DNA from: a phage
DNA length: 64,000 bases
Reading direction: 5' to 3' (one strand)
Sequence record: PX092659.1
In this document: piece by piece, positions 1 through 64,000 of the stretch
Layout of the letters: each line of letters starts with the position of its first letter
Position numbering within the stretch: the stretch's first letter is position 1
Notes under the pieces: model-generated
Told to the model about the DNA's origin: nothing
Seen by the model: the letters and a program-made list of their open reading frames with translations, nothing else
Databases searched by the model: none
Made by a program: the position numbers and the translations under genes

Positions 1-1279
1 CGTTGTTACGATATACTGCCATACGTCCAGAAGCCTGTCTTAGTCCAGTGCCACCTTTCATAATTAGATCTACAACAATAGGGTCGAGTTTACCCTCGAC
101 AATACGTTGAACACGGCCTGCAAGCTGTTCAATGAGAGATTCATTATTAATGAGGCTTCCCATTATTAAACAAGATAGCTCATTAAGGGAAATACCTTCA
201 GAGAAGATACTTTGAGCTGCTGCAAGTACACAAGGGCCACCTTTTGCTATATCTTCCTGAATTTTTAACCGATCATCAAGTGGGGTTGCGCCAATAATCT
301 CATAGGTTGTGACGCCTCGCTGAGATAGTGCTTCTAGTACTGTTTGGATTAACTCTGTTCTATCACTTACAATGAGTACTTTATGTCCCATATTCACATA
401 TAAATGTGCTAGGTTTATAATAGTCTCTCGATATTCATGGTGATTATATACATCGTTAGCACGTAATGCCCATGGTACGTTTTGGTTCCCTGATAACTCA
501 ACAGGTACGGAGTATCTATGGATTGTAGGTGCAACAGTATTATTAACCGGTGGGCTAAAGATCTTATATCCAAAGAAATCTTTGAACATAACTTGTAGAC
601 CATCTTTACGTTTTAATGTTCCAGATAGCCCAATCTTATAGCGAGCACATGATATTTCTAGGAAGTTAGTGAAAGTTGTAGCCACACAATGGTGAACTTC
701 ATCAACTATAACAGTACCGAATACTTTAGAAAGATTATTCGCATGTTTATTCACTGTTTGAATATTACTGACCACAATTGGTGGATCAATATTGTATTTT
801 CCAGAACCTATGATACCAGGTTCAAACCCAAACCATTTACGAACTTCTGCTGCCCACATTTCACGAATGGATGTATTCGTACAGATTACCAAAGTTTTCT
901 GGCCAAATTTATACGCAAGTGCAAGGGCTAGGATAGTTTTACCAAATCCAGGCTTACCATTAATAATACAGGTATCATCACACTCTTCATATATTGGGAG
1001 CTGGTCTTCTTCACGCAGTTTGAACTTAGGTTTTGGTATATCTACCGGAGCTAATGTGCGTTTATCTACTAATTCGTATTTTACTCCTTTAGCATCTAAT
1101 AAATCTAGACGCGTGATAGGAATCCACTTAATCTCTTTGGCAACAACACCACTATTCTTATACATAATAGGGTATTTACTAGTCATTGTCTCAATGTGAT
1201 AAGTGGTTTGCTTACTACAATAATCCCAAAGTTCATCATCGGGCTTGAAATAGGCTTTATTAGATATAACAACCTTCAT
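1..1279 (-). CDS. SF2 DEAD/DEAH-box helicase, partial (C-terminus lies beyond window start)
   Basis: Absent from ORF track because it runs off the edge. Minus-strand translation from ATG at 1279 shows Walker A GKPGFGKT, motif II DEVHH and motif VI-like QLAGRVQR. Start overlaps upstream stop (ATGA). Confidence 0.75.
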   Translation of the reverse strand, partial: MKVVISNKAYFKPDDELWDYCSKQTTYHIETMTSKYPIMYKNSGVVAKEIKWIPITRLDLLDAKGVKYELVDKRTLAPVDIPKPKFKLREEDQLPIYEECDDTCIINGKPGFGKTILALALAYKFGQKTLVICTNTSIREMWAAEVRKWFGFEPGIIGSGKYNIDPPIVVSNIQTVNKHANNLSKVFGTVIVDEVHHCVATTFTNFLEISCARYKIGLSGTLKRKDGLQVMFKDFFGYKIFSPPVNNTVAPTIHRYSVPVELSGNQNVPWALRANDVYNHHEYRETIINLAHLYVNMGHKVLIVSDRTELIQTVLEALSQRGVTTYEIIGATPLDDRLKIQEDIAKGGPCVLAAAQSIFSEGISLNELSCLIMGSLINNESLIEQLAGRVQRIVEGKLDPIVVDLIMKGGTGLRQASGRMAVYRNN

Positions 1280-1773
1280 AATTTTATTCTAAGTCTAGGA
1301 ATTTCAGGCTCCTCTTGATGGACTTGATAAATAACAGGGCTATTATTTACCAGAATATAGCTTATATAAGCTGGAACATAGGATAATACAAATGGATATG
1401 GAACTTTAGCTACATAGCATTGGTATTTTCCGTTATAAATTCTAGCTGAATGCAAAACTTTAGAGGTGACAACATCATAGAACGTAGTTTTCTTCCAGTT
1501 AATAAGATTTCCATCAGAATCTATAAATTGGCTACGCTTTGACCCAACTAATTGAGACAACATTGATATTCTACCTCTAATAGGATAGAGCTTGTATGGT
1601 AATTCTTTCCGTTTCTCAAATAGAATAAGTCTACGTTGAGAAAAAGTGCCAGGCAACTTCCTGTTATCTAGCACATATTTATTATACCTTGTTATAATTA
1701 CGGAATAATCACCTTCTTGCTCAATTGATACAAACGCCCGTAAAGCATATACGGGCAATTTGAAATCAAGCAC
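1276..1773 (-). CDS. hypothetical protein
   Basis: 165-aa track ORF, co-oriented and overlapping stop/start with helicase and polymerase genes. Confidence 0.55.
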   Translation of the reverse strand: MLDFKLPVYALRAFVSIEQEGDYSVIITRYNKYVLDNRKLPGTFSQRRLILFEKRKELPYKLYPIRGRISMLSQLVGSKRSQFIDSDGNLINWKKTTFYDVVTSKVLHSARIYNGKYQCYVAKVPYPFVLSYVPAYISYILVNNSPVIYQVHQEEPEIPRLRIKL

Positions 1774-4333
1774 CGAGAATCCTTCTCACGTTATCCAAAT
1801 CTTTACATACAGCAATAAACTTATCATCCTTGTATTTGCTATGATCTGGATGCTCTTTATCCATTGCAGCTAGTTTCTTATACTCGAATTCTGCATCAAG
1901 TAATACACCCTTGACATAACGAGTATATTCATCATCATCAATACAAGCGATTGATGGATGCTGCTTCTTCATCTTACCACAAGAGTAGTCACGAGAACCT
2001 CCAGCTTCAGAATCAGAATCAATACCAATCGGACAACCAGGAATACTGATACCGCGGTCTTTCTGAATATTACGAATCAGGATTTCATTGTATTGGTCGA
2101 TCAAATCCTCACGAACAATAGCAACTACGGAGTCGTGAACCAGCATAACAATCTTCATCTCTTGTTCTAGGCCAAGAGAAATGATCTCATTATCTGCATC
2201 TACAGCACCTAAAAGGAGGCTATCAGAGGAAGCAGACTGAATGATTGCGTTAAATCCAGAACGAATTTCTTCACCCTGAACACCACGGTCTTCGGAGTGG
2301 ATATTGTGCAGACGACGCTTACGACCAAAGTGACTATAGATAAATCCATGATTCTTGATCTGATCGTGGCACTTATCAATCCAACGCTTAAGCTGCGGGA
2401 ACTGACCGAAGTAAGTTTCGATATACTCTTTAGCATCTGCAACCGTACATTCTACAAACGGTTCGCCTGTCTTAGCAGCCTGTTCCAGAAGAGCTTCGTT
2501 AACAGAATGAGCTACTTTAGCTGGGCCAGAACCATACAAAATACCGAAGGTAATTGCCTTAGCAGCCTGACGCAGAGCTGGGAATAACTTTTTAACATCA
2601 CGAGGTTCACATTGCAATTTAAATACCATGTGGGCGATGTTAGAGTGGAAGTCGGGGTATTTATCAGGTTCATTTCTCATGTTGATAAATACCTGTTGCA
2701 TATTTCTATCACCAGATAGAACAGCAGCATAATAAACTTCCGCAGTTGTTAAGTCCCATGCGATTACACGATACCCGGGAGGAGCTACTACACAACCCTT
2801 GATAATAGATTCATCACGAGGTAACTGTTGCAGGTTCAGTTTACCAGAAGAACTCAGACGACCAGAAGTAGTCATATGTTCATGGAAACCAGTACGAATG
2901 CAACCATCAGCATCAATGCTCAGAAGAATCTTCTCAACGTAAGTAGAGATTAGCTTAGTCAGCTTACGAATCTCTAGTAGAGTCTTAGCAATTGGATGCT
3001 GTGTAGACAGTTCGTTCAGAGCTTCTGCATCTGTAGAGTCTGCTCCAGTATCCGTCAATTTACCTGTTGGAGTTAAGCCAACATAATCAAACAGAAGAAC
3101 ACGTAGCTGCTTAACAGAGTTTGGGTTAAACGCTTCGTTCTGATCTTTCTCTAGCTGAACGACTTCTGGATAAGTATACAGCTTTTCACGAGCTTTATTC
3201 AGATTATGAGTTAACTGGTACTGAGCTTCTTTTAAACGATCAATAGAAATAGGTACACCACGATCCTCAACACGCTGGAGAAATACACAACCAGGCATTA
3301 GAACATCATAATACAGACTGCAAAGTTTTTCATTCTTCTCAATTTTTGGTAAGAAGAAATTGTGCAAACGTATGGTGGCATCGGTATCTTTTGCAGCGTA
3401 AGGCCACATAATATCAAACGGAATTAAATCATATGTGAAATCTTCTTTCTTGATTTTATGTGCTTTGCAGTAATCATCTTTGAACTTATCTAGTTCAAAG
3501 TCATAGTCACCCATATCTGTATACTTCATTGCTAGAGATTTCAAGCCATGAGTACCACGACGCTCATCTAGAACATAATGCTGCAACATAGTATCATGGA
3601 GCCTGCGTTCTTTATGTGCTTTATCAAAAGTAAGTCCCAGATGGTACTTATAAAAGTGCATATCAAACTTCAAGTTGTGAAAAACAATAGTGTGGTTTTC
3701 ACTATCCAGAATTTTCTGGAGATAATATACTGCAACCTCTGTGAGACAATCAGAATCGATATATACACCCTGGTACTCTTGGTGAGATATAGAAACACCA
3801 AGCAGATAACCATCTCGACAGTATAGTGCTGAGGTTTCGGAGTCGAATGCGACAGGTCCGATAACCATATTATACACCATCTTGATATATTCTTCCGCCT
3901 CGTCAGGGTCAGTAATAGGACGGTAATCACCAGCTTTTGCAATCTTCTCACGACCATTGATAATATCGTGGATATTCTCTACTGTTGCATCGAAAACTGG
4001 TTTCATTTCAGGCTTAAAGTGTAACTGGGCTGGGCTGATACTCGCAATCCAGTTAGCATATCCATTATACTCTACACGTTTACCAGTATAGTCACCAATG
4101 CCTTTCTTACCTGCGAAATACAGGAAAGGTTCAGCACCTACTAGTATAACAAAATCATAATCATTCGGGTCAAATGGGTTTTCCGGGGTCCCGATAGTAA
4201 TATGTTTTTTGAGCAAACGACCGGACAACTTCTCGTTACACATATGGAATACATCAACTTCCTCGCCGTATAGCTGGAAATGTTTATCGTAACGAGTGTT
4301 GTTTAGAGCTTTATCAACTACTGCGATTTTCAA
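1766..4333 (-). CDS. DNA polymerase, family A (Pol I-like) with 3'-5' exonuclease domain
   Basis: 855 aa; exo motifs FDSETSALY and YAAKDTD; polymerase motif B RQAAKAITFGILYG; motif C MLVHDS. Confidence 0.9.
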   Translation of the reverse strand: MKIAVVDKALNNTRYDKHFQLYGEEVDVFHMCNEKLSGRLLKKHITIGTPENPFDPNDYDFVILVGAEPFLYFAGKKGIGDYTGKRVEYNGYANWIASISPAQLHFKPEMKPVFDATVENIHDIINGREKIAKAGDYRPITDPDEAEEYIKMVYNMVIGPVAFDSETSALYCRDGYLLGVSISHQEYQGVYIDSDCLTEVAVYYLQKILDSENHTIVFHNLKFDMHFYKYHLGLTFDKAHKERRLHDTMLQHYVLDERRGTHGLKSLAMKYTDMGDYDFELDKFKDDYCKAHKIKKEDFTYDLIPFDIMWPYAAKDTDATIRLHNFFLPKIEKNEKLCSLYYDVLMPGCVFLQRVEDRGVPISIDRLKEAQYQLTHNLNKAREKLYTYPEVVQLEKDQNEAFNPNSVKQLRVLLFDYVGLTPTGKLTDTGADSTDAEALNELSTQHPIAKTLLEIRKLTKLISTYVEKILLSIDADGCIRTGFHEHMTTSGRLSSSGKLNLQQLPRDESIIKGCVVAPPGYRVIAWDLTTAEVYYAAVLSGDRNMQQVFINMRNEPDKYPDFHSNIAHMVFKLQCEPRDVKKLFPALRQAAKAITFGILYGSGPAKVAHSVNEALLEQAAKTGEPFVECTVADAKEYIETYFGQFPQLKRWIDKCHDQIKNHGFIYSHFGRKRRLHNIHSEDRGVQGEEIRSGFNAIIQSASSDSLLLGAVDADNEIISLGLEQEMKIVMLVHDSVVAIVREDLIDQYNEILIRNIQKDRGISIPGCPIGIDSDSEAGGSRDYSCGKMKKQHPSIACIDDDEYTRYVKGVLLDAEFEYKKLAAMDKEHPDHSKYKDDKFIAVCKDLDNVRRILGA

Positions 4334-4395
4334 ATTTAATCTCCTCTTGGTAAGTAAGTATAACTTCAGTGTTTCTTCTCTAACTTACCAATATA

Positions 4396-5286
4396 TTATA
4401 CCAAATCTTTGAGCGATTCAGCAACTAAAATTTCAATACGTTTTGCTAACATATCAATTTCATCTTTGTTTAAATCACCTGGGTCTTTACCTTCAGGCAG
4501 AAGAAAGTTAGCCACTACAGGCGTTAAACGCGTTTTTGTACGAATTAGCTTGGCCAACGCTTGTGCAGCTTTATTACCAGAAGCATCATTATCTAGTAAG
4601 ATAACAACAACTTTTACACCAGCAATAATATAAGGACTGAACTTATCTGCAATGTTATCCGAGGTAAACTGATGTGTACCAAAGCAGCAAGAAGCATAGT
4701 CTATACCATTATCCTCTAGGTTCAGCATATCAAAGATACCTTCAACTAGAATAAGAACTGGAGTATTATATCGTACAGGGAAAATCGGTGGTGAAACTTG
4801 TTTTGGTTTTACTAAGTATTTAGGAGGGGCAGAACTGTTTATAGAACGACCCAAAAATAGGATATTGCGTCCAACAGCATCTGTGATTGGGAATACAATT
4901 CTGCCTTCCCAATTTTCTTGGTGTTGGAAAGCAAAATATTTCTTCAAGGTCTTAGAACTTATACCTCGGAAATCACCTTCGAAAAGAAAGGCAGATTCTG
5001 GGATTGCAAGATTCGTAGATCCATTTCTAATTTCAGAAATTTTTTTACGTACTTGGGATAGTCTTGGAGATTGTCTATATTGAGTTTCATTAAAATAATG
5101 ATAAATACTAGGTATACCTTTGCCAAAACCGCAACTCAAACAGTGCATAATCCCGGTTTCAGGATCAATACGCAAACTTGGGTGTTTATCGTCATGATCT
5201 GGATTCAGGCAGCATATAAGAATATCTCCTCCAGTATCTTTATACTCAATTCCTTTCAGATCAAGTAGTTCTGTTATTCTACTCAT
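4396..5286 (-). CDS. DNA primase (zinc-binding plus TOPRIM)
   Basis: 296 aa; N-terminal Cys-rich zinc motif (CCLNPDH...HCLSCG); TOPRIM-like acidic motifs EGIFDM and LLDND. Confidence 0.7.
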   Translation of the reverse strand: MSRITELLDLKGIEYKDTGGDILICCLNPDHDDKHPSLRIDPETGIMHCLSCGFGKGIPSIYHYFNETQYRQSPRLSQVRKKISEIRNGSTNLAIPESAFLFEGDFRGISSKTLKKYFAFQHQENWEGRIVFPITDAVGRNILFLGRSINSSAPPKYLVKPKQVSPPIFPVRYNTPVLILVEGIFDMLNLEDNGIDYASCCFGTHQFTSDNIADKFSPYIIAGVKVVVILLDNDASGNKAAQALAKLIRTKTRLTPVVANFLLPEGKDPGDLNKDEIDMLAKRIEILVAESLKDLV

Positions 5287-5816
5287 GCGTTTAGCTCCTC
5301 TAATGCAGGATAATTAGACGGGTCGAATATTTCTTGAATAGCGTTTTCCCCATGGAACTGTAGTCGTAGCTTATTAATCTTATCTATTGCTGATTCTAAA
5401 TTCTGGTACTCAAAATATCCACCGAATACTTTCTTTTTATTGGTATCTCTTAGTTGAACTTGCCATTTTTGCCTTTGTTTATTCCAACTAACTCCTATAT
5501 ACCCTGATTTACTTTTAGCTGCTTTATTCCTACTATTCTCTTGGTGAGAAGAATCTTTAAGATTAACCCAACGATTATCACTTCGTATACGGTTTATATG
5601 GTCTACCTCTTCAGGTAAATAACCTTCCATATAGAGAAAAGCTAGTTGATGAGCATAGTAAGGCTTTCCATCTACCCATATACATATATAATCATCTTTT
5701 CTTAAAGAACCAGCTATACTACCAGCTCTTTGATTGCCTCTAGATACTTTTCTAGTAAACTCCCCAGTTCCTGGGGAGTAATCAAATAACTCTTTTAGCC
5801 TTTCCTGTGTTATCAT
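5283..5816 (-). CDS. HNH homing endonuclease (paralog family)
   Basis: 177 aa; N-terminus MITQERLKELFDY shared with other copies; HNH-like region AHQLAFLYMEG...VDHINRIRSDNRWVNL. Confidence 0.7.
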   Translation of the reverse strand: MITQERLKELFDYSPGTGEFTRKVSRGNQRAGSIAGSLRKDDYICIWVDGKPYYAHQLAFLYMEGYLPEEVDHINRIRSDNRWVNLKDSSHQENSRNKAAKSKSGYIGVSWNKQRQKWQVQLRDTNKKKVFGGYFEYQNLESAIDKINKLRLQFHGENAIQEIFDPSNYPALEELNA

Positions 5817-7279
5817 ATATCGCTGGCCTGTTCACCTGTTGAATTTTCAGCTTTGTCTTTCTTAGCACGTTTAGGTTGAGCCGGCTTATCCTTCTCAATA
5901 GGGATAACGAACTCAGCTTCCATTTGAGATATATCTTCCATTGCTAGGTTGGTAGTGTTATCCATTCGCAGAGTTTCCCAGTTCATTTTAGGCATAAACT
6001 TCACGCTATCAGAAGAACGAGTCTTAACGAAGTCAAACATAATAGCACCTTGACCATTATCAGCTTTTGCAGCATTAAGATTAGCAGCCATGTCTGCGGA
6101 ATCAAGAATCCCCTTTGACATACGTGTTCTACCATCCTGATCGATCTGGTAAGGAGCTACACCAGCCACGTTATGTTTCTGGCAGATAGATTTGAAAGAC
6201 GAGCTAACAACCATCTGTTCTTTCCAGTCATACATATCAATGGTTTTAGAATCTGGAAGTCGGGTTTGGTTAATATAGTCCAGTAAAGCTACTGTAACTT
6301 TATCACCATATCTAGCAACTAATTTATTTAACTCTACATCAACTGTTGTAATGGACAGTTCAGGGTCATAAACGATAATCATAGGAGTATGTAGTTCATA
6401 CCCCTCTATTAGTTTACTCTCCATATCGTAGAAATCACTCATCTTAGCCATTGTGTACTGTTTAACAAAGTTATCGAAAAGCTCTTCACCACCATTAAAC
6501 ATTCTAGCTCTAGTTCTGGCTAATCTCAACAGAGCTGCACCTTCTAGAGTATTATTACGCATTGCTAGTGCTGATACACCAGCTAACATGGCTAGATTAC
6601 GTCTAAATACTTCATGTTCTTTCATCTCAATTGAGAAGTATGGAGCAATATCTCCATTCAAATATTGCTGAACCTGTATGTTTGAACAGATAATGGATTT
6701 ACCAGTACCACGCCAACCACCAAGCAGTAACGTTTCTGTGCGAGCTAAACCAATTTGAGCGTCGAACTCATTACAAATACCAAGAGCGATTAAGTTCAGT
6801 TTGGTATCTTCTTCTCTCTGGAAAATACGCATGTTATCTGCGTTGAATACTTTTCCAGTATTCGTTACTTTCTCTTCTAATTTTAAGTGAAGGGAGGCAA
6901 CTCGGTTGAGAATTTCTCCCTGATCCAGCATTGTTAAATCTTGAAGCACGTCTGTTTCTAGAAGCTTCAGGAATAAATCCTGTGTATATTCGGCCTCTAG
7001 GACTTCAAGTGCCTGTTCCATGCTCACTTCTGGAATTTGAGTGTTAGCTAAGACGACTAGAGCTTGAGAAAGGCGGGCGTTCCTATTAGCTTCAAGCATA
7101 AGTGCGTCAATGGACGGCATTGTGTTATATTTTTTATAATAATTCTGGACGGCTTGGTAAATTGAGGAGAAAGCGTCATTAAAATGATCTTTATGCAGTT
7201 TTGAGAATGTTTCCAATGCTATTTGCTTCTGTTCGGAAGCTAGAAGCATCTTCAACACTACAGCTTGCACGTTAAACAT
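5813..7279 (-). CDS. P-loop NTPase, probable replicative helicase-like protein
   Basis: 488 aa; Walker A-like GGWRGTGKS; sits between primase and ligase genes; start ATGA-overlaps upstream HNH stop. Confidence 0.5.
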   Translation of the reverse strand: MFNVQAVVLKMLLASEQKQIALETFSKLHKDHFNDAFSSIYQAVQNYYKKYNTMPSIDALMLEANRNARLSQALVVLANTQIPEVSMEQALEVLEAEYTQDLFLKLLETDVLQDLTMLDQGEILNRVASLHLKLEEKVTNTGKVFNADNMRIFQREEDTKLNLIALGICNEFDAQIGLARTETLLLGGWRGTGKSIICSNIQVQQYLNGDIAPYFSIEMKEHEVFRRNLAMLAGVSALAMRNNTLEGAALLRLARTRARMFNGGEELFDNFVKQYTMAKMSDFYDMESKLIEGYELHTPMIIVYDPELSITTVDVELNKLVARYGDKVTVALLDYINQTRLPDSKTIDMYDWKEQMVVSSSFKSICQKHNVAGVAPYQIDQDGRTRMSKGILDSADMAANLNAAKADNGQGAIMFDFVKTRSSDSVKFMPKMNWETLRMDNTTNLAMEDISQMEAEFVIPIEKDKPAQPKRAKKDKAENSTGEQASDI

Positions 7280-7853
7280 TATCTAGCAGCTCCTCTGTAA
7301 AGTTATCCGCTATATTCTGCGGTTTAACCCTCTCTATATCTAGAGCATCTAGAGCTGCGAAATCTCCATACAGGGCTAAAAGCAGCTTATCTCTATACCA
7401 CAGAGCTTCTCCTAGAGTTTTTAGGGTTTTTCTAAATACTTTGGAGTTTTTAGATATGGTTACTTTAAATGTGTTATTTTTTGTTACTTCTATATTACGA
7501 ATGCCTAGCTTGTTACCTATAAAGCTATTAGCGGAATTTTGAGAGGAAGTAACTTCACGTAAGTTATTCCAAGTATTATCAGTTTTAATTCTATTTTTAT
7601 GATCTACCTTGTCAGGAATTTCTCCTTCCATGTATAGAAAGGCCCACCTATGCGCTCCCATAGATTTTTGTATACCTGACTCTAAGGTTATCTTTATATA
7701 AATGTAGCCCGATGAATGCATATAGCCTGCAGGTTTGTTAGCGTGCTTAGCATTGAACGCAGGATTATTTTCTCTAGGTAGCCAGTAAAAATTTCCAGTA
7801 TCAGGCTCATATCTTAATAATGTTTTAAGATACTGCTGGGTAATCTCCCCCAT
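7272..7853 (-). CDS. HNH homing endonuclease (paralog family)
   Basis: 193 aa; HNH-like region AHRWAFLYMEGEIPDKVDHKNRIKTDNTWNNL. Confidence 0.65.
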   Translation of the reverse strand: MGEITQQYLKTLLRYEPDTGNFYWLPRENNPAFNAKHANKPAGYMHSSGYIYIKITLESGIQKSMGAHRWAFLYMEGEIPDKVDHKNRIKTDNTWNNLREVTSSQNSANSFIGNKLGIRNIEVTKNNTFKVTISKNSKVFRKTLKTLGEALWYRDKLLLALYGDFAALDALDIERVKPQNIADNFTEELLDNV

Positions 7854-7869
7854 TATGTAGCCTTCTAAT

Positions 7870-7897
7870 ATACAAGAAAGGAGAACCGAAGTTCTCC
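7870..7897 (-). terminator. rho-independent terminator (minus strand)
   Basis: Stem GGAGAAC / GTTCTCC with 4-nt loop, followed on the minus strand by TTTCTTGT; lies downstream of CDS 7913-8680. Confidence 0.6.
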
Positions 7898-7912
7898 TTA
7901 TCTGCCTTCTAA

Positions 7913-8680
7913 TTATTCAGCAGCCGCAGCTTTTGCATCCAGTTTAGCACGCTTAGCGGCACCATCATAGTCCTTAGCAACCAGACCACGACGGGACAGC
8001 ATAGATTTAACACCACGCTCAGACTTACCAGTTTTCTCAGCGATCTCAGCAACAGTCATGTTAACCAGATCCAGACCTTCTAACAGATCTTCACGAGTTT
8101 TAGCACTTGAAGTTTCCTGTACCGGCATAGCCGCAATACGACCTTCACGGAGCAGGCTCAGAGCTTTACCACGGATCTGCTTAATATTGCGACCGAAGTG
8201 AGCAGCGATAGCTTCAATAGTAGCACCAGCAACAACCTGATTAACAAAGTCAGTTTCTTCATCCGGAGTGAAGGAACGAACAGCAGCAGCTTTTTCAGTT
8301 GGTTTAACAGAAGCGGTCATTTCCAGACTCAGGATCTTACCCTGTACCTGTTTAGCACCAAACTGACCACCAGCTACAGCAGCAGCGATTTCAGCATAAG
8401 TATACTGACCAGCATGAGCGTTCAGGAAATCAACCAGTTCAGCTTCCTGCTCAGGAGTCCACGGGGATTTCTGTACTTCGTTAGCTTTCTGTACTTCGAA
8501 ACCTTCTTTACGCAGCTTAGAGCCAACAGAGCGAGCGGTAACGTCTTTGCCAGTTTCAGCAGCCAGTTCAGCAGCGATAGCCGCTACTTGTTCTTGAGAG
8601 ATTACAGCAACACCCAGAGCAGTGGCTTTTGCTTTCAGAGACTCGGTTACACCTTCTACGTTCCAGTTCAGTTTAGACAT
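7913..8680 (-). CDS. hypothetical Ala/Lys-rich protein with internal repeats (possible DNA-binding early protein)
   Basis: 255 aa; three internal repeats of the form AEIA...G...K; position next to the ligase resembles the D5-type gene of T5-like phages. Confidence 0.45.
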   Translation of the reverse strand: MSKLNWNVEGVTESLKAKATALGVAVISQEQVAAIAAELAAETGKDVTARSVGSKLRKEGFEVQKANEVQKSPWTPEQEAELVDFLNAHAGQYTYAEIAAAVAGGQFGAKQVQGKILSLEMTASVKPTEKAAAVRSFTPDEETDFVNQVVAGATIEAIAAHFGRNIKQIRGKALSLLREGRIAAMPVQETSSAKTREDLLEGLDLVNMTVAEIAEKTGKSERGVKSMLSRRGLVAKDYDGAAKRAKLDAKAAAAE

Positions 8681-9455
8681 TATTATTTTTCTCCAATAGT
8701 TCTTTAATCGACAGGATTTCTATCCCATTCGTTTCGGCTTTCTTATAAGATGAGGAAGAACGCTTCGATTCATCCTCACAGATTAGGTATTTGACGTCTT
8801 TGGTAACGGATTTCTTAACCGTATATCCTAGACCTTCTAAATAGTTTGTTGCATCCGTTCTATTTGCAAAATCTTGCAAAGATCCGGTAATACATACCGT
8901 TATTCCGTTTGGTTGGGCTACTAGACCATCAGTGATGATGACCTCAGCTTTAGCACCTTTAATACCGGTTGTGAATTTCCATGGTAATTCGATAACATCC
9001 TTGCCTTGTGGGGAATTTAGCCAGGCTTTATAATTTTCTCCAGCTTTGCCATCAGCTCTCACATCATGGAAGCTAGTGCAATTTTGGGATAATTTCTTTG
9101 CTGCAACCTCTCCAATTAGAGGGATTCCTAAAGAACCGAGAACTGAACCAAAGTCAATGTCTCCGCGAACTTTAGTATTTAATTCGCTAATTAACTTAGC
9201 GGCAACCTTGCTACCCACGGCTCTAACCAAATCTTCTTCGGTTAGGTAAAATAGTTCTGAAATCTTCGTCAGCTCCAGCTTCTCAATAGTTTTTGGGCCA
9301 AAGCCCTTTAACTTCATTTTTGTACAGAAGTTCTCAATTAACTTACTTGACTGCGCTGGACAGTTGGACTTATTCCTACAGAATAATTGTCCGTTGACAA
9401 GATCTAGCTTAGAACCACAAGAGGGACATTGTGTTGGAATTTCGATTTTCATCAA
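8673..9455 (-). CDS. ligB: NAD-dependent DNA ligase, C-terminal subunit (zinc finger / HhH / BRCT)
   Basis: 260 aa; Cys4 zinc finger CPSCGS...CRNKSNC; HhH-like and BRCT-like C-terminus (VCITGSL); complements the adenylation-domain ORF at 9655-10626. Confidence 0.75.
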   Translation of the reverse strand: MMKIEIPTQCPSCGSKLDLVNGQLFCRNKSNCPAQSSKLIENFCTKMKLKGFGPKTIEKLELTKISELFYLTEEDLVRAVGSKVAAKLISELNTKVRGDIDFGSVLGSLGIPLIGEVAAKKLSQNCTSFHDVRADGKAGENYKAWLNSPQGKDVIELPWKFTTGIKGAKAEVIITDGLVAQPNGITVCITGSLQDFANRTDATNYLEGLGYTVKKSVTKDVKYLICEDESKRSSSSYKKAETNGIEILSIKELLEKNNNV

Positions 9456-9482
9456 ATTTCTTCCTTATCAATTTATATAAAT

Positions 9483-9511
9483 ATTATAGCAAGTATTTAA
9501 GCATTTAGCAA
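9483..9511 (-). promoter_or_regulatory. sigma70-type early promoter (minus): TTGCTA-N17-TATAAT
   Basis: Reverse complement reads TTGCTA, 17-nt spacer, TATAAT; member of the repeated cassette. Confidence 0.65.
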
Positions 9512-9575
9512 CTACAATTTTAACTAACTTTGCTCACCCTCGCCATAACTTTCTATCCCTCAACTGAATGATAAT

Positions 9576-9604
9576 AGTATATACCTAAGCGGCGAAAATG
9601 TCAA
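9576..9604 (-). promoter_or_regulatory. second promoter class (minus): TTGACATTTTCGC-type
   Basis: Reverse complement reads TTGACA ttttcgccgcttaggta TATACT; shares a 13-nt identity TTGACATTTTCGC with the promoter at 39953-39981. Confidence 0.55.
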
Positions 9605-9654
9605 TAACCACTTTATAATTCCGATATGGTAGATGGGTAGCAAAGGGTTATGTA

Positions 9655-10626
9655 TTAATCATATACTCGCTCTACTATGCACGGGATTACACCACCAGCA
9701 CGAATCACTCGAATCTGGCAACCGATCTCTAGATCGAGAGAGTTAATATAATCAACGTTATTAAGAGTCGCTTTAACAATTGTAGCATCATCAATAATTA
9801 CCGGTTCGAAATAACCAACTGGAGTTACTTTACCAGAAGCCCCTACCTGCCACTCAACTTTAGTAAGAGTTGTAATCTCGCCTTCTTCATCCTCTTTAAC
9901 AGCAAATGCTCCACGAGGGAATTTATTAGTCCAGCCTTCACGGAAGAATTTGTTGTTGTCATTAATACGAACAACTTTACCGTCCGTCGGAATCCATTTA
10001 AAGAAGGAACGCACATTAACAACTGTTAAGAAGTTCTCATTCTCTAGCCAAAGCATATCTTTTAAGTATGCTTCTGTAATACCTACAGATTCAGCAGAAC
10101 ACTGGATACCATAAGCAACAAAGATTAAACCACCTTCCCCGATACGTTGTACGAAATCATCACTATCTTTGAGGTTAATAGCACCAGAGGCAAAGTTACG
10201 TTTATTTTCTACTTCTTTTGTAATTAGAACTTCACCAGTGATTTGAGTTGGTACTTTTTGGGAAATCTTTTTAGGGATATTCAGCAGTCTTACGTTGCTT
10301 GTGACATCATTCCCTAGAATACCATTACCACGAGTTAGTGCTTGAACAAATTCGCCATTAATATATAGTAGAGAAATCGCACAACCATCTAACTTGTCAG
10401 TTTCTACCTGACCTAATGGGTTAAATGGGGGTTTATCTCCACGATTATAATAAACTTTCTGTAAAGAATACATACGATACAGATGTGGAATATCGCCCTT
10501 AGGCCCGATCTCTTCTTCTAACGGAAATCTTTTAATCAGACGATCATATTCTTCGTCAGAGATTAAAGACATTCCCTGGTAATATGCTTCTTGACAGCGT
10601 TTAATAAATTCTTTTACATTGGTCAT
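9655..10626 (-). CDS. ligA: NAD-dependent DNA ligase, N-terminal adenylation/OB subunit
   Basis: 323 aa; adenylation lysine motif KLDG (ETDKLDGCAISL); separated from the C-terminal half by a 199-bp promoter-containing spacer. Confidence 0.75.
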   Translation of the reverse strand: MTNVKEFIKRCQEAYYQGMSLISDEEYDRLIKRFPLEEEIGPKGDIPHLYRMYSLQKVYYNRGDKPPFNPLGQVETDKLDGCAISLLYINGEFVQALTRGNGILGNDVTSNVRLLNIPKKISQKVPTQITGEVLITKEVENKRNFASGAINLKDSDDFVQRIGEGGLIFVAYGIQCSAESVGITEAYLKDMLWLENENFLTVVNVRSFFKWIPTDGKVVRINDNNKFFREGWTNKFPRGAFAVKEDEEGEITTLTKVEWQVGASGKVTPVGYFEPVIIDDATIVKATLNNVDYINSLDLEIGCQIRVIRAGGVIPCIVERVYD

Positions 10627-10657
10627 TTATTTATATCTCTCATTAATTTATATAAAT

Positions 10658-10686
10658 ATTATATAACAAAACTGAGTTGAAAGCAA
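10658..10686 (-). promoter_or_regulatory. sigma70-type early promoter (minus): TTGCTT-N17-TATAAT
   Basis: Reverse complement gives TTGCTT, 17 nt, TATAAT upstream of ligA. Confidence 0.65.
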
Positions 10687-10692
10687 ATACAT

Positions 10693-11004
10693 TTATTCTT
10701 TTTCCGCCAGGCGTTTAGCTTCTTTTTCTACTTCTAATAAAACCTCACTATTAGATAATATTTTAGTAAATGCCTTAAATAAATGAGATGTTGTTTCTAG
10801 AGTGTATGGCATACTGAATCCACTTTTTGTTGGAAACCATTCACCTTCTATATCTTGGAGCCAGTACCTAATTCCTAAGTATAGATTCCCCCTAAACTCA
10901 GATACAGTTAGCCTAACCTGTTGGCCATCTTCTCTTTCCCAGATAACTATGGACTGATCATCTACATGTCCAACATAATCCTGATTTACATTATCTCCCG
11001 ACAT
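10693..11004 (-). CDS. hypothetical protein
   Basis: 103-aa track ORF, co-oriented; overlaps downstream gene start. Confidence 0.5.
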   Translation of the reverse strand: MSGDNVNQDYVGHVDDQSIVIWEREDGQQVRLTVSEFRGNLYLGIRYWLQDIEGEWFPTKSGFSMPYTLETTSHLFKAFTKILSNSEVLLEVEKEAKRLAEKE

Positions 11005-11651
11005 TTTATTGCTCCCTGACTTAGGAGATATTCCTCTGCCTCCTCTGGTTGAATATTAAAAAACTCAGTAGAACCATCAAATATTGATTCTGTAAATATC
11101 TGTGTAGTACTAAAAAATCTATGAGCTTTATTTTCTAGATTATACGCTGACTCATCATAAGAGTATACTCCATATATACTCAAGTCCTCCAGATTAGAAT
11201 CTTTTTTGATCTCTAAAAGTCTTCTATCTGGACTTTTAGATGTTCCTATTTTTGTGCCTAGTTGTGGGCTATAAAATACGTATAAATAGCTAGTAGATTT
11301 ACACATAGGGCATGATCTACCAGCATTTTTAACTTTATCTACACTACTAGTCCACGTGTGTCCGTGGGTGCACTCAAATATTGCCGGACTTTGGGAATTT
11401 ATATAGGAGGATATAAGTTTTATACCTTTAGTACTTAACTGTTGATTTATGACCTCTACAGTTAGTTTAGCTTTGCCACTACAATAAGGGCAGCCACTAC
11501 CTTTCCGTATATTACTTAAATATCCCTTCCATTGATGACCTTTTGAACACTCAAATATAGCGGGTGTTCTTATATTAGCCCATTCACTCACTATATGAAA
11601 ACCTAGTGGCTCTAACTCTTTATTTATTTGCTCTTCTGTTAATTTTTTCAC
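10986..11651 (-). CDS. Zn-ribbon repeat protein with C-terminal T5orf172-like (GIY-YIG superfamily) domain
   Basis: 221 aa; repeated CxxC zinc-ribbon units (GSGCPYCSGK, GRSCPMCKS) then YVFYSPQLGTKIGTSKSPDRRLLEIK; paralog of 22845-23708. Confidence 0.55.
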   Translation of the reverse strand: MKKLTEEQINKELEPLGFHIVSEWANIRTPAIFECSKGHQWKGYLSNIRKGSGCPYCSGKAKLTVEVINQQLSTKGIKLISSYINSQSPAIFECTHGHTWTSSVDKVKNAGRSCPMCKSTSYLYVFYSPQLGTKIGTSKSPDRRLLEIKKDSNLEDLSIYGVYSYDESAYNLENKAHRFFSTTQIFTESIFDGSTEFFNIQPEEAEEYLLSQGAIKCREIM

Positions 11652-11663
11652 TATAATTTACAT

Positions 11664-11689
11664 ATGACAAAGGAGAGCCGAAGCTCTCC
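11664..11689 (-). terminator. rho-independent terminator (minus strand, possibly bidirectional)
   Basis: Stem GGAGAGC / GCTCTCC with CGAA loop; T-run on both sides. Confidence 0.6.
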
Positions 11690-11698
11690 TTTTCTTTA

Positions 11699-11989
11699 TT
11701 ATTTTTTGCCTACTGGCGTAGCTCTATCAAGTTCACTAGACAATGAAGTGACACGTTTCACCTTATTTACAGGAATAAATCGGAAGCTATCATTAGTGCG
11801 ACTAAACACTAGAATTTCGTCATCTTTTGGTTGACGGATACGCTCCTGAGCAAAACGTTTACTTAGGTACTTATCAGTAAAATCCATAGTGCCCTGTAAA
11901 TAGGTAGTGCCCTTTTGACGGAGCTTTTCGTAATGAAGATAAAATTCATTATGAGCTTCACATGCGGAGATAATTTCTTGCTTAGTCAT
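11699..11989 (-). CDS. hypothetical protein
   Basis: 96-aa track ORF, co-oriented. Confidence 0.5.
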   Translation of the reverse strand: MTKQEIISACEAHNEFYLHYEKLRQKGTTYLQGTMDFTDKYLSKRFAQERIRQPKDDEILVFSRTNDSFRFIPVNKVKRVTSLSSELDRATPVGKK

Positions 11990-12004
11990 TTTTAATCCCC
12001 CTTA

Positions 12005-12415
12005 TTACTTAGTGATAGCTCGGATTGCTTCTGCCAGATGAGCAGCCGCTTTACCGGTCAGTTTGTCGATAATTGCATCATCCAGAAAATCTGGTGCTAA
12101 GCCAGCATCAGAGAACGCTGAACGAAGATCAGCATGAGCTTGGGCTTTGGAGGTACGAGAGCCACCGGAAGCTTTTTCTCCAGTAGATGCACTAGATTTA
12201 GAAGTAGAACCAGCAGCTTTCTTGATATACAAACCTGCTTTAGTCAGTTTCATACGAAAACCGTTCGGAGTTACACCATTTTCCTGGGCAATTTCACTAA
12301 CAATTTCCATGCTAACGCCCGGACGTTCATCCTCTGGGAATTGCTCCATACGAGCAACGTATTCGGAAGACATTTTTTCGAACAGTTCATCAGTCCACTG
12401 AGTTGGAGTAGTCAT
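12005..12415 (-). CDS. hypothetical protein
   Basis: 136-aa track ORF; promoter cassette at 12473-12501 just upstream. Confidence 0.5.
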   Translation of the reverse strand: MTTPTQWTDELFEKMSSEYVARMEQFPEDERPGVSMEIVSEIAQENGVTPNGFRMKLTKAGLYIKKAAGSTSKSSASTGEKASGGSRTSKAQAHADLRSAFSDAGLAPDFLDDAIIDKLTGKAAAHLAEAIRAITK

Positions 12416-12472
12416 ATTTTATATTTCCTTAATTAAGAATTAAACAGAATAGTTCTTTCAAACTATGAGAAT

Positions 12473-12501
12473 ATTATATCAAGAATTATAGGATTAAGCA
12501 A
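12473..12501 (-). promoter_or_regulatory. sigma70-type early promoter (minus): TTGCTT-N17-TATAAT
   Basis: Reverse complement gives TTGCTT, 17 nt, TATAAT. Confidence 0.6.
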
Positions 12502-12518
12502 CTGAAATTTTTAAGTAG

Positions 12519-12794
12519 TTACTCCACTAGGCCAACAGCGAGCATATCATCAATGCTGGCAACCTCCCAATCGTCCGCAATAGCTTCGCATACTGTTAAT
12601 GAAACAACCTCGCTATATGGATAGTTACCGGCTACCCAGGTATGCTGAGTAGCTACATCCGAGTCAGCATCTAAAGTTAGTAACACTAAGCCGTTATTAT
12701 CGTTATCCCAGCTTCTGCGATATAGTGTTTTTACTTCCCCATCTTTAAGTAAATCAGTTAGTTTACTCACGGCGTTTTCCTTTTTCTTTATCAA
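12519..12794 (-). CDS. hypothetical protein
   Basis: 91-aa track ORF, co-oriented. Confidence 0.45.
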   Translation of the reverse strand: MIKKKENAVSKLTDLLKDGEVKTLYRRSWDNDNNGLVLLTLDADSDVATQHTWVAGNYPYSEVVSLTVCEAIADDWEVASIDDMLAVGLVE

Positions 12795-13467
12795 GTTTCA
12801 AGGCAGCCTTAACAGCTTCGTTAATCAGTGTGATAACTTCTTCCCGGGACCATTTGTACCCCAGAGACTTTACATCAACCCCTAACTTTTCCAGATGTTT
12901 AACAGAAGCCAGCTCGTAATTCATATAATGAACGTTCTGTTGTTTGCCTTCCGATAGTAACCAGACTCGATAACAACCAACAGGATTATCCATTGCTTTT
13001 TTGATTTCACCGATACACTGGTATCCAGGAACCCAAACTAGTTCTCCAACTTCAAATTCTTCTGCTACAGCATCATCAGGAATAATTGGAGGATTCAATG
13101 GATCTACAATATCGTTCAAACGAAGTAGAGCACCATATCGTTCCAGAACAGATTTAACCATTGCTACAGAGCGATAATTACGATCGGCAATCTCTTCAAA
13201 AGAATCGCCAGATAGATACTGTTCAATAACGTTGGCCAACTCAATACCTTCAATGAGTGTACCACGTTTCTTTTTCTTCATCTCAGCAACTTGAATCTGG
13301 CGGTCTTGCCATTCTTCAATCATCCTTTCCATAGTTGGGTTGGATGATACACCGAGCATTTCACATGCTGCTTTCTTAGTACCACCGTTCTCCAGATGCT
13401 CTATAACTTTTTTAAAGACTTCATCCGGGATTTCATGGATATGTTTTTTTCTGCGAGAACCAGCCAT
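12763..13467 (-). CDS. hypothetical protein, possible HTH DNA-binding protein
   Basis: 234 aa; basic N-terminus followed by a helix-turn-helix-like segment (TKKAACEMLGVSSNPTMERM); promoter cassette immediately upstream. Confidence 0.5.
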   Translation of the reverse strand: MAGSRRKKHIHEIPDEVFKKVIEHLENGGTKKAACEMLGVSSNPTMERMIEEWQDRQIQVAEMKKKKRGTLIEGIELANVIEQYLSGDSFEEIADRNYRSVAMVKSVLERYGALLRLNDIVDPLNPPIIPDDAVAEEFEVGELVWVPGYQCIGEIKKAMDNPVGCYRVWLLSEGKQQNVHYMNYELASVKHLEKLGVDVKSLGYKWSREEVITLINEAVKAALKLDKEKGKRRE

Positions 13468-13498
13468 ATTTAAACTCCTCTCTCAAATTTATGAATCT

Positions 13499-13527
13499 AT
13501 TATACAGAAAATTTTTCCTGAAAGCAA
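13499..13527 (-). promoter_or_regulatory. sigma70-type early promoter (minus): TTGCTT-N17-TATAAT
   Basis: Reverse complement gives TTGCTT, 17 nt, TATAAT, then cataaatttgagagagg before the ATG. Confidence 0.65.
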
Positions 13528-13535
13528 ATAAATTT

Positions 13536-13877
13536 TTACGATTCCTTGAGTAAAGAAGAAAGTTCAGCATATACTTTATCTAACTCAAACCCTATGCGAA
13601 GAGATACGTTAGTCCTCCGTTGTTTAAGTAACCACTCGGATATGTTAGGGATACCAGCTAATCTATGTGGTACCACCCTACATAGCTTTTCCGAAGTGTC
13701 ATAAACAGGAACTTTACGTTCTTTTACTGGGAACTTCCTTGTTTCCCATTTCTTATTCTTCACTGTCATATCTCTCCGAGGGATTAAATTCACCAAACAG
13801 CTCTTTAACTCCCCTAAGGTATAGCTGATGGGCTTCTTCCGGGGTATCTCGTCTACCAAAAATATGTTGCTTTCCAT
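13536..13877 (-). CDS. hypothetical protein (uncertain; overlaps HNH gene by about 125 nt)
   Basis: 113-aa track ORF in a different frame from the 3' end of 13753-14283; may start later or be spurious. Confidence 0.3.
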   Translation of the reverse strand: MESNIFLVDEIPRKKPISYTLGELKSCLVNLIPRRDMTVKNKKWETRKFPVKERKVPVYDTSEKLCRVVPHRLAGIPNISEWLLKQRRTNVSLRIGFELDKVYAELSSLLKES

Positions 13878-14283
13878 CGCAGTAAGCGTAGGCCATATAC
13901 CTATTACCTCGTTTTACAACTCCAGTGAATCCGGTAGAATTAGTAGAACACTTCTTATTCTTCCCATTTTCGGAATAGGTAGCCTTACGTAAATTATCCC
14001 ACAAGTTGTTTAAACTATCGCCGTCTTTATGGTCAATAGTTTTACCCCCAGGATCTTCACCTGTCTTTATAAACCAGATTATTCTATGGGCTAAGTAAGC
14101 TGTCCGCTCCCCATTTATCGTAAACTCTAGCTGTCTCCCAGTTTTCATTTTGGAGCCCGCTACCTTTCCCTTCCTTGGGCCAGATAACCAAATTAAGTCC
14201 CCAGTACTTTCGTCATACCTAAGCTTTTCTAGGATAAATGCCATAGGAGGCATTGGTTTATGCATTTTCATTAGTTGCTCCAA
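13753..14283 (-). CDS. HNH homing endonuclease (paralog family)
   Basis: 176 aa; AHRIIWFIKTGEDPGGKTIDHKDGDSLNNLWDNL HNH-like motif. Confidence 0.65.
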   Translation of the reverse strand: MEQLMKMHKPMPPMAFILEKLRYDESTGDLIWLSGPRKGKVAGSKMKTGRQLEFTINGERTAYLAHRIIWFIKTGEDPGGKTIDHKDGDSLNNLWDNLRKATYSENGKNKKCSTNSTGFTGVVKRGNRYMAYAYCDGKQHIFGRRDTPEEAHQLYLRGVKELFGEFNPSERYDSEE

Positions 14284-17044
14284 GTTCGGACAGTACTTCT
14301 TCTGCCATAGCCTTCTCTTCCTCTGTCATGAATTTGAAAGGAATTGGCATACACTCGATTTTACAATAGGTTCTGTACCAGTCTACGATATTCTCCGTGT
14401 TCATATCTTTACCAATACCCATCATACCAAGATACATTCTAGCATATTTTGGGTTAGCACTCTGACCTGTTTTAAGGAAGAAGTCCTTCTTCTTACCTTT
14501 CAGAGCCTCTATGAATGGTTTAATGGTCACATTTGAACACTTCTTAATATCTTCCCAGAACATCTCGTGCATCTTATGGAAGAATGCAGCTCGATCATTC
14601 GGTTTATCTTTGATATATTGTTCAACATGCTCAACTGTTACATCTTTAATAGACTCGAGATGATAATAGCGAACAAGAAGTAGCTTAGCTTCATATGCAT
14701 CCGCATGGCGCGGAGCACAATAATCAGGAGTTGAGTGCAGAATAGCTTTGATTCGCTCCTCTGTGTACTCTTTACCAGCACCTTCAATAGTTCCCCAGCT
14801 TTCACTGAAAATATCAATAGTTGCACCCTGATCAAGCAAGTAATAACGTAAAGTACTAGTATAGTTCCTAGATTCTAATTCCCTGCGACGTGCGTATAAT
14901 TGCTGTGCTAACTCCAGCCAACCTTCATCAATATTATATTGTTCAGAACCTGCGGAGAATCCACTCGTAGATTTATCAATAAAATAATAGATATTTTGAG
15001 CACCACGGTCGCGCCTGATTGCTTGGAAACGCATGTTTGGCGCTTGATTACTAGTTCTAGTAATAACGAATACGTTATCAAAATAGTTGAAGTCAACACC
15101 ACTCGTTACGGATGGACTACATAATAAGCAATCAATTTGTTGATCAATTAGCTCATTAGTTGTGTAATCCAGAATACGTCTAATATCTACATCAGACGTA
15201 GAGTTTGAGTGGATTTCCTTAACTAACGCACCCGTATTACGACGCAACGCCATGCCCTTCTCATTCAGTTCATCTGGCCCACAGTCAGATACTAGGATAG
15301 ATTTCTCACCCATCTCCAGGGAAGTCTGAAGTGCAACCCAAATACTAGACTCATCAGGGAACTCATAAGCATGAGCTTTTGATAGCATTTTACGGTGGTG
15401 ATTGTAAAATGCAACCGGTTTATCAAACTCAATCAAAGAACCATATGCTTCAATTGTTTCTGCACTAATATCCCCATCAGATAATATAATGATTTTTGCA
15501 GTTGCAAGAATATCCCGAAGAACCTGAATACATTCACGACGTTGTTTAACAACCGGGGCGAATAATAGGTCATTCATTACAGCGTCACATTCATCGATAA
15601 AGATTGCATCGATTTGACCAATAAAACTCTTGAACTTATGTAAAGAGTGAATAGTTGTGGACATACGGTCAATAGCGCCACGCTTAAAATTAAGCATATC
15701 TACAGACTTATCATATTGTCCTGCACTAAATTTCTTAGCATTTGAAGATACCAGTGCTCGAGTATTGGTAATTGCTAAGAAATTACCTTTAATAACTCCT
15801 GAATCTAACCAACGAACAACAGCCGTTGTTTTACCCGTGCCTAGGCTTGCTTTTACAAAAGTCATATAGCCTTCTGGTGGTACAGTATTTAATTTCAAGA
15901 AGTTGTCGGTCTCTAGTGAGTTAGTCTCTAGTTTTTTAAGTGGAATACCTTTTAAAACATCAGGTATATCACGTTTAGAATTATTCACAAAGGCTTTTAA
16001 CGCCTGCTTACGACCGTTATTAAAGTAATCTTGAATATTACGACTATTATCTTTAGTTGCAATATACTCAGATAAAGCTGGGCGGATCTCCTTCTCTAGC
16101 CAGCCAAAATCTACACCATCCTCTAGTGCTCGGTGATAGAGTTTAGGAATAATACGTAGATATACACCATCCTCAGCTTCTTCTAACTCGCTGATGGTTT
16201 CTTCTACTTTATCAGAGGCAGCTTTTTTACCCTTAATTTGGTCTAGTAAAGAGTAGAACTCTTCCTTAAACTCACCTCTAGTTGTTTCATAGTCAACTAG
16301 ATTATTAGGTAAATTTACTTTTGAGCCTTTAACAAATACCAGACGTGAAGCACCCTCCGCTTTAAACGGATCTACTATACCATCAGTGAATAAAGGATCT
16401 GCAAAGTAATGGAGCTGTACGGAAGAGTAATAAGCTAAGTCGGCAATATCAAAGCCATACTTTTGTCTACTACTTTCGTTGATAGATGTAAATAAGAATT
16501 TGATTTGACCCTGAGTTACTTTAACATTAGATTCTAGTATTAAGTGCATTCGGATACCTGGTTTTAGCCCAGCCGAAGACGATGCATGAGCGATAAACCC
16601 TGCATCAAGAGGAAACATATCCTCACTAATACTATTTAACATTCTAATAATATGTCGAGCCATGCCAACAAGATCAAACTTGTTACAACCACCTGTATCT
16701 ACAATACCATCCACGTCCATTGCAATTATATGACTTGGGTTAGATACATTAAAGTTGCCCTTCTTACGTCGCACATTATTTTTAGGTGCAAGACATCGAC
16801 CTCGTACCGCAACGATATGAGGGTCAGACGTTAAACGTCTCATAAGAGGAAGCATTTCTACTAGGGTTTGAGGATCAACTTCATCAATTACATCAAACTT
16901 GAAGGGCATTGAAGCTGGTTTACCTTCAGGATGCTTTGAGGAAAATCTTTTAGCAAAAAGATAGTCTTCTGCTTTAACTTCTCGCCAATTGCCTGTGGCT
17001 AAATCGCGATGAAATCCTGCATGACCTTGTAGGATTGAAAACAC
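14258..17044 (-). CDS. large P-loop NTPase, replication-associated (origin-binding / helicase-like)
   Basis: Track ORF starts at TTG 17122; GTG at 17044 preceded by AGGAG is the more likely start. Walker A KASLGTGKTT and Walker B-like IFIDECD. Confidence 0.55.
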   Translation of the reverse strand: MFSILQGHAGFHRDLATGNWREVKAEDYLFAKRFSSKHPEGKPASMPFKFDVIDEVDPQTLVEMLPLMRRLTSDPHIVAVRGRCLAPKNNVRRKKGNFNVSNPSHIIAMDVDGIVDTGGCNKFDLVGMARHIIRMLNSISEDMFPLDAGFIAHASSSAGLKPGIRMHLILESNVKVTQGQIKFLFTSINESSRQKYGFDIADLAYYSSVQLHYFADPLFTDGIVDPFKAEGASRLVFVKGSKVNLPNNLVDYETTRGEFKEEFYSLLDQIKGKKAASDKVEETISELEEAEDGVYLRIIPKLYHRALEDGVDFGWLEKEIRPALSEYIATKDNSRNIQDYFNNGRKQALKAFVNNSKRDIPDVLKGIPLKKLETNSLETDNFLKLNTVPPEGYMTFVKASLGTGKTTAVVRWLDSGVIKGNFLAITNTRALVSSNAKKFSAGQYDKSVDMLNFKRGAIDRMSTTIHSLHKFKSFIGQIDAIFIDECDAVMNDLLFAPVVKQRRECIQVLRDILATAKIIILSDGDISAETIEAYGSLIEFDKPVAFYNHHRKMLSKAHAYEFPDESSIWVALQTSLEMGEKSILVSDCGPDELNEKGMALRRNTGALVKEIHSNSTSDVDIRRILDYTTNELIDQQIDCLLCSPSVTSGVDFNYFDNVFVITRTSNQAPNMRFQAIRRDRGAQNIYYFIDKSTSGFSAGSEQYNIDEGWLELAQQLYARRRELESRNYTSTLRYYLLDQGATIDIFSESWGTIEGAGKEYTEERIKAILHSTPDYCAPRHADAYEAKLLLVRYYHLESIKDVTVEHVEQYIKDKPNDRAAFFHKMHEMFWEDIKKCSNVTIKPFIEALKGKKKDFFLKTGQSANPKYARMYLGMMGIGKDMNTENIVDWYRTYCKIECMPIPFKFMTEEEKAMAEEVLSELGATNENA

Positions 17045-17643
17045 AACAATACTCCTGTGTTGGAAATGGAATAAGTTTTCTTTAGGACTATTCAGAAAGA
17101 ATAGAACAACTGTTACTGTCAATTTCTCAACAAATTAATTGCAAATACTGAAGTGGGGTGGCAACTTCCACTTTCACGCTGCGCTGCTGCCTCATTATAC
17201 CGCACAAATCCTTGAGGATGGCCGCTAAGCCAGATTTGCTCACCTAATGCTTCATATACTAGCTCATACTAGATGCAATATAACTTACAGAATCACGTCT
17301 CGGTAGTTTTTCACTCCTCCCATCTCACTTCACAACCACCTCATACTAGGTTGCTTCGAGGCCTTACCAGGGTTCCTATGGGACGCAGATCGCTAAGTAT
17401 TCTATTAACTATTTGCTTAAAAACTAACACGTAACAGTTAAAACAACCCTTAATGGGGCAGCCTAACTGTTCCGTATCGCGGATTGTAAACAAGAAAAAA
17501 CTTTTTCGTAAAGCTCTAGCAACGTACCTTATGCAGCTATTTACGGGTCATCGATTCCTCTCGCCGTAAATCTCTTGTCAGCTTCACTAAGAAAAATTAG
17601 TAAAAGATCAATTTTTACTAATGTCTCTCAATTCAATATAAAT

Positions 17644-17672
17644 ATTATAGCAAGATTTTGAGCATCATGCAA
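17644..17672 (-). promoter_or_regulatory. sigma70-type early promoter (minus): TTGCAT-N17-TATAAT
   Basis: Reverse complement gives TTGCAT, 17 nt, TATAAT; would start a roughly 600-nt untranslated leader before CDS 14258-17044. Confidence 0.55.
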
Positions 17673-17707
17673 GTAGATTTTTAAAGAGAATGCTATCAGT
17701 GTCTTTG

Positions 17708-17740
17708 AGCACAGAGAAAACCGAGCCAAAATGACTCGGT
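17708..17740 (-). terminator. rho-independent terminator (minus strand)
   Basis: Stem ACCGAG / CTCGGT followed on the minus strand by TTTTCTCTGTG; directly downstream of CDS 17749-17943. Confidence 0.6.
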
Positions 17741-17748
17741 TATACGGA

Positions 17749-17943
17749 TTAATCATAAAAAAGACCACGAATAGTATTAGCAAATTTAAGTATAATAGCG
17801 CGGTTTGAGCTACTTAACTTTTTAATATCGAAAGTGGGATCAGTCAAATATCTCGCCATAAATTTTACTTGTTTAGCTGAAAGTTGACCCTTATTCCACT
17901 TTTTAATTTTACCATAACATACCCAATATTCTTTATTCATCAT
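17749..17943 (-). CDS. hypothetical protein
   Basis: 64-aa track ORF. Confidence 0.4.
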   Translation of the reverse strand: MMNKEYWVCYGKIKKWNKGQLSAKQVKFMARYLTDPTFDIKKLSSSNRAIILKFANTIRGLFYD

Positions 17944-18325
17944 TTAGTCCCGGAACATAGATCCCAACACGATTTAATTGTTCTTTAGCTTCTTTGAGAA
18001 TATCTGGAGTGTACTCCCAAATATCATCTTCCACCTGTAAAAGATGTGGCGAACAACCGTCATCAGGCACACGACATATGGCCAAACCACGTGGATGGAA
18101 CAAAGAGAAATTTAGGGCAACAATCAAGCCCATAGCAGACAATTCATTCCAATCCAATTCCCATTCCCTGGCATATCCAGACAGGAAAATGCCAATGCAT
18201 GGATCATCTATTTGCTGCTCCGGAAAAGTGAAGGAGGCTTGTCTTACCCCCAACCAACGTTGTAGCAGCTTCTCCGCACGCTTCACCAAACTAGGATCAA
18301 TCTGACGCCAGTATACTTGTTCCAT
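17933..18325 (-). CDS. hypothetical protein (paralog of 18335-18763)
   Basis: 130 aa; shares motifs with the neighbour (PCIGI.L, W.ELD.N/EL..MGL..ALN..LF.P, C-terminal GIYVPGL). Confidence 0.5.
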   Translation of the reverse strand: MEQVYWRQIDPSLVKRAEKLLQRWLGVRQASFTFPEQQIDDPCIGIFLSGYAREWELDWNELSAMGLIVALNFSLFHPRGLAICRVPDDGCSPHLLQVEDDIWEYTPDILKEAKEQLNRVGIYVPGLNDE

Positions 18326-18334
18326 TATGCCTCC

Positions 18335-18763
18335 TTAGGCAGTTAAACCCGGAATTTGATAACCAAAACGGCGAAGTTTTTGGATACCATCATTTACTTC
18401 TTCCGGTGAGTAAGACCAACCATAACGTTCATTAACCTGAAAACCAGGAGATTCACTAGTTTTATAGTTAACAACGAGGCGATGCTTAGCAGGCATAAAC
18501 AGCTTATAGTTTAACGCAAAAACTAAGCCCATTTCATCTAACTCTTTCCAGCCGACAATTTCTTCAAGACCATCCTCTACCTGCACAATTAAACCAATAC
18601 AGGGAGCCTCATCAATATCATCTTTAAAAGCAAAGGAGATTTCGTTATTCTCACACCATATTTTCAAAGAGTTAATAGCCTCATTATACAGGCTAGCTGG
18701 GAGAGTACGCCAAAAGTTAACCAAAATTGGGTTAGCTTCTTTAGAGAGTACATTATTGAACAT
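18335..18763 (-). CDS. hypothetical protein (paralog of 17933-18325)
   Basis: 142 aa; APCIGLIVQVEDG, WKELDEMGLVFALNYKLFMP, C-terminal GYQIPGL. Confidence 0.5.
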   Translation of the reverse strand: MFNNVLSKEANPILVNFWRTLPASLYNEAINSLKIWCENNEISFAFKDDIDEAPCIGLIVQVEDGLEEIVGWKELDEMGLVFALNYKLFMPAKHRLVVNYKTSESPGFQVNERYGWSYSPEEVNDGIQKLRRFGYQIPGLTA

Positions 18764-18765
18764 AT

Positions 18766-19272
18766 TTACACCTTAAATTGTTGTAAGGATTTACACATTT
18801 CAAGATCTGGGCTAAATTCTAGCATATAGCTAACAGCTTTTAAATCTTGAAGATTTATCCCAGTCCTACCGTTGACTATAACTGTTGGATACTGATACAT
18901 CATAGCACCCGCATCATCAAGTACACACCAATGTTTGAGCTTATACTTTTCAACGAAACGAAGAACAGAATTACCCCTAGATAATCCACCTCCAGTAAAA
19001 TCCGTTGTACCAAGAAAACGATCGATAAGACCTAATCTGGTCATAATCTGAACGTTCTCCATCTCATTTCTAACAGAGAACCAAGATGATACTCCAACAA
19101 TCATTATCGGAGAAGGACGAATAAAGTCCTGAAAAGCCTTGAGAAGCGGTTTGAAAACCCAGTCACTTCCAAAGAAAATCTTTTCATCATCAGGTGCATG
19201 ATGGTGGGAGATGCTCGAATTGAGCACCCCATCAATGTCTAGAAAAATAATCGGAGTATTACTTATTTCCAC
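18766..19272 (-). CDS. HAD-superfamily hydrolase-like protein
   Basis: 168 aa; N-terminal HAD motif I FLDIDGVLN and later VLDDAG. Confidence 0.5.
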   Translation of the reverse strand: MEISNTPIIFLDIDGVLNSSISHHHAPDDEKIFFGSDWVFKPLLKAFQDFIRPSPIMIVGVSSWFSVRNEMENVQIMTRLGLIDRFLGTTDFTGGGLSRGNSVLRFVEKYKLKHWCVLDDAGAMMYQYPTVIVNGRTGINLQDLKAVSYMLEFSPDLEMCKSLQQFKV

Positions 19273-19441
19273 TTTTGTCCCTTTCTAAGAACGTATCATA
19301 CTCAACCGTATCAACATATATGACACCATAGTCATCGGATTTATAGTCCATTTCCCACAGCTCACAGCGATAGCACCAACTACCGTCCGCCCATACAAAT
19401 ATATCATCAGGGTGTGCATACACAGATTTAATTATGGACAT
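19259..19441 (-). CDS. hypothetical protein
   Basis: 60-aa track ORF. Confidence 0.4.
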   Translation of the reverse strand: MSIIKSVYAHPDDIFVWADGSWCYRCELWEMDYKSDDYGVIYVDTVEYDTFLERDKSGNK

Positions 19442-20255
19442 ATTTGTTCCCCGGCATATAAGGCCTACCCTCTAGATGAGCTTCTACACGAGCAATAAAA
19501 TCAGGGTCACTGAAGGCATCTACAGCCCCTTTACCCCAGTAAGGGATACCGCGTTCTTCCAACTGGTACATCTCACTACGAGTCATGCCTTGATAGCCAG
19601 GTTCCGCTGCTAGGGCATTATCATAGTAGTTAACAACCATTAGCTTGGCAGCAGTAAGGTTAAGAATAGGAAATAATTCCCAGTAGAAGTTAATTACTTG
19701 GTTAGAGCAACCAACCACAATGATCATATCTTGACTGGTAATACCATCAAAAACATTGTACATTTCTGTATATGCTGGAGCATGCTCACCAAAGAAGATG
19801 ACATTAGGTTTAACCCATTTATAGTCATCTGGGTCAATAGAGTTATACCCAACATCAATAATTCGTTTATTACTACTATTGTAGCTATCAGCTACAACAA
19901 CCTCCTTTAAGTATCCATGAATGTGGAGAATATCATTATGGGGAACACCAGCACGCTCAATAAGGTCATCAACGTTAGTAGTCAAATTTACTACTTGACC
20001 TGGGTATTGTTTATACCACTCACCAATACGAAGATGCGCAAGGTTAGGTTCAACAGTTTTTAGCTCTTCACGACGCTTGTTGTAAAACATATGGGTTTTA
20101 TGATAAAAATTACCACGAAAGGCATGAATATTACATACTTCTTCTAGATCATAATCATCCCACAATGCTTTACCACTAGCAGTATCAGTACGAAAGGCTC
20201 GTACACCACTTTCAACGCTCAAACCCGCACCGCTAATAATAATTAATCTACGCAT
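19428..20255 (-). CDS. Sir2-family (sirtuin-like) NAD-dependent protein
   Basis: 275 aa; sirtuin motifs GAGLSVESGVRAFR, TTNVDDLIERAG, catalytic-His region LHIHGYL; no Cys4 zinc module seen. Confidence 0.65.
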   Translation of the reverse strand: MRRLIIISGAGLSVESGVRAFRTDTASGKALWDDYDLEEVCNIHAFRGNFYHKTHMFYNKRREELKTVEPNLAHLRIGEWYKQYPGQVVNLTTNVDDLIERAGVPHNDILHIHGYLKEVVVADSYNSSNKRIIDVGYNSIDPDDYKWVKPNVIFFGEHAPAYTEMYNVFDGITSQDMIIVVGCSNQVINFYWELFPILNLTAAKLMVVNYYDNALAAEPGYQGMTRSEMYQLEERGIPYWGKGAVDAFSDPDFIARVEAHLEGRPYMPGNKYVHN

Positions 20256-20469
20256 TTTTCACCTGTTCTCTGAAGTTTTGCCCAATACTGTCTAATAGCT
20301 CAGCTAATTCTTTATTGCCTTTCTCCATTAAGGTATTAGCAATAACTTCTAGCATAGTAGCGCAGGATTCAACACCATCCTTATAGCCAGTTTCCCAGTG
20401 CTGCATTAATGCGTTTTCCAAAGCGGCGTTTAAACCCTTATCTGGTAGTATCGGCTTCAAGAATGCCAT
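20248..20469 (-). CDS. hypothetical protein
   Basis: 73-aa track ORF. Confidence 0.45.
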   Translation of the reverse strand: MAFLKPILPDKGLNAALENALMQHWETGYKDGVESCATMLEVIANTLMEKGNKELAELLDSIGQNFREQVKNA

Positions 20470-20641
20470 AAAGTTTCTCCTCTAATTCCATAACACGATT
20501 TTCATAAGAGGCACGCAACTTTTCAATTGCCAGTGCACGCACCGTAACCTCATTAGAATTAATAGCTAATTGGGCCAGATCTTCTGTTTCCATACGTCCG
20601 TTGTAAATTAAGCGATATTTAAGATGTTTTACGTTTTTCAT
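20438..20641 (-). CDS. hypothetical protein
   Basis: 67-aa track ORF. Confidence 0.45.
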   Translation of the reverse strand: MKNVKHLKYRLIYNGRMETEDLAQLAINSNEVTVRALAIEKLRASYENRVMELEEKLYGILEADTTR

Positions 20642-20650
20642 TCTTGTTCC

Positions 20651-20932
20651 TTAGTTCTGTACTGTAAATTCATTCTTATCACAGTGAGCATAATAATACC
20701 CATACATACGATAAATCTTCACAGCCTTAGTAGACCCCTTCGATTCTTCGTAATCAATCCAGAGCCACTTGTCTTTACCTACATAATGTACCCGAAACTT
20801 CTTAACTTTCTTATCATTCCATGTTGCAACAACACGACGATAATCAAATCCGCCCAACCAATCCAGAGCTTTACGTTCTTCACTAGGCTCTCCAAGATGG
20901 GAGACATCTACTTTAGGAAGCAACTCGCTCAT
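20651..20932 (-). CDS. hypothetical protein
   Basis: 93-aa track ORF; promoter cassette immediately upstream. Confidence 0.5.
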   Translation of the reverse strand: MSELLPKVDVSHLGEPSEERKALDWLGGFDYRRVVATWNDKKVKKFRVHYVGKDKWLWIDYEESKGSTKAVKIYRMYGYYYAHCDKNEFTVQN

Positions 20933-20960
20933 AACTTTCTCCTCTCAAATTTATAAATCT

Positions 20961-20989
20961 ATTATATATAAATTTTTGGCTGAAAGCAA
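20961..20989 (-). promoter_or_regulatory. sigma70-type early promoter (minus): TTGCTT-N17-TATAAT
   Basis: Reverse complement gives TTGCTT, 17 nt, TATAAT. Confidence 0.65.
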
Positions 20990-21031
20990 ATAAAATAAAA
21001 GCCAGGTCGACTAGCAACCCGGCTGATTAGC

Positions 21032-22858
21032 TTACTTAAGATTTAAGTGTTTTACTCTACCAAGAACTTCTTTTTGTTTCCCAGAATTGAAAGGCCTACT
21101 GCCAGGAGATCCCAGGTACCCGCAAACCCTACGTGTAACCTCTATTTCTTCAGACCCACAACTCGGACATACAAACCCACGTTCAGAGGCAACAGATTCA
21201 CCCATATACCCACAGTTGAAGCACTCATCAATTGGTATATTAACACCAATATAATGGCTACATTCTAGCCCCTTATCCACCACATACTCAAGAGCTTTGT
21301 GGAACTTTTTCATTTGAGGTAGTTCCACAAATGATATATTACCACCATTAGCTATTTTGGTAAAATGAGCCTCGTACTCAAATTTAGTATCTGGAGCTAC
21401 CTTCTCTCTTACGTCCAAATGGTGACTATTAGTAAGATAGCCTTTGTCTGTTAACCAAGAATACTCTGGGAATCTACGTTCTAGTAATTTATTAAAACGA
21501 TTACATAGAGACTCACTAGGAGTAGCATACAAGCTAAACCCAAGATTAGTCTCATTAGCTTTAACTTCGCAACGATTTTTTAGGTGAGTGAGAACTTCCT
21601 CTGTAAATTCAATACAGTCCCTATGGGTCTGTGGTAAACTAAACATTATTTGGCACATCTCATAGACCCCAATATACCCAAGAGATACAGAGGATCTACC
21701 CTCAAAAATAGGCCATACATATTCTTCCCCTTCTAAACGTGCACCAAACCCACCGTGCATATAAAGAATAGGGGCTTGTTTAGCCTTAACTTTCTTCAGT
21801 CTGTTTAAGAAGAAGTCATGCGCTTCAAAAGCCTCATCCACATATTTGTCTAGAATACCCCAGAAATCTTCAAAAACTCCATCTGCCTCAGCAGCAACCA
21901 TAGGTAGATTGATAGACACAACACCTAAATTATTACGTCCTGCAATTTCTCCAGAGGGGATAGCAGATAAAAAACTACGACAACCCATAGGGGCTTTAAA
22001 ATCACCAGTAACAGCTACAACTCTCTCGTAACTTAAATAGTCTGGATACATACGAGTAGCAGAACACTCAAGTGCTAGCTGTTTTATATCATAGTTAGGA
22101 TCACCTGGGTTTTTATTTAACCCTTCTTTAACTGAGAATACTAGTTTAGGGAAGATAGGGGTTGACTCAGCAGCACCTAAACCTTTAATGCGATTTTGGA
22201 GGATGGCTTTCTGAATCATCCTTTCCTCCCACTCCTGCCCTAATCCAAAGCCAAGCGTAACAAAAGGGGTCTGCCCATTAGAGTTAAATAATGAATTAGT
22301 TTCATACTCTAGAGCTTGGAATGCATCATAACACTCTTTTTCAGTAAGCTCAGTAGCATACACAGCAGCTTTTCTTTCATCCTTGAGCCAACGTAGCCCA
22401 CGACCCAGATGTTTATTGTAAGACTTTCTGACATACGGGGCTAGAACCTCGTCGATACGATCAATAGAGGTGCCACCATACTGAGCACCAGATACTTGGG
22501 CAATAATCTGAGCAGTGATTGCACATGCAGTAGTTATGGATTTAGGAGTTTCAATATTTGCATTACCAATTTTAGTACCATTCTTCAGCATGCCACCAAG
22601 GTCTACTAAGCAACAGTTAGTGTACCCCTGCGCCCTGTAATCCATATCATGAATGTGTATCTTACCTAGATTATGTGCGTCTAATAGATGTTTGGGTAAT
22701 TCCTGCGATACTAAATACTTGTTGATTTCTCCGGCTAATAAGTCTCTTTGAGTATGGAACATCTCACTAGGCTTATTAGCATTATTATGTTGTAAGTCCT
22801 TGTCAGCAGTTAGAGTGAGCAGGCCTTTGCAATTCTCAATTAATTCATTCTCTGTCAT
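21032..22858 (-). CDS. nrdD: anaerobic ribonucleoside-triphosphate reductase (class III RNR)
   Basis: 608 aa; C-terminal Cys4 zinc ribbon (CFNCGY...CPSCGS) and glycyl-radical motif RRVCGYLGS. Confidence 0.8.
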   Translation of the reverse strand: MTENELIENCKGLLTLTADKDLQHNNANKPSEMFHTQRDLLAGEINKYLVSQELPKHLLDAHNLGKIHIHDMDYRAQGYTNCCLVDLGGMLKNGTKIGNANIETPKSITTACAITAQIIAQVSGAQYGGTSIDRIDEVLAPYVRKSYNKHLGRGLRWLKDERKAAVYATELTEKECYDAFQALEYETNSLFNSNGQTPFVTLGFGLGQEWEERMIQKAILQNRIKGLGAAESTPIFPKLVFSVKEGLNKNPGDPNYDIKQLALECSATRMYPDYLSYERVVAVTGDFKAPMGCRSFLSAIPSGEIAGRNNLGVVSINLPMVAAEADGVFEDFWGILDKYVDEAFEAHDFFLNRLKKVKAKQAPILYMHGGFGARLEGEEYVWPIFEGRSSVSLGYIGVYEMCQIMFSLPQTHRDCIEFTEEVLTHLKNRCEVKANETNLGFSLYATPSESLCNRFNKLLERRFPEYSWLTDKGYLTNSHHLDVREKVAPDTKFEYEAHFTKIANGGNISFVELPQMKKFHKALEYVVDKGLECSHYIGVNIPIDECFNCGYMGESVASERGFVCPSCGSEEIEVTRRVCGYLGSPGSRPFNSGKQKEVLGRVKHLNLK

Positions 22859-23708
22859 TGATTATTTCCTCGATAAACTTTATAGCTACTTTTGGTTCAA
22901 TATTGAAGAATTCCGTAGCGCCATCAAAATCTTTGTAATGGCAATTCTGTTCTTTAAAGTAGTTATGAGCTAATTTTTCGATTCGAACTGCACTACTATA
23001 TTCGCCAATTTCAAATACTTTAAGTATTTCCAAATCAATAAGGTGGCCACTAGATTTAATATGTAGAAGCCTACGCTCTGGATTGTTAGACCTACCTATT
23101 TTAACTCCATGTGTGGGGCTATGCATAACATATATCTTAGTACTTTCTAAATCTCTATAGCTACAGTAAGGACAACCGTTCCCTCTTAATACAGATCCTG
23201 GAGTAGCTCCCCACCTATGCCCTGCGCCACAGAGAAAGGTAGTCTTAGTATTCGCATTAACATATTCACCTACTATTCTGATATTTCTGGCAGTAAGACG
23301 ATCATTTATAACACTAATACTAAGTTTCTGCTTATTAATAGCACAAGACGGACAGCCACTCCCCCTATTAATTATGCTATTAAGCGTAGTAGTCCACTCA
23401 TGACCACAAATACACCTAAATTTAGTGTTTATATCAACACTATTTTTATATCCCCCCAACAATGTAATACCTCTGTCCTGTAATACAGAACTAATTTTAT
23501 CAATATCTAGTTTACGGCTATTAGTAGAGCAAGTAGGACAATTGGTCTTTCCATTCCTAATAGCGTCAAATTTAGCTGTCCATTGATGGCCATATTCACA
23601 CTGATACGTATGCCTATACCTAGAATTTTGATACGGCTTATCCACCATAGTAAAACCACGCTCGGCTAGGCATTTATCTACTTCTTCTTGGGTTAATTTT
23701 TTCGGCAT
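22845..23708 (-). CDS. Zn-ribbon repeat protein with C-terminal T5orf172-like (GIY-YIG superfamily) domain
   Basis: Track ORF runs to 23765 but overlaps the promoter; ATG at 23708 (MPKKLTQEEV) with GGAGAAGAG upstream is the likelier start. Repeated CxxC units, then IYVMHSPTHGVKIGRSNNPERRLLHIK. Confidence 0.55.
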   Translation of the reverse strand: MPKKLTQEEVDKCLAERGFTMVDKPYQNSRYRHTYQCEYGHQWTAKFDAIRNGKTNCPTCSTNSRKLDIDKISSVLQDRGITLLGGYKNSVDINTKFRCICGHEWTTTLNSIINRGSGCPSCAINKQKLSISVINDRLTARNIRIVGEYVNANTKTTFLCGAGHRWGATPGSVLRGNGCPYCSYRDLESTKIYVMHSPTHGVKIGRSNNPERRLLHIKSSGHLIDLEILKVFEIGEYSSAVRIEKLAHNYFKEQNCHYKDFDGATEFFNIEPKVAIKFIEEIINDRE

Positions 23709-23736
23709 TACTCTTCTCCATAGAATTTTTACATTT

Positions 23737-23765
23737 ATTATACTAAACATTATCCACCATGTCAA
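23737..23765 (-). promoter_or_regulatory. sigma70 promoter (minus): TTGACA-N17-TATAAT, leftward arm of divergent region
   Basis: Reverse complement gives TTGACA tggtggataatgtttag TATAAT. Confidence 0.6.
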
Positions 23766-23902
23766 TTAAAATTTTCTTTCGCCATCTAATACTGTAATAT
23801 TTCGCGTATAAATAGTTGAGTATCTAGTATCACACATCCCACGTTAAAAGCAAGCAAATTTTTTATTTAAATGCAATATCATAGGCTTATTTAAAATTGT
23901 AG

Positions 23903-23931
23903 TTGCTTTTTACTGTATATATTGGTATAAT
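23903..23931 (+). promoter_or_regulatory. sigma70-type early promoter (plus): TTGCTT-N17-TATAAT, rightward arm of divergent region
   Basis: TTGCTT, 17 nt, TATAAT; upstream of phoH. Confidence 0.6.
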
Positions 23932-24004
23932 ATATTTGTAAGTTGATAAACAAGATCTTTTTGTTGATCCTCTGTTAGCGAAGTACACTATAGGAGTGTT
24001 ATTT

Positions 24005-24757
24005 ATGGGAAAAGCACGTCAAAAAAGAGAGAACCGCAACGGTTCAAGAAAGCGTGGCAACAAATATGAGAATAACGTAATTCAGGCGGATTTTTCTAAT
24101 GATTACGCTAACCCAGTTGCTAAATCCCTAGTAGGTAAAAACCGCGAGCAAAAATCATATATCAATATGATCAAGAACAACACAGTGACTGTGGGTATTG
24201 GTGAGCCGGGTACAGGTAAAACCTTTATTCCGTCTGTTCTTGCAGCTCAGGAACTCGTAGACATTCACTCAGATATTGAGCAAGTGATCCTCGTACGTCC
24301 TAATGAACCTCTAGGTAAGTCTCTTGGTATGCTTCCTGGTGATCTAGCGGAAAAGCTAGAGCCTTGGTTGGAGCCAATAGCTGATGGTATGAAATGGGCC
24401 ATCGGCGATCATGCGTATAAAGGATATGTCGAACGTCAGAAAATTAAATTTTTGGCTGTCGAACATGCTCGTGGCAGAACTTTCAACAACTCCTATGTAA
24501 TTGTCGATGAAGCTCAGAATATTTCCGTTGAGGCAATGATTTGTCTCCTAACTCGTGTAGGACAAGACTGCCGTTTAATTATCTGCGGAGATATAGCTCA
24601 GAAAGACATTAAAGGTGACTCAGGTCTAGCACTCCTTATGGAAGTCTATGAGAAATACGAAAATGCCCCATTCTCAATGATCGAATTGATTGATAACGTT
24701 CGTTCTGTCGAGTCTAAAGCATTCTATGATATTTTTAAAGACATGGGGAAGGTGTAA
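24005..24757 (+). CDS. phoH: PhoH-like ATPase
   Basis: Track ORF from GTG 23996; ATG 24005 after TAGGAG is likelier. Walker A GEPGTGKTF, Walker B VIVDEAQN. Confidence 0.8.
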   Translation: MGKARQKRENRNGSRKRGNKYENNVIQADFSNDYANPVAKSLVGKNREQKSYINMIKNNTVTVGIGEPGTGKTFIPSVLAAQELVDIHSDIEQVILVRPNEPLGKSLGMLPGDLAEKLEPWLEPIADGMKWAIGDHAYKGYVERQKIKFLAVEHARGRTFNNSYVIVDEAQNISVEAMICLLTRVGQDCRLIICGDIAQKDIKGDSGLALLMEVYEKYENAPFSMIELIDNVRSVESKAFYDIFKDMGKV

Positions 24758-24758
24758 T

Positions 24759-24980
24759 ATGGGAAACGTCGTTCATCTGAGCCGTAAAACTAAAATACAT
24801 CGTACTTCACTGAGTGCTGCTAATATTATTACACGTAAAGAAGGAGAAGAAAGTCCTAAGACAACCCTAGCGTGGAAAATTGTAACCTCAAACCCAAATA
24901 AACCCTTCAATTATAACGAGCTGAGCACCTCCATAGATATTCTATTAAAAGAAGTAGCTAGAGCTAAAGTAATTGAATAA
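24759..24980 (+). CDS. hypothetical protein
   Basis: ATG 24759 follows the phoH stop directly; the track ORF's N-terminal extension overlaps phoH. Confidence 0.45.
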   Translation: MGNVVHLSRKTKIHRTSLSAANIITRKEGEESPKTTLAWKIVTSNPNKPFNYNELSTSIDILLKEVARAKVIE

Positions 24981-25122
24981 GCTAAAAAGCTAGACTGGTA
25001 ATATACAGGGCCTGGGTATGAAAATACTCGGGCCTTTTCTATCAGAAAATTTTATTTGCCTAATGACCAATAATAATGTAGAATATTCCTTAAATCCTGA
25101 TAACTATAAAAAGGAAAGCCAA

Positions 25123-27453
25123 ATGAGCCATCGCATTGAAAAAGTAATTAAACGTGACGGTACTGTAGAAGACTTTGCTCCTGAAAAACTCAATGGTTGG
25201 GCAGAGTATGGTTGCAAAACAGTTGATGTAAGTTGGTCAGCCATTACTATGGCTGCTCAAAAAACTCTACCTAAAGGGGTTGTAGATTCCGACACTCTGA
25301 TGGACGCATTAATTAAAGCTGCTGAAAGTCTTATCAAAGATAACCCAGCATACGATGTGCCAGCAAAGGAATTACGTCTTGCGCAAATGCGTAAGCGCCT
25401 TTATGACTCTTTCGAACCACCTTCTCTACGTTTCTTCCATGACCATATGGTTAGCGTAGGTGCATGGGAAGACATGAGTGCATGGATTACCGATGAGCAA
25501 TTTGAAGCTCTGAATCAGGTTATCGATCATGATCGTGACCGTCTTTTTACTAGTGGTGGACTGAAACAGTTCTTTGATAAGTATTCCCGTCGTAACATAG
25601 CCACTGGTGAAATTTATGAAACCCCGCAGTTTGCCTACATGGGTATGGCAATGGCGATGTTATCTCAACCTAACTGGACAATTCTAGATGCAATCGACCT
25701 CTACAACGCAATGTCGCTCCACAAAATCAACGTTCCTACGCCGCCACTGGTTGGTCTGCGCTCTAGTGACCGTGGATTTGCTAGTTGCTGCCTCGTGGAT
25801 TCCACTGACACGTTGGATTCAATCGACACCGCCGAGCACATCGTCTTCAAAATGGTCGCAGCCAGAGCGGGAATCGGGTATCATCTTGAAAGCCGATCAA
25901 TTGCTGATCCGGTGCGAAATGGGGCATTCCCGCATTCCGGAAAACTGCCATATTATAGACACATTGACCGCTCAGTAAAGGCCAATACTCAGCAAACTCG
26001 TGGGGGTTCTGCCACAGTGTCTTATCCATACTTCGACCCTGAAATCATTCAATTGATGCAGGTTAAGCAACAACGTGCTACAGATGAGAATAAAATCGAT
26101 AAGATGGATTATTCTCTGAGCTTCAACAATCTTTTGTTAAAACGTTATCTGAAAAATGAAGATATTACGCTAATGTCATACTTCTATGCTCCAGAAGTTC
26201 ATGAAGCGTTTTATAGTGATGACGAGGCTAAATTTGAAGAAATCTACGTGGCAGCGGAGAAACGTGTGGCATCTCTTACAAAGATCGACCACGAAGGAAA
26301 AACAGTTCCTGCAGCTCCTAAAGTCTCTGCAAAAGAAATCCTAGATACTTGGCTACGTATCCGAATGGAAACAGGACGTATGTATGCTCATCACATCGGG
26401 GAATCTAATCGTCACGGTAACTTCCTTGATCCGATCCGTATGACAAACCTTTGTGTTGAGATTACTCAGCCTACGCGCCCGTTCCATCATATCACAGAAC
26501 TGTATAAGACAAAAGAGCAGCTTGATCAAATGAAGCCGGAGGATATTGGTGAAGTATCTCTGTGTAACTTAGGTGGTGTTGTACTTGGGCGCATGGAATC
26601 TCTGGCTGAGTGGGAAAAAACTTGCTACATCCTTCTGAAATTCGTTGATACAATTATCGAAATTCAGGATTATCCGTTCCCAACTATGGAATATACGGCT
26701 AAGAAACGTCGTAATGTTGGTATTGGTCTAATGAACGCAGCAGGTGCAATGGCAGCAGAAGGTCTGGCTTATGAAGGTATTGAAGCCCGTAACTGGATTC
26801 ACCGTGAGGCTGAAAAACTGTCTTACTTCCTGCATAAAGCCTCTGTACGCCTAGCTAGAGAACAGGGCGCATGTGAGTGGTTTGATCGTACTAAACCATC
26901 TAAAGGAATTCTGGTAATCGACACGTACAAGAAAACTGTTGATGAACTGGTATCCGTAGGTCTAGAAATGGATTGGGAGTCTCTGCGTGCAGATATTCTG
27001 AAATACGGTATGCGTAACTCTGTTCTGACTGCTCAGATGCCGGGGGAAAGTTCCTCTGTTCTGTTAGGTGTTACTAACTCTATCGAACCGCCTCGTAAGA
27101 TTGTATCTATCAAGGGTAGTGCAGTAAATAAAGTAATTGCAATTGCTCCAGGTGCAACCGATTGGGAAACGTTAATGAGCTATAAATTGGCTTATGATGT
27201 AGATCGTATCGAGTGGATCAAATGGGTAGCAACTATGCAGAAATTCTTCAGTCAGTCTATCAGTACGAATATGTACTATGACTACACTAAGTTTGAGAAT
27301 GAAATCATTCCTGGCCCAGTAGTAGTTCGTGATTTCATGACTGCTGTTAAGTATGGGTGGAAAACTTGGTATTATGCTAACTTCAATACCGCAAATGGTG
27401 GAGGTGCTGGAGAAGAAGCAGCCGGTTGTGCATCAGGTGGTTGTACTATTTAA
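25123..27453 (+). CDS. nrdA: ribonucleoside-diphosphate reductase alpha subunit (class Ia)
   Basis: Track ORF from 25018; ATG 25123 (MSHRIEKVIKRDGTVEDF = ATP-cone) after AAAGGAAAG is likelier. Catalytic motifs NLCVEI and C-terminal Cys pair GCASGGC. Confidence 0.85.
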   Translation: MSHRIEKVIKRDGTVEDFAPEKLNGWAEYGCKTVDVSWSAITMAAQKTLPKGVVDSDTLMDALIKAAESLIKDNPAYDVPAKELRLAQMRKRLYDSFEPPSLRFFHDHMVSVGAWEDMSAWITDEQFEALNQVIDHDRDRLFTSGGLKQFFDKYSRRNIATGEIYETPQFAYMGMAMAMLSQPNWTILDAIDLYNAMSLHKINVPTPPLVGLRSSDRGFASCCLVDSTDTLDSIDTAEHIVFKMVAARAGIGYHLESRSIADPVRNGAFPHSGKLPYYRHIDRSVKANTQQTRGGSATVSYPYFDPEIIQLMQVKQQRATDENKIDKMDYSLSFNNLLLKRYLKNEDITLMSYFYAPEVHEAFYSDDEAKFEEIYVAAEKRVASLTKIDHEGKTVPAAPKVSAKEILDTWLRIRMETGRMYAHHIGESNRHGNFLDPIRMTNLCVEITQPTRPFHHITELYKTKEQLDQMKPEDIGEVSLCNLGGVVLGRMESLAEWEKTCYILLKFVDTIIEIQDYPFPTMEYTAKKRRNVGIGLMNAAGAMAAEGLAYEGIEARNWIHREAEKLSYFLHKASVRLAREQGACEWFDRTKPSKGILVIDTYKKTVDELVSVGLEMDWESLRADILKYGMRNSVLTAQMPGESSSVLLGVTNSIEPPRKIVSIKGSAVNKVIAIAPGATDWETLMSYKLAYDVDRIEWIKWVATMQKFFSQSISTNMYYDYTKFENEIIPGPVVVRDFMTAVKYGWKTWYYANFNTANGGGAGEEAAGCASGGCTI

Positions 27454-27462
27454 TAAAAACAA

Positions 27463-27489
27463 GGAGATCTTCGGGTCTCCTTTTTCTTT
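27463..27489 (+). terminator. rho-independent terminator
   Basis: GGAGATC ttcg GGTCTCC followed by TTTTTCTTT, downstream of nrdA. Confidence 0.65.
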
Positions 27490-27499
27490 GAAATTTTAC

Positions 27500-27528
27500 T
27501 TGCTAATCGCTACCAGATTTGCTATAAT
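27500..27528 (+). promoter_or_regulatory. sigma70-type early promoter: TTGCTA-N17-TATAAT
   Basis: Cassette match upstream of the HNH gene at 27555. Confidence 0.6.
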
Positions 27529-27554
27529 ATCTCCATTAGTTAAGGAGATTAGTT

Positions 27555-28070
27555 TTGATAACACAAGATGAATTAAAAAGGATTCTGGAGTATAATCCAG
27601 ATGAAGGAACATTTACTTGGTTAAATAACCAAGAAGTACACAATAAAGTAAGAGGATTACCTGCTGGCTGTTTAAAACCACACTCAGTAGACCCTAACCG
27701 AAAAGACTTAGTGATACAAATCAAGGGCAAGAAGTACCCTGCACAAAATATTGCCTTCCTGTACATGACAGGAAACTTACCTAAAGTTATGGTTGACCAT
27801 ATAGATGGAGATTCACTAAACTATAAGTGGACTAATCTAAGAGAAGCAGACTGGCAATTAAATAGTCAAAATAGAAAAACCAGTAAAAACAATATATTGG
27901 GTACTAAGAATATTCGGAAGAAAGGGTCTGGATTTCAAGTTAGAAAATCCATTAACGGAAAAGAATATGTGAAAACTCTTCCAACTCTAGAAGAGGCAAT
28001 AGAGTATCGAGATTCTTTAATCCTCTCTATAACCAAAGATCCAACACTACTTAGAAACACAGATAAATAG
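27555..28070 (+). CDS. HNH homing endonuclease (paralog family), free-standing between nrdA and nrdB
   Basis: 171 aa; TTG start after AAGGAG; MITQDELKRILEYNPDEGTF N-terminus and IAFLYMTGNLPKVMVDHIDGDSLNYKWTNL HNH region. Confidence 0.65.
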   Translation: MITQDELKRILEYNPDEGTFTWLNNQEVHNKVRGLPAGCLKPHSVDPNRKDLVIQIKGKKYPAQNIAFLYMTGNLPKVMVDHIDGDSLNYKWTNLREADWQLNSQNRKTSKNNILGTKNIRKKGSGFQVRKSINGKEYVKTLPTLEEAIEYRDSLILSITKDPTLLRNTDK

Positions 28071-28078
28071 GAGAACTA

Positions 28079-29224
28079 ATGACAACTTTACTTAACTTAA
28101 ACTGGGATCATACCAATAAAGATCTATTTCTCGGTGATTCTCTTGGTATTGCAGATTATGTACGAGTAGCCCATCCAGAGCTGGAAAGGCTGGCGTTATT
28201 AGCTCGCTCTCAATTTTGGACTGAAACTGAAATCAGTCTGGAAGCAGATAAGAAACAATGGCCTAATCTCCCACGAGAAATTCAGGAAATTACACTCCTG
28301 AACTTAGCATGGCAGACTCAAACTGATTCCTTTATCAGTCGTGCCCCTGAAGCAGCTATTATGCCACTTGTAAGTCGTCCAGAATTGGAAGGTATGCTCA
28401 AACAGTGGAGCTATTTTGAAGACTTGCATAGTCGTGCTTATAGCAATATTATTCGTAATGTGCTGACTGATCCAGCAGAATTTATTGATTCTGTAACCAA
28501 AAACCAAGAAGCATTCGCGCGCATCGCTGATTCTGTTGAACTATTCGATGAACTGTACCAGTTAGGTCAGTATTTCATCGCAGTACGCGATCATCGTGGC
28601 GACAATACATACCCAGAAACGGAGTTTCCTGAAGTTAAACGTGAAACTCAGGCTAAACTATTAGATGCTTACTTTGCTATCTATGGTCTGGAAGCAATGC
28701 AGTTTTACGCATCCTTTGCATGTACCTTTGCATTAGCAGAGAACGATATTCTGCAAGGTATTGCTAAAAATCTGCAATTAATCGCTAAAGATGAAGCTCT
28801 GCACACTCAGATGTCCAAAGCAATCATCCAGATTATGTTCCAGCAGTTTGACAAAGACCTAGTAGATGAAGCAGTGGCTAAAGCACCAGCACAGCTCCTG
28901 AAAACCCTGAAAACTGAAATTGAATGGGGTCATTTCATTTTCAAAGGTCGTAGTCTGATTGGCTTGAATGCAGAACTTCTAGAAGAATATCTGTACTTTG
29001 TGGGGCGTAATGCATTTATGCACATCGGTGTAGAATGGCCTAGTCATTTACCAGTAATCACCAAAAACCCTATTCCGTGGATTATGAACTGGTTGGATAC
29101 TACTTCTCTACAGCCTGCTCCACAAGAAATTCAGATTGGTGCAGCCTACCGTGTAGGTCAGGTAACTGAGACCTCTACTGATACTCTGAAAGATCTGGGT
29201 AATGAATTTGGAGATTTCTTATGA
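28079..29224 (+). CDS. nrdB: ribonucleoside-diphosphate reductase beta subunit
   Basis: 381 aa; ferritin-like diiron/radical regions (FYASFACTFALAEN, KDEALHTQ). Confidence 0.8.
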   Translation: MTTLLNLNWDHTNKDLFLGDSLGIADYVRVAHPELERLALLARSQFWTETEISLEADKKQWPNLPREIQEITLLNLAWQTQTDSFISRAPEAAIMPLVSRPELEGMLKQWSYFEDLHSRAYSNIIRNVLTDPAEFIDSVTKNQEAFARIADSVELFDELYQLGQYFIAVRDHRGDNTYPETEFPEVKRETQAKLLDAYFAIYGLEAMQFYASFACTFALAENDILQGIAKNLQLIAKDEALHTQMSKAIIQIMFQQFDKDLVDEAVAKAPAQLLKTLKTEIEWGHFIFKGRSLIGLNAELLEEYLYFVGRNAFMHIGVEWPSHLPVITKNPIPWIMNWLDTTSLQPAPQEIQIGAAYRVGQVTETSTDTLKDLGNEFGDFL

Positions 29225-29754
29225 TTACAGCAATGTATGCAGTTGGGCCGAATGGGGAGTTCGGCCTCCGAGGTAAACTTCCCTGGGGTTCCTTCAAAGA
29301 AGAACTAGATGCTTTCTATTCTCAACTGGACGTGTTGAATCCAGATAACATCATCATTGGTGCGGGTACTTATTTAGCTCTTCCATACGCCGTTAGAGAA
29401 CGTATGATTGGAGCTTCTGACCTATTTATTCGTGCTGATCGTCCACTGCCAGACGATATTACACATGATATTTACACTCCAATTTCTAAGATTGGGGATG
29501 CTTTACCTACATTTCTGAAAGATCAGCAGACAGTAGTTCTAGGTGGGGCTAACCTTCTTCTAGAAATGTATATTCATGGACATATTGAAAGTGCTTTTGT
29601 ATCTACAATCTTTAGTGATCAAAAACTAGAGGCAGATACACACCTAGATAGTATGATACTGGATTATAACTATGAATCCACTCGATTAGTCTATGCAGTT
29701 GGCGCAAACAGTGATAACAGCCTGCGATTTGTACAGGAATTGGTTACTTATTAA
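29221..29754 (+). CDS. frd: dihydrofolate reductase
   Basis: 177 aa; N-terminal DHFR signature MYAVGPNGEFGLRGKLPW; overlaps nrdB stop and abuts thyA. Confidence 0.7.
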   Translation: MITAMYAVGPNGEFGLRGKLPWGSFKEELDAFYSQLDVLNPDNIIIGAGTYLALPYAVRERMIGASDLFIRADRPLPDDITHDIYTPISKIGDALPTFLKDQQTVVLGGANLLLEMYIHGHIESAFVSTIFSDQKLEADTHLDSMILDYNYESTRLVYAVGANSDNSLRFVQELVTY

Positions 29755-30593
29755 TGCAACAATACTTAAAAATTTTGACAGATGTAATTTTACTAGGTGA
29801 ACCCCGTAATGACCGTACAGGAACAGGCACAGTTTCAATTTTTGATTCTTACGCTAAATTCGATCTACGTGACGGGTTTCCTGCTGTCACTACCAAACGT
29901 CTAGCTTGGAAATCAGTAGTAGGAGAACTTTTATGGTTCTTGTCTGGTTCTACAAATCTTCATGATCTACGTGTATTCACATTTGGTCGTGACGAAGGAC
30001 AGTGGACCATCTGGACTCCAAATTATGAAGACCAAGCTATAAGTATGGGTTATGATAAGGGTAATCTAGGACCAGTATATGGTAAACAGTGGCGTAACTT
30101 TGGTGGGCGAGATCAGATTCTAGAACTCATTGAGGGACTCAAAAATAACCCGCATGGCCGTAGACACCTAGTATCTGCATGGAACGTAGCTGAACTGGAC
30201 AAGATGGCATTACCACCATGTCACTATGGTTTCCAATGTTACATAAGTAATGATGGATACTTAGATCTTAAATGGACACAACGCTCTGTGGATTGTTTCC
30301 TCGGTTTACCTTTCAATATTGCTAGTTATGCTTTATTAACGCATATATTAGCAAAACTGACAGGATTAAAACCTCGTTATCTTATCTTTAGTGGCGGTGA
30401 TACTCATATCTATAATGACCACATGGAACAGGTAGAAGAACAGGTAAAACGTAAACCTCGTCCTTTACCGACTCTAGTAATGCCAGAATTTGTAGATCTT
30501 TACGACTTACTAGAAAATAATACGGCAGCTTGGTCATTCCATTTAGAGGGGTACGATCCTCATCCAGCTCTTAAAGCTAAAATGTCCTCTTAA
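29754..30593 (+). CDS. thyA: thymidylate synthase
   Basis: 279 aa; active-site LPPCHYGFQ; folate-binding region KRLAWKSVVGELLWFLSGST. Confidence 0.9.
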   Translation: MQQYLKILTDVILLGEPRNDRTGTGTVSIFDSYAKFDLRDGFPAVTTKRLAWKSVVGELLWFLSGSTNLHDLRVFTFGRDEGQWTIWTPNYEDQAISMGYDKGNLGPVYGKQWRNFGGRDQILELIEGLKNNPHGRRHLVSAWNVAELDKMALPPCHYGFQCYISNDGYLDLKWTQRSVDCFLGLPFNIASYALLTHILAKLTGLKPRYLIFSGGDTHIYNDHMEQVEEQVKRKPRPLPTLVMPEFVDLYDLLENNTAAWSFHLEGYDPHPALKAKMSS

Positions 30594-30598
30594 ATTAA

Positions 30599-30622
30599 AT
30601 AGCCCTTCGGGGCTATTATATT
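30599..30622 (+). terminator. rho-independent terminator
   Basis: AGCCC ttcg GGGCT followed by an A/T-rich run (attatattt), after thyA. Confidence 0.5.
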
Positions 30623-30632
30623 TAAATTTCAT

Positions 30633-30661
30633 TTGCTTATTTAGTGAAATTTAAATATAAT
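30633..30661 (+). promoter_or_regulatory. sigma70-type early promoter: TTGCTT-N17-TATAAT
   Basis: Cassette match. Confidence 0.6.
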
Positions 30662-30686
30662 ATATTTTATAAATTGGAGGTATACA

Positions 30687-30968
30687 ATGATTTCAGCCAA
30701 AGAAGCCCAAGAACTTGCAGGATTAACAGAAGTACCCGCATTTCTAAAGTTTATAGAAGAAAAGATTGTAGAAGCTGCTAAGTCTGGAAATACAGAAGTA
30801 ATTATTCGAGATAATCCTTACGCTAGGTGGCTATATAATCCTAGAGAAATGCCAGGAGCCGCTAAATCGGTACTAAAAACCTTATCGGATAAGGGGTATC
30901 ATCACTCACAATACTACCGAGAAGCCGCCTTTGTAGACATGGGTCTTAAAATTAGTTGGGGGGTATAA
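30687..30968 (+). CDS. hypothetical protein
   Basis: 93-aa track ORF; GGAGG RBS upstream. Confidence 0.5.
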   Translation: MISAKEAQELAGLTEVPAFLKFIEEKIVEAAKSGNTEVIIRDNPYARWLYNPREMPGAAKSVLKTLSDKGYHHSQYYREAAFVDMGLKISWGV

Positions 30969-31444
30969 TGTCGGTTTTCCACATTTACACAGATGGTGCT
31001 TGTAAGTCTAATCCGGGTCCAGGTGCTTGGGGTTTTATTGTCTATGATGATAACGACGATCGTTTAGGTTCTAAATCTGGTTATAATCCTAAAACTACAA
31101 ATAATGAGATGGAACTCACAGCTATTGTAGAAGCTCTACGTTGGTCTGTTAAAAAAGATAATAGACCAATTGCTATCTATACTGACTCTGCTTATTGCAA
31201 AAATGGTATGGAAAGTTGGATGTTTTCTTGGCAAAGGAAAGGCTGGAAGAAAGCAGATGGTGAAGTTCCTCTTAATCTAGAACTTTGGCAGGAAGCATTT
31301 AAATTAACACAGCAGTATATCAACTTTCATAATACTAACCCTACTTTTATTAAGGTTAAAGGACATTCTGGTATTAGTGGTAATGAAGCTGTAGACGCCT
31401 TATGTAACACAGTTATTACTGAAGCTGAAATGGCTGAGATGTAA
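30968..31444 (+). CDS. rnhA: ribonuclease H
   Basis: ATG 30968 overlaps upstream stop (TAATG); RNase HI catalytic regions IYTDGACK, NNEMELTAI, IYTDSAY, GHSGISGNEAVD. Confidence 0.8.
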   Translation: MSVFHIYTDGACKSNPGPGAWGFIVYDDNDDRLGSKSGYNPKTTNNEMELTAIVEALRWSVKKDNRPIAIYTDSAYCKNGMESWMFSWQRKGWKKADGEVPLNLELWQEAFKLTQQYINFHNTNPTFIKVKGHSGISGNEAVDALCNTVITEAEMAEM

Positions 31445-31464
31445 TAAATAAATTAAAAATTCTC

Positions 31465-31493
31465 TTGCTTAAAGCCCTCTAATTTAGTATAAT
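31465..31493 (+). promoter_or_regulatory. sigma70-type early promoter: TTGCTT-N17-TATAAT
   Basis: Cassette match. Confidence 0.6.
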
Positions 31494-31520
31494 ATTCGTA
31501 TTGAAAGTGAGGAGGGCTTT

Positions 31521-31799
31521 ATGCGGATTTATAACTTAAATTCATTAGGATTTAAACCATTGAGAAAACGTGCACAATCACCTCGTCAAATAAGAAAGGC
31601 TAATATTGGTGAGCCAGAAACACGTCTTCCACCTCCTCCAGAACAACGTTTAGTTTATCTGGATGAAGAATTAGCCGAACGCGAAAGAAAAGCTCAAGAA
31701 GAGATTGAGCGTAAGAAAATGTGTACTGCTCCAGCATATAATAAAGGAGCGTATCAATATGTTTCCGATGCAGAACAAGCCAAGATGGTTGGTAGATAA
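31521..31799 (+). CDS. hypothetical protein
   Basis: 92-aa track ORF after GAGGAGGG RBS. Confidence 0.5.
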   Translation: MRIYNLNSLGFKPLRKRAQSPRQIRKANIGEPETRLPPPPEQRLVYLDEELAERERKAQEEIERKKMCTAPAYNKGAYQYVSDAEQAKMVGR

Positions 31800-31815
31800 T
31801 TTTTAAAAAATTCAT

Positions 31816-31844
31816 TTGCTAAACGCTTCAAATTCTTGTATAAT
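31816..31844 (+). promoter_or_regulatory. sigma70-type early promoter: TTGCTA-N17-TATAAT
   Basis: Consensus-like cassette copy (aaaaattcaTTTGCTAaacgcttcaaattcttgTATAATatacttcataaattga). Confidence 0.7.
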
Positions 31845-31882
31845 ATACTTCATAAATTGATAAACAAAAAGGAAAACAAATA

Positions 31883-32398
31883 ATGGCTAAGCAGAAAAAC
31901 GCAAAAACTCAAGCAGCTACTACAGTTAAAACTTTCCCGCAGACTGAGGCTAACCGCAAAGCTCGTCTGGAACGCCACCTGCGCAAGCACCCTACTGATG
32001 CTCAAGCTGCACAGGCACTGAATCGTCCGGCTCCGATTCGTCAAAAGCCGAAGGCTAAGAACGCTACTCGTTCTGTAGCCCGCCTTGTGACCTATGTACA
32101 AGGTTATGGTCACAAATCTGTCCCAGTAACACTGAGTTTCAATGCTGGAGCAGAATTGTTCCCTCGTAATGGCATGGCCATGAAAGATTACGAGAAAGCA
32201 GTTAACCAGAAACGCAAACCAACGGCAGATGTACTGCGTGATGCTCGTGGACAGTTTGGTTCTGTTAAGCCAAATATCTTCGGTGTAGAGTATAGCAAAG
32301 ATAACGTTCGTGCTCTGTGTTACGGTGTAGGCATTAAGTTCACGGGTGATTCTGCTCGTAAATCTGCTAAACCAGCTCGTAAACGTAAAGCGAAGTAA
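31883..32398 (+). CDS. hypothetical basic (Lys/Arg/Ala-rich) protein
   Basis: 171 aa; promoter and AAAGGAAAACAAATAATG RBS upstream; antisense track ORF 31850-32425 rejected. Confidence 0.55.
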   Translation: MAKQKNAKTQAATTVKTFPQTEANRKARLERHLRKHPTDAQAAQALNRPAPIRQKPKAKNATRSVARLVTYVQGYGHKSVPVTLSFNAGAELFPRNGMAMKDYEKAVNQKRKPTADVLRDARGQFGSVKPNIFGVEYSKDNVRALCYGVGIKFTGDSARKSAKPARKRKAK

Positions 32399-32405
32399 TA
32401 GATAA

Positions 32406-32430
32406 GAGGGGCTTTCGCCCCTCATATTTT
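32406..32430 (+). terminator. rho-independent terminator
   Basis: GAGGGGC tttc GCCCCTC followed by ATATTTT. Confidence 0.65.
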
Positions 32431-32439
32431 GGAGAAACT

Positions 32440-32676
32440 ATGCGTAATTTTGTAGCAAAGAATGATTTTAACCGTGCTAGCACCCATAAGTCAGCTAGGG
32501 ATTATACACGACTTTCTAGTCATGAGGTAATGGATGCCTGTTATGAAGAGCTGGAAGGTAGCTGGAATGAATGGCCCGACTTCTCTATGGAAGAAAACTG
32601 GGATGTCAGTGAGGATATGCTTCCTGGTTTTAAAGACCCCAAGAAGTGGGAGTCTATTAAAGAGACAGCTCTTTAA
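32440..32676 (+). CDS. hypothetical protein
   Basis: 78-aa track ORF after GGAGAAACT RBS. Confidence 0.5.
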   Translation: MRNFVAKNDFNRASTHKSARDYTRLSSHEVMDACYEELEGSWNEWPDFSMEENWDVSEDMLPGFKDPKKWESIKETAL

Positions 32677-32704
32677 TAGTTTTCTACACAATAAAGGATA
32701 AGTT

Positions 32705-33406
32705 ATGAAAGTAAAACCATTTGGTATGCTAGATATTGAATCTCTAGGAACTCCAGGAGATTGTGGTACTACTCATATCGCAATGCCTTCTTTCGCTTTT
32801 GTGGCTATGCATGGGATTGACAAAGACCCTGACTTAGTATTTGTTACTTTGGATGTGCAGGATCAGCTTAATTCTGGTGCCAAAGTTACAGCATCTACTC
32901 TAGCATTCTGGATGGATCAAGCTAAAAATAGCCCGTCTGCTATTCACATTATGGAAGCTATGAAGGAACGTAATCCAAAACTGATTGCCTTCCAGAATGG
33001 TAAACATCATTGCACTAATAAATTAGGCTCAAACTATGCTGCCTTCTCTATGGCACAAAATATTATGGAGTTGGCTCTAGGCGAAAATGCTTTGTATTAT
33101 GGCAATGGCCCAGAGTTTGATATGACTATCTACTCTGCAAACACGTTCCATGCTGGAACCAATGAAGAGGTAGTTCCGTGGAAATTCTGGAATTTGGGTA
33201 ATGTTCGATCTCTTCGTAATCTCTGGATGCAAGCTGGATACAGTTATAAGGCTCTAGAGACCGAAGCTATTAGCTGGGCAATAGCTAAAATGGAGAAGAT
33301 GGACACCATTCGTTATGGGATCTATCCGGTTAAGCACGACCCAGCATTCGATGCCCTAGTTGAGAGCTATTGTGTTGCAGCTATGATCGAAAAAATGAAA
33401 ATTTGA
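32705..33406 (+). CDS. DnaQ-like 3'-5' exonuclease (DEDDh), DexA-like
   Basis: 233 aa; exo motif I LDIESLG; C-terminal H-x4-D motif (KHDPAFDAL). Confidence 0.5.
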   Translation: MKVKPFGMLDIESLGTPGDCGTTHIAMPSFAFVAMHGIDKDPDLVFVTLDVQDQLNSGAKVTASTLAFWMDQAKNSPSAIHIMEAMKERNPKLIAFQNGKHHCTNKLGSNYAAFSMAQNIMELALGENALYYGNGPEFDMTIYSANTFHAGTNEEVVPWKFWNLGNVRSLRNLWMQAGYSYKALETEAISWAIAKMEKMDTIRYGIYPVKHDPAFDALVESYCVAAMIEKMKI

Positions 33407-33407
33407 T

Positions 33408-33436
33408 TTGCTTCCGGCTCCAAAATTCTGTATAAT
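33408..33436 (+). promoter_or_regulatory. sigma70-type early promoter: TTGCTT-N17-TATAAT
   Basis: Cassette match. Confidence 0.6.
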
Positions 33437-33476
33437 ATATTCATAAATTTGAGAAAACAATAAAAGGAAAACAAAT

Positions 33477-33659
33477 ATGCCAGTATCTAAAAATGTTCGT
33501 AAAAACGGTAAGAAAGCTACTCGTAATCTGGGTATCCGTCGTATGGCTGAACGTCAATCAGGTATCCAGAAAATCTTTGATCTGCTAAATCGTGCTAATC
33601 CTAAAATTGGTAACAGTAATGATACTGTTCTGCGCACTCTGCTGGCAATTGGTCTGTAA
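33477..33659 (+). CDS. hypothetical small basic protein
   Basis: 60-aa track ORF after AAAAGGAAAACAAAT RBS. Confidence 0.45.
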   Translation: MPVSKNVRKNGKKATRNLGIRRMAERQSGIQKIFDLLNRANPKIGNSNDTVLRTLLAIGL

Positions 33660-33712
33660 TAGACCAAATTTAAACAAATTCAAATCTCAAACTTCATATA
33701 AGGAAGCAAATA

Positions 33713-34351
33713 ATGACTACTCGTATCTCTAAAACTCGCGCTCTGGCAACTATCAAATCTCTGGAAGCTAAAATCCGTAAAGCTACTGAACAACAGCTTC
33801 TGATCGCTGTTGGTGAAGGTAAGGATAAAAATAAGGTTGTAGTTGGCGCTGCAATCGAAGTAGACGATCTGTCTGCTCGTATTAAGGCAGATTTCCAATC
33901 TCTCCTGGATATGATGTCCCAGCGTGATCGTATCAAAGCTGCTCTTATTAAGAGCAATGCGGAAACAGTGGTTGAGATTGGTTCTCGTAAGATGACTGTT
34001 GCGGAAGCAATTGAAGCTAAGCGTTCTATGGAGCTTAAAGCCCAACTGCTGGCTAACATGCGTAAGCAGTTCCATGCCGCTACGGTTAAGTTTAATACGC
34101 AGAAAGCACAGTTTGATGCTAAATATGAGCGTTTGCAGGATAGCATGGCTACCCGCGATAAGAAAACTTCCGAAGATGAAGTTAAAATGCAGCTCAACCT
34201 GCTGGAACTCAAGAATACTCCATTCTTGATTGATCCGCTGGAACTGGAAAAGCTGATTAAGCAGCACGACGAGGAATATCAGGACTTTGCAACAAATGTT
34301 GACTTTGTTCTGTCCGAGTCTAACGCCTCTACCTTCATTGAAGTAGAGTAA
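33713..34351 (+). CDS. hypothetical protein (coiled-coil-rich)
   Basis: 212 aa; AAGGAAGCAAATAATG RBS; co-oriented; two antisense track ORFs rejected. Confidence 0.5.
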   Translation: MTTRISKTRALATIKSLEAKIRKATEQQLLIAVGEGKDKNKVVVGAAIEVDDLSARIKADFQSLLDMMSQRDRIKAALIKSNAETVVEIGSRKMTVAEAIEAKRSMELKAQLLANMRKQFHAATVKFNTQKAQFDAKYERLQDSMATRDKKTSEDEVKMQLNLLELKNTPFLIDPLELEKLIKQHDEEYQDFATNVDFVLSESNASTFIEVE

Positions 34352-34734
34352 TAATTTAAAAGCTAGTAAATCGGTAGACGAAAGCCCAAGCATCTTACCT
34401 CGCAGCAGCGGTTGAAATACGAGGTTAAATAAGACCGCTGACCATACTATAAAGTATAATCTATTGGAGATTATGTTTATTACACCAGCCTCTTAAGCTG
34501 ACACGTAAGAACAAAGCGTCGTTGATATTACCGACACAACTTCAAAGATCAACATTTAAGTATGAAAGCTGAAAAGTTTAAAGAACTCAAACTTCTAAAC
34601 TTCTAAAGCTAAAAGATGCAAAGTATTCGTTGATGATTCAAACCCTAGATCAAAGGTACATGGCTCGTAAGATATGGCCTGTGGCGCCTCTAGGCTGTTT
34701 ATCGGTTTACTAGTTTCACAATTTAAAAATGTAT

Positions 34735-34763
34735 TTGCTAATTTACTAAGTTATCTGTATAAT
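34735..34763 (+). promoter_or_regulatory. sigma70-type early promoter: TTGCTA-N17-TATAAT
   Basis: Cassette match. Confidence 0.6.
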
Positions 34764-34793
34764 ATATTTTTAAATTGATGAAACGAGGCTATT

Positions 34794-35111
34794 ATGACTT
34801 TTCATATTTTGATTGATGATGTGCGTAATCTTCACGGAATGGACATTATCATTCGAACCCCAGAAGCCGCTGTAGAGTTTCTGAATAAAACTGATACCAC
34901 AGGCCATTTCGTTTATATGGATAATGACTTGGCTGTAGATGGTATGGAAGGTTATCAAATTCTCCGTTTACTCTTAGAATTTGGGCAGAGACCAAAGAAA
35001 GTGGTACTAGTAACCTCGAACCCAGTAGCTAAGCAAAATATGCGCAATGATTTGCTTGACTTAGGGTATAAAGAAAATCCCAATCGTGTTGAATATGATT
35101 GGCAGGAGTAA
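34794..35111 (+). CDS. hypothetical protein
   Basis: 105-aa track ORF. Confidence 0.5.
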   Translation: MTFHILIDDVRNLHGMDIIIRTPEAAVEFLNKTDTTGHFVYMDNDLAVDGMEGYQILRLLLEFGQRPKKVVLVTSNPVAKQNMRNDLLDLGYKENPNRVEYDWQE

Positions 35112-35116
35112 AAAGA

Positions 35117-35566
35117 ATGAAGGCAGCTTTGCTTTTAGTAGCTGCCCTTACCTTCAGCTTTAGTAGTCAGGCATCGCACGATGCAAAAGAAATAGATTGC
35201 ATTGCTAAAAATATCTATTTCGAAAGTCGTGGTGAGGGCATAAAGGGAATGACGGCGATTGCACATGTTACTAAAAACCGTGTAAACTCCGGTAAATTCC
35301 CAGATTCCTACTGTAAAGTAGTATATCAGTCTAACCAGTTCTCTTGGGTATCTAAGAAACCAAAAGTTGATAAAACTGATGAGGCTTGGCAAACCGCTAA
35401 GAATTTAGCTAGAGTGATATACTACGTTGATTTACCACAAGATCCTACATATGGAGCACTATACTTCCATAGTGGTAAAGATAAACCTTACTGGACAAAG
35501 AAGTTTAAGAAAACAACTAAGATTAAGGGACATACGTTTTATAAACCTGTTGTCACTAAAACTTAA
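35117..35566 (+). CDS. secreted cell-wall hydrolase (SleB-like)
   Basis: Start moved to ATG 35117 so that the signal peptide MKAALLLVAALTFSFSSQA is N-terminal; hydrolase-like region NIYFESRGEGIKGMTAIAHVTKNR. Confidence 0.55.
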   Translation: MKAALLLVAALTFSFSSQASHDAKEIDCIAKNIYFESRGEGIKGMTAIAHVTKNRVNSGKFPDSYCKVVYQSNQFSWVSKKPKVDKTDEAWQTAKNLARVIYYVDLPQDPTYGALYFHSGKDKPYWTKKFKKTTKIKGHTFYKPVVTKT

Positions 35567-35576
35567 AAAAATTTAC

Positions 35577-35605
35577 TTGCTTAGCTACTTAAATTTCTGT
35601 ATAAT
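35577..35605 (+). promoter_or_regulatory. sigma70-type early promoter: TTGCTT-N17-TATAAT
   Basis: Cassette match. Confidence 0.6.
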
Positions 35606-35636
35606 ACTTTCATAAATTAATGAGAGGAAGCGAAAT

Positions 35637-35807
35637 ATGAAATCAGTTGTAATTATTGGTGTTAACACTCGCGGTATTCGTACTACGAAAACTGTTAAAA
35701 CTTCTAACATTGCTGAAATCACTACGAACCCTAAAAAGTTTGATTTCGCCAAAGTCTCAGCAGTTATGACAGAACAATCTTTTAACCAAGCATTGGGGAT
35801 GAAATAA
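35637..35807 (+). CDS. hypothetical small protein (56 aa, below track cutoff)
   Basis: ATG after GAGAGGAAGCGAAAT RBS; stop overlaps next start (TAATG). Confidence 0.4.
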   Translation: MKSVVIIGVNTRGIRTTKTVKTSNIAEITTNPKKFDFAKVSAVMTEQSFNQALGMK

Positions 35808-36265
35808 TGGGTGAAAATATTCTAATGACCCTTCGTGGACTGCTTAGTCTAGCACGTACTCACGGTGATAAGGAACGGGCACTTAATCTTCAGACCATGA
35901 TTGGTGATCTGCAACGTATTGATAAAGACATTGTTACTCGAACCGAGTTCGTAGCCTATCTGAAAGCTCAGATTAAGGCTCTAGAAAATGCAAAACAACG
36001 CGCTATTAAAGTTGGTACGGAAGTTCCTACCGATGTAGACTATGAGCAACTGCTTTATTCCATGCTGCAAGAGTATCAGCCAAGTCAACTTACTGAAACT
36101 GAAATTCGTGAGTATTTTGCAGAACTGGTTAAATTAAACCCAGGTATTACCAAAGCTCTATTAATGAAAACCATTAAGGCAGAATTTCCTGGACGTTATG
36201 ACGGTAAAACAACTGCTTTGATTGCTAGTGAATTTTTTAAAAATTCATTTGCTAAATGCTTATAA
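35807..36265 (+). CDS. hypothetical protein
   Basis: 152-aa track ORF. Confidence 0.5.
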   Translation: MGENILMTLRGLLSLARTHGDKERALNLQTMIGDLQRIDKDIVTRTEFVAYLKAQIKALENAKQRAIKVGTEVPTDVDYEQLLYSMLQEYQPSQLTETEIREYFAELVKLNPGITKALLMKTIKAEFPGRYDGKTTALIASEFFKNSFAKCL

Positions 36266-36277
36266 ATTCTGTATAAT
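36249..36277 (+). promoter_or_regulatory. sigma70-type early promoter: TTGCTA-N17-TATAAT, reads into an 810-nt ORF-free region
   Basis: Cassette match; no ORF of 60 aa or more and no convincing RBS-led small ORF until tRNA-Arg at 37090. Confidence 0.6.
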
Positions 36278-37046
36278 ATATTCATAAATTAGGGAACAGC
36301 GAGCCGATTACGCTGAACTTGTCTTAATGTAAGATGCGTCGAGCACTAAGATTCGTTGAATAGAGTCGGTGGGTTAGTTGTAAAACTAGTACACAGGGGG
36401 CGGCAATCCCGGTTAGTGGCTAGAACGTGTAAAATGAGGCGTCTGAAACCTCTCCCCTAAACTCTTCTCTAATTTATAAATAGTGGGGTGTGGAAATCAC
36501 TTATGTAGTAGCACTGCCGTCCTAGTATAATTGGTATTATCAAGCCGTAACTGGTGGAAGATGTAGGTTCGAATCTTACGGTCGGTAAGAACTGGATAAC
36601 TGATGCTTTTAACGTAAAAGCTTCCGAGGTTAGTTGCGCACTGCCTAAACCACGCGGTAGTTGGTTCCAGGCTAACCAACCAGTCTGCTGAATAGTTTTA
36701 TTACGATTTAACTATGTCCAGACTAAAGAAGAACTTTAGAAGGTATTCTAGGATAGTGAAGTTCTTTCTCCATATCGGAGTAGTTTTTCAAGCTATCCAC
36801 AAAGTGGGAAATGCTGACATGAGAGATGTCACTAATGGTGCACAATAGCACAGGTAATTCGCGATAACTCCTGTTGAGTAGCAGCAAAAGGCGGGAAGTC
36901 ATGACCCCAAGCCTAACCGAGTCCTCAATATACCGCAGGACATAACCACTAAGTCACCCTGACTTAAACTGGAAAATAATAGACGTTACTGTATTTTGTC
37001 TTGAAATACTTAATGAGTGAGACTTATGACTCTCCCGGTATCGTCT

Positions 37047-37084
37047 GTATTTTTAAGAGTTTTTACGAGAGTTCTTAAAAATAC
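37047..37084 (+). repeat. perfect 12-bp inverted repeat (GTATTTTTAAGA ... TCTTAAAAATAC) with 14-nt loop
   Basis: Read directly from sequence; sits 5 nt upstream of tRNA-Arg. Confidence 0.7.
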
Positions 37085-37089
37085 TTAAA

Positions 37090-37164
37090 CGGGGTGTAGT
37101 CTAAGGGAGAGGCAGGAGTCTTCTAAATTCCTTTATGCAGGTTCGAATCCTGTCACCTCGGCCA
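37090..37164 (+). tRNA. tRNA-Arg (anticodon TCT)
   Basis: Manual cloverleaf: acceptor CGGGGTG/CACCTCG, anticodon loop CTTCTAA, T-arm GCAGG-TTCGAAT-CCTGT, CCA encoded. Confidence 0.7.
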
Positions 37165-37198
37165 ATTTTATTAACTGTAACTAAAACAAAGGAAATAT

Positions 37199-38146
37199 AT
37201 GTTTAATACTAAAAATATGAAAGAACTGACTTCTGAGCAGAAAGTAATTCGTACTATTAAACGTTGGGGTATTGGTGCTGTAGTTGGTTTAGCAGGCTTG
37301 ATTCTAGCCTTTAATTCATATACTATTGTTTCTGATGGTACGGTTAAAACTCAAACATTTCTGGGTAAAGTAGATCCTAACCCAGTATTACCAGGTTTCC
37401 ATCTTGTAAACCCCTTTGCATCTTTCGACACTTTTAGTACAAAAGATATTGCTGTAAAATTAGATAAACTTCAAGTTCCTAGTCAGGATAAATTTAAATC
37501 CACTGTTGACCTGACTGTTATGTTGCAGTTTGATGGTTCTAAGGCACCGATTAACCGTATTAATGCGGGTACTCAGGATCAAGCGTTAGACAAATATGTA
37601 ACTGAAAAATTACTGTCTACTATTCGTGAGTTTGGTAAGTCTGTACCTAAAGCACAAGATTTGTTTGATGCTAAAATTCAGGCTCAATTGCAAACTGCAA
37701 TTCAACAGGAAGTTGAAGAGTATGCACGCCCATATGGTTATACAGTTAAGCAGGTATTCCTTCAGGATATTACTTTGCCACCGGTAATCATGGAACAGGT
37801 ACAGAATACCAAAGTTCGTGAAGAACAGGTTAATGCTGCTAAAGCTGAATTAGCTCGTGTTGAACAGGAAGCACAGCAAAAAGTTAAACAAGCAGAAGCA
37901 GATCGCGAAGCTCGTAATAACCAAGCTATTGCCAATGAGCGTGACGCAGATGCCAAACTGTACGCAGCTAAGAAAGAAGCTGAAGCTAACGCCGCGTTGC
38001 AACGTACCATTACTCCTGAGATGATTCGCTGGAAGCAACTGGAAGTTGAAATGATTCGTGCTCAGAAATACCAAGGTGGTGTACCGCAGACTGTGGTTGG
38101 CACTGGCTATGATGGCCAAATGATTATGGATATGCGTAATAAATAA
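37199..38146 (+). CDS. SPFH/band-7 (prohibitin/HflC-like) membrane protein
   Basis: 315 aa; N-terminal TM helix (IGAVVGLAGLILAF), SPFH-like core, C-terminal Ala/Glu/Gln-rich coiled coil. Confidence 0.7.
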   Translation: MFNTKNMKELTSEQKVIRTIKRWGIGAVVGLAGLILAFNSYTIVSDGTVKTQTFLGKVDPNPVLPGFHLVNPFASFDTFSTKDIAVKLDKLQVPSQDKFKSTVDLTVMLQFDGSKAPINRINAGTQDQALDKYVTEKLLSTIREFGKSVPKAQDLFDAKIQAQLQTAIQQEVEEYARPYGYTVKQVFLQDITLPPVIMEQVQNTKVREEQVNAAKAELARVEQEAQQKVKQAEADREARNNQAIANERDADAKLYAAKKEAEANAALQRTITPEMIRWKQLEVEMIRAQKYQGGVPQTVVGTGYDGQMIMDMRNK

Positions 38147-38170
38147 TACCCGCATGTAACATCTGAAATA

Positions 38171-38205
38171 AGCCCTGCGTTTCCTGGAGAGCGCAGGGCT
38201 TTTCT
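38171..38205 (+). terminator. rho-independent terminator
   Basis: AGCCCTGCG ... CGCAGGGCT stem followed by TTTTCTG. Confidence 0.75.
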
Positions 38206-38221
38206 GTATTTAAGATAAAAG

Positions 38222-38256
38222 AAAAGCCCCTAAGTCTTTCGACTAGGGGCTTTATT
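38222..38256. terminator. bidirectional rho-independent terminator
   Basis: GCCCCTAAGTC tttc GACTAGGGGC with T-runs on both strands; ends the plus-strand SPFH unit and the minus-strand pair 38471-39901. Confidence 0.7.
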
Positions 38257-38470
38257 GTTTGGTTCTTTAGAACCATATACTCTTGTTACAGCAACCACCC
38301 ATACGGGAGGCCAATCTTGACTGAAAATCTACTCTAGGGGGCAGGATAAGAGTAGGCTTAAAGGCAAACGGATTGAACGCCGGTATTTGTGTAAACATTG
38401 CTGGAGAGCAACAACGTGCTACAGGCATTGGGCAGCACGAAATAGATTTTCTGCAACACATAATTTCTCC

Positions 38471-38887
38471 TTAGGAGTTATTACCACCATTTTGAGCTTT
38501 TGCAACTTGGCTTTGGCAGAAGCTATTAAACTTACCCATAAGTGATACAAGCTGTTTCCCATCCTCTGTCTTTGCGAAGTCTTCGAAAAGGGCTAGTACT
38601 GCCTGTCCTTCCGCAGAAACCTGCGGTTGTTGGGTTTGTTGCTGAACTTGCTGCTGAGGCACCTGTTGCTGCATTTGTTGAGGCATTTGCGACTGCCCGC
38701 TCATTTGCTGCATCATTTGCATAGGACTCACACTTCCAGGGTTTTGCTGGAGTTGTTGCTGCATCTGTTGCGCTTCTGCTAAACGCTGTTGCAATTGTTG
38801 TAAGTAGGGGTTATCCAGACCCGGAATGGGCTGCTGGGAGCCCATACTTTGATTAAGTCCGTTATTTACAAAACCATATTTACTCAT
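38471..38887 (-). CDS. hypothetical Gln-rich low-complexity protein
   Basis: 138 aa; about 35 percent Gln (QQLQQRLAEAQQMQQQLQQ...); part of the inverted two-gene module. Confidence 0.5.
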   Translation of the reverse strand: MSKYGFVNNGLNQSMGSQQPIPGLDNPYLQQLQQRLAEAQQMQQQLQQNPGSVSPMQMMQQMSGQSQMPQQMQQQVPQQQVQQQTQQPQVSAEGQAVLALFEDFAKTEDGKQLVSLMGKFNSFCQSQVAKAQNGGNNS

Positions 38888-38908
38888 AATGGGCTCCTCC
38901 CCTTAATA

Positions 38909-39901
38909 TTAAGCCGGCAGTTTAGCCTGCAGACCAGCCAGAGTCTGAGTGATAGCACCAAGACTTACAGCGATTTGATTAATTACCTGACCGTTAGCAC
39001 CGTTACCCGCAGCGATTGCTTCACGTAGGCGACATGCATCTAACTCATCCTGAATACGAGCAGTAGTTACACCAGCGATAGCAGTCTGAAGTTCACAGCA
39101 ACATTCAGCGATCTGACGTTCCAGAGAGTTCTGGTTAGCACACATCTGAGCCTGAACAGCGGCAAACTGGTTATTAGTTTGTAAAGTCTGCTGGAAAGCG
39201 ATCTGTGCAGAATCAAACTTATCTTGTGCACGAGCTATCTGATTAGCTGCGAAAGATTGATCAATCTGGCGAGAAAGATCGAACTGACCCTGAATAACGT
39301 TGCGAGTTTCCTGACAGATCTGATTAGACAGATTAGCACCTGTACCATAGATCGTAGTTAGTACAGACTGAGTATCACGGCTCTGGTTTTGGGATGTCTG
39401 GCTAAACCCATTGTTAACTGCGCTTAAAACAGCTCCAGTACCCTGGTTAGCTTCTGTACGAGTAGTGTTAATAGCTGCTAGAATACTAGCGGTATCTTGG
39501 TTCTGAAGTACTGCATCAACTGCGGTACCATCACCAACTACACCACGTCCACCGAATCCACCGAAACCACCGAATCCGCCTGTTAATAGAGCACCGATTA
39601 GGATAGCTCCGAATAGTCCCATACCTTCACCACCGAAAGCACCTGCGTTTGCTGGGTAACCACCCAGTAGGCCAGGGAAGCCACTAGTAAATACGTTTAC
39701 TGGTTCTTGCATTTTATGTTTTCCATATTTATGACAATGTTCATCGTCATCTTCTTCATCATCGTGTTCACGATGTTTTTCTTCGTAGGCTCTGACCTTC
39801 TCCCACTTTTTCTTATCTGATTCCTCGTGACGGTGCAGTTCTGCTGCAACGCTAGCGACGGTCTCAGGACTCTTAGCTACTTCTTCTGTCATTTTTGACA
39901 C
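38909..39901 (-). CDS. hypothetical membrane protein with glycine-zipper TM segment and Gln/Asn/Cys-rich C-terminal domain
   Basis: 330 aa; acidic/His-rich N-terminus, Gly-zipper TM (GLFGAILIGALLTGGFGGFGGFGG), Q/N/T-rich C-terminal half with Cys clusters (AECCCELQ); AGGAGGTG RBS. Confidence 0.55.
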   Translation of the reverse strand: MSKMTEEVAKSPETVASVAAELHRHEESDKKKWEKVRAYEEKHREHDDEEDDDEHCHKYGKHKMQEPVNVFTSGFPGLLGGYPANAGAFGGEGMGLFGAILIGALLTGGFGGFGGFGGRGVVGDGTAVDAVLQNQDTASILAAINTTRTEANQGTGAVLSAVNNGFSQTSQNQSRDTQSVLTTIYGTGANLSNQICQETRNVIQGQFDLSRQIDQSFAANQIARAQDKFDSAQIAFQQTLQTNNQFAAVQAQMCANQNSLERQIAECCCELQTAIAGVTTARIQDELDACRLREAIAAGNGANGQVINQIAVSLGAITQTLAGLQAKLPA

Positions 39902-39952
39902 CTCCTAGTATATAGAAAATGTGTGTCTCTTTGATCACTCATCCATAACATA

Positions 39953-39981
39953 TACTTTACACTACCCCAGCGAAAATGTCA
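39953..39981 (-). promoter_or_regulatory. second promoter class (minus): TTGACATTTTCGC-type
   Basis: Reverse complement reads TTGACA ttttcgctggggtagtg TAAAGT; shares the 13-nt TTGACATTTTCGC with 9576-9604. Confidence 0.55.
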
Positions 39982-40098
39982 AGGGGTCTTTAAAAATTGC
40001 CCCTGAATTTTTAGTGGGGTCACAAATTTTGGTCCTCACCATTTATCTGCTATCCTTAAGTGCCCTATGATTTTCCTCTAAAAAGTTAAAAAATTTGA

Positions 40099-40127
40099 TT
40101 GCTTGAATGCTAAATTCTCTGTATAAT
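40099..40127 (+). promoter_or_regulatory. sigma70-type early promoter: TTGCTT-N17-TATAAT
   Basis: Cassette match. Confidence 0.6.
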
Positions 40128-40157
40128 ATATCTATAAATTTGAAAGAGGAACCAAAT

Positions 40158-40676
40158 ATGAATGTTGATGAGCTAACACAGCACCTCTTATCTAGAGGAT
40201 TTGATACAGATAAATATCATTGCTGGTTAAGTCCGGAAGGATGGCTAACAGTCCCGTTGTATGACTTCTCTGGGATGTTGAGGGGCTATCAAACTTATAA
40301 TCCTTCTGCTCCAAAAGGTCATGGTAAGTGCCCCTTTGAAGCTAAATACTTTACTTATTCTACTACCCAGTGTGTATGGGGACTAGAAACTCTCAATGGA
40401 GATGAAAAAGTAGTATTGATTGCTGAATCTGTATTTAAGGCAGTTGCGTTACATAATGCTGGTTATCCAGCCCTAGCAATGTTGGGTTCTTCTCCAGGAA
40501 AAGCGTTATTAAAGCAACTGAAATTACTACCTTTTAAATTGGTAGCTGTCGGAGATAATGATCCTGCGGGTGAAAAATTTGCTAGAAAATTAAACGGCTT
40601 TGTTTCTCCCGTAGATGTGGATGAGATGTCTACCGAAAACTTGAAAAATTTTCTTGCTATGAAGCTAAATTTCTAA
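40158..40676 (+). CDS. small TOPRIM-domain-like protein
   Basis: ATG 40158 after GAAAGAGGAAC RBS (track ORF extends to 40107); TOPRIM-like Glu (LIAESVFK) and DxD (AVGDNDPAG). Confidence 0.45.
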   Translation: MNVDELTQHLLSRGFDTDKYHCWLSPEGWLTVPLYDFSGMLRGYQTYNPSAPKGHGKCPFEAKYFTYSTTQCVWGLETLNGDEKVVLIAESVFKAVALHNAGYPALAMLGSSPGKALLKQLKLLPFKLVAVGDNDPAGEKFARKLNGFVSPVDVDEMSTENLKNFLAMKLNF

Positions 40677-40682
40677 TATAAT
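40654..40682 (+). promoter_or_regulatory. sigma70-type early promoter: TTGCTA-N17-TATAAT (inside 3' end of previous ORF)
   Basis: Cassette match; would drive the tRNA-Ser/tRNA-Met pair. Confidence 0.55.
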
Positions 40683-40697
40683 ATATCTTATAAATTC

Positions 40698-40786
40698 GGA
40701 AGAATAGCATAACGGTATTGCAGCAGATTGCTAATCTGTCGGCTTGAAATATAGCCTTGTGGGTTCGATTCCCACTTCTTCCGCCA
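40698..40786 (+). tRNA. tRNA-Ser (anticodon GCT), class II
   Basis: Acceptor GGAAGAA/TTCTTCC, anticodon loop TTGCTAA, long variable arm, T-arm GTGGG-TTCGATT-CCCAC, G73-CCA. Confidence 0.75.
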
Positions 40787-40792
40787 AACATA

Positions 40793-40867
40793 GGGTCGGT
40801 AGCTTAAAGTTAAAGCGGTGGCCTCATAAGCTAACGAGTAGGAGTTAGATTCTCCTCCGACCCACCA
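40793..40867 (+). tRNA. tRNA with CAT anticodon (Met, fMet or Ile2 type)
   Basis: Perfect acceptor GGGTCGG/CCGACCC, D-stem GCTT/AAGC, anticodon loop CTCATAA, T-arm AGGAG-TTAGATT-CTCCT. Confidence 0.7.
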
Positions 40868-40881
40868 ATTAGGTACTGCGT

Positions 40882-41283
40882 ATGGAAAAGGTTGAATTTG
40901 AGTACTTTGGAGTTATTTTAATTGTACACTTAAATGGTACAATAGAAACTAAAGATAGAATAATAACACAACGAAATCAATATGGCGAGTATACTAGAAC
41001 TATAAAAGGAAAGGTACTGTCTCCACGTTGCAATGGTAAATCTGGGTATTTTCAGGTGAAGATTTGCAATAAGGGATTAGGTAAAAATGAGTATGTGCAC
41101 AGACTCGTATGGATGGCTTTCAACGGTGAAATACCGGAAGGCTATGAAATAGAGCACAAAGATGATGATAAGTCTAATAATGCTTTACCTAACCTAGAAT
41201 TATTCACAAGAAAGCAGAATATGGACAAAGTCTTAAATAAGATGACTAGAGATTCTCTAGGTCGTTTTGAAAAACTTAACTAG
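40882..41283 (+). CDS. HNH homing endonuclease (divergent copy) inside tRNA cluster
   Basis: 133 aa; HRLVWMAFNGEIPEGYEIEHKDDDKSNNALPNLELFTRKQN. Confidence 0.6.
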   Translation: MEKVEFEYFGVILIVHLNGTIETKDRIITQRNQYGEYTRTIKGKVLSPRCNGKSGYFQVKICNKGLGKNEYVHRLVWMAFNGEIPEGYEIEHKDDDKSNNALPNLELFTRKQNMDKVLNKMTRDSLGRFEKLN

Positions 41284-41291
41284 GAGACTAT

Positions 41292-41477
41292 ATGTCTAAG
41301 TTTCAAGAACTCAAGCAAGAGCTAGAAGAATGTGCCTGCCCTGAGTGTAGAGGAATTGGTGAAAGTTCTGATGCAGAAGCAGGAGATACTTTTTGCAATA
41401 TCTGGGTTTGCCCAACTTGCAATGGTACAGGTATTAATCCTAACTGCGGTATTTCCCTAGATATTGAGCGAGGATAA
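41292..41477 (+). CDS. hypothetical small Cys-rich protein (two CxxC pairs)
   Basis: 61 aa; CACPECRG ... CPTCNG. Confidence 0.45.
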   Translation: MSKFQELKQELEECACPECRGIGESSDAEAGDTFCNIWVCPTCNGTGINPNCGISLDIERG

Positions 41478-41578
41478 TACCTGTGAAACTAAAAGATTAT
41501 TATATTGGTTGGTTTGTGGGACTAGTAGTAGTATTTTCACTAGGCTATAATATGTATCAACTAATAAACTGATTACAT

Positions 41579-41655
41579 GGGGGTGTAATCGAATTGGCAT
41601 AGGTACTGGACTTAAAATTCAGGTTTTGTGGGTTCGAATCCCACCACCCCTACCA
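41579..41655 (+). tRNA. tRNA with TAA anticodon (Leu-type anticodon) but short variable arm
   Basis: Acceptor GGGGGTG/CACCCCT, anticodon stem CTGGA/TTCAG with loop CTTAAAA, 5-nt variable region, T-arm GTGGG-TTCGAAT-CCCAC, A73-CCA. Confidence 0.6.
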
Positions 41656-41830
41656 AATTAAGGAAATAAGATGTATAGACATCCACCTCCGCCAACACGT
41701 CGTTCCAGAGAAGTTATCCTCATGGAGTTGACTAAAAACTTCAAGGCAACTCTTGAAGATAGAGATTTAGGCACGGATGAAGACATTGATTTTATTTGTA
41801 GACTATTAAAGATGAAACTGGAGAAACAAC

Positions 41831-42037
41831 ATGGCTAATCCTGAAATTACCGCACAACGTTTCATGCTTAAAGGCATGATTGCTGAAGCAGGTATGACTC
41901 AAGAGGTTGCAGACTTTCATAAGCAATTTCTTGATATTATAACTCTAGCTAAAGAGACTGGAGAAAAAGAACACGGAGCAGCAATTATGGCTATATCTCT
42001 TATTAGTCTAGACTTGGCTGAAGAATCTGGAGTTTAG
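41831..42037 (+). CDS. hypothetical protein
   Basis: 68-aa track ORF; a 56-aa ORF at about 41671-41841 precedes it. Confidence 0.45.
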   Translation: MANPEITAQRFMLKGMIAEAGMTQEVADFHKQFLDIITLAKETGEKEHGAAIMAISLISLDLAEESGV

Positions 42038-42067
42038 CTCCTCCAAACAGAATTTTTAAAAATGTAC

Positions 42068-42097
42068 TTGCCTTTTGCTTTAAATTTCTGATATAAT
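42068..42097 (+). promoter_or_regulatory. sigma70-type promoter (TTGCCT-N18-TATAAT)
   Basis: Cassette-like with 18-nt spacer. Confidence 0.45.
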
Positions 42098-42127
42098 AGT
42101 TATATAAATTGATGAAGGAGTTAACGA

Positions 42128-42403
42128 ATGCAAAATCGTGTTATAGCAGCTGGTATTGAAAGTGCAATCTGTAAATCCTGGGAAGGCTGGGAAGGTGAGA
42201 TTGAATGGCTTTATTTCTATGATGTAGAACTTCTGCCGGAAGTTAAAGCTAAATGTGTTGAAGCTGGCATGGCTCCAGATGCAAAAGCTGATATTGATAT
42301 TTCAATGTCTGAACTTAAAGGTCGTGTAATTACTGTTAGTGATGAGGGCGAAGAAGTCTTCGAACTTCCATTCTCCTTAATTGTCACTCCTAAGTTCGAC
42401 TAA
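42128..42403 (+). CDS. hypothetical protein
   Basis: 91-aa track ORF after GAAGGAG RBS. Confidence 0.5.
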   Translation: MQNRVIAAGIESAICKSWEGWEGEIEWLYFYDVELLPEVKAKCVEAGMAPDAKADIDISMSELKGRVITVSDEGEEVFELPFSLIVTPKFD

Positions 42404-42439
42404 CTAATACAGCACTGAGCAAGTTCTTTAAAATTTGAC

Positions 42440-42468
42440 TTGCTCAGTGCTATAAAACTTGATATAAT
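42440..42468 (+). promoter_or_regulatory. sigma70-type early promoter: TTGCTC-N17-TATAAT
   Basis: Cassette match; drives the RNA-only unit 42496-42938. Confidence 0.55.
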
Positions 42469-42495
42469 AGTTATCTAATTTGGAAAGTTCTTTTT

Positions 42496-42589
42496 AAGGT
42501 AGTTCCTACTTTAGTAGAGTAAATTTTTGGCAGATGGCCCCACCATTTTACCGATAACTCCTAGTCAGTGCGGCAACACTGGCTACCTT
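42496..42589 (+). ncRNA. candidate tRNA-sized structured RNA (non-canonical, no consensus T-loop)
   Basis: Terminal 7-bp helix AAGGTAG/CTACCTT encloses three hairpins (CTAC-ttta-GTAG; ATGG-cccca-CCAT; CAGTG-cggcaa-CACTG); lies between promoter and tRNA-Tyr. Confidence 0.3.
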
Positions 42590-42600
42590 AAAGAGAATTT

Positions 42601-42687
42601 GGGCGTTTATTCCGTAAGTGGTAGCGGAGGGGATTGTAAATCCCTGGTCATTGCGACTCGAGTGGTTCGACTCCATTAACGCCCACC
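42601..42687 (+). tRNA. tRNA-Tyr (anticodon GTA), class II
   Basis: Acceptor GGGCGTT/AACGCCC, anticodon loop TTGTAAA, long variable arm, A73-CCA. Confidence 0.75.
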
Positions 42688-42695
42688 AAATTTAA

Positions 42696-42772
42696 GTCCT
42701 GTTAGACAAACGGGTAAAGTCACTACCCTTTCAAGGTAGGATTTGCGGGTTCGATCCCCGCACAGGACGCCA
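42696..42772 (+). tRNA. tRNA-Glu (anticodon TTC)
   Basis: Acceptor GTCCTGT/ACAGGAC, anticodon stem CTACC/GGTAG with loop CTTTCAA, T-arm GCGGG-TTCGATC-CCCGC. Confidence 0.8.
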
Positions 42773-42780
42773 ATTTCTGC

Positions 42781-42857
42781 ATTCCTAGAGTGTTACTGGA
42801 CAGCATGTCGGTCTCCAAAACCGTACGGTCTAGGTTCGAGTCCTAGTAGGTTTGCCA
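42781..42857 (+). tRNA. tRNA-Trp (anticodon CCA), two U-U mismatches in acceptor stem
   Basis: Anticodon loop CTCCAAA on stem CGGT/ACCG; T-arm CTAGG-TTCGAGT-CCTAG; acceptor ATTCCTA/TAGGTTT pairs at 5 of 7 positions. Confidence 0.55.
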
Positions 42858-42863
42858 AAATTT

Positions 42864-42938
42864 GCACCTTTAGCTGAGATGGATTAGCGCTTGCCTGAAG
42901 AGCTTGAGAGGTTCGTTCGATACGAACAGGGTGCACCA
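42864..42938 (+). tRNA. tRNA-Phe (anticodon GAA)
   Basis: Acceptor GCACCTT/AGGGTGC, D-stem GCTG/TAGC, anticodon loop CTGAAGA, T-arm GTTCG-TTCGATA-CGAAC. Confidence 0.65.
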
Positions 42939-42955
42939 AATTGAAGGAGCTGCTG

Positions 42956-43228
42956 ATGCATCCTGAAAACTTCTTTATTTACTGCGCGGATAAGTCGCTG
43001 AAACGTAGAATTAACAAAGTCTATCATTATCGTGCTAGTCAACAGCCTTATGTATATGCTTTTGACGGTGATCACATTCCACTAGAACAATTATCTTGTG
43101 ATTACATGATATTGAAGAACTTTGACGAGACGAAGATCTCAAGCGTTCATAATCGACAGAATCCCTTAACGTGGAAATATAAGAAGAAAAAGAAAGGCAT
43201 CAAATTCTTAAAAAATGTAGTTGCTTAG
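42956..43228 (+). CDS. hypothetical protein
   Basis: ATG 42956 after GAAGGAG (track ORF starts at TTG 42941). Confidence 0.45.
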   Translation: MHPENFFIYCADKSLKRRINKVYHYRASQQPYVYAFDGDHIPLEQLSCDYMILKNFDETKISSVHNRQNPLTWKYKKKKKGIKFLKNVVA

Positions 43229-43249
43229 TTTCTAAAAGTTCTGTATAAT
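43221..43249 (+). promoter_or_regulatory. sigma70-type early promoter: TTGCTT-N17-TATAAT (within 3' end of previous ORF)
   Basis: Cassette match. Confidence 0.55.
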
Positions 43250-43297
43250 AATTACATAAATTGAACTGGAGAAGCAACATGACAGAACAAGATAAAC

Positions 43298-43373
43298 CGA
43301 CCGTTGGCTGAATGGCTTAGGCGAAGGATTGCAAATCCTTTTTATGTGAGTTCAAATCTCATGCGGTCGTCCA
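43298..43373 (+). tRNA. tRNA-Cys (anticodon GCA)
   Basis: Acceptor CGACCGT/GCGGTCG, anticodon stem AAGGA/TCCTT with loop TTGCAAA, T-arm GTGAG-TTCAAAT-CTCAT. Confidence 0.7.
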
Positions 43374-43380
43374 AATTTTA

Positions 43381-43463
43381 GGGTCGTTAGCCAAGCGGTT
43401 TGGCGGCGGATTGTTAATCCGTGTCGAAAGACAACGTAGGTTCGAATCCTACACGGCCCGCCA
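43381..43463 (+). tRNA. class II-shaped tRNA with GTT (Asn-type) anticodon and G73
   Basis: Acceptor GGGTCGT/ACGGCCC, D-stem GCCA/TGGC, anticodon stem GCGGA/TCCGT with loop TTGTTAA, 13-nt variable arm with GTC/GAC stem, T-arm GTAGG-TTCGAAT-CCTAC. Confidence 0.55.
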
Positions 43464-43565
43464 AATTCTGTGTAGAGTTAAGTAAACCGGTAGCCAACCA
43501 GCTATCATTGCTGACATCGAATTCAGCCACAGATACCATTTTCATTAATAACTGAGGAAACAAGC

Positions 43566-43751
43566 ATGTCCAAGAATGTAATTGCGCAGCTAGAAGTTCA
43601 TCGTGATAGCACTATTAACAATATTGAAGTTGAAAAGAAATACATCGAAGAACTTAAACACGATATACTAGTAAGTCTCAATCGTCTTAATGTACGAAAA
43701 GAGTTTCTTAAAGAACTTAATGCAGCTATTGAAAAACTCAAAGCTGAGTAA
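43566..43751 (+). CDS. hypothetical protein
   Basis: 61-aa track ORF after GAGGAAACAAGC RBS. Confidence 0.45.
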   Translation: MSKNVIAQLEVHRDSTINNIEVEKKYIEELKHDILVSLNRLNVRKEFLKELNAAIEKLKAE

Positions 43752-43760
43752 ATGAATTAT

Positions 43761-43837
43761 GCGACCGGGGCTGGCTTGGTAATGGTACTCCCCTGTCACG
43801 GGAGAGAATGTGGGTTCGAATCCCATCGGTCGCGCCA
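43761..43837 (+). tRNA. tRNA-Asp (anticodon GTC)
   Basis: Acceptor GCGACCG/CGGTCGC, anticodon stem CTCCC/GGGAG with loop CTGTCAC, T-arm TGGG-TTCGAAT-CCCA. Confidence 0.8.
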
Positions 43838-44013
43838 AATAAGGTAGGTTAGCTATGGAATGTAGGGAGTTTACTCCAGAAGAGATAGAGCAGATAAAAG
43901 AATCTGCTATGAAAAATGCTAGAATATCTCTGTCACTGGAAGGTATCATTATTAGTGATGTAAACTTTGAAAAAATCAAAGCCATAGCTGATGAACTGGA
44001 AAAGTAATTTAAT

Positions 44014-44089
44014 ACATCCATAGCTCAATGGTTAGAGCTACCGCCTCTTAAGCGGAGGGTTCTAGGTTCAAGTCCTAGTGGGTGTACCA
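44014..44089 (+). tRNA. tRNA-Lys (anticodon CTT)
   Basis: Acceptor ACATCCA/TGGGTGT, D-arm GCTCAATGGTTAGAGC, anticodon loop CTCTTAA, T-arm CTAGG-TTCAAGT-CCTAG. Confidence 0.65.
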
Positions 44090-44114
44090 AATTAATTTAG
44101 TATGAGAATATACT

Positions 44115-44462
44115 ATGCGTAATGCTAAAGAAGAGCTGTTACTCGCCTTAAAAAATACCAATTCTAAAGTTAAGTGTATTAAAATAGAATTTGGGTATTA
44201 TGGGGACAAAAAAGTCTGGGTATTACCTTTAGGTTATACAGAAGAAGACATTGAGGGGTTTCTTAATAACCTAGACTTTGAATATGATTCTGGATACGGT
44301 GGACAATTACTTTATGGTAATGTATGGTTTGCCGATGGAACTTGGCTAGAACGTGGGGAATATGATGGTGCTGAGTGGTGGGAATACAAGGCTACACCAG
44401 CAATCCCAGAGGAATGCCGAACAATTAATGGTGAAGTAGATAATACTTTACGGTTAAACTAA
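44115..44462 (+). CDS. hypothetical protein
   Basis: 115-aa track ORF. Confidence 0.5.
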   Translation: MRNAKEELLLALKNTNSKVKCIKIEFGYYGDKKVWVLPLGYTEEDIEGFLNNLDFEYDSGYGGQLLYGNVWFADGTWLERGEYDGAEWWEYKATPAIPEECRTINGEVDNTLRLN

Positions 44463-44855
44463 TAAAATTTCAGTGCAGAACACGGAGCTAGCAATTCGGA
44501 AGTGCTGACTCATGATAAGCTGCCTATGTACTTGCAAAGCGGTCGTGTCCAAGACTCGGACTCTTGCACTGAAAACAATCAAACATTCTAGCGTGGTTGA
44601 TGGGGAAACCAGCTTGGCTAGGGCAGAAGCTCGTTCGATTCGAGTGAAAGAATGGTTCTCGTAAGTCCGCACAAGTGATAGCAGGTTCGAGTCCTGTCTA
44701 GAATGATACTATAAAGTTTACTTATTGAGTAGGTTCCGATAGATCGGCGGGTCTATTCTGGCAGTTAAGAGAGGTCTCGCAAACTTCTTTGTCAGCCGTG
44801 GGGTTGGTAGCCTCCAGGTGGCCTACACAATAAGTAAATTTATTAAAAATTCATT

Positions 44856-44884
44856 TGCTATTTCGCTTAATTCTCGGTATAATA
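44856..44884 (+). promoter_or_regulatory. sigma70-type early promoter: TTGCTA-N17-TATAAT
   Basis: Cassette match (coordinates here may be off by 1 nt). Confidence 0.55.
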
Positions 44885-44915
44885 TATCTTATAAAGTGTT
44901 GAGAAGGAAAGCAAA

Positions 44916-45113
44916 ATGAAAAAAGTTTTACTGCTGTCTGTATTCCTACTTACTGGTTGTTTTAAACTTGACTCAACCATTAATAAAGAGTATGAATTTG
45001 CTAAAAATTTCTGTGGCGGAGAGAGTAATATAAAGAATTTCTACATATATAGTACAATTCCTAGTACCGTTTATTGTGTAGACGGACGAATTATTAATAT
45101 TCCTCCACAATAA
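44916..45113 (+). CDS. small lipoprotein (signal peptide with lipobox LLTGC)
   Basis: 65 aa; MKKVLLLSVFLLTGC then mature Cys; AAGGAAAGC RBS. Confidence 0.55.
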   Translation: MKKVLLLSVFLLTGCFKLDSTINKEYEFAKNFCGGESNIKNFYIYSTIPSTVYCVDGRIINIPPQ

Positions 45114-45122
45114 AAGAATTAA

Positions 45123-45198
45123 CAGTGCGTAGCGCAGTTGGTAGCGTGGGAGCCTTGGATGCTTCGGGTCGCAGGTTCGAGTCCTGCCGCACTGACCA
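45123..45198 (+). tRNA. tRNA-Pro (anticodon TGG)
   Basis: Acceptor CAGTGCG/CGCACTG, D-arm GCGCAGTTGGTAGCGT, anticodon stem GGAGC/GCTTC with loop CTTGGAT, T-arm GCAGG-TTCGAGT-CCTGC. Confidence 0.75.
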
Positions 45199-45204
45199 AA
45201 CAAT

Positions 45205-45282
45205 TGCGGGTTAGATCTCTGGTAGAGATCGCTAGTCTCATAAGCTAGAAAGAGGTAGGTTCGATTCCTGCACCCGCTTCCA
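45205..45282 (+). tRNA. tRNA with CAT anticodon (Met/Ile2 type), 1-72 mismatch
   Basis: Anticodon stem CTAGT/GCTAG with loop CTCATAA; T-arm GTAGG-TTCGATT-CCTGC; acceptor TGCGGGT/ACCCGCT has a U-U at position 1-72. Confidence 0.6.
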
Positions 45283-45471
45283 TTTTAATAGAGGGTTTCG
45301 AAATGAAAGTATTTCGATTAGTAGTAAGTGACAAACGTTTAGGTAAGAATACCTCAAAATCCTTACTTGCTCATTATGGAAAAGATGAGAAAGAAGTAAT
45401 GGCGGAGTTTGGGATTAATCACCCTTACTTGAAAGTTCACTCTATTAAAGAAGTATATAATGGTTACTAAT

Positions 45472-45550
45472 AGATCGCTAGCTCAATAGGTTTAGTAGCA
45501 TCCGACTTTTAATCGGAAGGTTCTGGGTTCGAGTCCCAGGCGATCTACCA
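45472..45550 (+). tRNA. tRNA-Lys (anticodon TTT)
   Basis: Perfect acceptor AGATCGC/GCGATCT, anticodon stem TCCGA/TCGGA with loop CTTTTAA, T-arm CTGGG-TTCGAGT-CCCAG. Confidence 0.8.
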
Positions 45551-45568
45551 ATTTCAAGAAAAACGCAG

Positions 45569-45597
45569 TTGCTTAATGCGTAATTTCTTGTTACAAT
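45569..45597 (+). promoter_or_regulatory. sigma70-type early promoter: TTGCTT-N17-TACAAT
   Basis: Cassette variant; followed by about 235 nt of ORF-free leader before tRNA-Ala. Confidence 0.55.
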
Positions 45598-45835
45598 ATT
45601 TATATAAATTGATGAGGAGAAATCCTCGTCATAGTTCACTAAGGTATTAGCTCGACCTAGGACTGGCTGCCAAAAAGCACGATCCCTACGATTCGGGAGA
45701 AGTTCTAGATTAGTCCACTAGATTCAGCGGCAACTGAATAGTGTATCGGGTTTGCGAGATGACGCGGTTCCTTCCGCTCGAAGCGAAGGTGCTGTAGTTA
45801 CGCCGAGCTAATAGCCTTAGTAAACTAAAGAATTT

Positions 45836-45910
45836 GGGCGAATAGTGTCAGCGGGAGCACACCAGACTTGCAATCTGGTAGGGAGGGTTCGAGTCCCTCT
45901 TTGTCCACCA
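45836..45910 (+). tRNA. tRNA-Ala (anticodon TGC)
   Basis: Acceptor GGGCGAA/TTTGTCC with G3-U70 wobble (Ala identity pair), anticodon stem CCAGA/TCTGG with loop CTTGCAA, T-arm GAGGG-TTCGAGT-CCCTC. Confidence 0.8.
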
Positions 45911-45915
45911 AATAC

Positions 45916-45992
45916 GCGTGATTGATGGAATTGGCATACATACCGTCCTTAGAAGTCGGGTTTTGAGGGTTCGAATCCCTTGTCACGCACCA
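45916..45992 (+). tRNA. tRNA with TAG anticodon (Leu-type anticodon) but short variable arm
   Basis: Acceptor GCGTGAT/GTCACGC, anticodon loop CTTAGAA on stem CCGTC/GTCGG (one mismatch), 5-nt variable region, T-arm GAGGG-TTCGAAT-CCCTT, A73. Confidence 0.55.
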
Positions 45993-46104
45993 AATTTGAT
46001 GGTCAGAGTAAATTAAACCTACTATCTCGGTTGAGCTGTTTTAATGGGTTCGAATCCCAGCGAGGCGTAACTGCCTGGCGTGATAGAGGCATCATCTTAT
46101 TACT

Positions 46105-46195
46105 GGAAGAGCAAATCGAATTGGCGACGAAAACCGCTTGGAAAGTGGCTGACTGGTAAAACGGCTTGAGAGTTCAAATCTCTCCTCTTCCGCCA
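46105..46195 (+). tRNA. tRNA-Ser (anticodon GGA), class II
   Basis: Acceptor GGAAGAG/CTCTTCC, anticodon loop TTGGAAA on 4-bp stem, long variable arm, T-arm GAGAG-TTCAAAT-CTCTC, G73-CCA. Confidence 0.6.
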
Positions 46196-46214
46196 AACAC
46201 TTGAGGTAATAATA

Positions 46215-46562
46215 ATGTTAGCAAAAGATAAAGCTCTAGAGTTTTTAGCATCTTTAGATGAAGATAAGATTATAGATGCTGCTGAAAAAGCTGGAATGCC
46301 CGATTTAACATATCTGGAACGTGCTATTATTGCTCGTGATAAACTACAGAAAGAGTTTGCTATTGCCCAGGAGGAGTTTTATACTCGCTATAACGCTCTT
46401 ACTAAGCAAATTGAAAATGAGTGTTCCCATACTTGGGGAGTAACAGAAAACCTAGGTAATGATCACGATGGCTGGTCTAAAGTAAAAATTACCTACTATC
46501 ATCGTAGGACTTGTAAAATTTGTGGAAAAGTAGAAGATTTCACTAGTACGAGTGACTATTAG
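46215..46562 (+). CDS. hypothetical protein
   Basis: 115-aa track ORF after GAGGTAATAATA RBS. Confidence 0.5.
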   Translation: MLAKDKALEFLASLDEDKIIDAAEKAGMPDLTYLERAIIARDKLQKEFAIAQEEFYTRYNALTKQIENECSHTWGVTENLGNDHDGWSKVKITYYHRRTCKICGKVEDFTSTSDY

Positions 46563-46575
46563 TATAATAAATACT

Positions 46576-46665
46576 AGAAGATAGGACGTAGTGGTACGTA
46601 ACTGGTCTTGAAAACCAGCCCGCTGTAGCGATACGGTGATGGTTCGACTCCATTATCTTCTGCCA
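46576..46665 (+). tRNA. tRNA-Ser (anticodon TGA), class II
   Basis: Acceptor AGAAGAT/ATCTTCT, anticodon stem CTGGT/ACCAG with loop CTTGAAA, long variable arm, T-arm GATGG-TTCGACT-CCATT, G73-CCA. Confidence 0.75.
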
Positions 46666-47228
46666 ATTAACTATAAGGAAGTCTTATGAGCAAAACAGTT
46701 ACTGTAACAATGAAGGACGGTAAAAAATTTAAAGCATGTCTTCATGAAACAGATAAGGGGTGGATGGCTTATTTGCCACACCTAGATTCCACCGGGTACG
46801 GAATGACCCAACGTGAAGCTATTGTTGATGCTTTAAATGAGGCTTCTGCTGGTTTATAAAAAATTCTTGAAGTATGCCGGAATCGGTAGACGGGGCTGCC
46901 TAAAAGGTTTATAGGGAACATCCACTCCCTGCAACATACCTCATAAAGCGGCTGAGATAAATGGTCTATCTCGTGAAGGTTCAAGTCCTTCTGCTTCTTG
47001 ATACATCTATGGCTCAAAGTGTAACGGTGCTATTTGATGCTCTTGGTAAGACTTCCCCGACATGCGTTCGGGAGTAAGCTGCTAAGACTAGAGTAGAAGA
47101 GTTTCTGAGAGCCGCCACAATTGAAAATTCGTACTCGTCTTGAGCTGCGTGCAATAGGAGATAACTTGATTAGTATTCTAGAACATGCTAATTGAGGATG
47201 GTTTCGCTAACCCTGCGAGTTTTCAATT

Positions 47229-47305
47229 GTGGCTATATCATAATTGGTTAATGATCCTGATTGTGAATCAGGCCTATGTGGATTCGAATTCCACTAGCCA
47301 CCCCA
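47229..47305 (+). tRNA. tRNA-His (anticodon GTG)
   Basis: Acceptor GTGGCTA/TAGCCAC, C73, anticodon stem CCTGA/TCAGG with loop TTGTGAA, T-arm GTGGA-TTCGAAT-TCCAC. Confidence 0.8.
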
Positions 47306-47330
47306 AATTAACTTAAATAGGAAATAAAAT

Positions 47331-47528
47331 ATGGCTGATTTCTGCAAACAATGCTCCATTGATATGTGGGGCAGAGATACTGGTGATCTTTCTGGTTTGA
47401 TTACAGAAGCTGAGGTCAAAGAAGGTTATGGTGCAGTTGTGATTTGCGAAGGATGCGGAGTTATTCGAGTAGATCATGAAGGCAAACGTTTAAAAGAACC
47501 GGAAAACTTAGGAGAAACAAATGAGTAA
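47331..47528 (+). CDS. hypothetical small Cys-containing protein
   Basis: 65-aa track ORF; CKQC ... CEGCG. Confidence 0.45.
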   Translation: MADFCKQCSIDMWGRDTGDLSGLITEAEVKEGYGAVVICEGCGVIRVDHEGKRLKEPENLGETNE

Positions 47529-47757
47529 TGCTTTAATTAGTGAAATTATGTTAACACGTCTTGCAGAACTGCAAACTCTTCGAGATGAATCTCAGAATAA
47601 CTTAGCCTATCATAAACAGATGGTAGATACTCTTACTACTCGTATTGAAACTTACGAGCGTGATATTGCAGCATTACAGGCTCTTTTCTCAGTATCAGCA
47701 CCAGATACTTTAGAGCAGCCTGTTGTATCTCAGCCAGTAGAAACAGCATCTAGTTAA
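47521..47757 (+). CDS. hypothetical protein
   Basis: 78-aa track ORF, start overlaps upstream stop. Confidence 0.45.
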   Translation: MSNALISEIMLTRLAELQTLRDESQNNLAYHKQMVDTLTTRIETYERDIAALQALFSVSAPDTLEQPVVSQPVETASS

Positions 47758-47766
47758 TAGCATTTT

Positions 47767-47842
47767 TGGAGTGTAGATCAATTGGCAGATCGTCGGCCTC
47801 TGACTCCGAAGGTTCCTGGTTCGATCCCAGGCACTCCAGCCA
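47767..47842 (+). tRNA. tRNA-Gln (anticodon CTG)
   Basis: Acceptor TGGAGTG/CACTCCA, D-stem GATC/GATC, anticodon loop CTCTGAC, T-arm CCTGG-TTCGATC-CCAGG. Confidence 0.75.
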
Positions 47843-47848
47843 AATAAT

Positions 47849-47924
47849 TGGAGAGTAGTGTAACGGTTAGCACAACGGCCTTTGACTCCGTTAATGGTAG
47901 GTTCGATTCCTCCTTCTCCAGCCA
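47849..47924 (+). tRNA. tRNA-Gln (anticodon TTG)
   Basis: Acceptor TGGAGAG/TTCTCCA, anticodon loop CTTTGAC; near-duplicate of the adjacent Gln(CTG) gene. Confidence 0.7.
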
Positions 47925-47932
47925 AGTAATAA

Positions 47933-48008
47933 GCGGTTAAGCACACGGGTTGTGTCGCAGGCCTTCCAAGCCTCGCTGAGTAGGGTTCGATTCCCTCTAG
48001 CCGCTCCA
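47933..48008 (+). tRNA. tRNA-Gly (anticodon TCC)
   Basis: Acceptor GCGGTTA/TAGCCGC, anticodon stem AGGC/GCCT with loop CTTCCAA, T-arm AGGG-TTCGATT-CCCT. Confidence 0.65.
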
Positions 48009-48024
48009 ACTTTAAGGAAACGTT

Positions 48025-48276
48025 ATGCACGTTTTTGAGTTTCGTAATAAAAGTACCGATAAACGAGTTATTGTTATTGGAGAAACATACCGAGCATACG
48101 AACAAACTGACGGCTCTGTCATCCTGAATGATGAGAAAGGAGGTTTTAGCTTTTATCCAGAAGAACCTTATGAAGAGTTTCGAAAACAATTTAACCTAGA
48201 CTGGAGAAAGCATTTAAACACTGTTGCTTCATCTGTAGTATTGCCAACTACCAGTACTGTACTATCTAATGGCTGA
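48025..48276 (+). CDS. hypothetical protein
   Basis: 83-aa track ORF; a 52-aa ORF follows at about 48271-48432. Confidence 0.45.
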   Translation: MHVFEFRNKSTDKRVIVIGETYRAYEQTDGSVILNDEKGGFSFYPEEPYEEFRKQFNLDWRKHLNTVASSVVLPTTSTVLSNG

Positions 48277-48443
48277 TAACCTAAAAGTCAAGATCGACAA
48301 ACAAAAGAAACGTGTAGAAGTAGAGATTGGTGAAGAACGTGTAGCCTTCACCTTTGAATTCCTACAACAAATGGCAATGGTAGTTATGACTGATAAGTCT
48401 CCTGTTATTGAAAAAGAAATCCCGTTGAAATAACGGGATCATC

Positions 48444-48518
48444 GCTCCTAAAGCATTGCTGGCGATGCAGTTGCCTTGTAAGCATCTGAACCGGGTTCGA
48501 TTCCTGGTGGGAGCACCA
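48444..48518 (+). tRNA. tRNA-Thr (anticodon TGT)
   Basis: Acceptor GCTCCTA/TGGGAGC, D-arm GCATTGCTGGCGATGC, anticodon loop CTTGTAA, T-arm CCGGG-TTCGATT-CCTGG. Confidence 0.75.
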
Positions 48519-48533
48519 AATTTAAAAATTCAT

Positions 48534-48562
48534 TTGCTTTCTCTCTTATTTATTGTTATAAT
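48534..48562 (+). promoter_or_regulatory. sigma70-type early promoter: TTGCTT-N17-TATAAT
   Basis: Cassette match. Confidence 0.6.
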
Positions 48563-48592
48563 ATTTATATAAATTAATGAGAGGGAAACCAA

Positions 48593-48883
48593 ATGAAACG
48601 TTATCTTTCTGTTGTGTTCCAAACTGGTGGTCAACGCTATACCTATGAATTTCCTAGCTCTTGGAAGATCAAAGAAGGTGATCAAGTAGTAGTGTTAACA
48701 CCGCGAGATGGATATAAAGTAGTAACGGTTAAACAAGTATTCCCAAAAGATCATGAACCAGCTAAAGGCATTCGCTATAAGATGATTCATGGTGTGGTTC
48801 GTCAAGTACCACGAACTGAGGTAGAAGTAGATAAGACTGGAGAAGCTAAATTCCGTTATACTTCTTACCTAGATAGTGTGTGA
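48593..48883 (+). CDS. hypothetical protein
   Basis: 96-aa track ORF after GAGAGGGAAACC RBS. Confidence 0.5.
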   Translation: MKRYLSVVFQTGGQRYTYEFPSSWKIKEGDQVVVLTPRDGYKVVTVKQVFPKDHEPAKGIRYKMIHGVVRQVPRTEVEVDKTGEAKFRYTSYLDSV

Positions 48884-48898
48884 TGTAAATATTTTAAT

Positions 48899-48975
48899 GC
48901 TTCGGTAGCTTAGCGATCTAAAGCACTCGGCTGATAACCGAGAGATCGGGGGTTTAAATCCCTCCCGGAGTACCA
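48899..48975 (+). tRNA. tRNA-Ile (anticodon GAT)
   Basis: Acceptor GCTTCGG/CCGGAGT, D-stem GCTT/AAGC, perfect anticodon stem CTCGG/CCGAG with loop CTGATAA, T-arm GGGGG-TTTAAAT-CCCTC. Confidence 0.75.
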
Positions 48976-49071
48976 AATTTAGGAATTAAGACTATGCGTC
49001 CAGGAAAGTTTAAAAAAGCTAGTTGGTCTAAAGAGTATAAAGAATACTTACTTAGTCTAATAAAACATAAT

Positions 49072-49147
49072 AGTTAGTTGGCAGAGTGGTTATGCACCTC
49101 CTTCATACGGAGCGACTACAGTGGTTCAAATCCACTACTAACTACCA
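49072..49147 (+). tRNA. tRNA with CAT anticodon (Met/fMet/Ile2 type)
   Basis: Perfect acceptor AGTTAGT/ACTAACT, anticodon stem CTCC/GGAG with loop TTCATAC, T-arm AGTGG-TTCAAAT-CCACT. Confidence 0.7.
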
Positions 49148-49170
49148 AATTCTAACATCGGGGAGATCTA

Positions 49171-49539
49171 ATGAAAGCATATCAAAACCTTAAATCTGGC
49201 GTAATTAACCTTGTTCATGAAAATCAGATTATTCAGCTATACTCCGACAACGGTGAACTTAAACAGAAAGTTCTAGTTGAAGATCTAGAAGGTATCACAC
49301 CACAATTCGATCCTGAATCCTTCCGTGAAGTTAAGGTGGAAGTCGCCCCTCAAATCGAAGGTGGTCAGCACCTAAATGTCAATGTATTAAGCCGTGATCA
49401 GCTTTTGGATGCACAGAAACATCCTGAAAAATATCCTCAGTTGACCATCCGTGTCTCTGGCTACGCTGTTCGATTTAATGCACTGACTCGTGAACAACAG
49501 AACGACGTTATTAGTCGTACATTTACTCAGGCGATGTAA
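49171..49539 (+). CDS. autonomous glycyl-radical cofactor-like protein (GrcA/YfiD-like)
   Basis: 122 aa; C-terminal glycyl-radical signature [19 protein letters not shown], the PFL/GrcA-type motif rather than the NrdD-type. Confidence 0.65.
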
Positions 49540-49620
49540 TGGGGTTTGGGTACGATTTCTCCGAACTACGTGGGGTAGTCGAGCAAACTCCATTTATCTC
49601 CCAAGTTTTAGGAGAAATGT

Positions 49621-49935
49621 GTGGATCGAGCATTAAGACGCCATCACCGGCAACGTGTGAAGAACAACCGCAGGAAGTATTGGACAGTCTTCCCACATGA
49701 AGAAAGCCCTAAGCGGTTAGGTATTATCACTACTACTCCTTGCATCTGTTCTTGTTGGATGTGTGGGAACCCTCGCAAATACTATAAGAATAGTAAAGCA
49801 GGCATGAAAATTTCGGAGATTAGGAAAATGGAAGCAATGATTATGGGCATCTCAAATGATGAATTTGATGACTTTGTAGGATTCGGAGAAGGAATCAGCT
49901 CAGGCTGTTTCGAAGATGAGCGCCCCGATCTGTAA
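49621..49935 (+). CDS. hypothetical basic Cys-rich protein (GTG start, uncertain)
   Basis: 104 aa; CICSCWMCGNPRKY; no cassette promoter directly upstream; terminator downstream. Confidence 0.35.
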   Translation: MDRALRRHHRQRVKNNRRKYWTVFPHEESPKRLGIITTTPCICSCWMCGNPRKYYKNSKAGMKISEIRKMEAMIMGISNDEFDDFVGFGEGISSGCFEDERPDL

Positions 49936-49944
49936 TTAATAATA

Positions 49945-49980
49945 AACCCCAGCTATTGAATAAGTAGTCTGGGGTTTTTC
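49945..49980 (+). terminator. rho-independent terminator
   Basis: ACCCCAG ... CTGGGGT stem followed by TTTTC. Confidence 0.7.
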
Positions 49981-50056
49981 TGTATAAAGGTACATAATAT
50001 ATGTATAACAAAATTCATCCACATTAGGTTAATTTAAAAGACTTAATGGAGGTAAT

Positions 50057-50404
50057 ATGAGCCGTACTTATCGTAAACAATCTGGTGATCAGTGGTGGAA
50101 GTCTAAAGAACAATTCTCTCAAGAATATTCTTTCTTCAAAGAAAATGGCTACTGGATTCGTGTTATTTATGCTAAATCCTGGGATGATATAAAACAGGAA
50201 ATGAAGGAAGCAACCATTCGTAATGAGAAAAAGGATGGTTATAACTGGAATTCTATTAGTAAGAATGTTAAGTGGCATTCTAATAAAATGGTTCGTCAAG
50301 GGAATCGTCAAGAACTCCACCGCGTGATGAAAGATCCAGAAAATTACGACTATAATCGCGATCATGACATGCGTAAGCGTGGATTATGGTGGTGCTATGA
50401 CTAA
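50057..50404 (+). CDS. hypothetical Trp-rich protein
   Basis: 115-aa track ORF after GGAGGTAATATG; antisense track ORF 50024-50365 rejected. Confidence 0.5.
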   Translation: MSRTYRKQSGDQWWKSKEQFSQEYSFFKENGYWIRVIYAKSWDDIKQEMKEATIRNEKKDGYNWNSISKNVKWHSNKMVRQGNRQELHRVMKDPENYDYNRDHDMRKRGLWWCYD

Positions 50405-50421
50405 ATTCTGAAATAATTCAT

Positions 50422-50450
50422 TTGCTAAACCTCTCTTTTCTTGCTATAAT
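50422..50450 (+). promoter_or_regulatory. sigma70-type early promoter: TTGCTA-N17-TATAAT
   Basis: Cassette match. Confidence 0.6.
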
Positions 50451-50480
50451 ATATTTATAAATTGATGAGAGAGGTTTGAA

Positions 50481-50762
50481 ATGAAAACTCGTCTAGACTG
50501 TGCTGTTCATGTTCTTGAACACGATGTTGTGGGAACCTGTATGTCTTACCATGAAGCAGGTCGTTTAATTAAAGAACGTGTGGCAGATGTGTGCGGATTG
50601 AAGATTGCTGCTGAGGAAGCTGATGATCTTTTAGGTCAAGCACTAGAGAAAACCGAAATGTTTCTCTGCGATTCTTGTTCTTGGTGGTGTGAAGCTCACG
50701 AACGTTCTTTCAACGATTATGATGTATGTCGTGATTGTAGTGGGGAGGATGAAGATGAATAA
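50481..50762 (+). CDS. hypothetical Cys-rich protein with acidic C-terminal tail
   Basis: 93 aa; CDSCSWWCEAHE ... CRDCSGEDEDE. Confidence 0.5.
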   Translation: MKTRLDCAVHVLEHDVVGTCMSYHEAGRLIKERVADVCGLKIAAEEADDLLGQALEKTEMFLCDSCSWWCEAHERSFNDYDVCRDCSGEDEDE

Positions 50763-51054
50763 GTTTATTATTGCACTGATGATCTCCGCAGTTAGTTTCG
50801 GTTCTTTGGCATCTACCAAAGTTTCTATGAAAAATGGTAATGTTAAAGTCCAACAGAACGGCATTATTACCGAGTATGGTAAAGTTCGTGATGTTAGGGA
50901 ACGTAATGGTAAAGTAGAAATATATACTAATAAAAACTTCTCTACTCCAGCCGTTACTATTAGCAAACGCGGTGAAATAACCACTCAACGTACTAATAGC
51001 TCCAGTTCTTTTACTTGTCGTTATGATTGCGACTTTGAAGGTGAAGATGAATAA
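50755..51054 (+). CDS. hypothetical secreted protein (signal peptide)
   Basis: ATG 50755 gives MNKFIIALMISAVSFGSLAST signal peptide; ends CDFEGEDE. Confidence 0.5.
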   Translation: MNKFIIALMISAVSFGSLASTKVSMKNGNVKVQQNGIITEYGKVRDVRERNGKVEIYTNKNFSTPAVTISKRGEITTQRTNSSSSFTCRYDCDFEGEDE

Positions 51055-51466
51055 TTTAGACCCTAGAATTAAATTTGCAATTACAGAAATCCAAGATCAA
51101 ATTGACGAGGACTTCACCGTTTGGTCAAGGTCTGGTAATGGGGAATACTGCCAGCTTTACAGCATGAAAATGGGTATCTCAATTGAGCTTAATATCAACT
51201 CTGAAGGTAGAGTAGAAGCCCAACCCATGTTCAGTGTTCCAGGCTTCTCTGGGTTTGTTGCGGGTATGAAATTATGCCTACCAAATAACCATCTTCATCG
51301 AGTTATTTGTCAGCTAGAGACTATTAAGCATTTCTTGCCAGAAGATAATATCAATGACTACTACCATGAAGTCGTAGCAGCTCATATGATGAGAGAATGT
51401 AAACGTCGGAGAGAAGAACGTGAAAAGACTAAACATCAACAGCACAGTGCAGATTCCAGCAACTAA
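51047..51466 (+). CDS. hypothetical protein
   Basis: ATG 51047 (MNNLDPRIKF) overlapping previous stop. Confidence 0.45.
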   Translation: MNNLDPRIKFAITEIQDQIDEDFTVWSRSGNGEYCQLYSMKMGISIELNINSEGRVEAQPMFSVPGFSGFVAGMKLCLPNNHLHRVICQLETIKHFLPEDNINDYYHEVVAAHMMRECKRRREEREKTKHQQHSADSSN

Positions 51467-51716
51467 GGATGTTTTAACATTCCTACGTAGTGAGAATACC
51501 CAGTTTTGGCATGACTATATTCAGGAAAATAAAAATAATCCAGACATAGTTGCTTTTGCCAAAAAACGTATTGGGGAATATAAAGATCCAGAGATTAAAG
51601 ATGGGATGATTACTATGCAGTTATGGATAGCTATGAAAACCTTTGGACCTACTATGAGTTTAGGATTTACTCCACTGTTTACTGATATTCTAATTAATGA
51701 AAGGGATCTGAAATGA
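51420..51716 (+). CDS. hypothetical protein (start uncertain)
   Basis: 98-aa track ORF overlapping the previous ORF by 47 nt. Confidence 0.4.
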   Translation: MKRLNINSTVQIPATKDVLTFLRSENTQFWHDYIQENKNNPDIVAFAKKRIGEYKDPEIKDGMITMQLWIAMKTFGPTMSLGFTPLFTDILINERDLK

Positions 51717-51997
51717 TTATCTCCCCATTTGCTCTTTGGTTCGTCATTGGATCTATAGTTGCTATTTATAGCCTGGTTGATGATCTGTATATTTCTAAGA
51801 ATAAAGATGTAATATTATACGTTATACATAAAACACGTCCACTAGATCTAGCACCTCTTGATGATACAACACTATTAAGATGTGGTATGTCTGTGATATT
51901 TATTATGGATATTCTGCTAGGACCAGCATCTGTATTTTTCTATTACCGAAAAACTCGTAATATGAAAAAATTTAAAGCAGAAATGCAGAATAATTAA
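51713..51997 (+). CDS. hypothetical membrane protein
   Basis: 94 aa; two hydrophobic helices (ALWFVIGSIVAIYSLV; MSVIFIMDILLGPASVFFYY). Confidence 0.45.
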   Translation: MIISPFALWFVIGSIVAIYSLVDDLYISKNKDVILYVIHKTRPLDLAPLDDTTLLRCGMSVIFIMDILLGPASVFFYYRKTRNMKKFKAEMQNN

Positions 51998-52107
51998 AGA
52001 ACTCGCGTAGGACCGAGTTGCGTCACCTGCAACTGTTACGGATAAGGGAGTCGTGCCCCTTAGTGCGGTAAGTGGTGAGTTGGTCGCTGACCTTAACTGG
52101 AGATTAT

Positions 52108-52452
52108 ATGACTATAGTACTAATTCTTGTTACCACTTGGTTTTTAATCGGCGCTGGGTATGCAGTAGCTATACTTAGACACTTAGATGAATATTCTGCT
52201 GAATGGTTCATTAAACACCTTCGTATAGACAACAAGGAGCACGAGTTTGAAAACGAAAAACAAAGAAAAGCAGTTGAAGAAATGACAGGCGAAGAATGCT
52301 TATTCTATATGCGTGCAATAGGATTCTTAGGATTATTTAGTGCTGGCCCACTAGGTTTTACCATAGCTCCTTATAAAGAAACAGTAGACGATATTAAGTT
52401 ATGGAGAAATGCAGGGGTACTGCACAAAGCTAGAAAAACTAATATTACATAA
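52108..52452 (+). CDS. hypothetical membrane protein
   Basis: ATG 52108 (MTIVLILVTTWFLIGAGYAVAIL) after CTGGAGAT; track ORF extends to 52072. Confidence 0.45.
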   Translation: MTIVLILVTTWFLIGAGYAVAILRHLDEYSAEWFIKHLRIDNKEHEFENEKQRKAVEEMTGEECLFYMRAIGFLGLFSAGPLGFTIAPYKETVDDIKLWRNAGVLHKARKTNIT

Positions 52453-52496
52453 GATTGACACTAAGTCAGCTTACTAGCAAAAGCAAATAATGACAA

Positions 52497-52531
52497 AGCC
52501 CAGCCTGCAAAGTTGCGACTGGGCTATTTTT
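52497..52531 (+). terminator. rho-independent terminator
   Basis: AGCCCAG ... CTGGGCT stem with 15-nt loop, followed by ATTTTT. Confidence 0.6.
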
Positions 52532-52546
52532 ATAATAAAATTTTAG

Positions 52547-52575
52547 TTGCTTAGATGCCCAAACTTTTGTATAAT
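52547..52575 (+). promoter_or_regulatory. sigma70-type early promoter: TTGCTT-N17-TATAAT
   Basis: Cassette match. Confidence 0.6.
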
Positions 52576-52606
52576 ATGTTTATAGATTGAGGCAAGAGGA
52601 TTAAAT

Positions 52607-53305
52607 ATGAGGATTATTTCTAAGTTCGCCGATGTTTATGATTTGCAGAACAGTTTGTTCGACCCAGATCGTGTTTGGGAACGTAAAACTGAAGAGTTGC
52701 TGGTTAAAGTAACCGATGATGCAGAAAAGAACATTGTGCATACTCGCCAGGTATTTCGTGATGGCTCGCTATCTTTTCGTGGTGATTTCGAATATTTTGT
52801 AAACCCACTATTTGTTGCAGGTGAAGTTTACTGGTTGCACGAGCTGTACTGCTGGCATCCGGCATTTAGCTTCAAAACGTTCAACCTCGACACTATGTTC
52901 GATAAAATGGAAGAGATGGGATTGCATGCCCGCTCTTACTTAATGGATAAGAGTCGTGGAGATGTTCGTGAAACAATGCGTGATTTGCTCATTGAAGCAA
53001 AACCTAAAGCAGAACGTATCTTGTCCGAACTGCGTGTACCGATTGCATATGTGAAAGGTATTAAAAAGAACGATAATGATGATGTTCGTAACTTCGTGAT
53101 TCAGACTAACATTCGTTTCCATCAGTCAGGTATTCCGTGGCAGGAAATTGAAAGTAACTTATATCGTTTACACCAGATGATCGAGCAATATATCTGGGGC
53201 GTGTTAGGAACCGGTGAGCCTGATATGATTACCACTTCCGATAAGGATCGCTTAACCGCACATGGATTTGATACTGTTACTTCTTTTAGGAATATGAAAA
53301 GATGA
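52607..53305 (+). CDS. hypothetical protein
   Basis: 232-aa track ORF after CAAGAGGATTAAAT RBS. Confidence 0.5.
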   Translation: MRIISKFADVYDLQNSLFDPDRVWERKTEELLVKVTDDAEKNIVHTRQVFRDGSLSFRGDFEYFVNPLFVAGEVYWLHELYCWHPAFSFKTFNLDTMFDKMEEMGLHARSYLMDKSRGDVRETMRDLLIEAKPKAERILSELRVPIAYVKGIKKNDNDDVRNFVIQTNIRFHQSGIPWQEIESNLYRLHQMIEQYIWGVLGTGEPDMITTSDKDRLTAHGFDTVTSFRNMKR

Positions 53306-53799
53306 TCAGTAAGGAAGAGCTAAGAAGAATGTTCGATTACCAAGAAGATGGTAATCTTATCTGGAAACCCAGGGAAGGGGACGAACATTTTAATAAGATA
53401 TTCGCCGGAACAGTAGCAGGATCTAGACAAAGTACAGGGCATAGAGTAGTTGAACTATATAATGGTTCCATAGCTATAGGGGCACATAGATTAATCTATG
53501 CATGGCATACTGGAGAATGGCCTGAAATAGTTGATCACAAGGATAAAGACCCAACTAATGATAGATTTGAGAATCTAAGACCTGCTACAAGATCTGATAA
53601 TGCTTGTAACCAAAAAGTAAGAAGCGATAACCATTTAGGCGTTAAAAATATCCATAGAAAAACAAATGGGACTTACCAAGTAAGAATTACCAAACACGGT
53701 AAGCAAGTTTCGAAAACACTTAAGAGTTTGGAAGAGGCTATAAAATGGCGGGATACCAAACTCAAAGAACTCCACGGTGAGTTTGCGAGTACAGGCTAA
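53302..53799 (+). CDS. HNH homing endonuclease (paralog family)
   Basis: 165 aa; MISKEELRRMFDYQEDGNLIWKP and AHRLIYAWHTGEWPEIVDHKDKDPTNDRFENL. Confidence 0.65.
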   Translation: MISKEELRRMFDYQEDGNLIWKPREGDEHFNKIFAGTVAGSRQSTGHRVVELYNGSIAIGAHRLIYAWHTGEWPEIVDHKDKDPTNDRFENLRPATRSDNACNQKVRSDNHLGVKNIHRKTNGTYQVRITKHGKQVSKTLKSLEEAIKWRDTKLKELHGEFASTG

Positions 53800-54242
53800 T
53801 GCGGAAATGGTTTGTAGACTTAGTTTGGAATAACAAGATATACATCCTGGGAGCAGGTCTAGCGATAGGCATCGGGTTCGGTGCTTATCACTTAGTAGAT
53901 AAAGTGGAGACTTTAGCAGGAGATCTTGCGGTAGCTACTAAAAAGATTTCTTCTCTAGAAACCTCCCTTAATAAGGTGAAAGCTGAAAGCGAACTTCGTG
54001 AGACTAGAATGAATCAGTATTTCACGATGAATAATATTTCTCAAGCAGACTTAGATAAGAAAATTGGTCAGCTTGATAAGGCACTTAGCCGCCAAGATAT
54101 TATAGCTGCAAAGCCCGGATTGGTAACATTAATTGCTAAAAAGCAGAGTAAAGAGTTCGAGGAAAGATTAGCGTGTTTAACTGGAAACTTGGAATACTGC
54201 TCGCAGCCGCAATCACAATCACAGGCTGTGCACAAGAAATAG
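53799..54242 (+). CDS. TM plus coiled-coil protein (i-spanin-like candidate)
   Basis: 147 aa; N-terminal TM helix (IYILGAGLAIGIGFGAY) then coiled-coil-like periplasmic region; 3' end overlapped out of frame by a lipoprotein ORF. Confidence 0.4.
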   Translation: MRKWFVDLVWNNKIYILGAGLAIGIGFGAYHLVDKVETLAGDLAVATKKISSLETSLNKVKAESELRETRMNQYFTMNNISQADLDKKIGQLDKALSRQDIIAAKPGLVTLIAKKQSKEFEERLACLTGNLEYCSQPQSQSQAVHKK

Positions 54243-54526
54243 AGTCAGAACCCACACACGAGCTACCAACAGCTCATGTAGACTGGCCTAAAGGACTTCA
54301 ACCTTGTAGCTTTGACTTTAAGTTTGAAAAGAAATTAGCTACAAATGGAGAAGATGGCGTAGTAGTTGTTGTACCATATAAAGATTGGAATGCAAAAGCA
54401 AAATGTGAGGAAGCAGTTTACTCTTACATTTCACGACTGACTGGTATGGTTTGCTTCTATCGTCAAGATTTACAAGAAAAACGTTGCTTAGTTTACTATC
54501 CACCCATTACAAATAGGAAAGATTAA
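54173..54526 (+). CDS. lipoprotein (lipobox ITGC); possible o-spanin-like partner, atypically long
   Basis: 117 aa; MFNWKLGILLAAAITITGC signal/lipobox; start embedded in the 3' end of the preceding ORF. Confidence 0.45.
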   Translation: MFNWKLGILLAAAITITGCAQEIESEPTHELPTAHVDWPKGLQPCSFDFKFEKKLATNGEDGVVVVVPYKDWNAKAKCEEAVYSYISRLTGMVCFYRQDLQEKRCLVYYPPITNRKD

Positions 54527-55278
54527 TGTCAGTATTAGTCGGTTTACATGGTGAAGCTGGTTCGGGAAAAGATACCGTTGCAAAATTAATTATCGATTGG
54601 TGTAATGACACGTATCCAACGTGTTTATCCCGTCGTTACCGTTTTGCTAAGCCCGTTTATGAACTTGCATCCGTAATCCTCGGTGTAACTCCAGAGTTTC
54701 TAGGAGAGCGCAGAGGAAAAGAGATTGACCAATGGTTTACGGTCACACAATCTCAATTGGAGCGAGCCAGAGATGTGTGGTTTAAGTACGGTATCGATAA
54801 GTTTGAAGACTTCTCGTACGTTTGGCCTATTTTTGAGGAAAAATATCTTAATCCTCAACAACTTATCTCAGAGAATAAAGAAGACGGACTTTATAGTTTA
54901 TTTATTTCTCCGAGAAAAATGTTACAGCTCATAGGGACAGAGCTAGGAAGGCAGCTGGTGCATGAACGCATTTGGCTCATAATTCTGGAGCAATCCATCG
55001 CTAAAGACGACCCAGATGTCGCCGTAATAACAGATGTTAGATTCCCCAATGAAGGAGAGTTACTCAGAGAAACAAACCATTTAGATATGGATTCTTTGAT
55101 AGTAAATGTAGTACCCGCTGAGCAGAAGTTCACTATTAAATCAGATCATCCATCTGAAAGTGGTATTCCTGCAAAATATATTACTCACGAATTAGTTAAT
55201 AAATTCGATGGTATCAATAACCTTAAACTAGAAGTTTATAACTTCTGTGACTTAGAGCTAGAACCACTAGTTGGATAA
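54526..55278 (+). CDS. deoxynucleoside monophosphate kinase-like P-loop kinase
   Basis: 250 aa; N-terminal P-loop LVGLHGEAGSGKDT. Confidence 0.6.
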   Translation: MSVLVGLHGEAGSGKDTVAKLIIDWCNDTYPTCLSRRYRFAKPVYELASVILGVTPEFLGERRGKEIDQWFTVTQSQLERARDVWFKYGIDKFEDFSYVWPIFEEKYLNPQQLISENKEDGLYSLFISPRKMLQLIGTELGRQLVHERIWLIILEQSIAKDDPDVAVITDVRFPNEGELLRETNHLDMDSLIVNVVPAEQKFTIKSDHPSESGIPAKYITHELVNKFDGINNLKLEVYNFCDLELEPLVG

Positions 55279-55290
55279 TCAAGGATCGCT

Positions 55291-55890
55291 ATGACTAATA
55301 AAAAAGAAGAAAAGACTAACCTGTTTCACTCCATTCGCCAATCTAATGAGTATACCTTTTTCTTTGATGAAGAATTAGGCCCGCCGGATGAATACCGTGA
55401 TTTATCAATGGTACTTATGCAGGCAAATGAGGACGACGAAATTAATCTGATGATTAATGGCCCTGGTGGTTATGTTGATACTGCTGCACAGTTATCTAAC
55501 TTAATTGCTAATTGCCGTGGAACAGTTATAGGACACCTGATTGGTCCTAGTGCTTCTGCTTACTGCACAATTTTCCTATCCTGTCATGGATGGGTAGTAC
55601 ATCCACATGCTACGCTAATGGGACACACGTTCTCTGGCGGATTCTGTGAGAAGGGTCAAGAAATCAAGAAAGCCTATGAATCTTACAACAAGTTCGTAGA
55701 AGATATGATGCTAGATGTCTACTATCCGTTCTTCTCAATAGACGAAATCGACGAGATGGTAAAAGACAACAAAAATATCTATCTAGATAGCAAAGAAATC
55801 CATAAGCGTATTGAAATCTTGGCAAAATATCGATCTGAGCAATATAATAAAGCCCAGTTACCTCAATCCGAGGAGCATAACGAAGAGTAA
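55291..55890 (+). CDS. ClpP-like serine protease (S14-like)
   Basis: 199 aa; ClpP-like regions INLMINGPGGYV, GPSASAYCTIFL and conserved His (HPHATLMGH). Confidence 0.5.
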   Translation: MTNKKEEKTNLFHSIRQSNEYTFFFDEELGPPDEYRDLSMVLMQANEDDEINLMINGPGGYVDTAAQLSNLIANCRGTVIGHLIGPSASAYCTIFLSCHGWVVHPHATLMGHTFSGGFCEKGQEIKKAYESYNKFVEDMMLDVYYPFFSIDEIDEMVKDNKNIYLDSKEIHKRIEILAKYRSEQYNKAQLPQSEEHNEE

Positions 55891-55900
55891 GTAATTTTAA

Positions 55901-55930
55901 GCCAGGGTTTAACGACCCTGGCTTTTCTTT
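55901..55930 (+). terminator. rho-independent terminator
   Basis: GCCAGGG tttaacga CCCTGGC followed by TTTTCTTTT. Confidence 0.7.
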
Positions 55931-56046
55931 TATCTAAAATTCTTCTTGACAACGACAAAATTTTATGCTCCAGAAGTGATCTTTAAAAACACATTGTAAT
56001 TTTCCTCCAAAATTAGTATAATGGTACTGGTTAGAGGAGGTTACAA

Positions 56047-56703
56047 TTGGAAAAGTTCTTACAATTATTAACGGTACTGCTCCAAGAAGCGAAAGATCCA
56101 GCATCGCTTCTTAAACGTCTGCTAACTATCTTAGTTGCTGTCATTATTTTCTTATTTGTTAGTAATACTAGTGAGGTGATGTCGTTCTTAAAGACTTTCT
56201 CCACGTCTGCGGTTCTACAGGATGTTCAAACTCAAAGGATAAGTAATTTTCCTAACGTAGCTAGAGAAAAGAGCATGGTGCTTTTTTCCCAAACGGGTGC
56301 GGATGCTGTTTTTGTAGTCAAGTATAAACCCGATGCCATTAATGATTATTCTAACATTATTGCATGGGAAAGCAATGCGCAATTAGATAGGGCTGACTTG
56401 GCCGATAAAGCGGTAAATAAGACGTCTGAGCTATATAGACGTCACTTAGACGGCTTTAACTACGCATCGGATTTAAGTGTAAAAGTAAATAAATACATGG
56501 GGTTAAATATACCTGCGTTTAAGAACGTTACTTTTAATTACATATACACTTGTCCGTACTTCAATCTAAACAATATCTATGCTGGATATATTGGTATTGC
56601 TTGGAAAGATAATCCTGTAGATGCAGCCGATTCTGAGAAATTTAACGAGTATTTAACAAAGCTCTGTTCCCCACAACAGAGATCTTTAGGTAGATCAATA
56701 TGA
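56047..56703 (+). CDS. holin-like membrane protein (TTG start)
   Basis: 218 aa; TTG start 6 nt after GAGGAGG; N-terminal TM helix LLTILVAVIIFLFV; immediately upstream of and overlapping the endolysin. Confidence 0.55.
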   Translation: MEKFLQLLTVLLQEAKDPASLLKRLLTILVAVIIFLFVSNTSEVMSFLKTFSTSAVLQDVQTQRISNFPNVAREKSMVLFSQTGADAVFVVKYKPDAINDYSNIIAWESNAQLDRADLADKAVNKTSELYRRHLDGFNYASDLSVKVNKYMGLNIPAFKNVTFNYIYTCPYFNLNNIYAGYIGIAWKDNPVDAADSEKFNEYLTKLCSPQQRSLGRSI

Positions 56704-57113
56704 GTTTTAAATTTGGTAAAAATAGCGAAAAACAATTAGCTACCGTTAAGCCAGAGCTACAAAAAGTAGCTCGTAGAGCTTTAGAATTATCTCCTTATGA
56801 TTTCACGATCGTACAGGGTATTCGTACAGTAGCACAAAGTGCCCAGAATATTGCTAATGGTACTTCATTCTTAAAAGATCCTAGTAAAAGCAAGCATATT
56901 ACTGGGGATGCTCTTGATTTTGCTCCATACATTAATGGTAAGATTGATTGGAATGATTTAGAAGCATTTTGGGCAGTTAAAAAGGCTTTTGAACAAGCAG
57001 GTAAAGAACTAGGCATTAAACTTCGTTTTGGTGCTGATTGGAATGCTTCTGGAGACTATCACGATGAAATAAAACGTGGTACCTATGATGGCGGTCATGT
57101 CGAACTAGTTTAA
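56700..57113 (+). CDS. endolysin, L-alanyl-D-glutamate peptidase type (M15/LAS-like)
   Basis: 137 aa; zinc-binding motifs HITGDALDF and DGGHVEL; ATGA overlap with holin stop. Confidence 0.75.
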   Translation: MSFKFGKNSEKQLATVKPELQKVARRALELSPYDFTIVQGIRTVAQSAQNIANGTSFLKDPSKSKHITGDALDFAPYINGKIDWNDLEAFWAVKKAFEQAGKELGIKLRFGADWNASGDYHDEIKRGTYDGGHVELV

Positions 57114-57124
57114 TTAATAACTTA

Positions 57125-57147
57125 GGCGGGAGTATTCCCGCCTTTTT
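57125..57147 (+). terminator. rho-independent terminator
   Basis: GGCGGGA gtat TCCCGCC followed by TTTTT. Confidence 0.75.
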
Positions 57148-57190
57148 AGGCAAAGGGGGCTTTAATAATTTTTGAAGATAGGAGAAAGCC

Positions 57191-57607
57191 ATGTTTGCAG
57201 AACTATTCACTATGATGCTGCTAGGTATCTGGAAAATAAGTCTAGTAGTATTCGTTTTAATGATAGTCTTTACTATCATTGCATTAACTACCAGAAATAG
57301 CTTATTAATAAAGGTTATTCACGGACTAGAGTATATAATTATGGGTTCATTCGGCGTTTGTAAATGCAATTGCCATAGAGATACGAAATATTGTTGGTTA
57401 TGGATGGAACTAGAGAATCCCATATCCATAGCTTTGGCTGTTTCATTCGGTATGATTCTTATGGCCCTTACTCTAGCATTAATACCTTTGATGTTAGCTG
57501 GGGGAGTTACAGCGTATTTCACCCTTTTCTCCCCGATACTTATGTACTCAATTTACCCAATAACTATGTATCTAGTTAGGAAAAGATTTATACATGTAGT
57601 AGATTAA
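57191..57607 (+). CDS. hypothetical polytopic membrane protein
   Basis: 138 aa; several hydrophobic helices; GGAG RBS. Confidence 0.45.
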   Translation: MFAELFTMMLLGIWKISLVVFVLMIVFTIIALTTRNSLLIKVIHGLEYIIMGSFGVCKCNCHRDTKYCWLWMELENPISIALAVSFGMILMALTLALIPLMLAGGVTAYFTLFSPILMYSIYPITMYLVRKRFIHVVD

Positions 57608-57620
57608 GATAAAAAAGTAG

Positions 57621-57649
57621 TTGACTTTTAGCCCTAGTTATTATATAAT
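57621..57649 (+). promoter_or_regulatory. sigma70-type promoter: TTGACT-N17-TATAAT
   Basis: TTGACT, 17 nt, TATAAT then catAAATTagt cassette tail. Confidence 0.6.
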
Positions 57650-57682
57650 ATATACATAAATTAGTTAAGAGAGGTATATATT

Positions 57683-58114
57683 ATGTCTGATCGTTTCTAT
57701 ACTCAAATGGCGGAACATTTTCGTATACCACATTACGAGCTAAACATTGCACTCCGTGATCATGACTCTCCTGAGTACAAAAAGCTCGAAAAGAAAGCGG
57801 AAAAATCTATTGATACAAAGGTAGGTGCATCTATGTCTAAGGGCAAAAAGTTAACTCGTCTTGATCTTAATAAAATTTTAACTGAACTTTTGGGTACTGA
57901 TATTGAAGGTGCTAAATTACCACTTCTTGTACTAGAGACTATGATTAAAAAGGTCAAAAATAAAGAATATAAGAAGGTAGAAGTCCCGGAAGGCAGATTA
58001 AAGGCTCCTTATCAGGAAGCATTAACTGAGTGTTTGGGTGTAAATCTTGATCTGAGCACCGCAACCGTAAAAACTATGAAAAACTTCTTAGAGGCCATTA
58101 ATAACTATGAGTAA
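57683..58114 (+). CDS. hypothetical protein
   Basis: 143-aa track ORF after GAGAGGTATAT RBS. Confidence 0.5.
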   Translation: MSDRFYTQMAEHFRIPHYELNIALRDHDSPEYKKLEKKAEKSIDTKVGASMSKGKKLTRLDLNKILTELLGTDIEGAKLPLLVLETMIKKVKNKEYKKVEVPEGRLKAPYQEALTECLGVNLDLSTATVKTMKNFLEAINNYE

Positions 58115-58397
58115 ATTAGTATATCTATTAAAAGGTTCCACCTGTAACCCGTGTAAACTTTTCGAGCCAGTATTTGATAAAGTAGTCAATGACTATAATT
58201 TGGAAGTCCATAAAGAGACTGATAATACAGAATTAATGCAGAAATTTGGTGTACGCCAAGTTCCTGTAGTAGTTCTAGCGGATCGCTTACCTAATGGTCG
58301 AGTAGAAGCTAATCATATTTTGATTGGACGTCAGCTTCGTAAAGAAACTATGCACGAAGCTATTAAAAACTTCCTGGAGGATAATCCAGAAGATTAA
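58107..58397 (+). CDS. thioredoxin/glutaredoxin-like redox protein
   Basis: 96 aa; CxxC motif (STCNPCKLFEP) in a thioredoxin-fold-sized protein; follows the lysis genes, while nrdA/nrdB lie 30 kb upstream. Confidence 0.55.
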   Translation: MSKLVYLLKGSTCNPCKLFEPVFDKVVNDYNLEVHKETDNTELMQKFGVRQVPVVVLADRLPNGRVEANHILIGRQLRKETMHEAIKNFLEDNPED

Positions 58398-58403
58398 TAA
58401 ACC

Positions 58404-58436
58404 AAGCCTGATCTTAGCGGATCAGGCTTTTATTTT
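58404..58436 (+). terminator. rho-independent terminator
   Basis: AGCCTGATC ttagcg GATCAGGCT followed by TTTATTTT. Confidence 0.75.
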
Positions 58437-58438
58437 AC

Positions 58439-58467
58439 TTGCTTTTTGCTAAAAATTTTGGTATAAT
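58439..58467 (+). promoter_or_regulatory. sigma70-type early promoter: TTGCTT-N17-TATAAT
   Basis: Cassette match directly after the terminator. Confidence 0.6.
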
Positions 58468-58557
58468 ACTTATATAAATTGATGAGAAGGCTATCTTCGT
58501 ATGGGTTCTAGTCATACTAAGGGCTATCTACGCACTACAAGAAATAGGAGTATTCCA

Positions 58558-58935
58558 ATGAACTATGCATATCTTATTATTAATAATAACGTAGTTTGTG
58601 GTACTCGCGCTGTTGAGATGGGTATTACAGAAGAAAAGTATAAGTCACTTCCAGAAAAGGAACAACAATATTATGTTGAAGAAGCTGCTTGGGAGTATGC
58701 TGAGGTTTATCCCGAAGAACGTGAAGATCGTCTTACTCTTGTTGTGTCTCTGGGTTTGGTTGGCTGTGATACCGAAGTTGATACAGACCTAGAGACTTTA
58801 GAGGAGTGGGAAGAGTTAGATATTTCAGCTAAAAACTCCTTAATCCGTGAAGCCTTTTGGGAAGCTGTAGATTGCCATGTAGTATTTGAGCCTAATGATG
58901 AAGAGGCTGAAAAACATACTAACCATTGGAGATAA
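58558..58935 (+). CDS. hypothetical acidic protein
   Basis: ATG 58558 (MNYAYLIINN) after AGGAG; track ORF extends to 58501. Confidence 0.45.
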   Translation: MNYAYLIINNNVVCGTRAVEMGITEEKYKSLPEKEQQYYVEEAAWEYAEVYPEEREDRLTLVVSLGLVGCDTEVDTDLETLEEWEELDISAKNSLIREAFWEAVDCHVVFEPNDEEAEKHTNHWR

Positions 58936-58939
58936 TTAA

Positions 58940-59185
58940 ATGTTAGCGGAACAAGCAAAACGTTTAGCTAGAATAAATAGAGCCGCGTCCCTTAAGAGCC
59001 GAAAGAAAACGTATAGATGGGTTAAGCGAAGGATAGTATCTTCTGTCGAGATTGGAGGTTCTTTTGTACAGCTTAATCGTGACGAAATTAGTTATGAAGC
59101 TATAAAAGCCCTCTATAAAGATGGTTATACTCTAAAACTATCAAATAATTATGGTACAACTATTTTAAATGTTATTTGGGAATAA
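58940..59185 (+). CDS. hypothetical protein
   Basis: 81-aa track ORF. Confidence 0.45.
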   Translation: MLAEQAKRLARINRAASLKSRKKTYRWVKRRIVSSVEIGGSFVQLNRDEISYEAIKALYKDGYTLKLSNNYGTTILNVIWE

Positions 59186-59187
59186 TT

Positions 59188-60051
59188 ATGAAAAAAGAAT
59201 TTAATGTGCATAAAACACTAGTAGTACCTGATGATGTTAACTTATTCTTTGTTGGTGATATTCATGGATGCAACGATTTACTAGAAGATGCATTACAATT
59301 AGCTGGCTATAACGGCAAGAAAGACTGCGTTGTATGCGTTGGGGATTTAATTGATCGAGGCACGCAGAACCTACAAGTTTTAGCCAAATTCCTGTATAAT
59401 CCACGCTTTATCAGTGTCCGTGGTAATCATGACCAATTTATGATTGTGGGAGATTGGGCTAACTGGATGTATAACGGTGGTATGTGGGCCATGAATGAAC
59501 TAGATGCAGATACCATTAAAAATATTGCTGAAGACATGGCTGAAAAAATGCCAGTATTTCTGACTGTATTGCATCGTGGTAAAAAGTATGGTGTTGTTCA
59601 TGGTGGTGTACCTTTTACGTACAAAGAATGCGGTAACGAAGTAGAAACCCCAGTATGGGATAGCCTTATTGCACAAGTAGAAGCAGCTAAGGAAGATCCA
59701 CATGACCATCCTGGATACCATGTTGAGCCATACTTATGGGATCGAGATGTAATCCAAGAAATAGGTTTTCACTTAGCTAAAAATGGTGAAGAACACTCAC
59801 ATTTCCAGCGTTATGCAGGGTTTAAAGAGAAATACATGGTAGAAGTACCTCCGGTTAATGGAGTAGACTTTGTATTTCATGGGCATACCGGAGTACCTTA
59901 CCCGATTTTATACCAGAACCGTGTTTACCTAGATACCGGCGGTGTTTTCAACGGGCAGTTGACGGTTGCGCAGGTTAACGATGAAACTGGCAAAATCACC
60001 ACATTTACCACAGACAAAAATGATAGCTGCGGTGTACAGAGGATCCTTTAA
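59188..60051 (+). CDS. Ser/Thr protein phosphatase-like metallophosphoesterase
   Basis: ATG 59188 (MKKEFNVHK); calcineurin-like motifs GDIHGC, GDLIDRG, GNHD, HGG. Confidence 0.7.
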   Translation: MKKEFNVHKTLVVPDDVNLFFVGDIHGCNDLLEDALQLAGYNGKKDCVVCVGDLIDRGTQNLQVLAKFLYNPRFISVRGNHDQFMIVGDWANWMYNGGMWAMNELDADTIKNIAEDMAEKMPVFLTVLHRGKKYGVVHGGVPFTYKECGNEVETPVWDSLIAQVEAAKEDPHDHPGYHVEPYLWDRDVIQEIGFHLAKNGEEHSHFQRYAGFKEKYMVEVPPVNGVDFVFHGHTGVPYPILYQNRVYLDTGGVFNGQLTVAQVNDETGKITTFTTDKNDSCGVQRIL

Positions 60052-60338
60052 TGAATGATAGAATGAAAGAAGTACAAGAAGAATTACGAGCAATGCGTAT
60101 TGATGCCCTTCGTTGGAGGGCATTAGTTAATGCTTTCGTCAAAGGAGACACCGGAGTAATATATTCTGGAATAGCAGTCAATTTTTGTTTTAATTCTCCT
60201 GCTGAAATAGAGATAGAAACAAGGCTTACTACCTACCTTAATGAGGTAGACCTTAAGGAAGGAGAGACTCCCGAGGAGTTTAAAACTAGAGTATTAACTA
60301 CCTGGGTTGATAACTTAATACAAAAAAGGAGTAAGTGA
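60051..60338 (+). CDS. hypothetical protein
   Basis: 95-aa track ORF, start overlapping previous stop. Confidence 0.45.
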   Translation: MNDRMKEVQEELRAMRIDALRWRALVNAFVKGDTGVIYSGIAVNFCFNSPAEIEIETRLTTYLNEVDLKEGETPEEFKTRVLTTWVDNLIQKRSK

Positions 60339-60928
60339 TGAAGGTTAAATTCTGGTCAGACTTGCACTTAGACCACCCTGGAGCACTACGTTTCCGTCCG
60401 TGGTTTAAGAACATGAAAGAGCACGATGAGTATATTCTAGATACTTTGTCCAAGCATATTGGTAAACGAACAAAACTTATTTTGCTAGGAGATATTGCAG
60501 TAGGTCGTGAAGGTCTGGACAAATTAAAGTCGGTTATCCACAATGTCCCTAATCAACTCATTATGGGTAATCATGATGCGGAGCGTCAAGGACTGAGTAT
60601 TAGGGACTTAGCGGAAGTTTATGATGATATTCAGGCTCTAGGTAAACAGACTGGAGGTGGCAAAAAGTTTTGGCTATCTCACTGCCCTTTGCATCCCAAT
60701 GAACTTCGTGGTAAACTAAATATTCACGGACACGTACATACTACTTCTTTACGTGATCCACGTTATATTAATGTCTCATTTGAAATGAGTAAAATTCCAA
60801 TTCCGCTAGAGGATATTGTATCTGGTAAGTTTACTAGCTATGATAGGGTAGTTAATTGTACTACCGGCGAGGTATTACAAATAGGAGAAGACGTAGCTGC
60901 TGTATTACGTGGTGATATAAATGTCTAA
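60335..60928 (+). CDS. metallophosphoesterase (calcineurin-like), second copy
   Basis: 197 aa; LLGDIAVGR, GNHD and HGHVH motifs. Confidence 0.65.
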   Translation: MMKVKFWSDLHLDHPGALRFRPWFKNMKEHDEYILDTLSKHIGKRTKLILLGDIAVGREGLDKLKSVIHNVPNQLIMGNHDAERQGLSIRDLAEVYDDIQALGKQTGGGKKFWLSHCPLHPNELRGKLNIHGHVHTTSLRDPRYINVSFEMSKIPIPLEDIVSGKFTSYDRVVNCTTGEVLQIGEDVAAVLRGDINV

Positions 60929-61036
60929 GTATATAGCTGAGGCTATTATTAAACGAATCATACAAGCGATAGCAATACTTATAATTATTTGTATTGCTAT
61001 TGGCACAGGATTAGGCATTTTAACTAAAAGTTTTAT

Positions 61037-61065
61037 TTGCTAAAATGCTTAAGTTTCTGTATAAT
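61037..61065 (+). promoter_or_regulatory. sigma70-type early promoter: TTGCTA-N17-TATAAT
   Basis: Cassette match. Confidence 0.6.
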
Positions 61066-61095
61066 TACTTTATAAATTGATGAGAAGGAATCAAA

Positions 61096-61527
61096 ATGAA
61101 CAAAGTTGATAAAGCTCTAGTTTTCGCAGCAGCAGATAAGTTTGAACAAGTTAAGGCAACTTTCCGAACCTTGTTCCAGTCTTACGTTCAGGATAAGTCT
61201 AATCCTATTTCTGAACGCTTGATGGTTTGGGAGTGTCATGCTTGCAATGCCCTGCTAATTGCTGATTACCGTAGTGATATAGATAAAGATCTTTGTGAAA
61301 TCCTTATCCCCGAGGAAGCAGAACGTTATCAGTTAATCTCTTTCCAAGATTTGGCGGAGCATATCATTCCTGATGATCTTTGGGACAAATATTACGGTGA
61401 TCCTGAAGATGAAGGAATGACTCCAGAAGCCTGTATTGAGCTGATCTGCAAAGATCATCCTGAAATTGCAGAGAAATTTGAAAAAGTTTTTGCTTCTGAG
61501 TTCTCCGGCGTTGTTAACGATTGGTAA
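61096..61527 (+). CDS. hypothetical protein
   Basis: 143-aa track ORF after GAGAAGGAATCAAA RBS. Confidence 0.5.
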   Translation: MNKVDKALVFAAADKFEQVKATFRTLFQSYVQDKSNPISERLMVWECHACNALLIADYRSDIDKDLCEILIPEEAERYQLISFQDLAEHIIPDDLWDKYYGDPEDEGMTPEACIELICKDHPEIAEKFEKVFASEFSGVVNDW

Positions 61528-61544
61528 GTAATTAAAAAATTCAG

Positions 61545-61573
61545 TTGCTTTAAGCCTTAAAATTCTGTATAAT
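61545..61573 (+). promoter_or_regulatory. sigma70-type early promoter: TTGCTT-N17-TATAAT
   Basis: Cassette match. Confidence 0.6.
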
Positions 61574-61605
61574 AAGTTCATAAATTAATGAGAGAGGAAA
61601 TTCTA

Positions 61606-61884
61606 ATGGAAAACATGACTAAAGACTTCGACGCCTCTAACCTTACCAAGACTGAAATGGCCAATGTATTAGCAATTCTCCTCGACATGCAAGGATTTGA
61701 GGGGCAACTGATGAAAATGTCTATTCCGGCGATGAAGAAGATGTATGATTCTCTTAACAAGAACGCTATGGCCTTTAACTTAGCAAAACAAGAGGCACGC
61801 TTTGCTAAGGAGCATCAAGCAGTGGCAGAACGCCGAGCAGCTAGCTTTGAGCGTGAAGTCAAGCAATTAAAGAAAAAATGCTAA
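61606..61884 (+). CDS. hypothetical protein
   Basis: ATG 61606 (MENMTKDF) after GAGAGG; track ORF extends to 61588. Confidence 0.4.
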   Translation: MENMTKDFDASNLTKTEMANVLAILLDMQGFEGQLMKMSIPAMKKMYDSLNKNAMAFNLAKQEARFAKEHQAVAERRAASFEREVKQLKKKC

Positions 61885-62414
61885 CACAAGAAAGATTAAA
61901 AGAGTTATTTGAATACCGCCCGGAAACGGGCGAGTTTATAAGGAAAGTCAGTAGAGGACGAGGTAAAGCAGGTAGTATTGCTGGTAGTCCTGATAAGGAT
62001 GGTTATATATTTATTGGGATAAATAGAAGAAGATATGCAGCCCATAGGTTAGCCTTTTTGTACATGGAGGGGTATATTCCAAATCTAGTACACCACTTAA
62101 ATAATATAAGAAAAGATAATAGATGGTGTAATTTAAAAGATTGTACGTCCCAAGAAAATAATCGTAGCAAAATCGCTCAATCTAATTCGGGGTACTTAGG
62201 AGTTACCTGGAAAAAAGATCGACAACAATGGAGAGTCCAGGCCAGAAGCGCCGAAAGCATTACAGTACACGGAGGCTACTTTAGGTATCTAGATTTAGAG
62301 TTGGCAGTTCAAAGAGCTAATGAACTACGTTTAGAACTACATGGGCCTAATGCTGTTATAGAAACTTTTGATCATACAAAACCCTTACCTACTTTAGAGG
62401 ACTTAAATAAATGA
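61878..62414 (+). CDS. HNH homing endonuclease (paralog family)
   Basis: 178 aa; MLTQERLKELFEYRPETGEFIRKV and AHRLAFLYMEGYIPNLVHHLNNIRKDNRWCNL; closest paralog of 5283-5816. Confidence 0.7.
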   Translation: MLTQERLKELFEYRPETGEFIRKVSRGRGKAGSIAGSPDKDGYIFIGINRRRYAAHRLAFLYMEGYIPNLVHHLNNIRKDNRWCNLKDCTSQENNRSKIAQSNSGYLGVTWKKDRQQWRVQARSAESITVHGGYFRYLDLELAVQRANELRLELHGPNAVIETFDHTKPLPTLEDLNK

Positions 62415-62692
62415 TTACAGAAATTCTCATTGGATTGCTAGTGCTTATGACACTAGCAGCGATTGGTGGGATTATTGGTATTGTAAGCATACGAAAAAAT
62501 ATGGAGGGTATGATTATTACTAATAGTGGACTTCACTGTCGTTTGATAGAACAAGAACAAGATATTGAACTAGCACAGAGACGCTCAGATATTCTAAAAG
62601 AAAAACTAAACAATATTGAAGCAATAGCTGGAAATACCAAATTACCTGCCAAAGTAATGCGTGCACAGATAATCACGGAGATTAAAAAATGA
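62411..62692 (+). CDS. hypothetical membrane protein
   Basis: 93 aa; N-terminal TM helix (ILIGLLVLMTLAAIGGIIGIV). Confidence 0.45.
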   Translation: MITEILIGLLVLMTLAAIGGIIGIVSIRKNMEGMIITNSGLHCRLIEQEQDIELAQRRSDILKEKLNNIEAIAGNTKLPAKVMRAQIITEIKK

Positions 62693-62934
62693 TGATGTTT
62701 ATTCTAGCATTTTATTTGATTGTGGTAGGGGTTCTAGTTACTAAGTACCATACATGGGCACCAAAGAATGTAGGTAAGGTAGCACTGTTTGTTATCCCAG
62801 TTCCACTTATTATACTTTCTATGCTACTGGTGATGTTAATAGGTAAAGTAACAAAAACAGATGTTAAGCGCATTGCTGACGAATTGCAACAGTCCTGTGA
62901 TATGGTTGAGGATATTCTTAAAGATGAAGCTTAA
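62689..62934 (+). CDS. hypothetical membrane protein
   Basis: 81 aa; two TM helices. Confidence 0.45.
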   Translation: MMMFILAFYLIVVGVLVTKYHTWAPKNVGKVALFVIPVPLIILSMLLVMLIGKVTKTDVKRIADELQQSCDMVEDILKDEA

Positions 62935-63250
62935 TTTTAATGAATTAAATACCTTACATGAGATATTACAGTTTGTGAATAATAATATTAGTATTCCAGA
63001 TGATACACTAGAAGTTCTCAGGGTAATCGAGAAAAAGGTAGGAATTGAAATTGAGGACTCTTGGAAACCACTTTCTGTATTAACACCTCTTAATATGAAA
63101 GTGATAGTTAAAAATATCGATACTGGTGAAGAATGTAAGATGATTCGTAAAGAACTAGCTGATAGTTATTCACCAAAGTCTGTAGTAATGTATCATGATG
63201 ACACACCTAAGATCCTACAGACAGCTAATTACGTATGGCGTCTCCCATGA
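62924..63250 (+). CDS. hypothetical protein
   Basis: ATG 62924 (MKLNFNELNT) overlapping previous stop; track ORF extends to 62861. Confidence 0.45.
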   Translation: MKLNFNELNTLHEILQFVNNNISIPDDTLEVLRVIEKKVGIEIEDSWKPLSVLTPLNMKVIVKNIDTGEECKMIRKELADSYSPKSVVMYHDDTPKILQTANYVWRLP

Positions 63251-63349
63251 TTGATTTAGTACCAATTACTGCGGGGCTACTGGCACTATTAGTGCTCGCA
63301 GTTTTTATTATTGTGGAGCAGGCCAAAGTAATAAGGAGACTTAAAAACA

Positions 63350-63550
63350 ATGATAAAACGTCTTGTTTATCAGGCACCAAAGATTGTAACTGAGTATTTT
63401 GTATTACTGCCTCAGATTGTATTTCTAACAGCATTATTTAATATACTTTTTCGACATCTAGGAATAACGGAAAATATTTTCTACACTTCTGAACTACTTC
63501 CTTTTATGTACGAAGGCATCCTCGTGGCAATTAACGGAGTTCGTAAATGA
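63350..63550 (+). CDS. hypothetical small membrane protein
   Basis: 66-aa track ORF; a 47-aa TM ORF at about 63247-63390 overlaps it, so the gene model is unresolved. Confidence 0.35.
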   Translation: MIKRLVYQAPKIVTEYFVLLPQIVFLTALFNILFRHLGITENIFYTSELLPFMYEGILVAINGVRK

Positions 63551-64000
63551 CAGCACTACAACAACTACAGAATTACTGGTTTGATAACCAATTTAACGAT
63601 CTCTTTATCCAGTTATTTGTCGAAACGAACGGACGCTTCAACTACCGATTCTTTAATAAGTTTCACGAAACAAAATTCTCGCATACAGAAATTAATGCAG
63701 CGATCCAAGACCTAACTGGTTCTAAAGTAATTCAGTATCGTGAAGTAGACTTCACACCGGATTGCTTTGGGTTTAAATTGTTTAAGAAAGCGTATAAATT
63801 TGGTAAGTTTGAAGATGCTCGTCAATGGGTTTACGATTTCTGGTACAACACTGATATTGTTCCTAGTCGTGTACTGATTCTTAACTGGATTGCTAAACAA
63901 CATCCACCTAAAGCTCAATCGTCCTTCTTACCAACAGACACAGGAAACCTTTACCATGACAGAAAAGAAAAATCCATTGCTGGAGCAGATGAAGGAATGG
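63547..64000 (+). CDS. hypothetical protein, partial (continues beyond window end)
   Basis: Open frame from ATG 63547 (MTALQQLQNYWFDNQF...) with no stop before 64000; not in track because it runs off the edge. Confidence 0.45.
   Translation, partial: MTALQQLQNYWFDNQFNDLFIQLFVETNGRFNYRFFNKFHETKFSHTEINAAIQDLTGSKVIQYREVDFTPDCFGFKLFKKAYKFGKFEDARQWVYDFWYNTDIVPSRVLILNWIAKQHPPKAQSSFLPTDTGNLYHDRKEKSIAGADEGM

What the first reader, a model, noticed from the sequence alone, without database searches (positions are those of the whole stretch)
36278..37089. Promoter-driven 810-nt ORF-free stretch ending at tRNA-Arg
A cassette promoter (36249-36277) fires into a region with no ORF of 60 aa or more and no RBS-led small ORF, yet rich in hairpins: a T-arm-like GTAGG-TTCGAAT-CTTAC (about 36563-36581) without a matching acceptor stem, a 7-bp palindrome GCTTTTA-acg-TAAAAGC (about 36605-36621), AGTTGGTT/AACCAACC (about 36658-36683) and the 12-bp inverted repeat before tRNA-Arg. 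It is likely a long structured precursor with tRNA relics or an unannotated ncRNA.
Basis: seen in the sequence. Interest (0 to 1): 0.5.

Follow-up and report, generated by a model that had tools for sequence, protein, structure and literature searches.

The report
Large structured phage RNA (T5 RNAX)
The gene-free 0.8 kb stretch is the T5-phage "RNAX" gene: a large, intricately folded non-coding RNA with a built-in tRNA-shaped module, conserved across T5-like phages, with no function known and no structural description found.

Summary
A sigma-70 promoter at 36249-36277 reads into about 810 nt with no conserved ORF, ending at tRNA-Arg (37090).

This locus is already annotated in two GenBank T5-family records as misc_RNA "RNAX", a "stable RNA with unknown functions". 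It has no Rfam family, and I found no paper describing it.

Comparison across five genera of Demerecviridae shows a non-coding RNA under structural selection:
- Substitutions show no codon periodicity, and most indels are not multiples of three.
- Helices carry many compensatory changes. In domain I, 94% of cells pair, against 28-44% when partners are slid, and 19 pairs have double changes.

The "T-arm" belongs to a complete tRNA-like cloverleaf at 36516-36587:
- Its flanks pair into a 12-bp extension, so its ends are not free.
- Its "anticodon" hairpin is degenerate. It is neither a decoder nor a decaying relic.

Other conserved parts are a 5' closing helix, a hairpin displaying the palindrome UCAUGA, and an 18-bp 3' hairpin.

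The closest analogues are the large phage RNAs GOLLD and ROOL, found near tRNA islands, but their Rfam models do not match. Function is unknown. The segment of T5 deleted in the st0 mutant includes RNAX.

The parts
36249..36277 (+). Sigma-70 promoter (-35 TTGCTA, 17-nt spacer, -10 TATAAT), equivalent to T5 promoter P16-17. It lies in the 3' end of the upstream YqeY-like gene.
   Evidence: 10/12 match; annotated as promoter P16-17 in AY734508 and as 'P16-17-like' in S114. The same cassette is found in DU_PP_V and My1.
36284..37089 (+). RNAX: about 806-nt non-coding transcript body. The start is predicted about 7 nt after the -10 box and is not mapped. The 3' end is taken as the RNase P site at tRNA-Arg +1.
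   Evidence: Annotated as rnaX in T5 and DT571/2. No coding signal. Conserved in 525 phage records.
36286..36475 (+). 5' domain closed by helix P0 (AAATTAGGGAA 36286-36296 with TTCTCTAATTT 36465-36475). It contains a conserved first hairpin, CAGCG-AGCCGATTA-CGCTG, at 36297-36315. The interior is hypervariable.
   Evidence: P0 is recovered by MFE folding. P0 survives in T5 although the interior is deleted. The first hairpin is CAGCA/TGCTG in Pectobacterium and Proteus phages, a compensatory change. The interior is replaced by an HNH gene in MET_P1, mar003J3 and gmork.
36483..36653 (+). Domain I, closed by helix P1 (GUGGGGUG 36483-36490 with UGCC 36642-36645 and CCAC 36650-36653).
   Evidence: GUGG/CCAC is paired in 100% of cells, and becomes ACGG/CCGU in Pectobacterium phages. 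Covariance model R1 finds this domain in Stubb and GSW6, which were not used to build it.
36496..36604 (+). Helix P-ext: 5' flank 36496-36509 pairs with 3' flank 36591-36604. This 12-bp helix extends the acceptor stem of the tRNA-like module.
   Evidence: 12 pairs, 8 with changes on both sides, 98% of cells paired. Variants include UAGU/ACUG, UGAU/AUCA, UAAC/GUUG, UAGC/GCUA.
36516..36587 (+). tRNA-like cloverleaf. Acceptor 36516-36522 / 36580-36586; D arm with a GG loop; T arm 36563-36579; short 'anticodon' hairpin with a 6-nt loop.
   Evidence: Rfam tRNA 30.7 bits. ARAGORN does not call it here, and calls it Ser(act) or SeC(tca) in relatives. Stems covary. The loop is 3 nt in Pectobacterium phages. 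The module is replaced by a plain hairpin in Stubb and lost in GSW6.
36605..36621 (+). Hairpin GCUUUUA-ACG-UAAAAGC.
   Evidence: Covaries: U-A, A-U and C-G at the fifth pair, C-G to G-C at the second.
36657..36684 (+). Hairpin GUUGGUU / AACCAAC.
   Evidence: 83% of cells paired. GSW6 has G-C changed to A-U. Support is weaker: the +1 slide gives 68%.
36890..36913 (+). Hairpin displaying the near-invariant loop AAGUCAUGA. It contains the palindrome UCAUGA at 36899-36904 (GTCATGAC 36898-36905).
   Evidence: the motif falls in an apical loop in most independent single-sequence folds, spanning all five genera. In three sequences (L003, L081, L092) the local MFE does not show this hairpin. The outer stem covaries (AGGC/GCCU, AGAC/GUCU, GUGAC/GUCAC). 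Also.
36921..36941 (+). Hairpin GUCCU...AGGAC.
   Evidence: All five pairs show compensatory variants.
36944..36974 (+). Conserved island AACCAC-UA-AGUCA-CCC-UGACU-UAAACUGGAA, containing a 5-6 bp hairpin at 36951-36965.
   Evidence: It is duplicated in T5 around an 87-nt insertion.
36980..37045 (+). Three-way junction closed by AGACGUUAC / GUAUCGUCU.
   Evidence: The same design is recovered by independent folds of window, mar003J3, S114 and MET_P1, whose closing helices have different sequences. In STWB21 and S132 the MFE folds this segment differently, and 26175I and GSW6 recover it only partly. Alignment.
37046..37085 (+). Terminal 18-pair hairpin, 4 nt upstream of tRNA-Arg.
   Evidence: 95% of cells paired, 97.6% in held-out Klebsiella and Pectobacterium phages. 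The sequence is nearly invariant: 92.9% identity over 42 nt to DU_PP_V. No U-tract follows, so it is not called a terminator.
37090..37164 (+). tRNA-Arg(UCU), co-transcribed downstream of RNAX.
   Evidence: 49.3 bits. No promoter or terminator lies between the two.
37199..38201 (+). Rest of the inferred transcription unit: SPFH/Band-7 gene 37199-38146 and intrinsic terminator 38170-38201.
   Evidence: T5 annotates the terminator as ter1.

Best explanation
The stretch is the gene for RNAX, a roughly 0.8-kb non-coding RNA of T5-like phages (Demerecviridae).

Shown here:
- It is not protein-coding.
- It is conserved in 525 phage records.
- It folds into a multi-domain structure maintained by compensatory substitutions.
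- The domains are: a 5' domain closed by helix P0; domain I closed by P1, carrying a 12-bp helix tipped by a tRNA-like cloverleaf; a central variable region; a hairpin presenting the palindromic loop UCAUGA; a three-way junction; and an 18-bp terminal hairpin.

Inferred:
- It is transcribed by host RNA polymerase from promoter P16-17, as the first part of a unit RNAX - tRNA-Arg - SPFH gene - terminator.
- RNase P cutting at tRNA-Arg +1 releases it.
- Both ends are then locked in helices (P0 and the terminal hairpin), which would explain the record's description of it as a 'stable RNA'.

Most likely mode of action (low confidence): a trans-acting RNA scaffold of the same general kind as the large phage RNAs GOLLD and ROOL.
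- It would present a tRNA-shaped module (acceptor/T-arm/elbow intact, anticodon loop absent, ends closed) to a tRNA-binding factor.
- It may self-associate through the palindromic loop.
- It would serve an accessory role, such as host range, translation or counter-defence, within the phage's dispensable tRNA island.
For: Identity:
- T5 AY734508 and DT571/2 KM979355 annotate the interval from promoter P16-17 to tRNA-Arg as misc_RNA rnaX. They are 92.5-95.9% identical to the window over the part of the query they cover (78%).

Non-coding:
- No conserved ORF.
- Substitutions are flat over the three codon phases (p 0.41-0.89), and most indels are not multiples of three. The flanking SPFH and YqeY genes give p from 2e-3 to 1e-26 with only in-frame indels.

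Structure:
- Domain I has 35 pairs with 94.4% of cells paired, against 28-44% when partners are slid.
- 19 of those pairs have double changes, against 1-5 in slid controls, and 0 of 500 shuffles reach the observed value.
- The domain I structure derived from Markadamsvirinae holds in held-out Klebsiella and Pectobacterium phages: 83.5% against 34-42%.
- The 3' domain is 84% paired against 35-44%, with 33 double-change pairs against 7-16.
- A covariance model of domain I finds untrained homologues in Proteus phage Stubb (62.6 bits, E 1.5e-14) and GSW6 (80 bits).

Strand:
- G-U cells outnumber A-C cells 270 to 65.
- Consensus energy is -160 kcal/mol for the + strand and -137 for the - strand.

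Independence from tRNA-Arg:
- Mobile nuclease or other ORFs are inserted between the terminal hairpin and tRNA-Arg in Epseptimavirus, Gostya9, My1 and Klebsiella phages, and RNAX stays intact.

Context:
- GOLLD and ROOL are large phage RNAs 'often near tRNA islands', and tRNAs are sometimes embedded in GOLLD (PMC12286853).
- The T5 tRNA region tolerates deletions and carries counter-defence tRNAs (PMC11464382).
- The segment deleted in T5 st0 includes RNAX.
Against: - I have no expression, end-mapping or abundance data. 'Stable RNA' is only a database note.
- Thermodynamic stability is no better than shuffled sequence: z -1.05 for the whole RNA, +0.91 for domain I.
- The central and 3' structure is less certain. 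Held-out pairing there is only 55.6% against 33-44%, and RNAalifold and local folds disagree on which strand pairs with 37040-37044.
- The tRNA-like module is missing in GSW6 and Stubb, so it cannot be the core of the function.
- The 5' domain is deleted in T5, DT571/2 and AKFV33.
- The palindromic loop is invariant, so pairing through it cannot be tested by covariation. My1 has GUCAUGCC.
- Rfam GOLLD and ROOL models do not match.
- No partner or phenotype is known.
Confidence: 0.7

Rival explanations
1. It is only a cis-acting 5' leader or spacer of the tRNA-Arg / SPFH transcript. On this view its structure serves processing or transcript stability, and it has no function once cut off.
For: No promoter or terminator separates it from tRNA-Arg and the SPFH gene, so tRNA-Arg expression depends on transcription through it. 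The terminal hairpin lies 4 nt from the RNase P site.
Against: A leader does not need 600-850 nt of covarying multi-domain structure kept across five genera. In many relatives 0.5-kb ORFs separate RNAX from tRNA-Arg without any erosion of RNAX.
Confidence: 0.15
2. It is a graveyard of decayed tRNA genes.
For: It sits at the head of a 24-tRNA island. One element reaches the Rfam tRNA threshold. Annotators call it tRNA-OTHER, pseudo or Sec.
Against: There is only one tRNA-like element. Its stems are kept by compensatory changes, not eroded. Its flanks covary as an extension helix. It is no closer to any of the phage's tRNAs (72% at most) than those tRNAs are to each other (median 65%, maximum 79%). 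The rest of the RNA has its own conserved helices.
Confidence: 0.03
3. It acts at the DNA level, for example as homing-endonuclease target sites, a recombination cassette or a replication/nick signal, rather than as RNA.
For: HNH and T5orf172/MUG113 nuclease genes are inserted exactly at its two borders. The terminal hairpin and the GTCATGAC palindrome are conserved in sequence rather than by covariation.
Against: Compensatory changes that keep pairing, with a strong G-U over A-C bias on the + strand (270 to 65), are a signature of RNA, not of protein-binding DNA. T5's annotated nick lies elsewhere. DNA-level roles for the two invariant elements could coexist with the RNA.
Confidence: 0.07
4. 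It encodes one or more small proteins.
For: Small ORFs of 23-45 aa exist on the + strand, and ORFs of 59-60 aa on the - strand. Some records annotate hypothetical proteins here.
Against: None of these ORFs is conserved. There is no codon periodicity, and frameshifting indels are frequent.
Confidence: 0.02

Closest known systems
T5 'RNAX' (misc_RNA rnaX in GenBank AY734508 and KM979355)
   Same: Same locus, bounds and sequence. It runs from promoter P16-17 to tRNA-Arg and is 92.5-95.9% identical to the window over the part of the query it covers (78%).
   Different: The window's copy is about 90-170 nt longer, because it keeps the 5' domain interior (about 36296-36460) that T5 and DT571/2 have lost. 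The records give no structure or function.
GOLLD and ROOL (large 'ornate' phage/prophage RNAs)
   Same: They are 0.5-0.9 kb, non-coding and multi-domain with covariation. They are phage-encoded at tRNA islands, non-essential, and of unknown function. GOLLD sometimes has tRNAs embedded in a variable 5' part (PMC12286853). RNAX likewise has a variable 5' part, a conserved core and a tRNA-shaped insert.
   Different: There is no match to any Rfam family other than tRNA, at E up to 10 in the window and E up to 1 in relatives. The hosts are Enterobacterales phages of one family. The embedded element is a closed tRNA mimic, not a real tRNA. Oligomerisation is untested.
Genuine tRNA / tRNA pseudogene
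   Same: Cloverleaf with acceptor, D, T and anticodon-like arms, a GG D-loop and a UUCGAAU T-loop. It reaches the Rfam gathering score.
   Different: The 'anticodon' loop is 6 nt here, 3 nt in Pectobacterium phages, or sits on an extended stem in some Klebsiella phages. There is no CCA and no free ends, because the flanks form a 12-bp helix. U5-U68 and G1-A/U72 mismatches are conserved.
tRNA-like modules inside larger RNAs (MALAT1 mascRNA, bacterial YrlA Y-RNA-like RNAs, tmRNA tRNA-like domain). This comparison is from my own knowledge, apart from a paper title seen.
   Same: A tRNA 'top half' is embedded in a longer RNA. Leader-trailer pairing that extends the acceptor stem is also described for MALAT1 (PMC8457004, title and abstract listed).
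   Different: No Rfam hit to YrlA, tmRNA or related families. Whether RNase P excises the module is unknown.
T4 stable RNAs C and D (species 1 and 2) in the T4 tRNA cluster. This comparison is from my own knowledge and was not tested here.
   Same: Phage-encoded stable RNAs of unknown function that are co-transcribed with tRNAs and lie in a dispensable tRNA region.
   Different: The T4 RNAs are small, roughly 100-140 nt. RNAX is 5-8 times larger and multi-domain. No sequence comparison was made.

Membership tests
T5 RNAX (GenBank misc_RNA) | Lies between promoter P16-17 and tRNA-Arg(UCU), downstream of the YqeY-like gene and upstream of the SPFH gene | tested here: met
   same order and same bounds.
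T5 RNAX (GenBank misc_RNA) | Sequence homology to the annotated rnaX | tested here: met
   92.5% (T5) and 95.9% (DT571/2) identity over query positions 183-812. Model R1 scores 171.6 bits in T5 and 169.3 bits in the window.
T5 RNAX (GenBank misc_RNA) | Accumulates as a stable RNA in infected cells | not testable with these tools
   The only support is the record note 'stable RNA with unknown functions'. No paper was found.
tRNA (Rfam RF00005) | Cloverleaf reaching the family's gathering score | tested here: met
   30.7 bits against a gathering score of 29, at 36516-36587.
tRNA (Rfam RF00005) | Seven-nucleotide anticodon loop with a stable anticodon identity | tested here: not met
   The loop is 6 nt here, 3 nt in DU_PP_V and My1, and sits on an inserted stem in Roth39. 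ARAGORN gives no call here, and Ser(act) or SeC(tca) elsewhere.
tRNA (Rfam RF00005) | Free acceptor end (single-stranded leader/trailer, discriminator base and CCA) | tested here: not met
   The flanks form a covarying 12-bp helix. No CCA follows position 36586.
GOLLD / ROOL | Match to the family's covariance model | tested here: not met
   No hit at E up to 10 in the window or at E up to 1 in seven relatives.
GOLLD / ROOL | Large (over 500 nt) non-coding RNA with covariation-supported multi-domain structure | tested here: met
GOLLD / ROOL | Phage-encoded, at a tRNA island | tested here: met
   24 tRNAs downstream; description of the families.
GOLLD / ROOL | Homo-oligomeric assembly (nanocage) | not testable with these tools
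   The only lead is the conserved palindromic apical loop UCAUGA.
Protein-coding gene | Conserved reading frame with third-position substitution bias | tested here: not met
Intrinsic terminator (for the 3' hairpin) | G+C-rich stem followed by a U-tract | tested here: not met
   The stem is A+U-rich and is followed by CUUAAAC. The scan did not report it.

The most novel reading that the evidence does not exclude
RNAX is a third, independent class of giant 'ornate' phage RNA, alongside GOLLD and ROOL. On this reading it self-assembles through its invariant palindromic loop (UCAUGA) and displays a closed tRNA mimic at the tip of a long helix. It would act as an RNA-only or RNA-protein particle that engages tRNA-recognising machinery during infection, such as processing or modification enzymes or tRNA-targeting defence nucleases. 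Because it sits in phage T5 and E. coli, the unsolved question of what such RNAs do would become genetically testable.
Probability: 0.2. Interest if true: 0.85.

Novelty: new variant of a known kind. Interest (0 to 1): 0.6.

Why it matters
Large structured RNAs at phage tRNA islands (GOLLD, ROOL) have striking three-dimensional assemblies, but no known function, and they occur in hosts that are hard to manipulate.

RNAX has sat in two GenBank records as an unexplained label. The evidence here shows it is a comparable object: 0.6-0.9 kb, multi-domain, covarying, carrying a tRNA-shaped insert and non-essential. It occurs in the classical E. coli phage T5 and in hundreds of sequenced relatives used in phage therapy and food safety.

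- It gives the field a tractable model, with existing T5 deletion collections and E. coli RNase mutants.
- It corrects widespread mis-annotation of this locus as spurious tRNA-Sec, tRNA-OTHER and hypothetical proteins.
- It adds a candidate family to RNA databases.

Tried and rejected
- Thermodynamic stability as evidence. z-scores were -1.05 (+ strand), -1.24 (- strand) and +0.91 (domain I), which is uninformative. I relied on covariation instead.
- Rfam at permissive thresholds, on the window and on relatives. Only tRNA hits appeared.
- Literature. No paper in the searchable library contains both 'RNAX' and 'bacteriophage T5'. Searches for T5 RNA-seq and for Tequintavirus or Demerecviridae ncRNA found nothing on this locus. 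Glukhov et al. 2018 (PubMed 29512629) is not held.
- Homologues outside Demerecviridae. An 18-base pattern scan of metagenome and bacterial-genome collections gave only T5-like contigs as true hits, and none in bacterial genomes. The first, 14-base pattern gave mostly chance hits.
- Long-range pairing of GGGGUG (36485-36490) with CACCCU (36954-36959). I dropped this because P1 (GUGG/CCAC) has compensatory support in Pectobacterium phages, whereas CACCCU is absent there and lies in a local hairpin.
- A possible link between the 'anticodon' loop GUAAC and GUUAC at 36985-36989. I compared this by eye against the alignment: the Epseptimavirus loop variant has no matching partner there. I treated it as chance.
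- A second RNAX-like domain elsewhere in the window. None was found. The weaker R1 hits checked fall on tRNA genes listed; a few hits with E above 0.5 were not examined.
- The tRNA-like module as a recent copy of one of the phage's tRNAs. Rejected.
- The YqeY-like upstream gene as an obligate partner. The Pfam match is weak (20.8 bits, below the cut-off of 27), and the gene is not adjacent in Klebsiella phages. I kept it only as a lead.
Full report
**What is there**

The window is a T5-like phage (Tequintavirus, Demerecviridae). The interval is 98-99% identical to phages such as NBSal005, phiLLS and oldekolle.

- A sigma-70 promoter, TTGCTA-17-TATAAT, lies at 36249-36277.
- tRNA-Arg(UCU) starts at 37090. 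It is the first of 24 tRNA genes.
- Between the two, the + strand has no ORF longer than 45 aa.
- The simple scan finds no promoter or terminator before the hairpin at 38170-38201, which lies after the SPFH/Band-7 gene.
- I therefore infer one transcription unit: promoter - 0.8 kb ORF-free RNA - tRNA-Arg - SPFH gene - terminator.

**It already has a name**

- T5 record AY734508 annotates the homologous interval as misc_RNA 'rnaX / RNAX'. That feature runs from 'promoter P16-17' to tRNA-Arg.
- DT571/2 record KM979355 calls it 'stable RNA with unknown functions'.
- Most other records leave the interval empty. Others place a tRNA-OTHER, tRNA-Sec, tRNA-Leu or hypothetical CDS inside it.
- AY734508 is the 8.2-kb segment missing from the T5 st0 deletion mutant.
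- T5 tRNA-region deletions are described as non-essential (PMC11464382).
- I found no paper in the searchable library that mentions RNAX, and Rfam 15 has no family for it.

**It is not coding**

- The only recurrent ORF is a 60-aa TTG frame on the minus strand, over the tRNA-like element. It is absent in S114 and pork29.
- In pairwise comparisons with relatives, substitutions are spread evenly over the three phases (p 0.41-0.89). Most indels are not multiples of three.
- The flanking SPFH and YqeY-like genes, compared with the same genomes, give p from 2e-3 to 1e-26 and only in-frame indels.

**It is conserved and modular**

blastn finds the region in 525 phage records. I assembled 21 representatives with pairwise identity of 47-99%. 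They cover:
- Tequintavirus and Epseptimavirus;
- Klebsiella Sugarlandvirus;
- Pectobacterium Myunavirus and Hongcheonvirus.

Proteus phage Stubb (Novosibvirus) also has a recognisable homologue.

Short invariant islands occur in the same order in Tequinta-, Epseptima- and Sugarlandvirus. Pectobacterium and Proteus phages keep only some of them. Variable hairpins lie between the islands. Examples of the islands:
- GUGGGGUG
- CACUGCC
- AAAGA..GAUAAC
- AAACCAC
- AUCGGAG
- GGAGUCAUGACC
- AGUCACCYUGACU-UAAACUGGAA
- the 3' hairpin

Whole modules come and go:
- The interior of the 5' domain (about 36296-36460) is deleted in T5, DT571/2 and AKFV33.
- It is replaced by an HNH endonuclease gene in MET_P1, mar003J3 and gmork.
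- It is enlarged in S132 and STWB21.
- Mobile nuclease genes (T5orf172/MUG113) or other ORFs sit between the 3' hairpin and tRNA-Arg in Gostya9, My1, several Epseptimaviruses and the Klebsiella phages.

RNAX stays intact when it is separated from tRNA-Arg. This argues that it is a functional unit in its own right.

**Structure of domain I (36483-36653)**

RNAalifold and pair counting on a 14-sequence alignment gave the following for 35 pairs:

| Measure | Observed | Control |
|---|---|---|
| Cells forming a standard pair | 94.4% | 28-44% with partners slid 1-3 columns |
| Pairs with changes on both sides | 19 | 1-5 in slid controls |
| Shuffles reaching the observed values | 0 of 500 | - |

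- A structure derived from Markadamsvirinae alone is kept in held-out Klebsiella and Pectobacterium phages: 83.5% against 34-42%.
- A covariance model of the domain finds Stubb (62.6 bits, E 1.5e-14) and GSW6 (80 bits). Neither was used to build the model. It finds only one copy in the window.

The domain is built as follows:
- It is closed by P1: GUGG/CCAC, which becomes ACGG/CCGU in Pectobacterium phages.
- It carries a 12-bp helix (36496-36509 with 36591-36604). Eight of its twelve pairs show compensatory change.
- That helix is tipped by the tRNA-like cloverleaf.

**The tRNA-like module (36516-36587)**

- It reaches the Rfam tRNA threshold: 30.7 bits against 29.
- It has a 7-bp acceptor stem, with conserved U5-U68 and G1-A/U72 mismatches.
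- It has a D arm with the GG loop, and a canonical T arm.
- Compensatory changes occur in all four stems.

It is not a decoder:
- The 'anticodon' hairpin has a 6-nt loop here, a 3-nt loop in Pectobacterium phages, and an inserted 5-bp stem with a tetraloop in some Klebsiella phages.
- ARAGORN's assignments are inconsistent.
- There is no CCA.
- The flanks pair, so the ends are closed.

It is not a recent copy of any of the phage's tRNAs. It is optional: Stubb has a plain hairpin at the same helix tip, and GSW6 has lost the module. So it is a selected peripheral module. It is neither a relic nor the core of the RNA.

**The rest of the RNA**

- P0 pairs the first nucleotides of the transcript (36286-36296) with 36465-36475. 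It is recovered by MFE folding. It has one compensatory pair in Pectobacterium phages, and it is kept in T5 after the internal deletion.
- The first hairpin (36297-36315) covaries: CAGCG/CGCUG against CAGCA/UGCUG.
- The 3' half is 84% paired, against 35-44% when slid. It has 33 double-change pairs against 7-16.
- Held-out support for the 3' half is weak (55.6%), and some long-range pairs are uncertain.

Well-supported local elements in the 3' half:
- The hairpin at 36921-36941, where all five pairs are compensatory.
- A three-way junction at 36980-37045. Independent folds of four lineages recover it, and their closing helices have different sequences.
- The 18-pair terminal hairpin, 95-98% paired.

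A hairpin at 36890-36913 presents the near-invariant loop (A/G)AGUCAUGA. Its outer stem covaries. The loop contains the palindrome UCAUGA, which makes it a candidate loop-loop self-association site. This is an inference and is untested.

G-U pairs outnumber A-C cells 270 to 65, and the + strand consensus is more stable than the - strand. This fits an RNA transcribed from the + strand.

**How it most likely works**

Shown: a conserved, non-coding, multi-domain RNA gene.

Inferred:
- It is transcribed early from P16-17.
- RNase P, cutting at tRNA-Arg +1, makes its 3' end.
- P0 and the terminal hairpin protect its two ends.

Speculative (about 0.2-0.3):
- It acts in trans as a scaffold that shows a closed tRNA 'top half' to a tRNA-binding factor, and may oligomerise.
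- This would be an accessory function of the tRNA island. That region of T5 is known to hold counter-defence tRNAs (preprint listed).

**Comparison with known families**

The nearest known kind is the group of giant phage RNAs GOLLD and ROOL. They are large, ornate and found near tRNA islands, tRNAs are sometimes embedded in GOLLD, and their function is unknown.
- RNAX shares these properties.
- It fails the membership test for both families, because there is no covariance-model match.
- I therefore treat it as a separate class of the same kind.
- The existence of the gene was already recorded in GenBank. Its structure, its family-wide distribution and the nature of the tRNA-like module were not described in any paper I could search.

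**Verdict**

- Interest is moderate to high for RNA and phage specialists. The main limit is the complete absence of expression and functional data here.

Noticed in passing
window 43466-43538: Sequence identical to the 73-nt 'RNA3' misc_RNA that the T5 record annotates directly after tRNA-Asn. This is another small stable RNA of unknown function, and ARAGORN does not call it.
   Followed up: partly
L095 3138-3704 (Gostya9); L093 4700-5245 (My1): A T5orf172/MUG113-domain (GIY-YIG-like) ORF of 181-188 aa is inserted exactly between the RNAX terminal hairpin and tRNA-Arg, in two different subfamilies. This junction looks like a hotspot for mobile nuclease genes.
   Followed up: partly
L004 1787-2296 (also L005, L006, L089, L090, L091): A 169-aa ORF with no Pfam match occupies the same hairpin/tRNA-Arg junction in several Epseptimaviruses. 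Its third-position variation suggests it is a real gene of unknown function.
   Followed up: partly
L004 717-1199 (also L088, L091, L081): An HNH endonuclease gene (HNH_3, E 2.6e-12) replaces the whole 5' domain of RNAX immediately after the promoter. In these phages the RNAX core must be processed out of an mRNA.
   Followed up: partly
L002 about 817-917 (T5): T5 has an 87-nt insertion flanked by a direct repeat of AGTCACCTTGAC(T/A)TAAACTGGAA, which duplicates a conserved RNAX island.
   Followed up: no
window 35807-36265: The upstream 152-aa YqeY-like gene is mosaic. It is only about 57% identical to the gene in phages whose RNAX is 98-99% identical, which implies a recombination break at the promoter cassette. 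The YqeY Pfam match is weak (20.8 bits, cut-off 27). YqeY domains bind tRNA in GatB (from my own knowledge), so the protein is a possible partner for RNAX.
   Followed up: partly
L098 239-398 and L122 (human-gut metagenome contigs): A recombinant domain I: the 5' half is of Tequintavirus type and the 3' half of Epseptimavirus type, with the junction in the T-loop. This leaves an A-C mismatch in the T stem.
   Followed up: no
L009 2043-2800 (Klebsiella phage Roth39); L009 1606-1907: Several annotated 'hypothetical protein' CDSs lie on top of the conserved RNAX core or its 5' domain and are probably spurious. Other records call the tRNA-like module tRNA-Sec(tca) or tRNA-Leu.
   Followed up: partly
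   Followed up: no
window 43985-44130: Model R1 gives a full-length 28.7-bit hit around tRNA-Lys(ctt). Folding shows only a 6-bp A+U-rich leader-trailer pairing, which is probably trivial.
   Followed up: yes
L137 709-857 (metagenome contig OLXE01000031): A Tequintavirus-type RNAX in which most of the D arm of the tRNA-like module is deleted. This is a third independent way of losing or altering the module.
   Followed up: no

What the first reader, a model, noticed from the sequence alone, without database searches (positions are those of the whole stretch)
37199..38146. Phage-encoded SPFH/band-7 membrane protein directly after tRNA-Arg
A 315-aa protein with one N-terminal TM helix, a prohibitin/HflC-like core and a long Ala/Glu/Gln coiled coil. 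SPFH proteins scaffold membrane microdomains and regulate membrane proteases such as FtsH; no NfeD-like partner is adjacent. It sits between tRNA-Arg and a strong terminator, next to the inverted module, forming a roughly 3-kb accessory island (37090-40000).
Basis: partly seen in the sequence, partly recalled or inferred. Interest (0 to 1): 0.55.

Follow-up and report, generated by a model that had tools for sequence, protein, structure and literature searches.

The report
Phage T5 SPFH membrane-scaffold gene
This is the long-annotated SPFH/band-7 membrane protein gene of phage T5 (T5p078): a real, very strongly conserved but laboratory-dispensable early gene that probably builds a cage on the host inner membrane, and whose role in infection nobody has yet determined.

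Summary
Window 37199-38146 (+) encodes a 315-aa protein with one N-terminal membrane helix, a genuine SPFH/Band_7 core (Pfam E=2e-17, carried entirely by the globular part), a ~95-residue Ala/Glu/Gln helical region and short C-terminal strands. The AlphaFold model matches erlin, prohibitin, stomatin, HflK/C and QmcA cage subunits over its full length. It follows tRNA-Arg by 34 nt and precedes two strong terminators. No NfeD partner is present.

It is not new. The protein is 99.4% identical to T5p078 of phage T5, annotated with PF01145, and lies in the 8.2-kb segment deleted in the viable T5st0 strain.

New here:
- The family is a distinct, phage-dominated SPFH clade found in T5-like, T4-like and Privateervirus phages, with a chromosomal copy in Morganella/Providencia and a cellular sister clade in methylotrophs.
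- It is near-universal in T5 relatives and the most constrained gene of its neighbourhood (pN/pS 0.05).
- Its predicted topology is periplasm-facing like HflK/C, although its sequence is closest to QmcA.
- The "3-kb island" is not one unit.

The function is inferred, not shown: a homo-oligomeric inner-membrane cage, with FtsH as the best-guess client.

The parts
36249..36277 (+). Sigma-70 promoter (TTGCTA-17-TATAAT), corresponding to T5 'promoter P16-17'. It is the only good promoter-like site upstream of the SPFH gene.
   Evidence: It matches 10 of 12 consensus positions. It is identical in T5 (alignment), and the T5 record annotates a promoter there.
36284..37089 (+). ORF-free structured leader equivalent to T5 'RNAX'. 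It contains a tRNA-like element at 36516-36587.
   Evidence: T5 annotates misc_RNA RNAX directly upstream of tRNA-Arg. The window aligns to it, with a ~162-nt insertion and an 87-nt deletion. Rfam tRNA scores 30.7 bits against a gathering score of 29. The start coordinate is inferred from the promoter.
37090..37164 (+). tRNA-Arg (anticodon UCU), co-transcribed with the SPFH gene and 34 nt upstream of it.
   Evidence: Found by ARAGORN and by Rfam at 49.3 bits. No promoter-like site lies between it and the ORF. None of the 14 Arg codons of the SPFH gene is AGA or AGG, so the link is transcriptional, not decoding.
37189..37193 (+). Shine-Dalgarno sequence AAGGA, 5 nt before the ATG.
   Evidence: Read directly from the sequence.
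37199..38146 (+). SPFH/Band_7 protein gene, 315 aa, orthologue of T5p078.
   Evidence: Supported. pN/pS is 0.049.
37265..37330 (+). Single N-terminal transmembrane helix (residues ~23-44), preceded by a Lys/Arg-rich N-terminal tail.
   Evidence: It gives the hydropathy maximum. The AF2 model has a helix at 12-38. Positive-inside bias over 27 family members is KR 91 / DE 23 on the N side and KR 46 / DE 33 on the C side.
37316..37783 (+). Globular SPFH core (residues 40-195), an alpha/beta domain.
   Evidence: Band_7 scores 62.6 bits on this piece alone. Foldseek matches isolated SPFH-domain crystal structures 4fvj, 4fvf and 3bk6.
37781..38068 (+). Long helical (coiled-coil type) region: helix 195-270, then helix 273-290. 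These are the wall and cap helices of SPFH cages.
   Evidence: AF2 secondary structure, full-length Foldseek alignments to cage subunits, and composition A19 E14 Q11 K9.
38090..38134 (+). C-terminal beta strands (residues 298-312), conserved across the family. This is the position of the cap-closing strands in solved SPFH cages.
   Evidence: AF2 strands 298-302 and 308-312, at low pLDDT (~50). The segment is conserved in alignment A1. The cap role is an inference.
38170..38201 (+). First intrinsic terminator hairpin. It contains the position annotated in T5 as a major single-strand nick (38190/38191, a^GCGC).
   Evidence: -22.9 kcal/mol. The nick is mapped from the T5 annotation, L002 2142/2143 plus an offset of 36048.
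38217..38259 (.). Bidirectional terminator (T5 'ter1'), shared with the convergent module.
   Evidence: T5 annotation. It folds on both strands at -20.8 and -20.7 kcal/mol, with z-scores of -3.8 and -5.4.

Best explanation
The gene encodes the T5-type phage SPFH protein. It is transcribed early by host RNA polymerase from a strong sigma-70 promoter, as the last cistron of a transcript made of a non-coding leader (RNAX), tRNA-Arg and the SPFH ORF. The mRNA is probably released from this transcript by tRNA processing. The protein inserts into the host inner membrane through one N-terminal helix. The N-terminus stays in the cytoplasm and the SPFH domain faces the periplasm, which is the HflK/C orientation and the opposite of QmcA. 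Like every structurally solved full-length SPFH protein, it most likely self-assembles into a homo-oligomeric dome. The SPFH domains would form a ring on the membrane, the long helices the wall, and the C-terminal strands the cap. The dome would fence off a patch of inner membrane together with whatever host or phage membrane proteins sit in it. It works without an NfeD partner. The client is unknown. My best guess is host membrane proteostasis, that is FtsH-type quality control as with HflK/C, which would keep the envelope and selected membrane proteins functional until lysis. The benefit is conditional. The gene is dispensable on laboratory E. coli but under very strong purifying selection in nature, and it has been passed between unrelated virulent phage families. 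What is shown: identity, fold, gene structure, conservation, dispensability. What is inferred: topology (about 0.7), cage assembly (about 0.75), FtsH or proteostasis client (about 0.25).
For: Identity and fold: Pfam Band_7 E=2e-17, carried by the globular core. The AF2 model has mean pLDDT 79 and the canonical TM / SPFH / long helix / C-terminal strand layout. Foldseek gives 263-311-column alignments to erlin, prohibitin, stomatin, HflK/C, QmcA and flotillin cage subunits at E 1e-14 to 1e-8. Topology: the positive-inside bias is consistent over 27 family members. The E. coli paralogues' orientations and NfeD linkage are taken from PMC10434171. Transcription unit: the promoter is conserved with T5, the T5 record annotates P16-17, RNAX, tRNA-Arg, T5p078 and ter1, and there is no internal promoter. 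No partner: adjacent ORFs lack NfeD, no window ORF resembles YbbJ or YqiJ, and the chromosomal homologues in Morganella, Providencia and methylotrophs are also stand-alone. Selection and spread: pN/pS is 0.049 against 0.15-0.40 for seven neighbours, with proteins 100% identical at pS 0.13-0.32. SPFH at >=90% identity occurs in 432 records (plus 7 at 80-90%), against 442 records with a T5-type DNA polymerase at >=90%. Copies of 60-80% identity occur in T4-like phages and in Privateervirus. Dispensability: T5st0 lacks T5p067-078 and is a routinely grown strain.
Against: No experiment on this protein or on any phage SPFH protein was found. Sequence similarity to HflK/C is essentially absent, and the nearest solved relative is the cytoplasm-facing QmcA. 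Topology rests on the positive-inside rule only, and the same simple count is ambiguous for HflC itself. Oligomerisation could not be modelled with the tools available. The C-terminal strands are low-confidence in the model. HflK/C is a hetero-oligomer, whereas this is a single gene. Nothing in the neighbourhood points specifically to FtsH.
Confidence: 0.5

Rival explanations
1. Envelope-integrity or lysis-timing guard. The periplasm-facing SPFH assembly stabilises the inner membrane and proton-motive force, or restrains periplasmic lytic functions (cell-wall hydrolase, holin/antiholin). This would prevent premature lysis or membrane collapse, including collapse triggered by membrane-targeting abortive-infection systems or colicins.
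For: The gene is linked to a signal-peptide-bearing Hydrolase_2 (SleB-type) cell-wall hydrolase in three settings, in different gene orders: T5-like phages, a divergent T5-like contig, and Privateervirus. In nine Slopekvirus, Karamvirus and RB43-type T4-like loci it lies 56-220 nt after rI.-1, with the T4 antiholin rI just upstream. Cellular SPFH proteins are tied to membrane-stress responses (abstracts of PMC8581546 and PMC10434171). A conditional benefit fits dispensability in the laboratory combined with strong selection in nature.
Against: The T4 tk-rI-nrdC region is a plastic region, and in Aeromonas T4-likes rI lies 2.4-3.2 kb away. The Hydrolase_2 linkage could simply reflect co-transfer of a block of DNA. 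T5st0 keeps the hydrolase and grows without the SPFH gene. There is no PADLOC or anti-defence signature.
Confidence: 0.2
2. Cytoplasm-facing stomatin/QmcA-type microdomain scaffold. The orientation would be opposite to the one proposed, and the protein would organise cytoplasmic-side membrane complexes such as replication, transport or respiration.
For: QmcA is the closest solved and E. coli relative by sequence, at E 1.8e-6 and 30.8 bits.
Against: The family has a Lys/Arg-rich N-terminal tail before the TM helix, with net charge about +2.5 per sequence on the N side against +0.5 on the C side. QmcA has no N-terminal tail. QmcA-type proteins come with an NfeD gene, which is missing here. Some family members have a Cys at the end of the hydrophobic segment, which hints at export.
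Confidence: 0.15
3. Superinfection-exclusion device. Arrays of periplasmic cages would block inner-membrane penetration or DNA-channel formation by later-arriving phages.
For: It is an early, membrane-located, non-essential gene, and it is shared horizontally between competing virulent phages of the same hosts. Virulent phages commonly carry such functions (general knowledge: T4 Imm/Sp, T5 Llp).
Against: There is no similarity to any known exclusion protein. The chromosomal copy in Morganellaceae and the housekeeping-linked sister clade (after folC in Methylophaga) argue for a general membrane function rather than a phage-specific block.
Confidence: 0.1
4. The database labels are right: it is a lipoprotein (PHROG_200, many RefSeq records) or a 'membrane protease' (T5 record).
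For: PHROG_200 'lipoprotein' hits at E=1.7e-86. T5p078 is named 'putative membrane protease'.
Against: The protein has no cysteine at all, so no lipobox is possible. Pfam finds only Band_7 and no peptidase domain. The 'protease' label derives from the name of COG0330, 'membrane protease subunits, stomatin/prohibitin homologs'.
Confidence: 0.02

Closest known systems
T5p078 of Escherichia phage T5 (AAU09419.1, GenBank AY734508) and its orthologues in Tequintavirus/Epseptimavirus
   Same: The protein is 99.4% identical. It has the same position after RNAX and tRNA-Arg and before the nick and terminator ter1, and the same convergent neighbours.
   Different: Essentially nothing. The window's leader RNA carries a ~162-nt insertion and an 87-nt deletion relative to T5.
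E. coli QmcA (stomatin-type SPFH; cryo-EM 8z5g, QmcA-YbbJ complex)
   Same: It is the closest solved and E. coli sequence relative (E 1.8e-6, about 25% identity). Length is similar (305 vs 315 aa). It shares the N-terminal TM, the SPFH core with the xPSQ(E/D) motif, the long helix, and a full-length fold match.
   Different: QmcA has no N-terminal cytoplasmic tail and faces the cytoplasm. It is encoded next to the NfeD protein YbbJ. The phage protein has a basic N-terminal tail, is predicted to face the periplasm, and has no NfeD partner.
E. coli HflK/HflC (FtsH-regulating SPFH cage; 7vhq, 7wi3, 9cz2)
   Same: Both have a single N-terminal TM with the large domain outside the cytoplasm (predicted here). 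Neither has an NfeD partner. The subunit fold matches over 280-300 columns.
   Different: There is no significant sequence similarity: HflC 7-17 bits, HflK none, and neither appears in PDB sequence searches at E<=1. No HflK/HflC NCBIfam model hits. HflK/C is a hetero-oligomer of two tandem genes, whereas this is one gene. FtsH binding is untested.
Eukaryotic prohibitin, erlin and stomatin cages
   Same: These are the best Foldseek matches (erlin1/2 at 1.5e-14, PHB1/2 at 3.6e-13). Prohibitin-2 and prohibitin-1 are second by sequence.
   Different: Identity is 15-20%. They are organellar or eukaryotic and have different clients.
Other virus-encoded SPFH proteins (Vibrio phage pVa5, Rhizobium phage Pasto, Pseudomonas PAK_P3/KPP10 group, giant viruses)
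   Same: They have the same fold and overall architecture, and they are likewise uncharacterised.
   Different: Identity is only 14-22%, so these are separate acquisitions or lineages. The T5-type family is a compact clade, with 338 clusters at E<=1e-10 among 1.84 billion representatives.

Membership tests
SPFH / Band 7 superfamily | Significant match to the Band_7 profile (PF01145) above the curated threshold, located on the globular domain | tested here: met
   The full protein scores 64.2 bits against a 23.6-bit cutoff. Residues 40-195 alone score 62.6 bits, and the tail alone scores nothing.
SPFH / Band 7 superfamily | Alpha/beta SPFH fold | tested here: met
   The AF2 model has pLDDT ~80-89 over residues 40-195. 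Foldseek matches isolated SPFH-domain crystal structures 4fvj (TMt 0.72), 4fvf (0.74) and 3bk6 (0.61), and all cage subunits.
SPFH / Band 7 superfamily | Membrane anchor, followed after the SPFH domain by a long coiled-coil helix and a C-terminal segment | tested here: met
   TM at residues 23-44, helices at 195-270 and 273-290, strands at 298-312.
SPFH / Band 7 superfamily | Assembly into a large ring or dome oligomer | not testable with these tools
   Only single-chain prediction is available. Assembly is inferred from full-length similarity to subunits of solved cages.
HflK/HflC (FtsH modulator) | Membership of the HflK or HflC sequence families | tested here: not met
   There is no NCBIfam hit at E<=1. 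HflK and HflC are absent from PDB sequence hits at E<=1. HflC scores 7-17 bits and HflK <=3.6 bits.
HflK/HflC (FtsH modulator) | Two paralogous genes in tandem forming a hetero-oligomer | tested here: not met
   There is a single SPFH gene, flanked by a tRNA and terminators. E. coli has hflK-hflC in tandem.
HflK/HflC (FtsH modulator) | N-in / C-out topology with a periplasmic SPFH domain | tested here: inconclusive
   The positive-inside bias supports N-in/C-out across 27 homologues. This is a prediction only.
HflK/HflC (FtsH modulator) | Binds and regulates FtsH | not testable with these tools
   This needs co-purification, or a complex prediction with the FtsH periplasmic domain.
Stomatin/QmcA-NfeD operon type | Adjacent NfeD-family gene | tested here: not met
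   Pfam on eight neighbouring ORFs finds no NfeD. phmmer with YbbJ and YqiJ against all window ORFs gives nothing below E=2. E. coli has qmcA-ybbJ and yqiJ-yqiK.
Stomatin/QmcA-NfeD operon type | Cytoplasm-facing orientation | tested here: inconclusive
   The charge distribution predicts the opposite orientation. This has not been verified experimentally.
Flotillin / YqiK | Sequence similarity and a long flotillin-type C-terminal repeat region (~550 aa protein) | tested here: not met
   There is no phmmer or hmmsearch hit to YqiK. The protein is 315 aa. Flotillin ranks lower in Foldseek, at 3e-8.
Bacterial lipoprotein (PHROG_200 / RefSeq label) | Lipobox with an invariant cysteine after the signal peptide | tested here: not met
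   The 315 residues contain no cysteine.
Known anti-phage defence or candidate defence proteins | Match to a PADLOC model | tested here: not met
   There is no hit for the SPFH protein or for the two convergent neighbours.

The most novel reading that the evidence does not exclude
The T5-type SPFH protein may be a portable, host-independent takeover module. In this reading it forms a periplasm-facing homo-oligomeric cage that captures a conserved inner-membrane machine, with FtsH as the prime candidate, or that shields the membrane against membrane-targeting abortive-infection effectors. That would explain four observations: it is kept almost invariant in T5 relatives, it has been exchanged between three unrelated families of virulent phages, it travels with a secreted cell-wall hydrolase and a cREC domain protein, and Morganella/Providencia have domesticated it. 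If so, it would be the first functionally defined virus-encoded SPFH cage and a new class of phage-host membrane interaction.
Probability: 0.2. Interest if true: 0.7.

Novelty: already known. Interest (0 to 1): 0.35.

Why it matters
SPFH proteins have recently been shown to form closed cages on membranes, but what most of them do is unknown. That holds especially for the many copies carried by phages and giant viruses. The T5-type protein is a good entry point for four reasons. It is a single gene with no partner. A viable deletion strain (T5st0) already exists. It is one of the most strongly constrained genes in its region. It has also moved between T5-like, T4-like and Privateervirus phages and into Morganellaceae chromosomes, which implies a general and selectable function. 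For genome annotation, the widespread labels 'lipoprotein' and 'membrane protease' for this family are wrong and should read 'SPFH domain membrane protein'.

Tried and rejected
- **NCBIfam scan:** no family matched, so the protein cannot be filed as HflK, HflC or any named equivalog.
- **PADLOC scan:** no hit for the SPFH protein or the two convergent neighbours.
- **Literature searches:** 'SPFH' with 'bacteriophage T5', 'phage-encoded', HflK/infection, Tequintavirus, and T5-like/prohibitin found only genome-annotation mentions and no functional study. One search failed on a term that was too short. The T5 transcriptome search found nothing usable.
- **Cluster-member look-up for ten distant representatives:** almost no names came back, so it was uninformative about phage versus cellular origin.
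- **NfeD partner search:** phmmer with YbbJ and YqiJ against all window ORFs gave nothing below E=2. This is a weak test, because NfeD proteins are diverse.
- **Rfam matches in the terminator region:** the sub-threshold hits (trpB motif at 25.8 of 59 bits, Phe leader at 24.1 of 55 bits) are just the terminator hairpins.
- **tRNA-Arg(UCU) placed there to decode the SPFH gene:** rejected, because all 14 Arg codons are CGT or CGC.
- **Recent capture of a host hflK, hflC, qmcA or yqiK gene:** rejected, because identity to QmcA is <=25% and the other three show no significant similarity.
- **Decaying passenger gene:** rejected, because pN/pS is 0.049.
Full report
**What is there.** The window is a T5-like phage (Tequintavirus). 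A 3.2-kb query around the finding matches 453 phage records. The best are E. coli and Salmonella T5-like phages at 97-98% identity. The window carries the T5-type array of 24 tRNA genes and an 854-aa reading frame 99.8% identical to the annotated DNA polymerase of T5-like phages. The ORF at 37199..38146 (+) is exactly as described: 315 aa, ATG start, AAGGA Shine-Dalgarno 5 nt upstream, and 34 nt after tRNA-Arg(UCU) at 37090..37164.

**Is it really SPFH.** Yes.
- Pfam Band_7 (PF01145) scores 64.2 bits (cutoff 23.6, E=2e-17) over residues 52-225.
The globular part alone (residues 40-195) keeps 62.6 bits. The Ala/Glu/Gln-rich tail (196-315) hits nothing. The signal is therefore not coiled-coil composition.
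- An AlphaFold2 model built on a 27-sequence family alignment (mean pLDDT 79) shows helix 12-38, a beta-rich domain 41-192 with helices, one 76-residue helix 195-270, a second helix 273-290, and two short C-terminal strands.
- Foldseek against the PDB aligns 263-311 columns to subunits of every solved SPFH cage at E 1e-14 to 1e-8 and 15-20% identity: erlin1/2, prohibitin, stomatin, HflK/C, QmcA and flotillin. It also matches isolated SPFH-domain crystal structures.
- The only hydrophobic segment is residues ~23-44.
- The protein has no cysteine. The widespread 'lipoprotein' label (PHROG_200, and many RefSeq records) is therefore wrong for it.
- 'Putative membrane protease' in the T5 record comes only from the name of COG0330. 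No peptidase domain is present.

**It is already known.** The protein is 99.4% identical to T5p078 of phage T5, which GenBank AY734508 annotates as containing PF01145/COG0330. That record is the 8.2-kb segment missing from the heat-stable deletion strain T5st0. The complete T5st0 genome joins truncated T5p066 to truncated T5p079 and lacks T5p067-T5p078. T5st0 is grown routinely as a laboratory strain. The gene is therefore dispensable for growth on laboratory E. coli.

The T5 annotation also gives the transcription unit: promoter P16-17, a ~0.7-kb non-coding 'RNAX', tRNA-Arg, T5p078, a major single-strand nick, then the bidirectional terminator ter1. All of these are recognisable in the window.
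- The promoter TTGCTA-17-TATAAT lies at 36249-36277 and is identical in T5.
- No promoter-like site lies between the tRNA and the ORF.
- A 13-bp hairpin at 38170-38201 folds at -22.9 kcal/mol. It contains the a^GCGC position that maps to the T5 nick at 38190/38191.
- A second hairpin at ~38217-38259 folds on both strands.

The adjacency to tRNA-Arg is thus co-transcription. It is not a decoding relationship, because all 14 Arg codons of the gene are CGT or CGC.

**Relationship to cellular SPFH proteins.**
- By sequence, the nearest solved protein and the nearest E. coli paralogue is QmcA (E 1.8e-6, 30.8 bits). Prohibitins follow.
- HflK and HflC do not appear in PDB sequence searches even at E<=1, whether queried with the single sequence or the family profile.
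- Against the four K-12 paralogues, HflC reaches 7-17 bits, and HflK and YqiK give nothing.
- No NCBIfam model hits.

So the gene is not a captured copy of a host SPFH gene, and 'HflC-like' is not supported at sequence level. Two features nevertheless resemble HflK/C rather than QmcA.
- First, the family has a Lys/Arg-rich tail before the membrane helix. Over 27 members the count is KR 91 / DE 23 on the N side and KR 46 / DE 33 on the C side. By the positive-inside rule this predicts N-in/C-out, a periplasmic SPFH domain. That is the orientation of HflK/C, whereas QmcA and YqiK face the cytoplasm (PMC10434171).
- Second, there is no NfeD partner. None of eight neighbouring ORFs has an NfeD domain, and no window ORF resembles YbbJ or YqiJ. 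qmcA-ybbJ and yqiJ-yqiK are paired in E. coli and hflKC is not.

**The family.**
- A word-indexed search of 5.8 billion proteins returned 159 hits. The top 120 carry phage names or none, apart from a few isolate-assembly records on phage-sized contigs; contig lengths range from about 1 to 180 kb.
- An exhaustive profile search of 1.84 billion cluster representatives found only 338 clusters at E<=1e-10 and 1,936 at E<=1e-3. This is a compact clade that barely touches the bulk of the SPFH superfamily.
- In the annotated phage collection, 726 records carry it. Of these, 432 are at >=90% identity (T5 relatives). Another 216 are at 60-80%, mostly T4-like phages of Klebsiella, Enterobacter, Cronobacter and Aeromonas, plus Privateervirus. 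Weaker copies occur in Vibrio and Aeromonas phages.
- A T5-type DNA polymerase at >=90% identity is found in 442 records. The SPFH gene is thus present in roughly 98% of close T5 relatives.
- A divergent T5-like metagenomic contig with 60% SPFH identity keeps the local order Hydrolase_2, YqeY, (gap), Band_7. The gene is therefore an old resident of this lineage.

A scan of one genome per bacterial species found two kinds of chromosomal relatives.
- **57-59% identical, stand-alone genes in the Morganella and Providencia species genomes that matched.** They lie among ordinary metabolic genes, in neighbourhoods that differ between the two genera, and without NfeD.
- **31-41% identical genes in environmental bacteria, mostly methylotrophic and marine Gammaproteobacteria plus a few Desulfobulbales, Myxococcota and Chloroflexi genomes.** In Methylophaga-type genomes the gene sits directly after trpB-trpA-accD-folC. 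In Methylococcaceae it lies next to DUF2782 and YcxB genes.

In a neighbour-joining tree without support values, the Morganellaceae genes nest inside the phage clade beside the divergent T5-like contig, and the environmental cellular clade is the sister group. The simplest reading has three steps: an old capture from bacteria, spread among virulent phages, and one return to a bacterial chromosome.

**Selection.**
- Against 28 T5-like loci, the SPFH gene has pooled pN 0.014 and pS 0.279, giving pN/pS 0.049. The seven neighbouring genes range from 0.15 to 0.40.
- Several phages encode a 100% identical protein while 13-32% of synonymous sites differ.
- Its GC content (39.5%) equals that of the window (39.0%).
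- By contrast, the convergent module at 38267-39901 has 46% GC and was found in only 19 of the 28 loci.

The proposed '3-kb accessory island' is therefore two different things: a near-core, compositionally native SPFH gene, and a variable, compositionally foreign inverted module.

**Context clues to function.** There is no conserved partner across all lineages, but two associations recur.
- **A three-gene set.** A cREC_REC protein, a signal-peptide-bearing Hydrolase_2 (SleB-type) cell-wall hydrolase, and the SPFH gene lie within a few kb of each other. This holds in T5-likes (cREC 34794-35111, hydrolase 35099-35566), in the divergent T5-like contig, and in Privateervirus P59 (order SPFH, gp115, cREC, Hydrolase_2), with different gene orders.
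- **Proximity to rI.** In nine Slopekvirus, Karamvirus and RB43-type T4-like loci the gene starts 56-220 nt after rI.-1, with the antiholin rI just upstream. In Aeromonas T4-likes rI is 2.4-3.2 kb away, and this T4 region is known to be plastic.

Both hints point to the periplasm and envelope. Neither is decisive.

**Most likely mechanism.**
- *Shown:* an early-promoter-driven, tRNA-linked, single-pass SPFH protein under very strong constraint, dispensable in the laboratory.
- *Inferred:* it inserts N-in/C-out and self-assembles into a homo-oligomeric dome on the periplasmic face of the inner membrane, as all structurally solved full-length SPFH proteins do. The dome would enclose a membrane patch and its resident proteins.
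- *Client:* unknown. By analogy with the only periplasm-facing, NfeD-less bacterial SPFH complex (HflK/C), FtsH-type membrane quality control is my first guess, at about 0.25.
- *Alternatives:* envelope-integrity or lysis-timing protection, and superinfection exclusion.

I found no experimental work on any phage SPFH protein. Genome papers that mention them say the role is unclear. Fold comparison shows that SPFH proteins are common in phages and giant viruses.

**Verdict.** The feature has been an annotated T5 gene for about two decades, so it is already known. The added value here is the evolutionary and topological characterisation, and the correction of the 'island', 'HflC-like', 'lipoprotein' and 'protease' notions. 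Interest is moderate. The function of virus-encoded SPFH cages is a genuine open question, and this gene is a tractable handle on it.

Noticed in passing
window 36284-37089 (+), especially 36516-36587: The ~0.8-kb ORF-free stretch upstream of tRNA-Arg corresponds to T5 'RNAX'. It contains a tRNA-like element that Rfam scores just above threshold (30.7 vs 29 bits) and that ARAGORN does not call. Relative to T5, the window has a ~162-nt insertion near the 5' end (about 36298-36459) and an 87-nt deletion near 36960. The function of RNAX is unknown to me.
   Followed up: partly
window 34794-35566 (+); L120 6194-7015; L118 5640-6068 and 13468-13806: A cREC_REC (PF20274) gene and a secreted Hydrolase_2/SleB-type cell-wall hydrolase (PF07486) overlap by 13 nt in the window. 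They stay linked to the SPFH gene in Privateervirus (Grimontviridae) and in a divergent T5-like contig, but in different orders. In Privateervirus P59 an RtcB RNA ligase lies two genes upstream of the SPFH gene.
   Followed up: partly
window 38170-38201, nick at 38190/38191: The position annotated in T5 as a major single-strand DNA interruption (a^GCGC) falls inside the first terminator hairpin after the SPFH gene. One short palindromic element may thus serve as both a nick site and an RNA terminator.
   Followed up: partly
window 38267-39901 (-): This is the convergent three-ORF module equivalent to T5p077, T5p076 and T5p075. It comprises a 64-aa Cys-rich ORF, a 138-aa Gln-rich low-complexity protein, and a 330-aa protein with an acidic/His-rich N-terminus, a Gly-rich hydrophobic segment, a Gln/Asn-rich helical part and a CCC motif. 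GC is 46% against 39% for the window. It was found in only 19 of 28 T5-like loci. There are no Pfam or PADLOC hits; the PHROG families are 8119 and 7894, of unknown function.
   Followed up: partly
window 35807-36265 (+): The YqeY/GatB-like gene (T5p079 equivalent) is far more divergent among T5-like phages than its neighbours. Its median identity is 57%, against 97-99% for them. This suggests two allelic types or repeated replacement.
   Followed up: no
L006-L018 (Morganella and Providencia chromosomes), match at ~5970-6940 of each locus: A 57-59% identical, stand-alone copy of the phage-type SPFH gene occurs in the 13 matching Morganella and Providencia loci. It lies among metabolic genes, in neighbourhoods that differ between the two genera. 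In an NJ tree it nests within the phage clade, which suggests domestication of a phage gene.
   Followed up: partly
L031, L033, L034, L040, L041, L045, L047, L048, L054, L064, L065: In Methylophaga and Piscirickettsiaceae genomes, the cellular sister-clade SPFH gene sits immediately after trpB-trpA-accD-folC.
   Followed up: partly
window 40882-41283 (+): A 133-aa ORF lies just after tRNA-Ser and tRNA-Met and looks HNH-like by eye (…EHKDDDKSNNALPNLE…). T5 has a longer LuxR+HNH endonuclease (T5p073) at the corresponding place. I did not check this with any tool.
   Followed up: no
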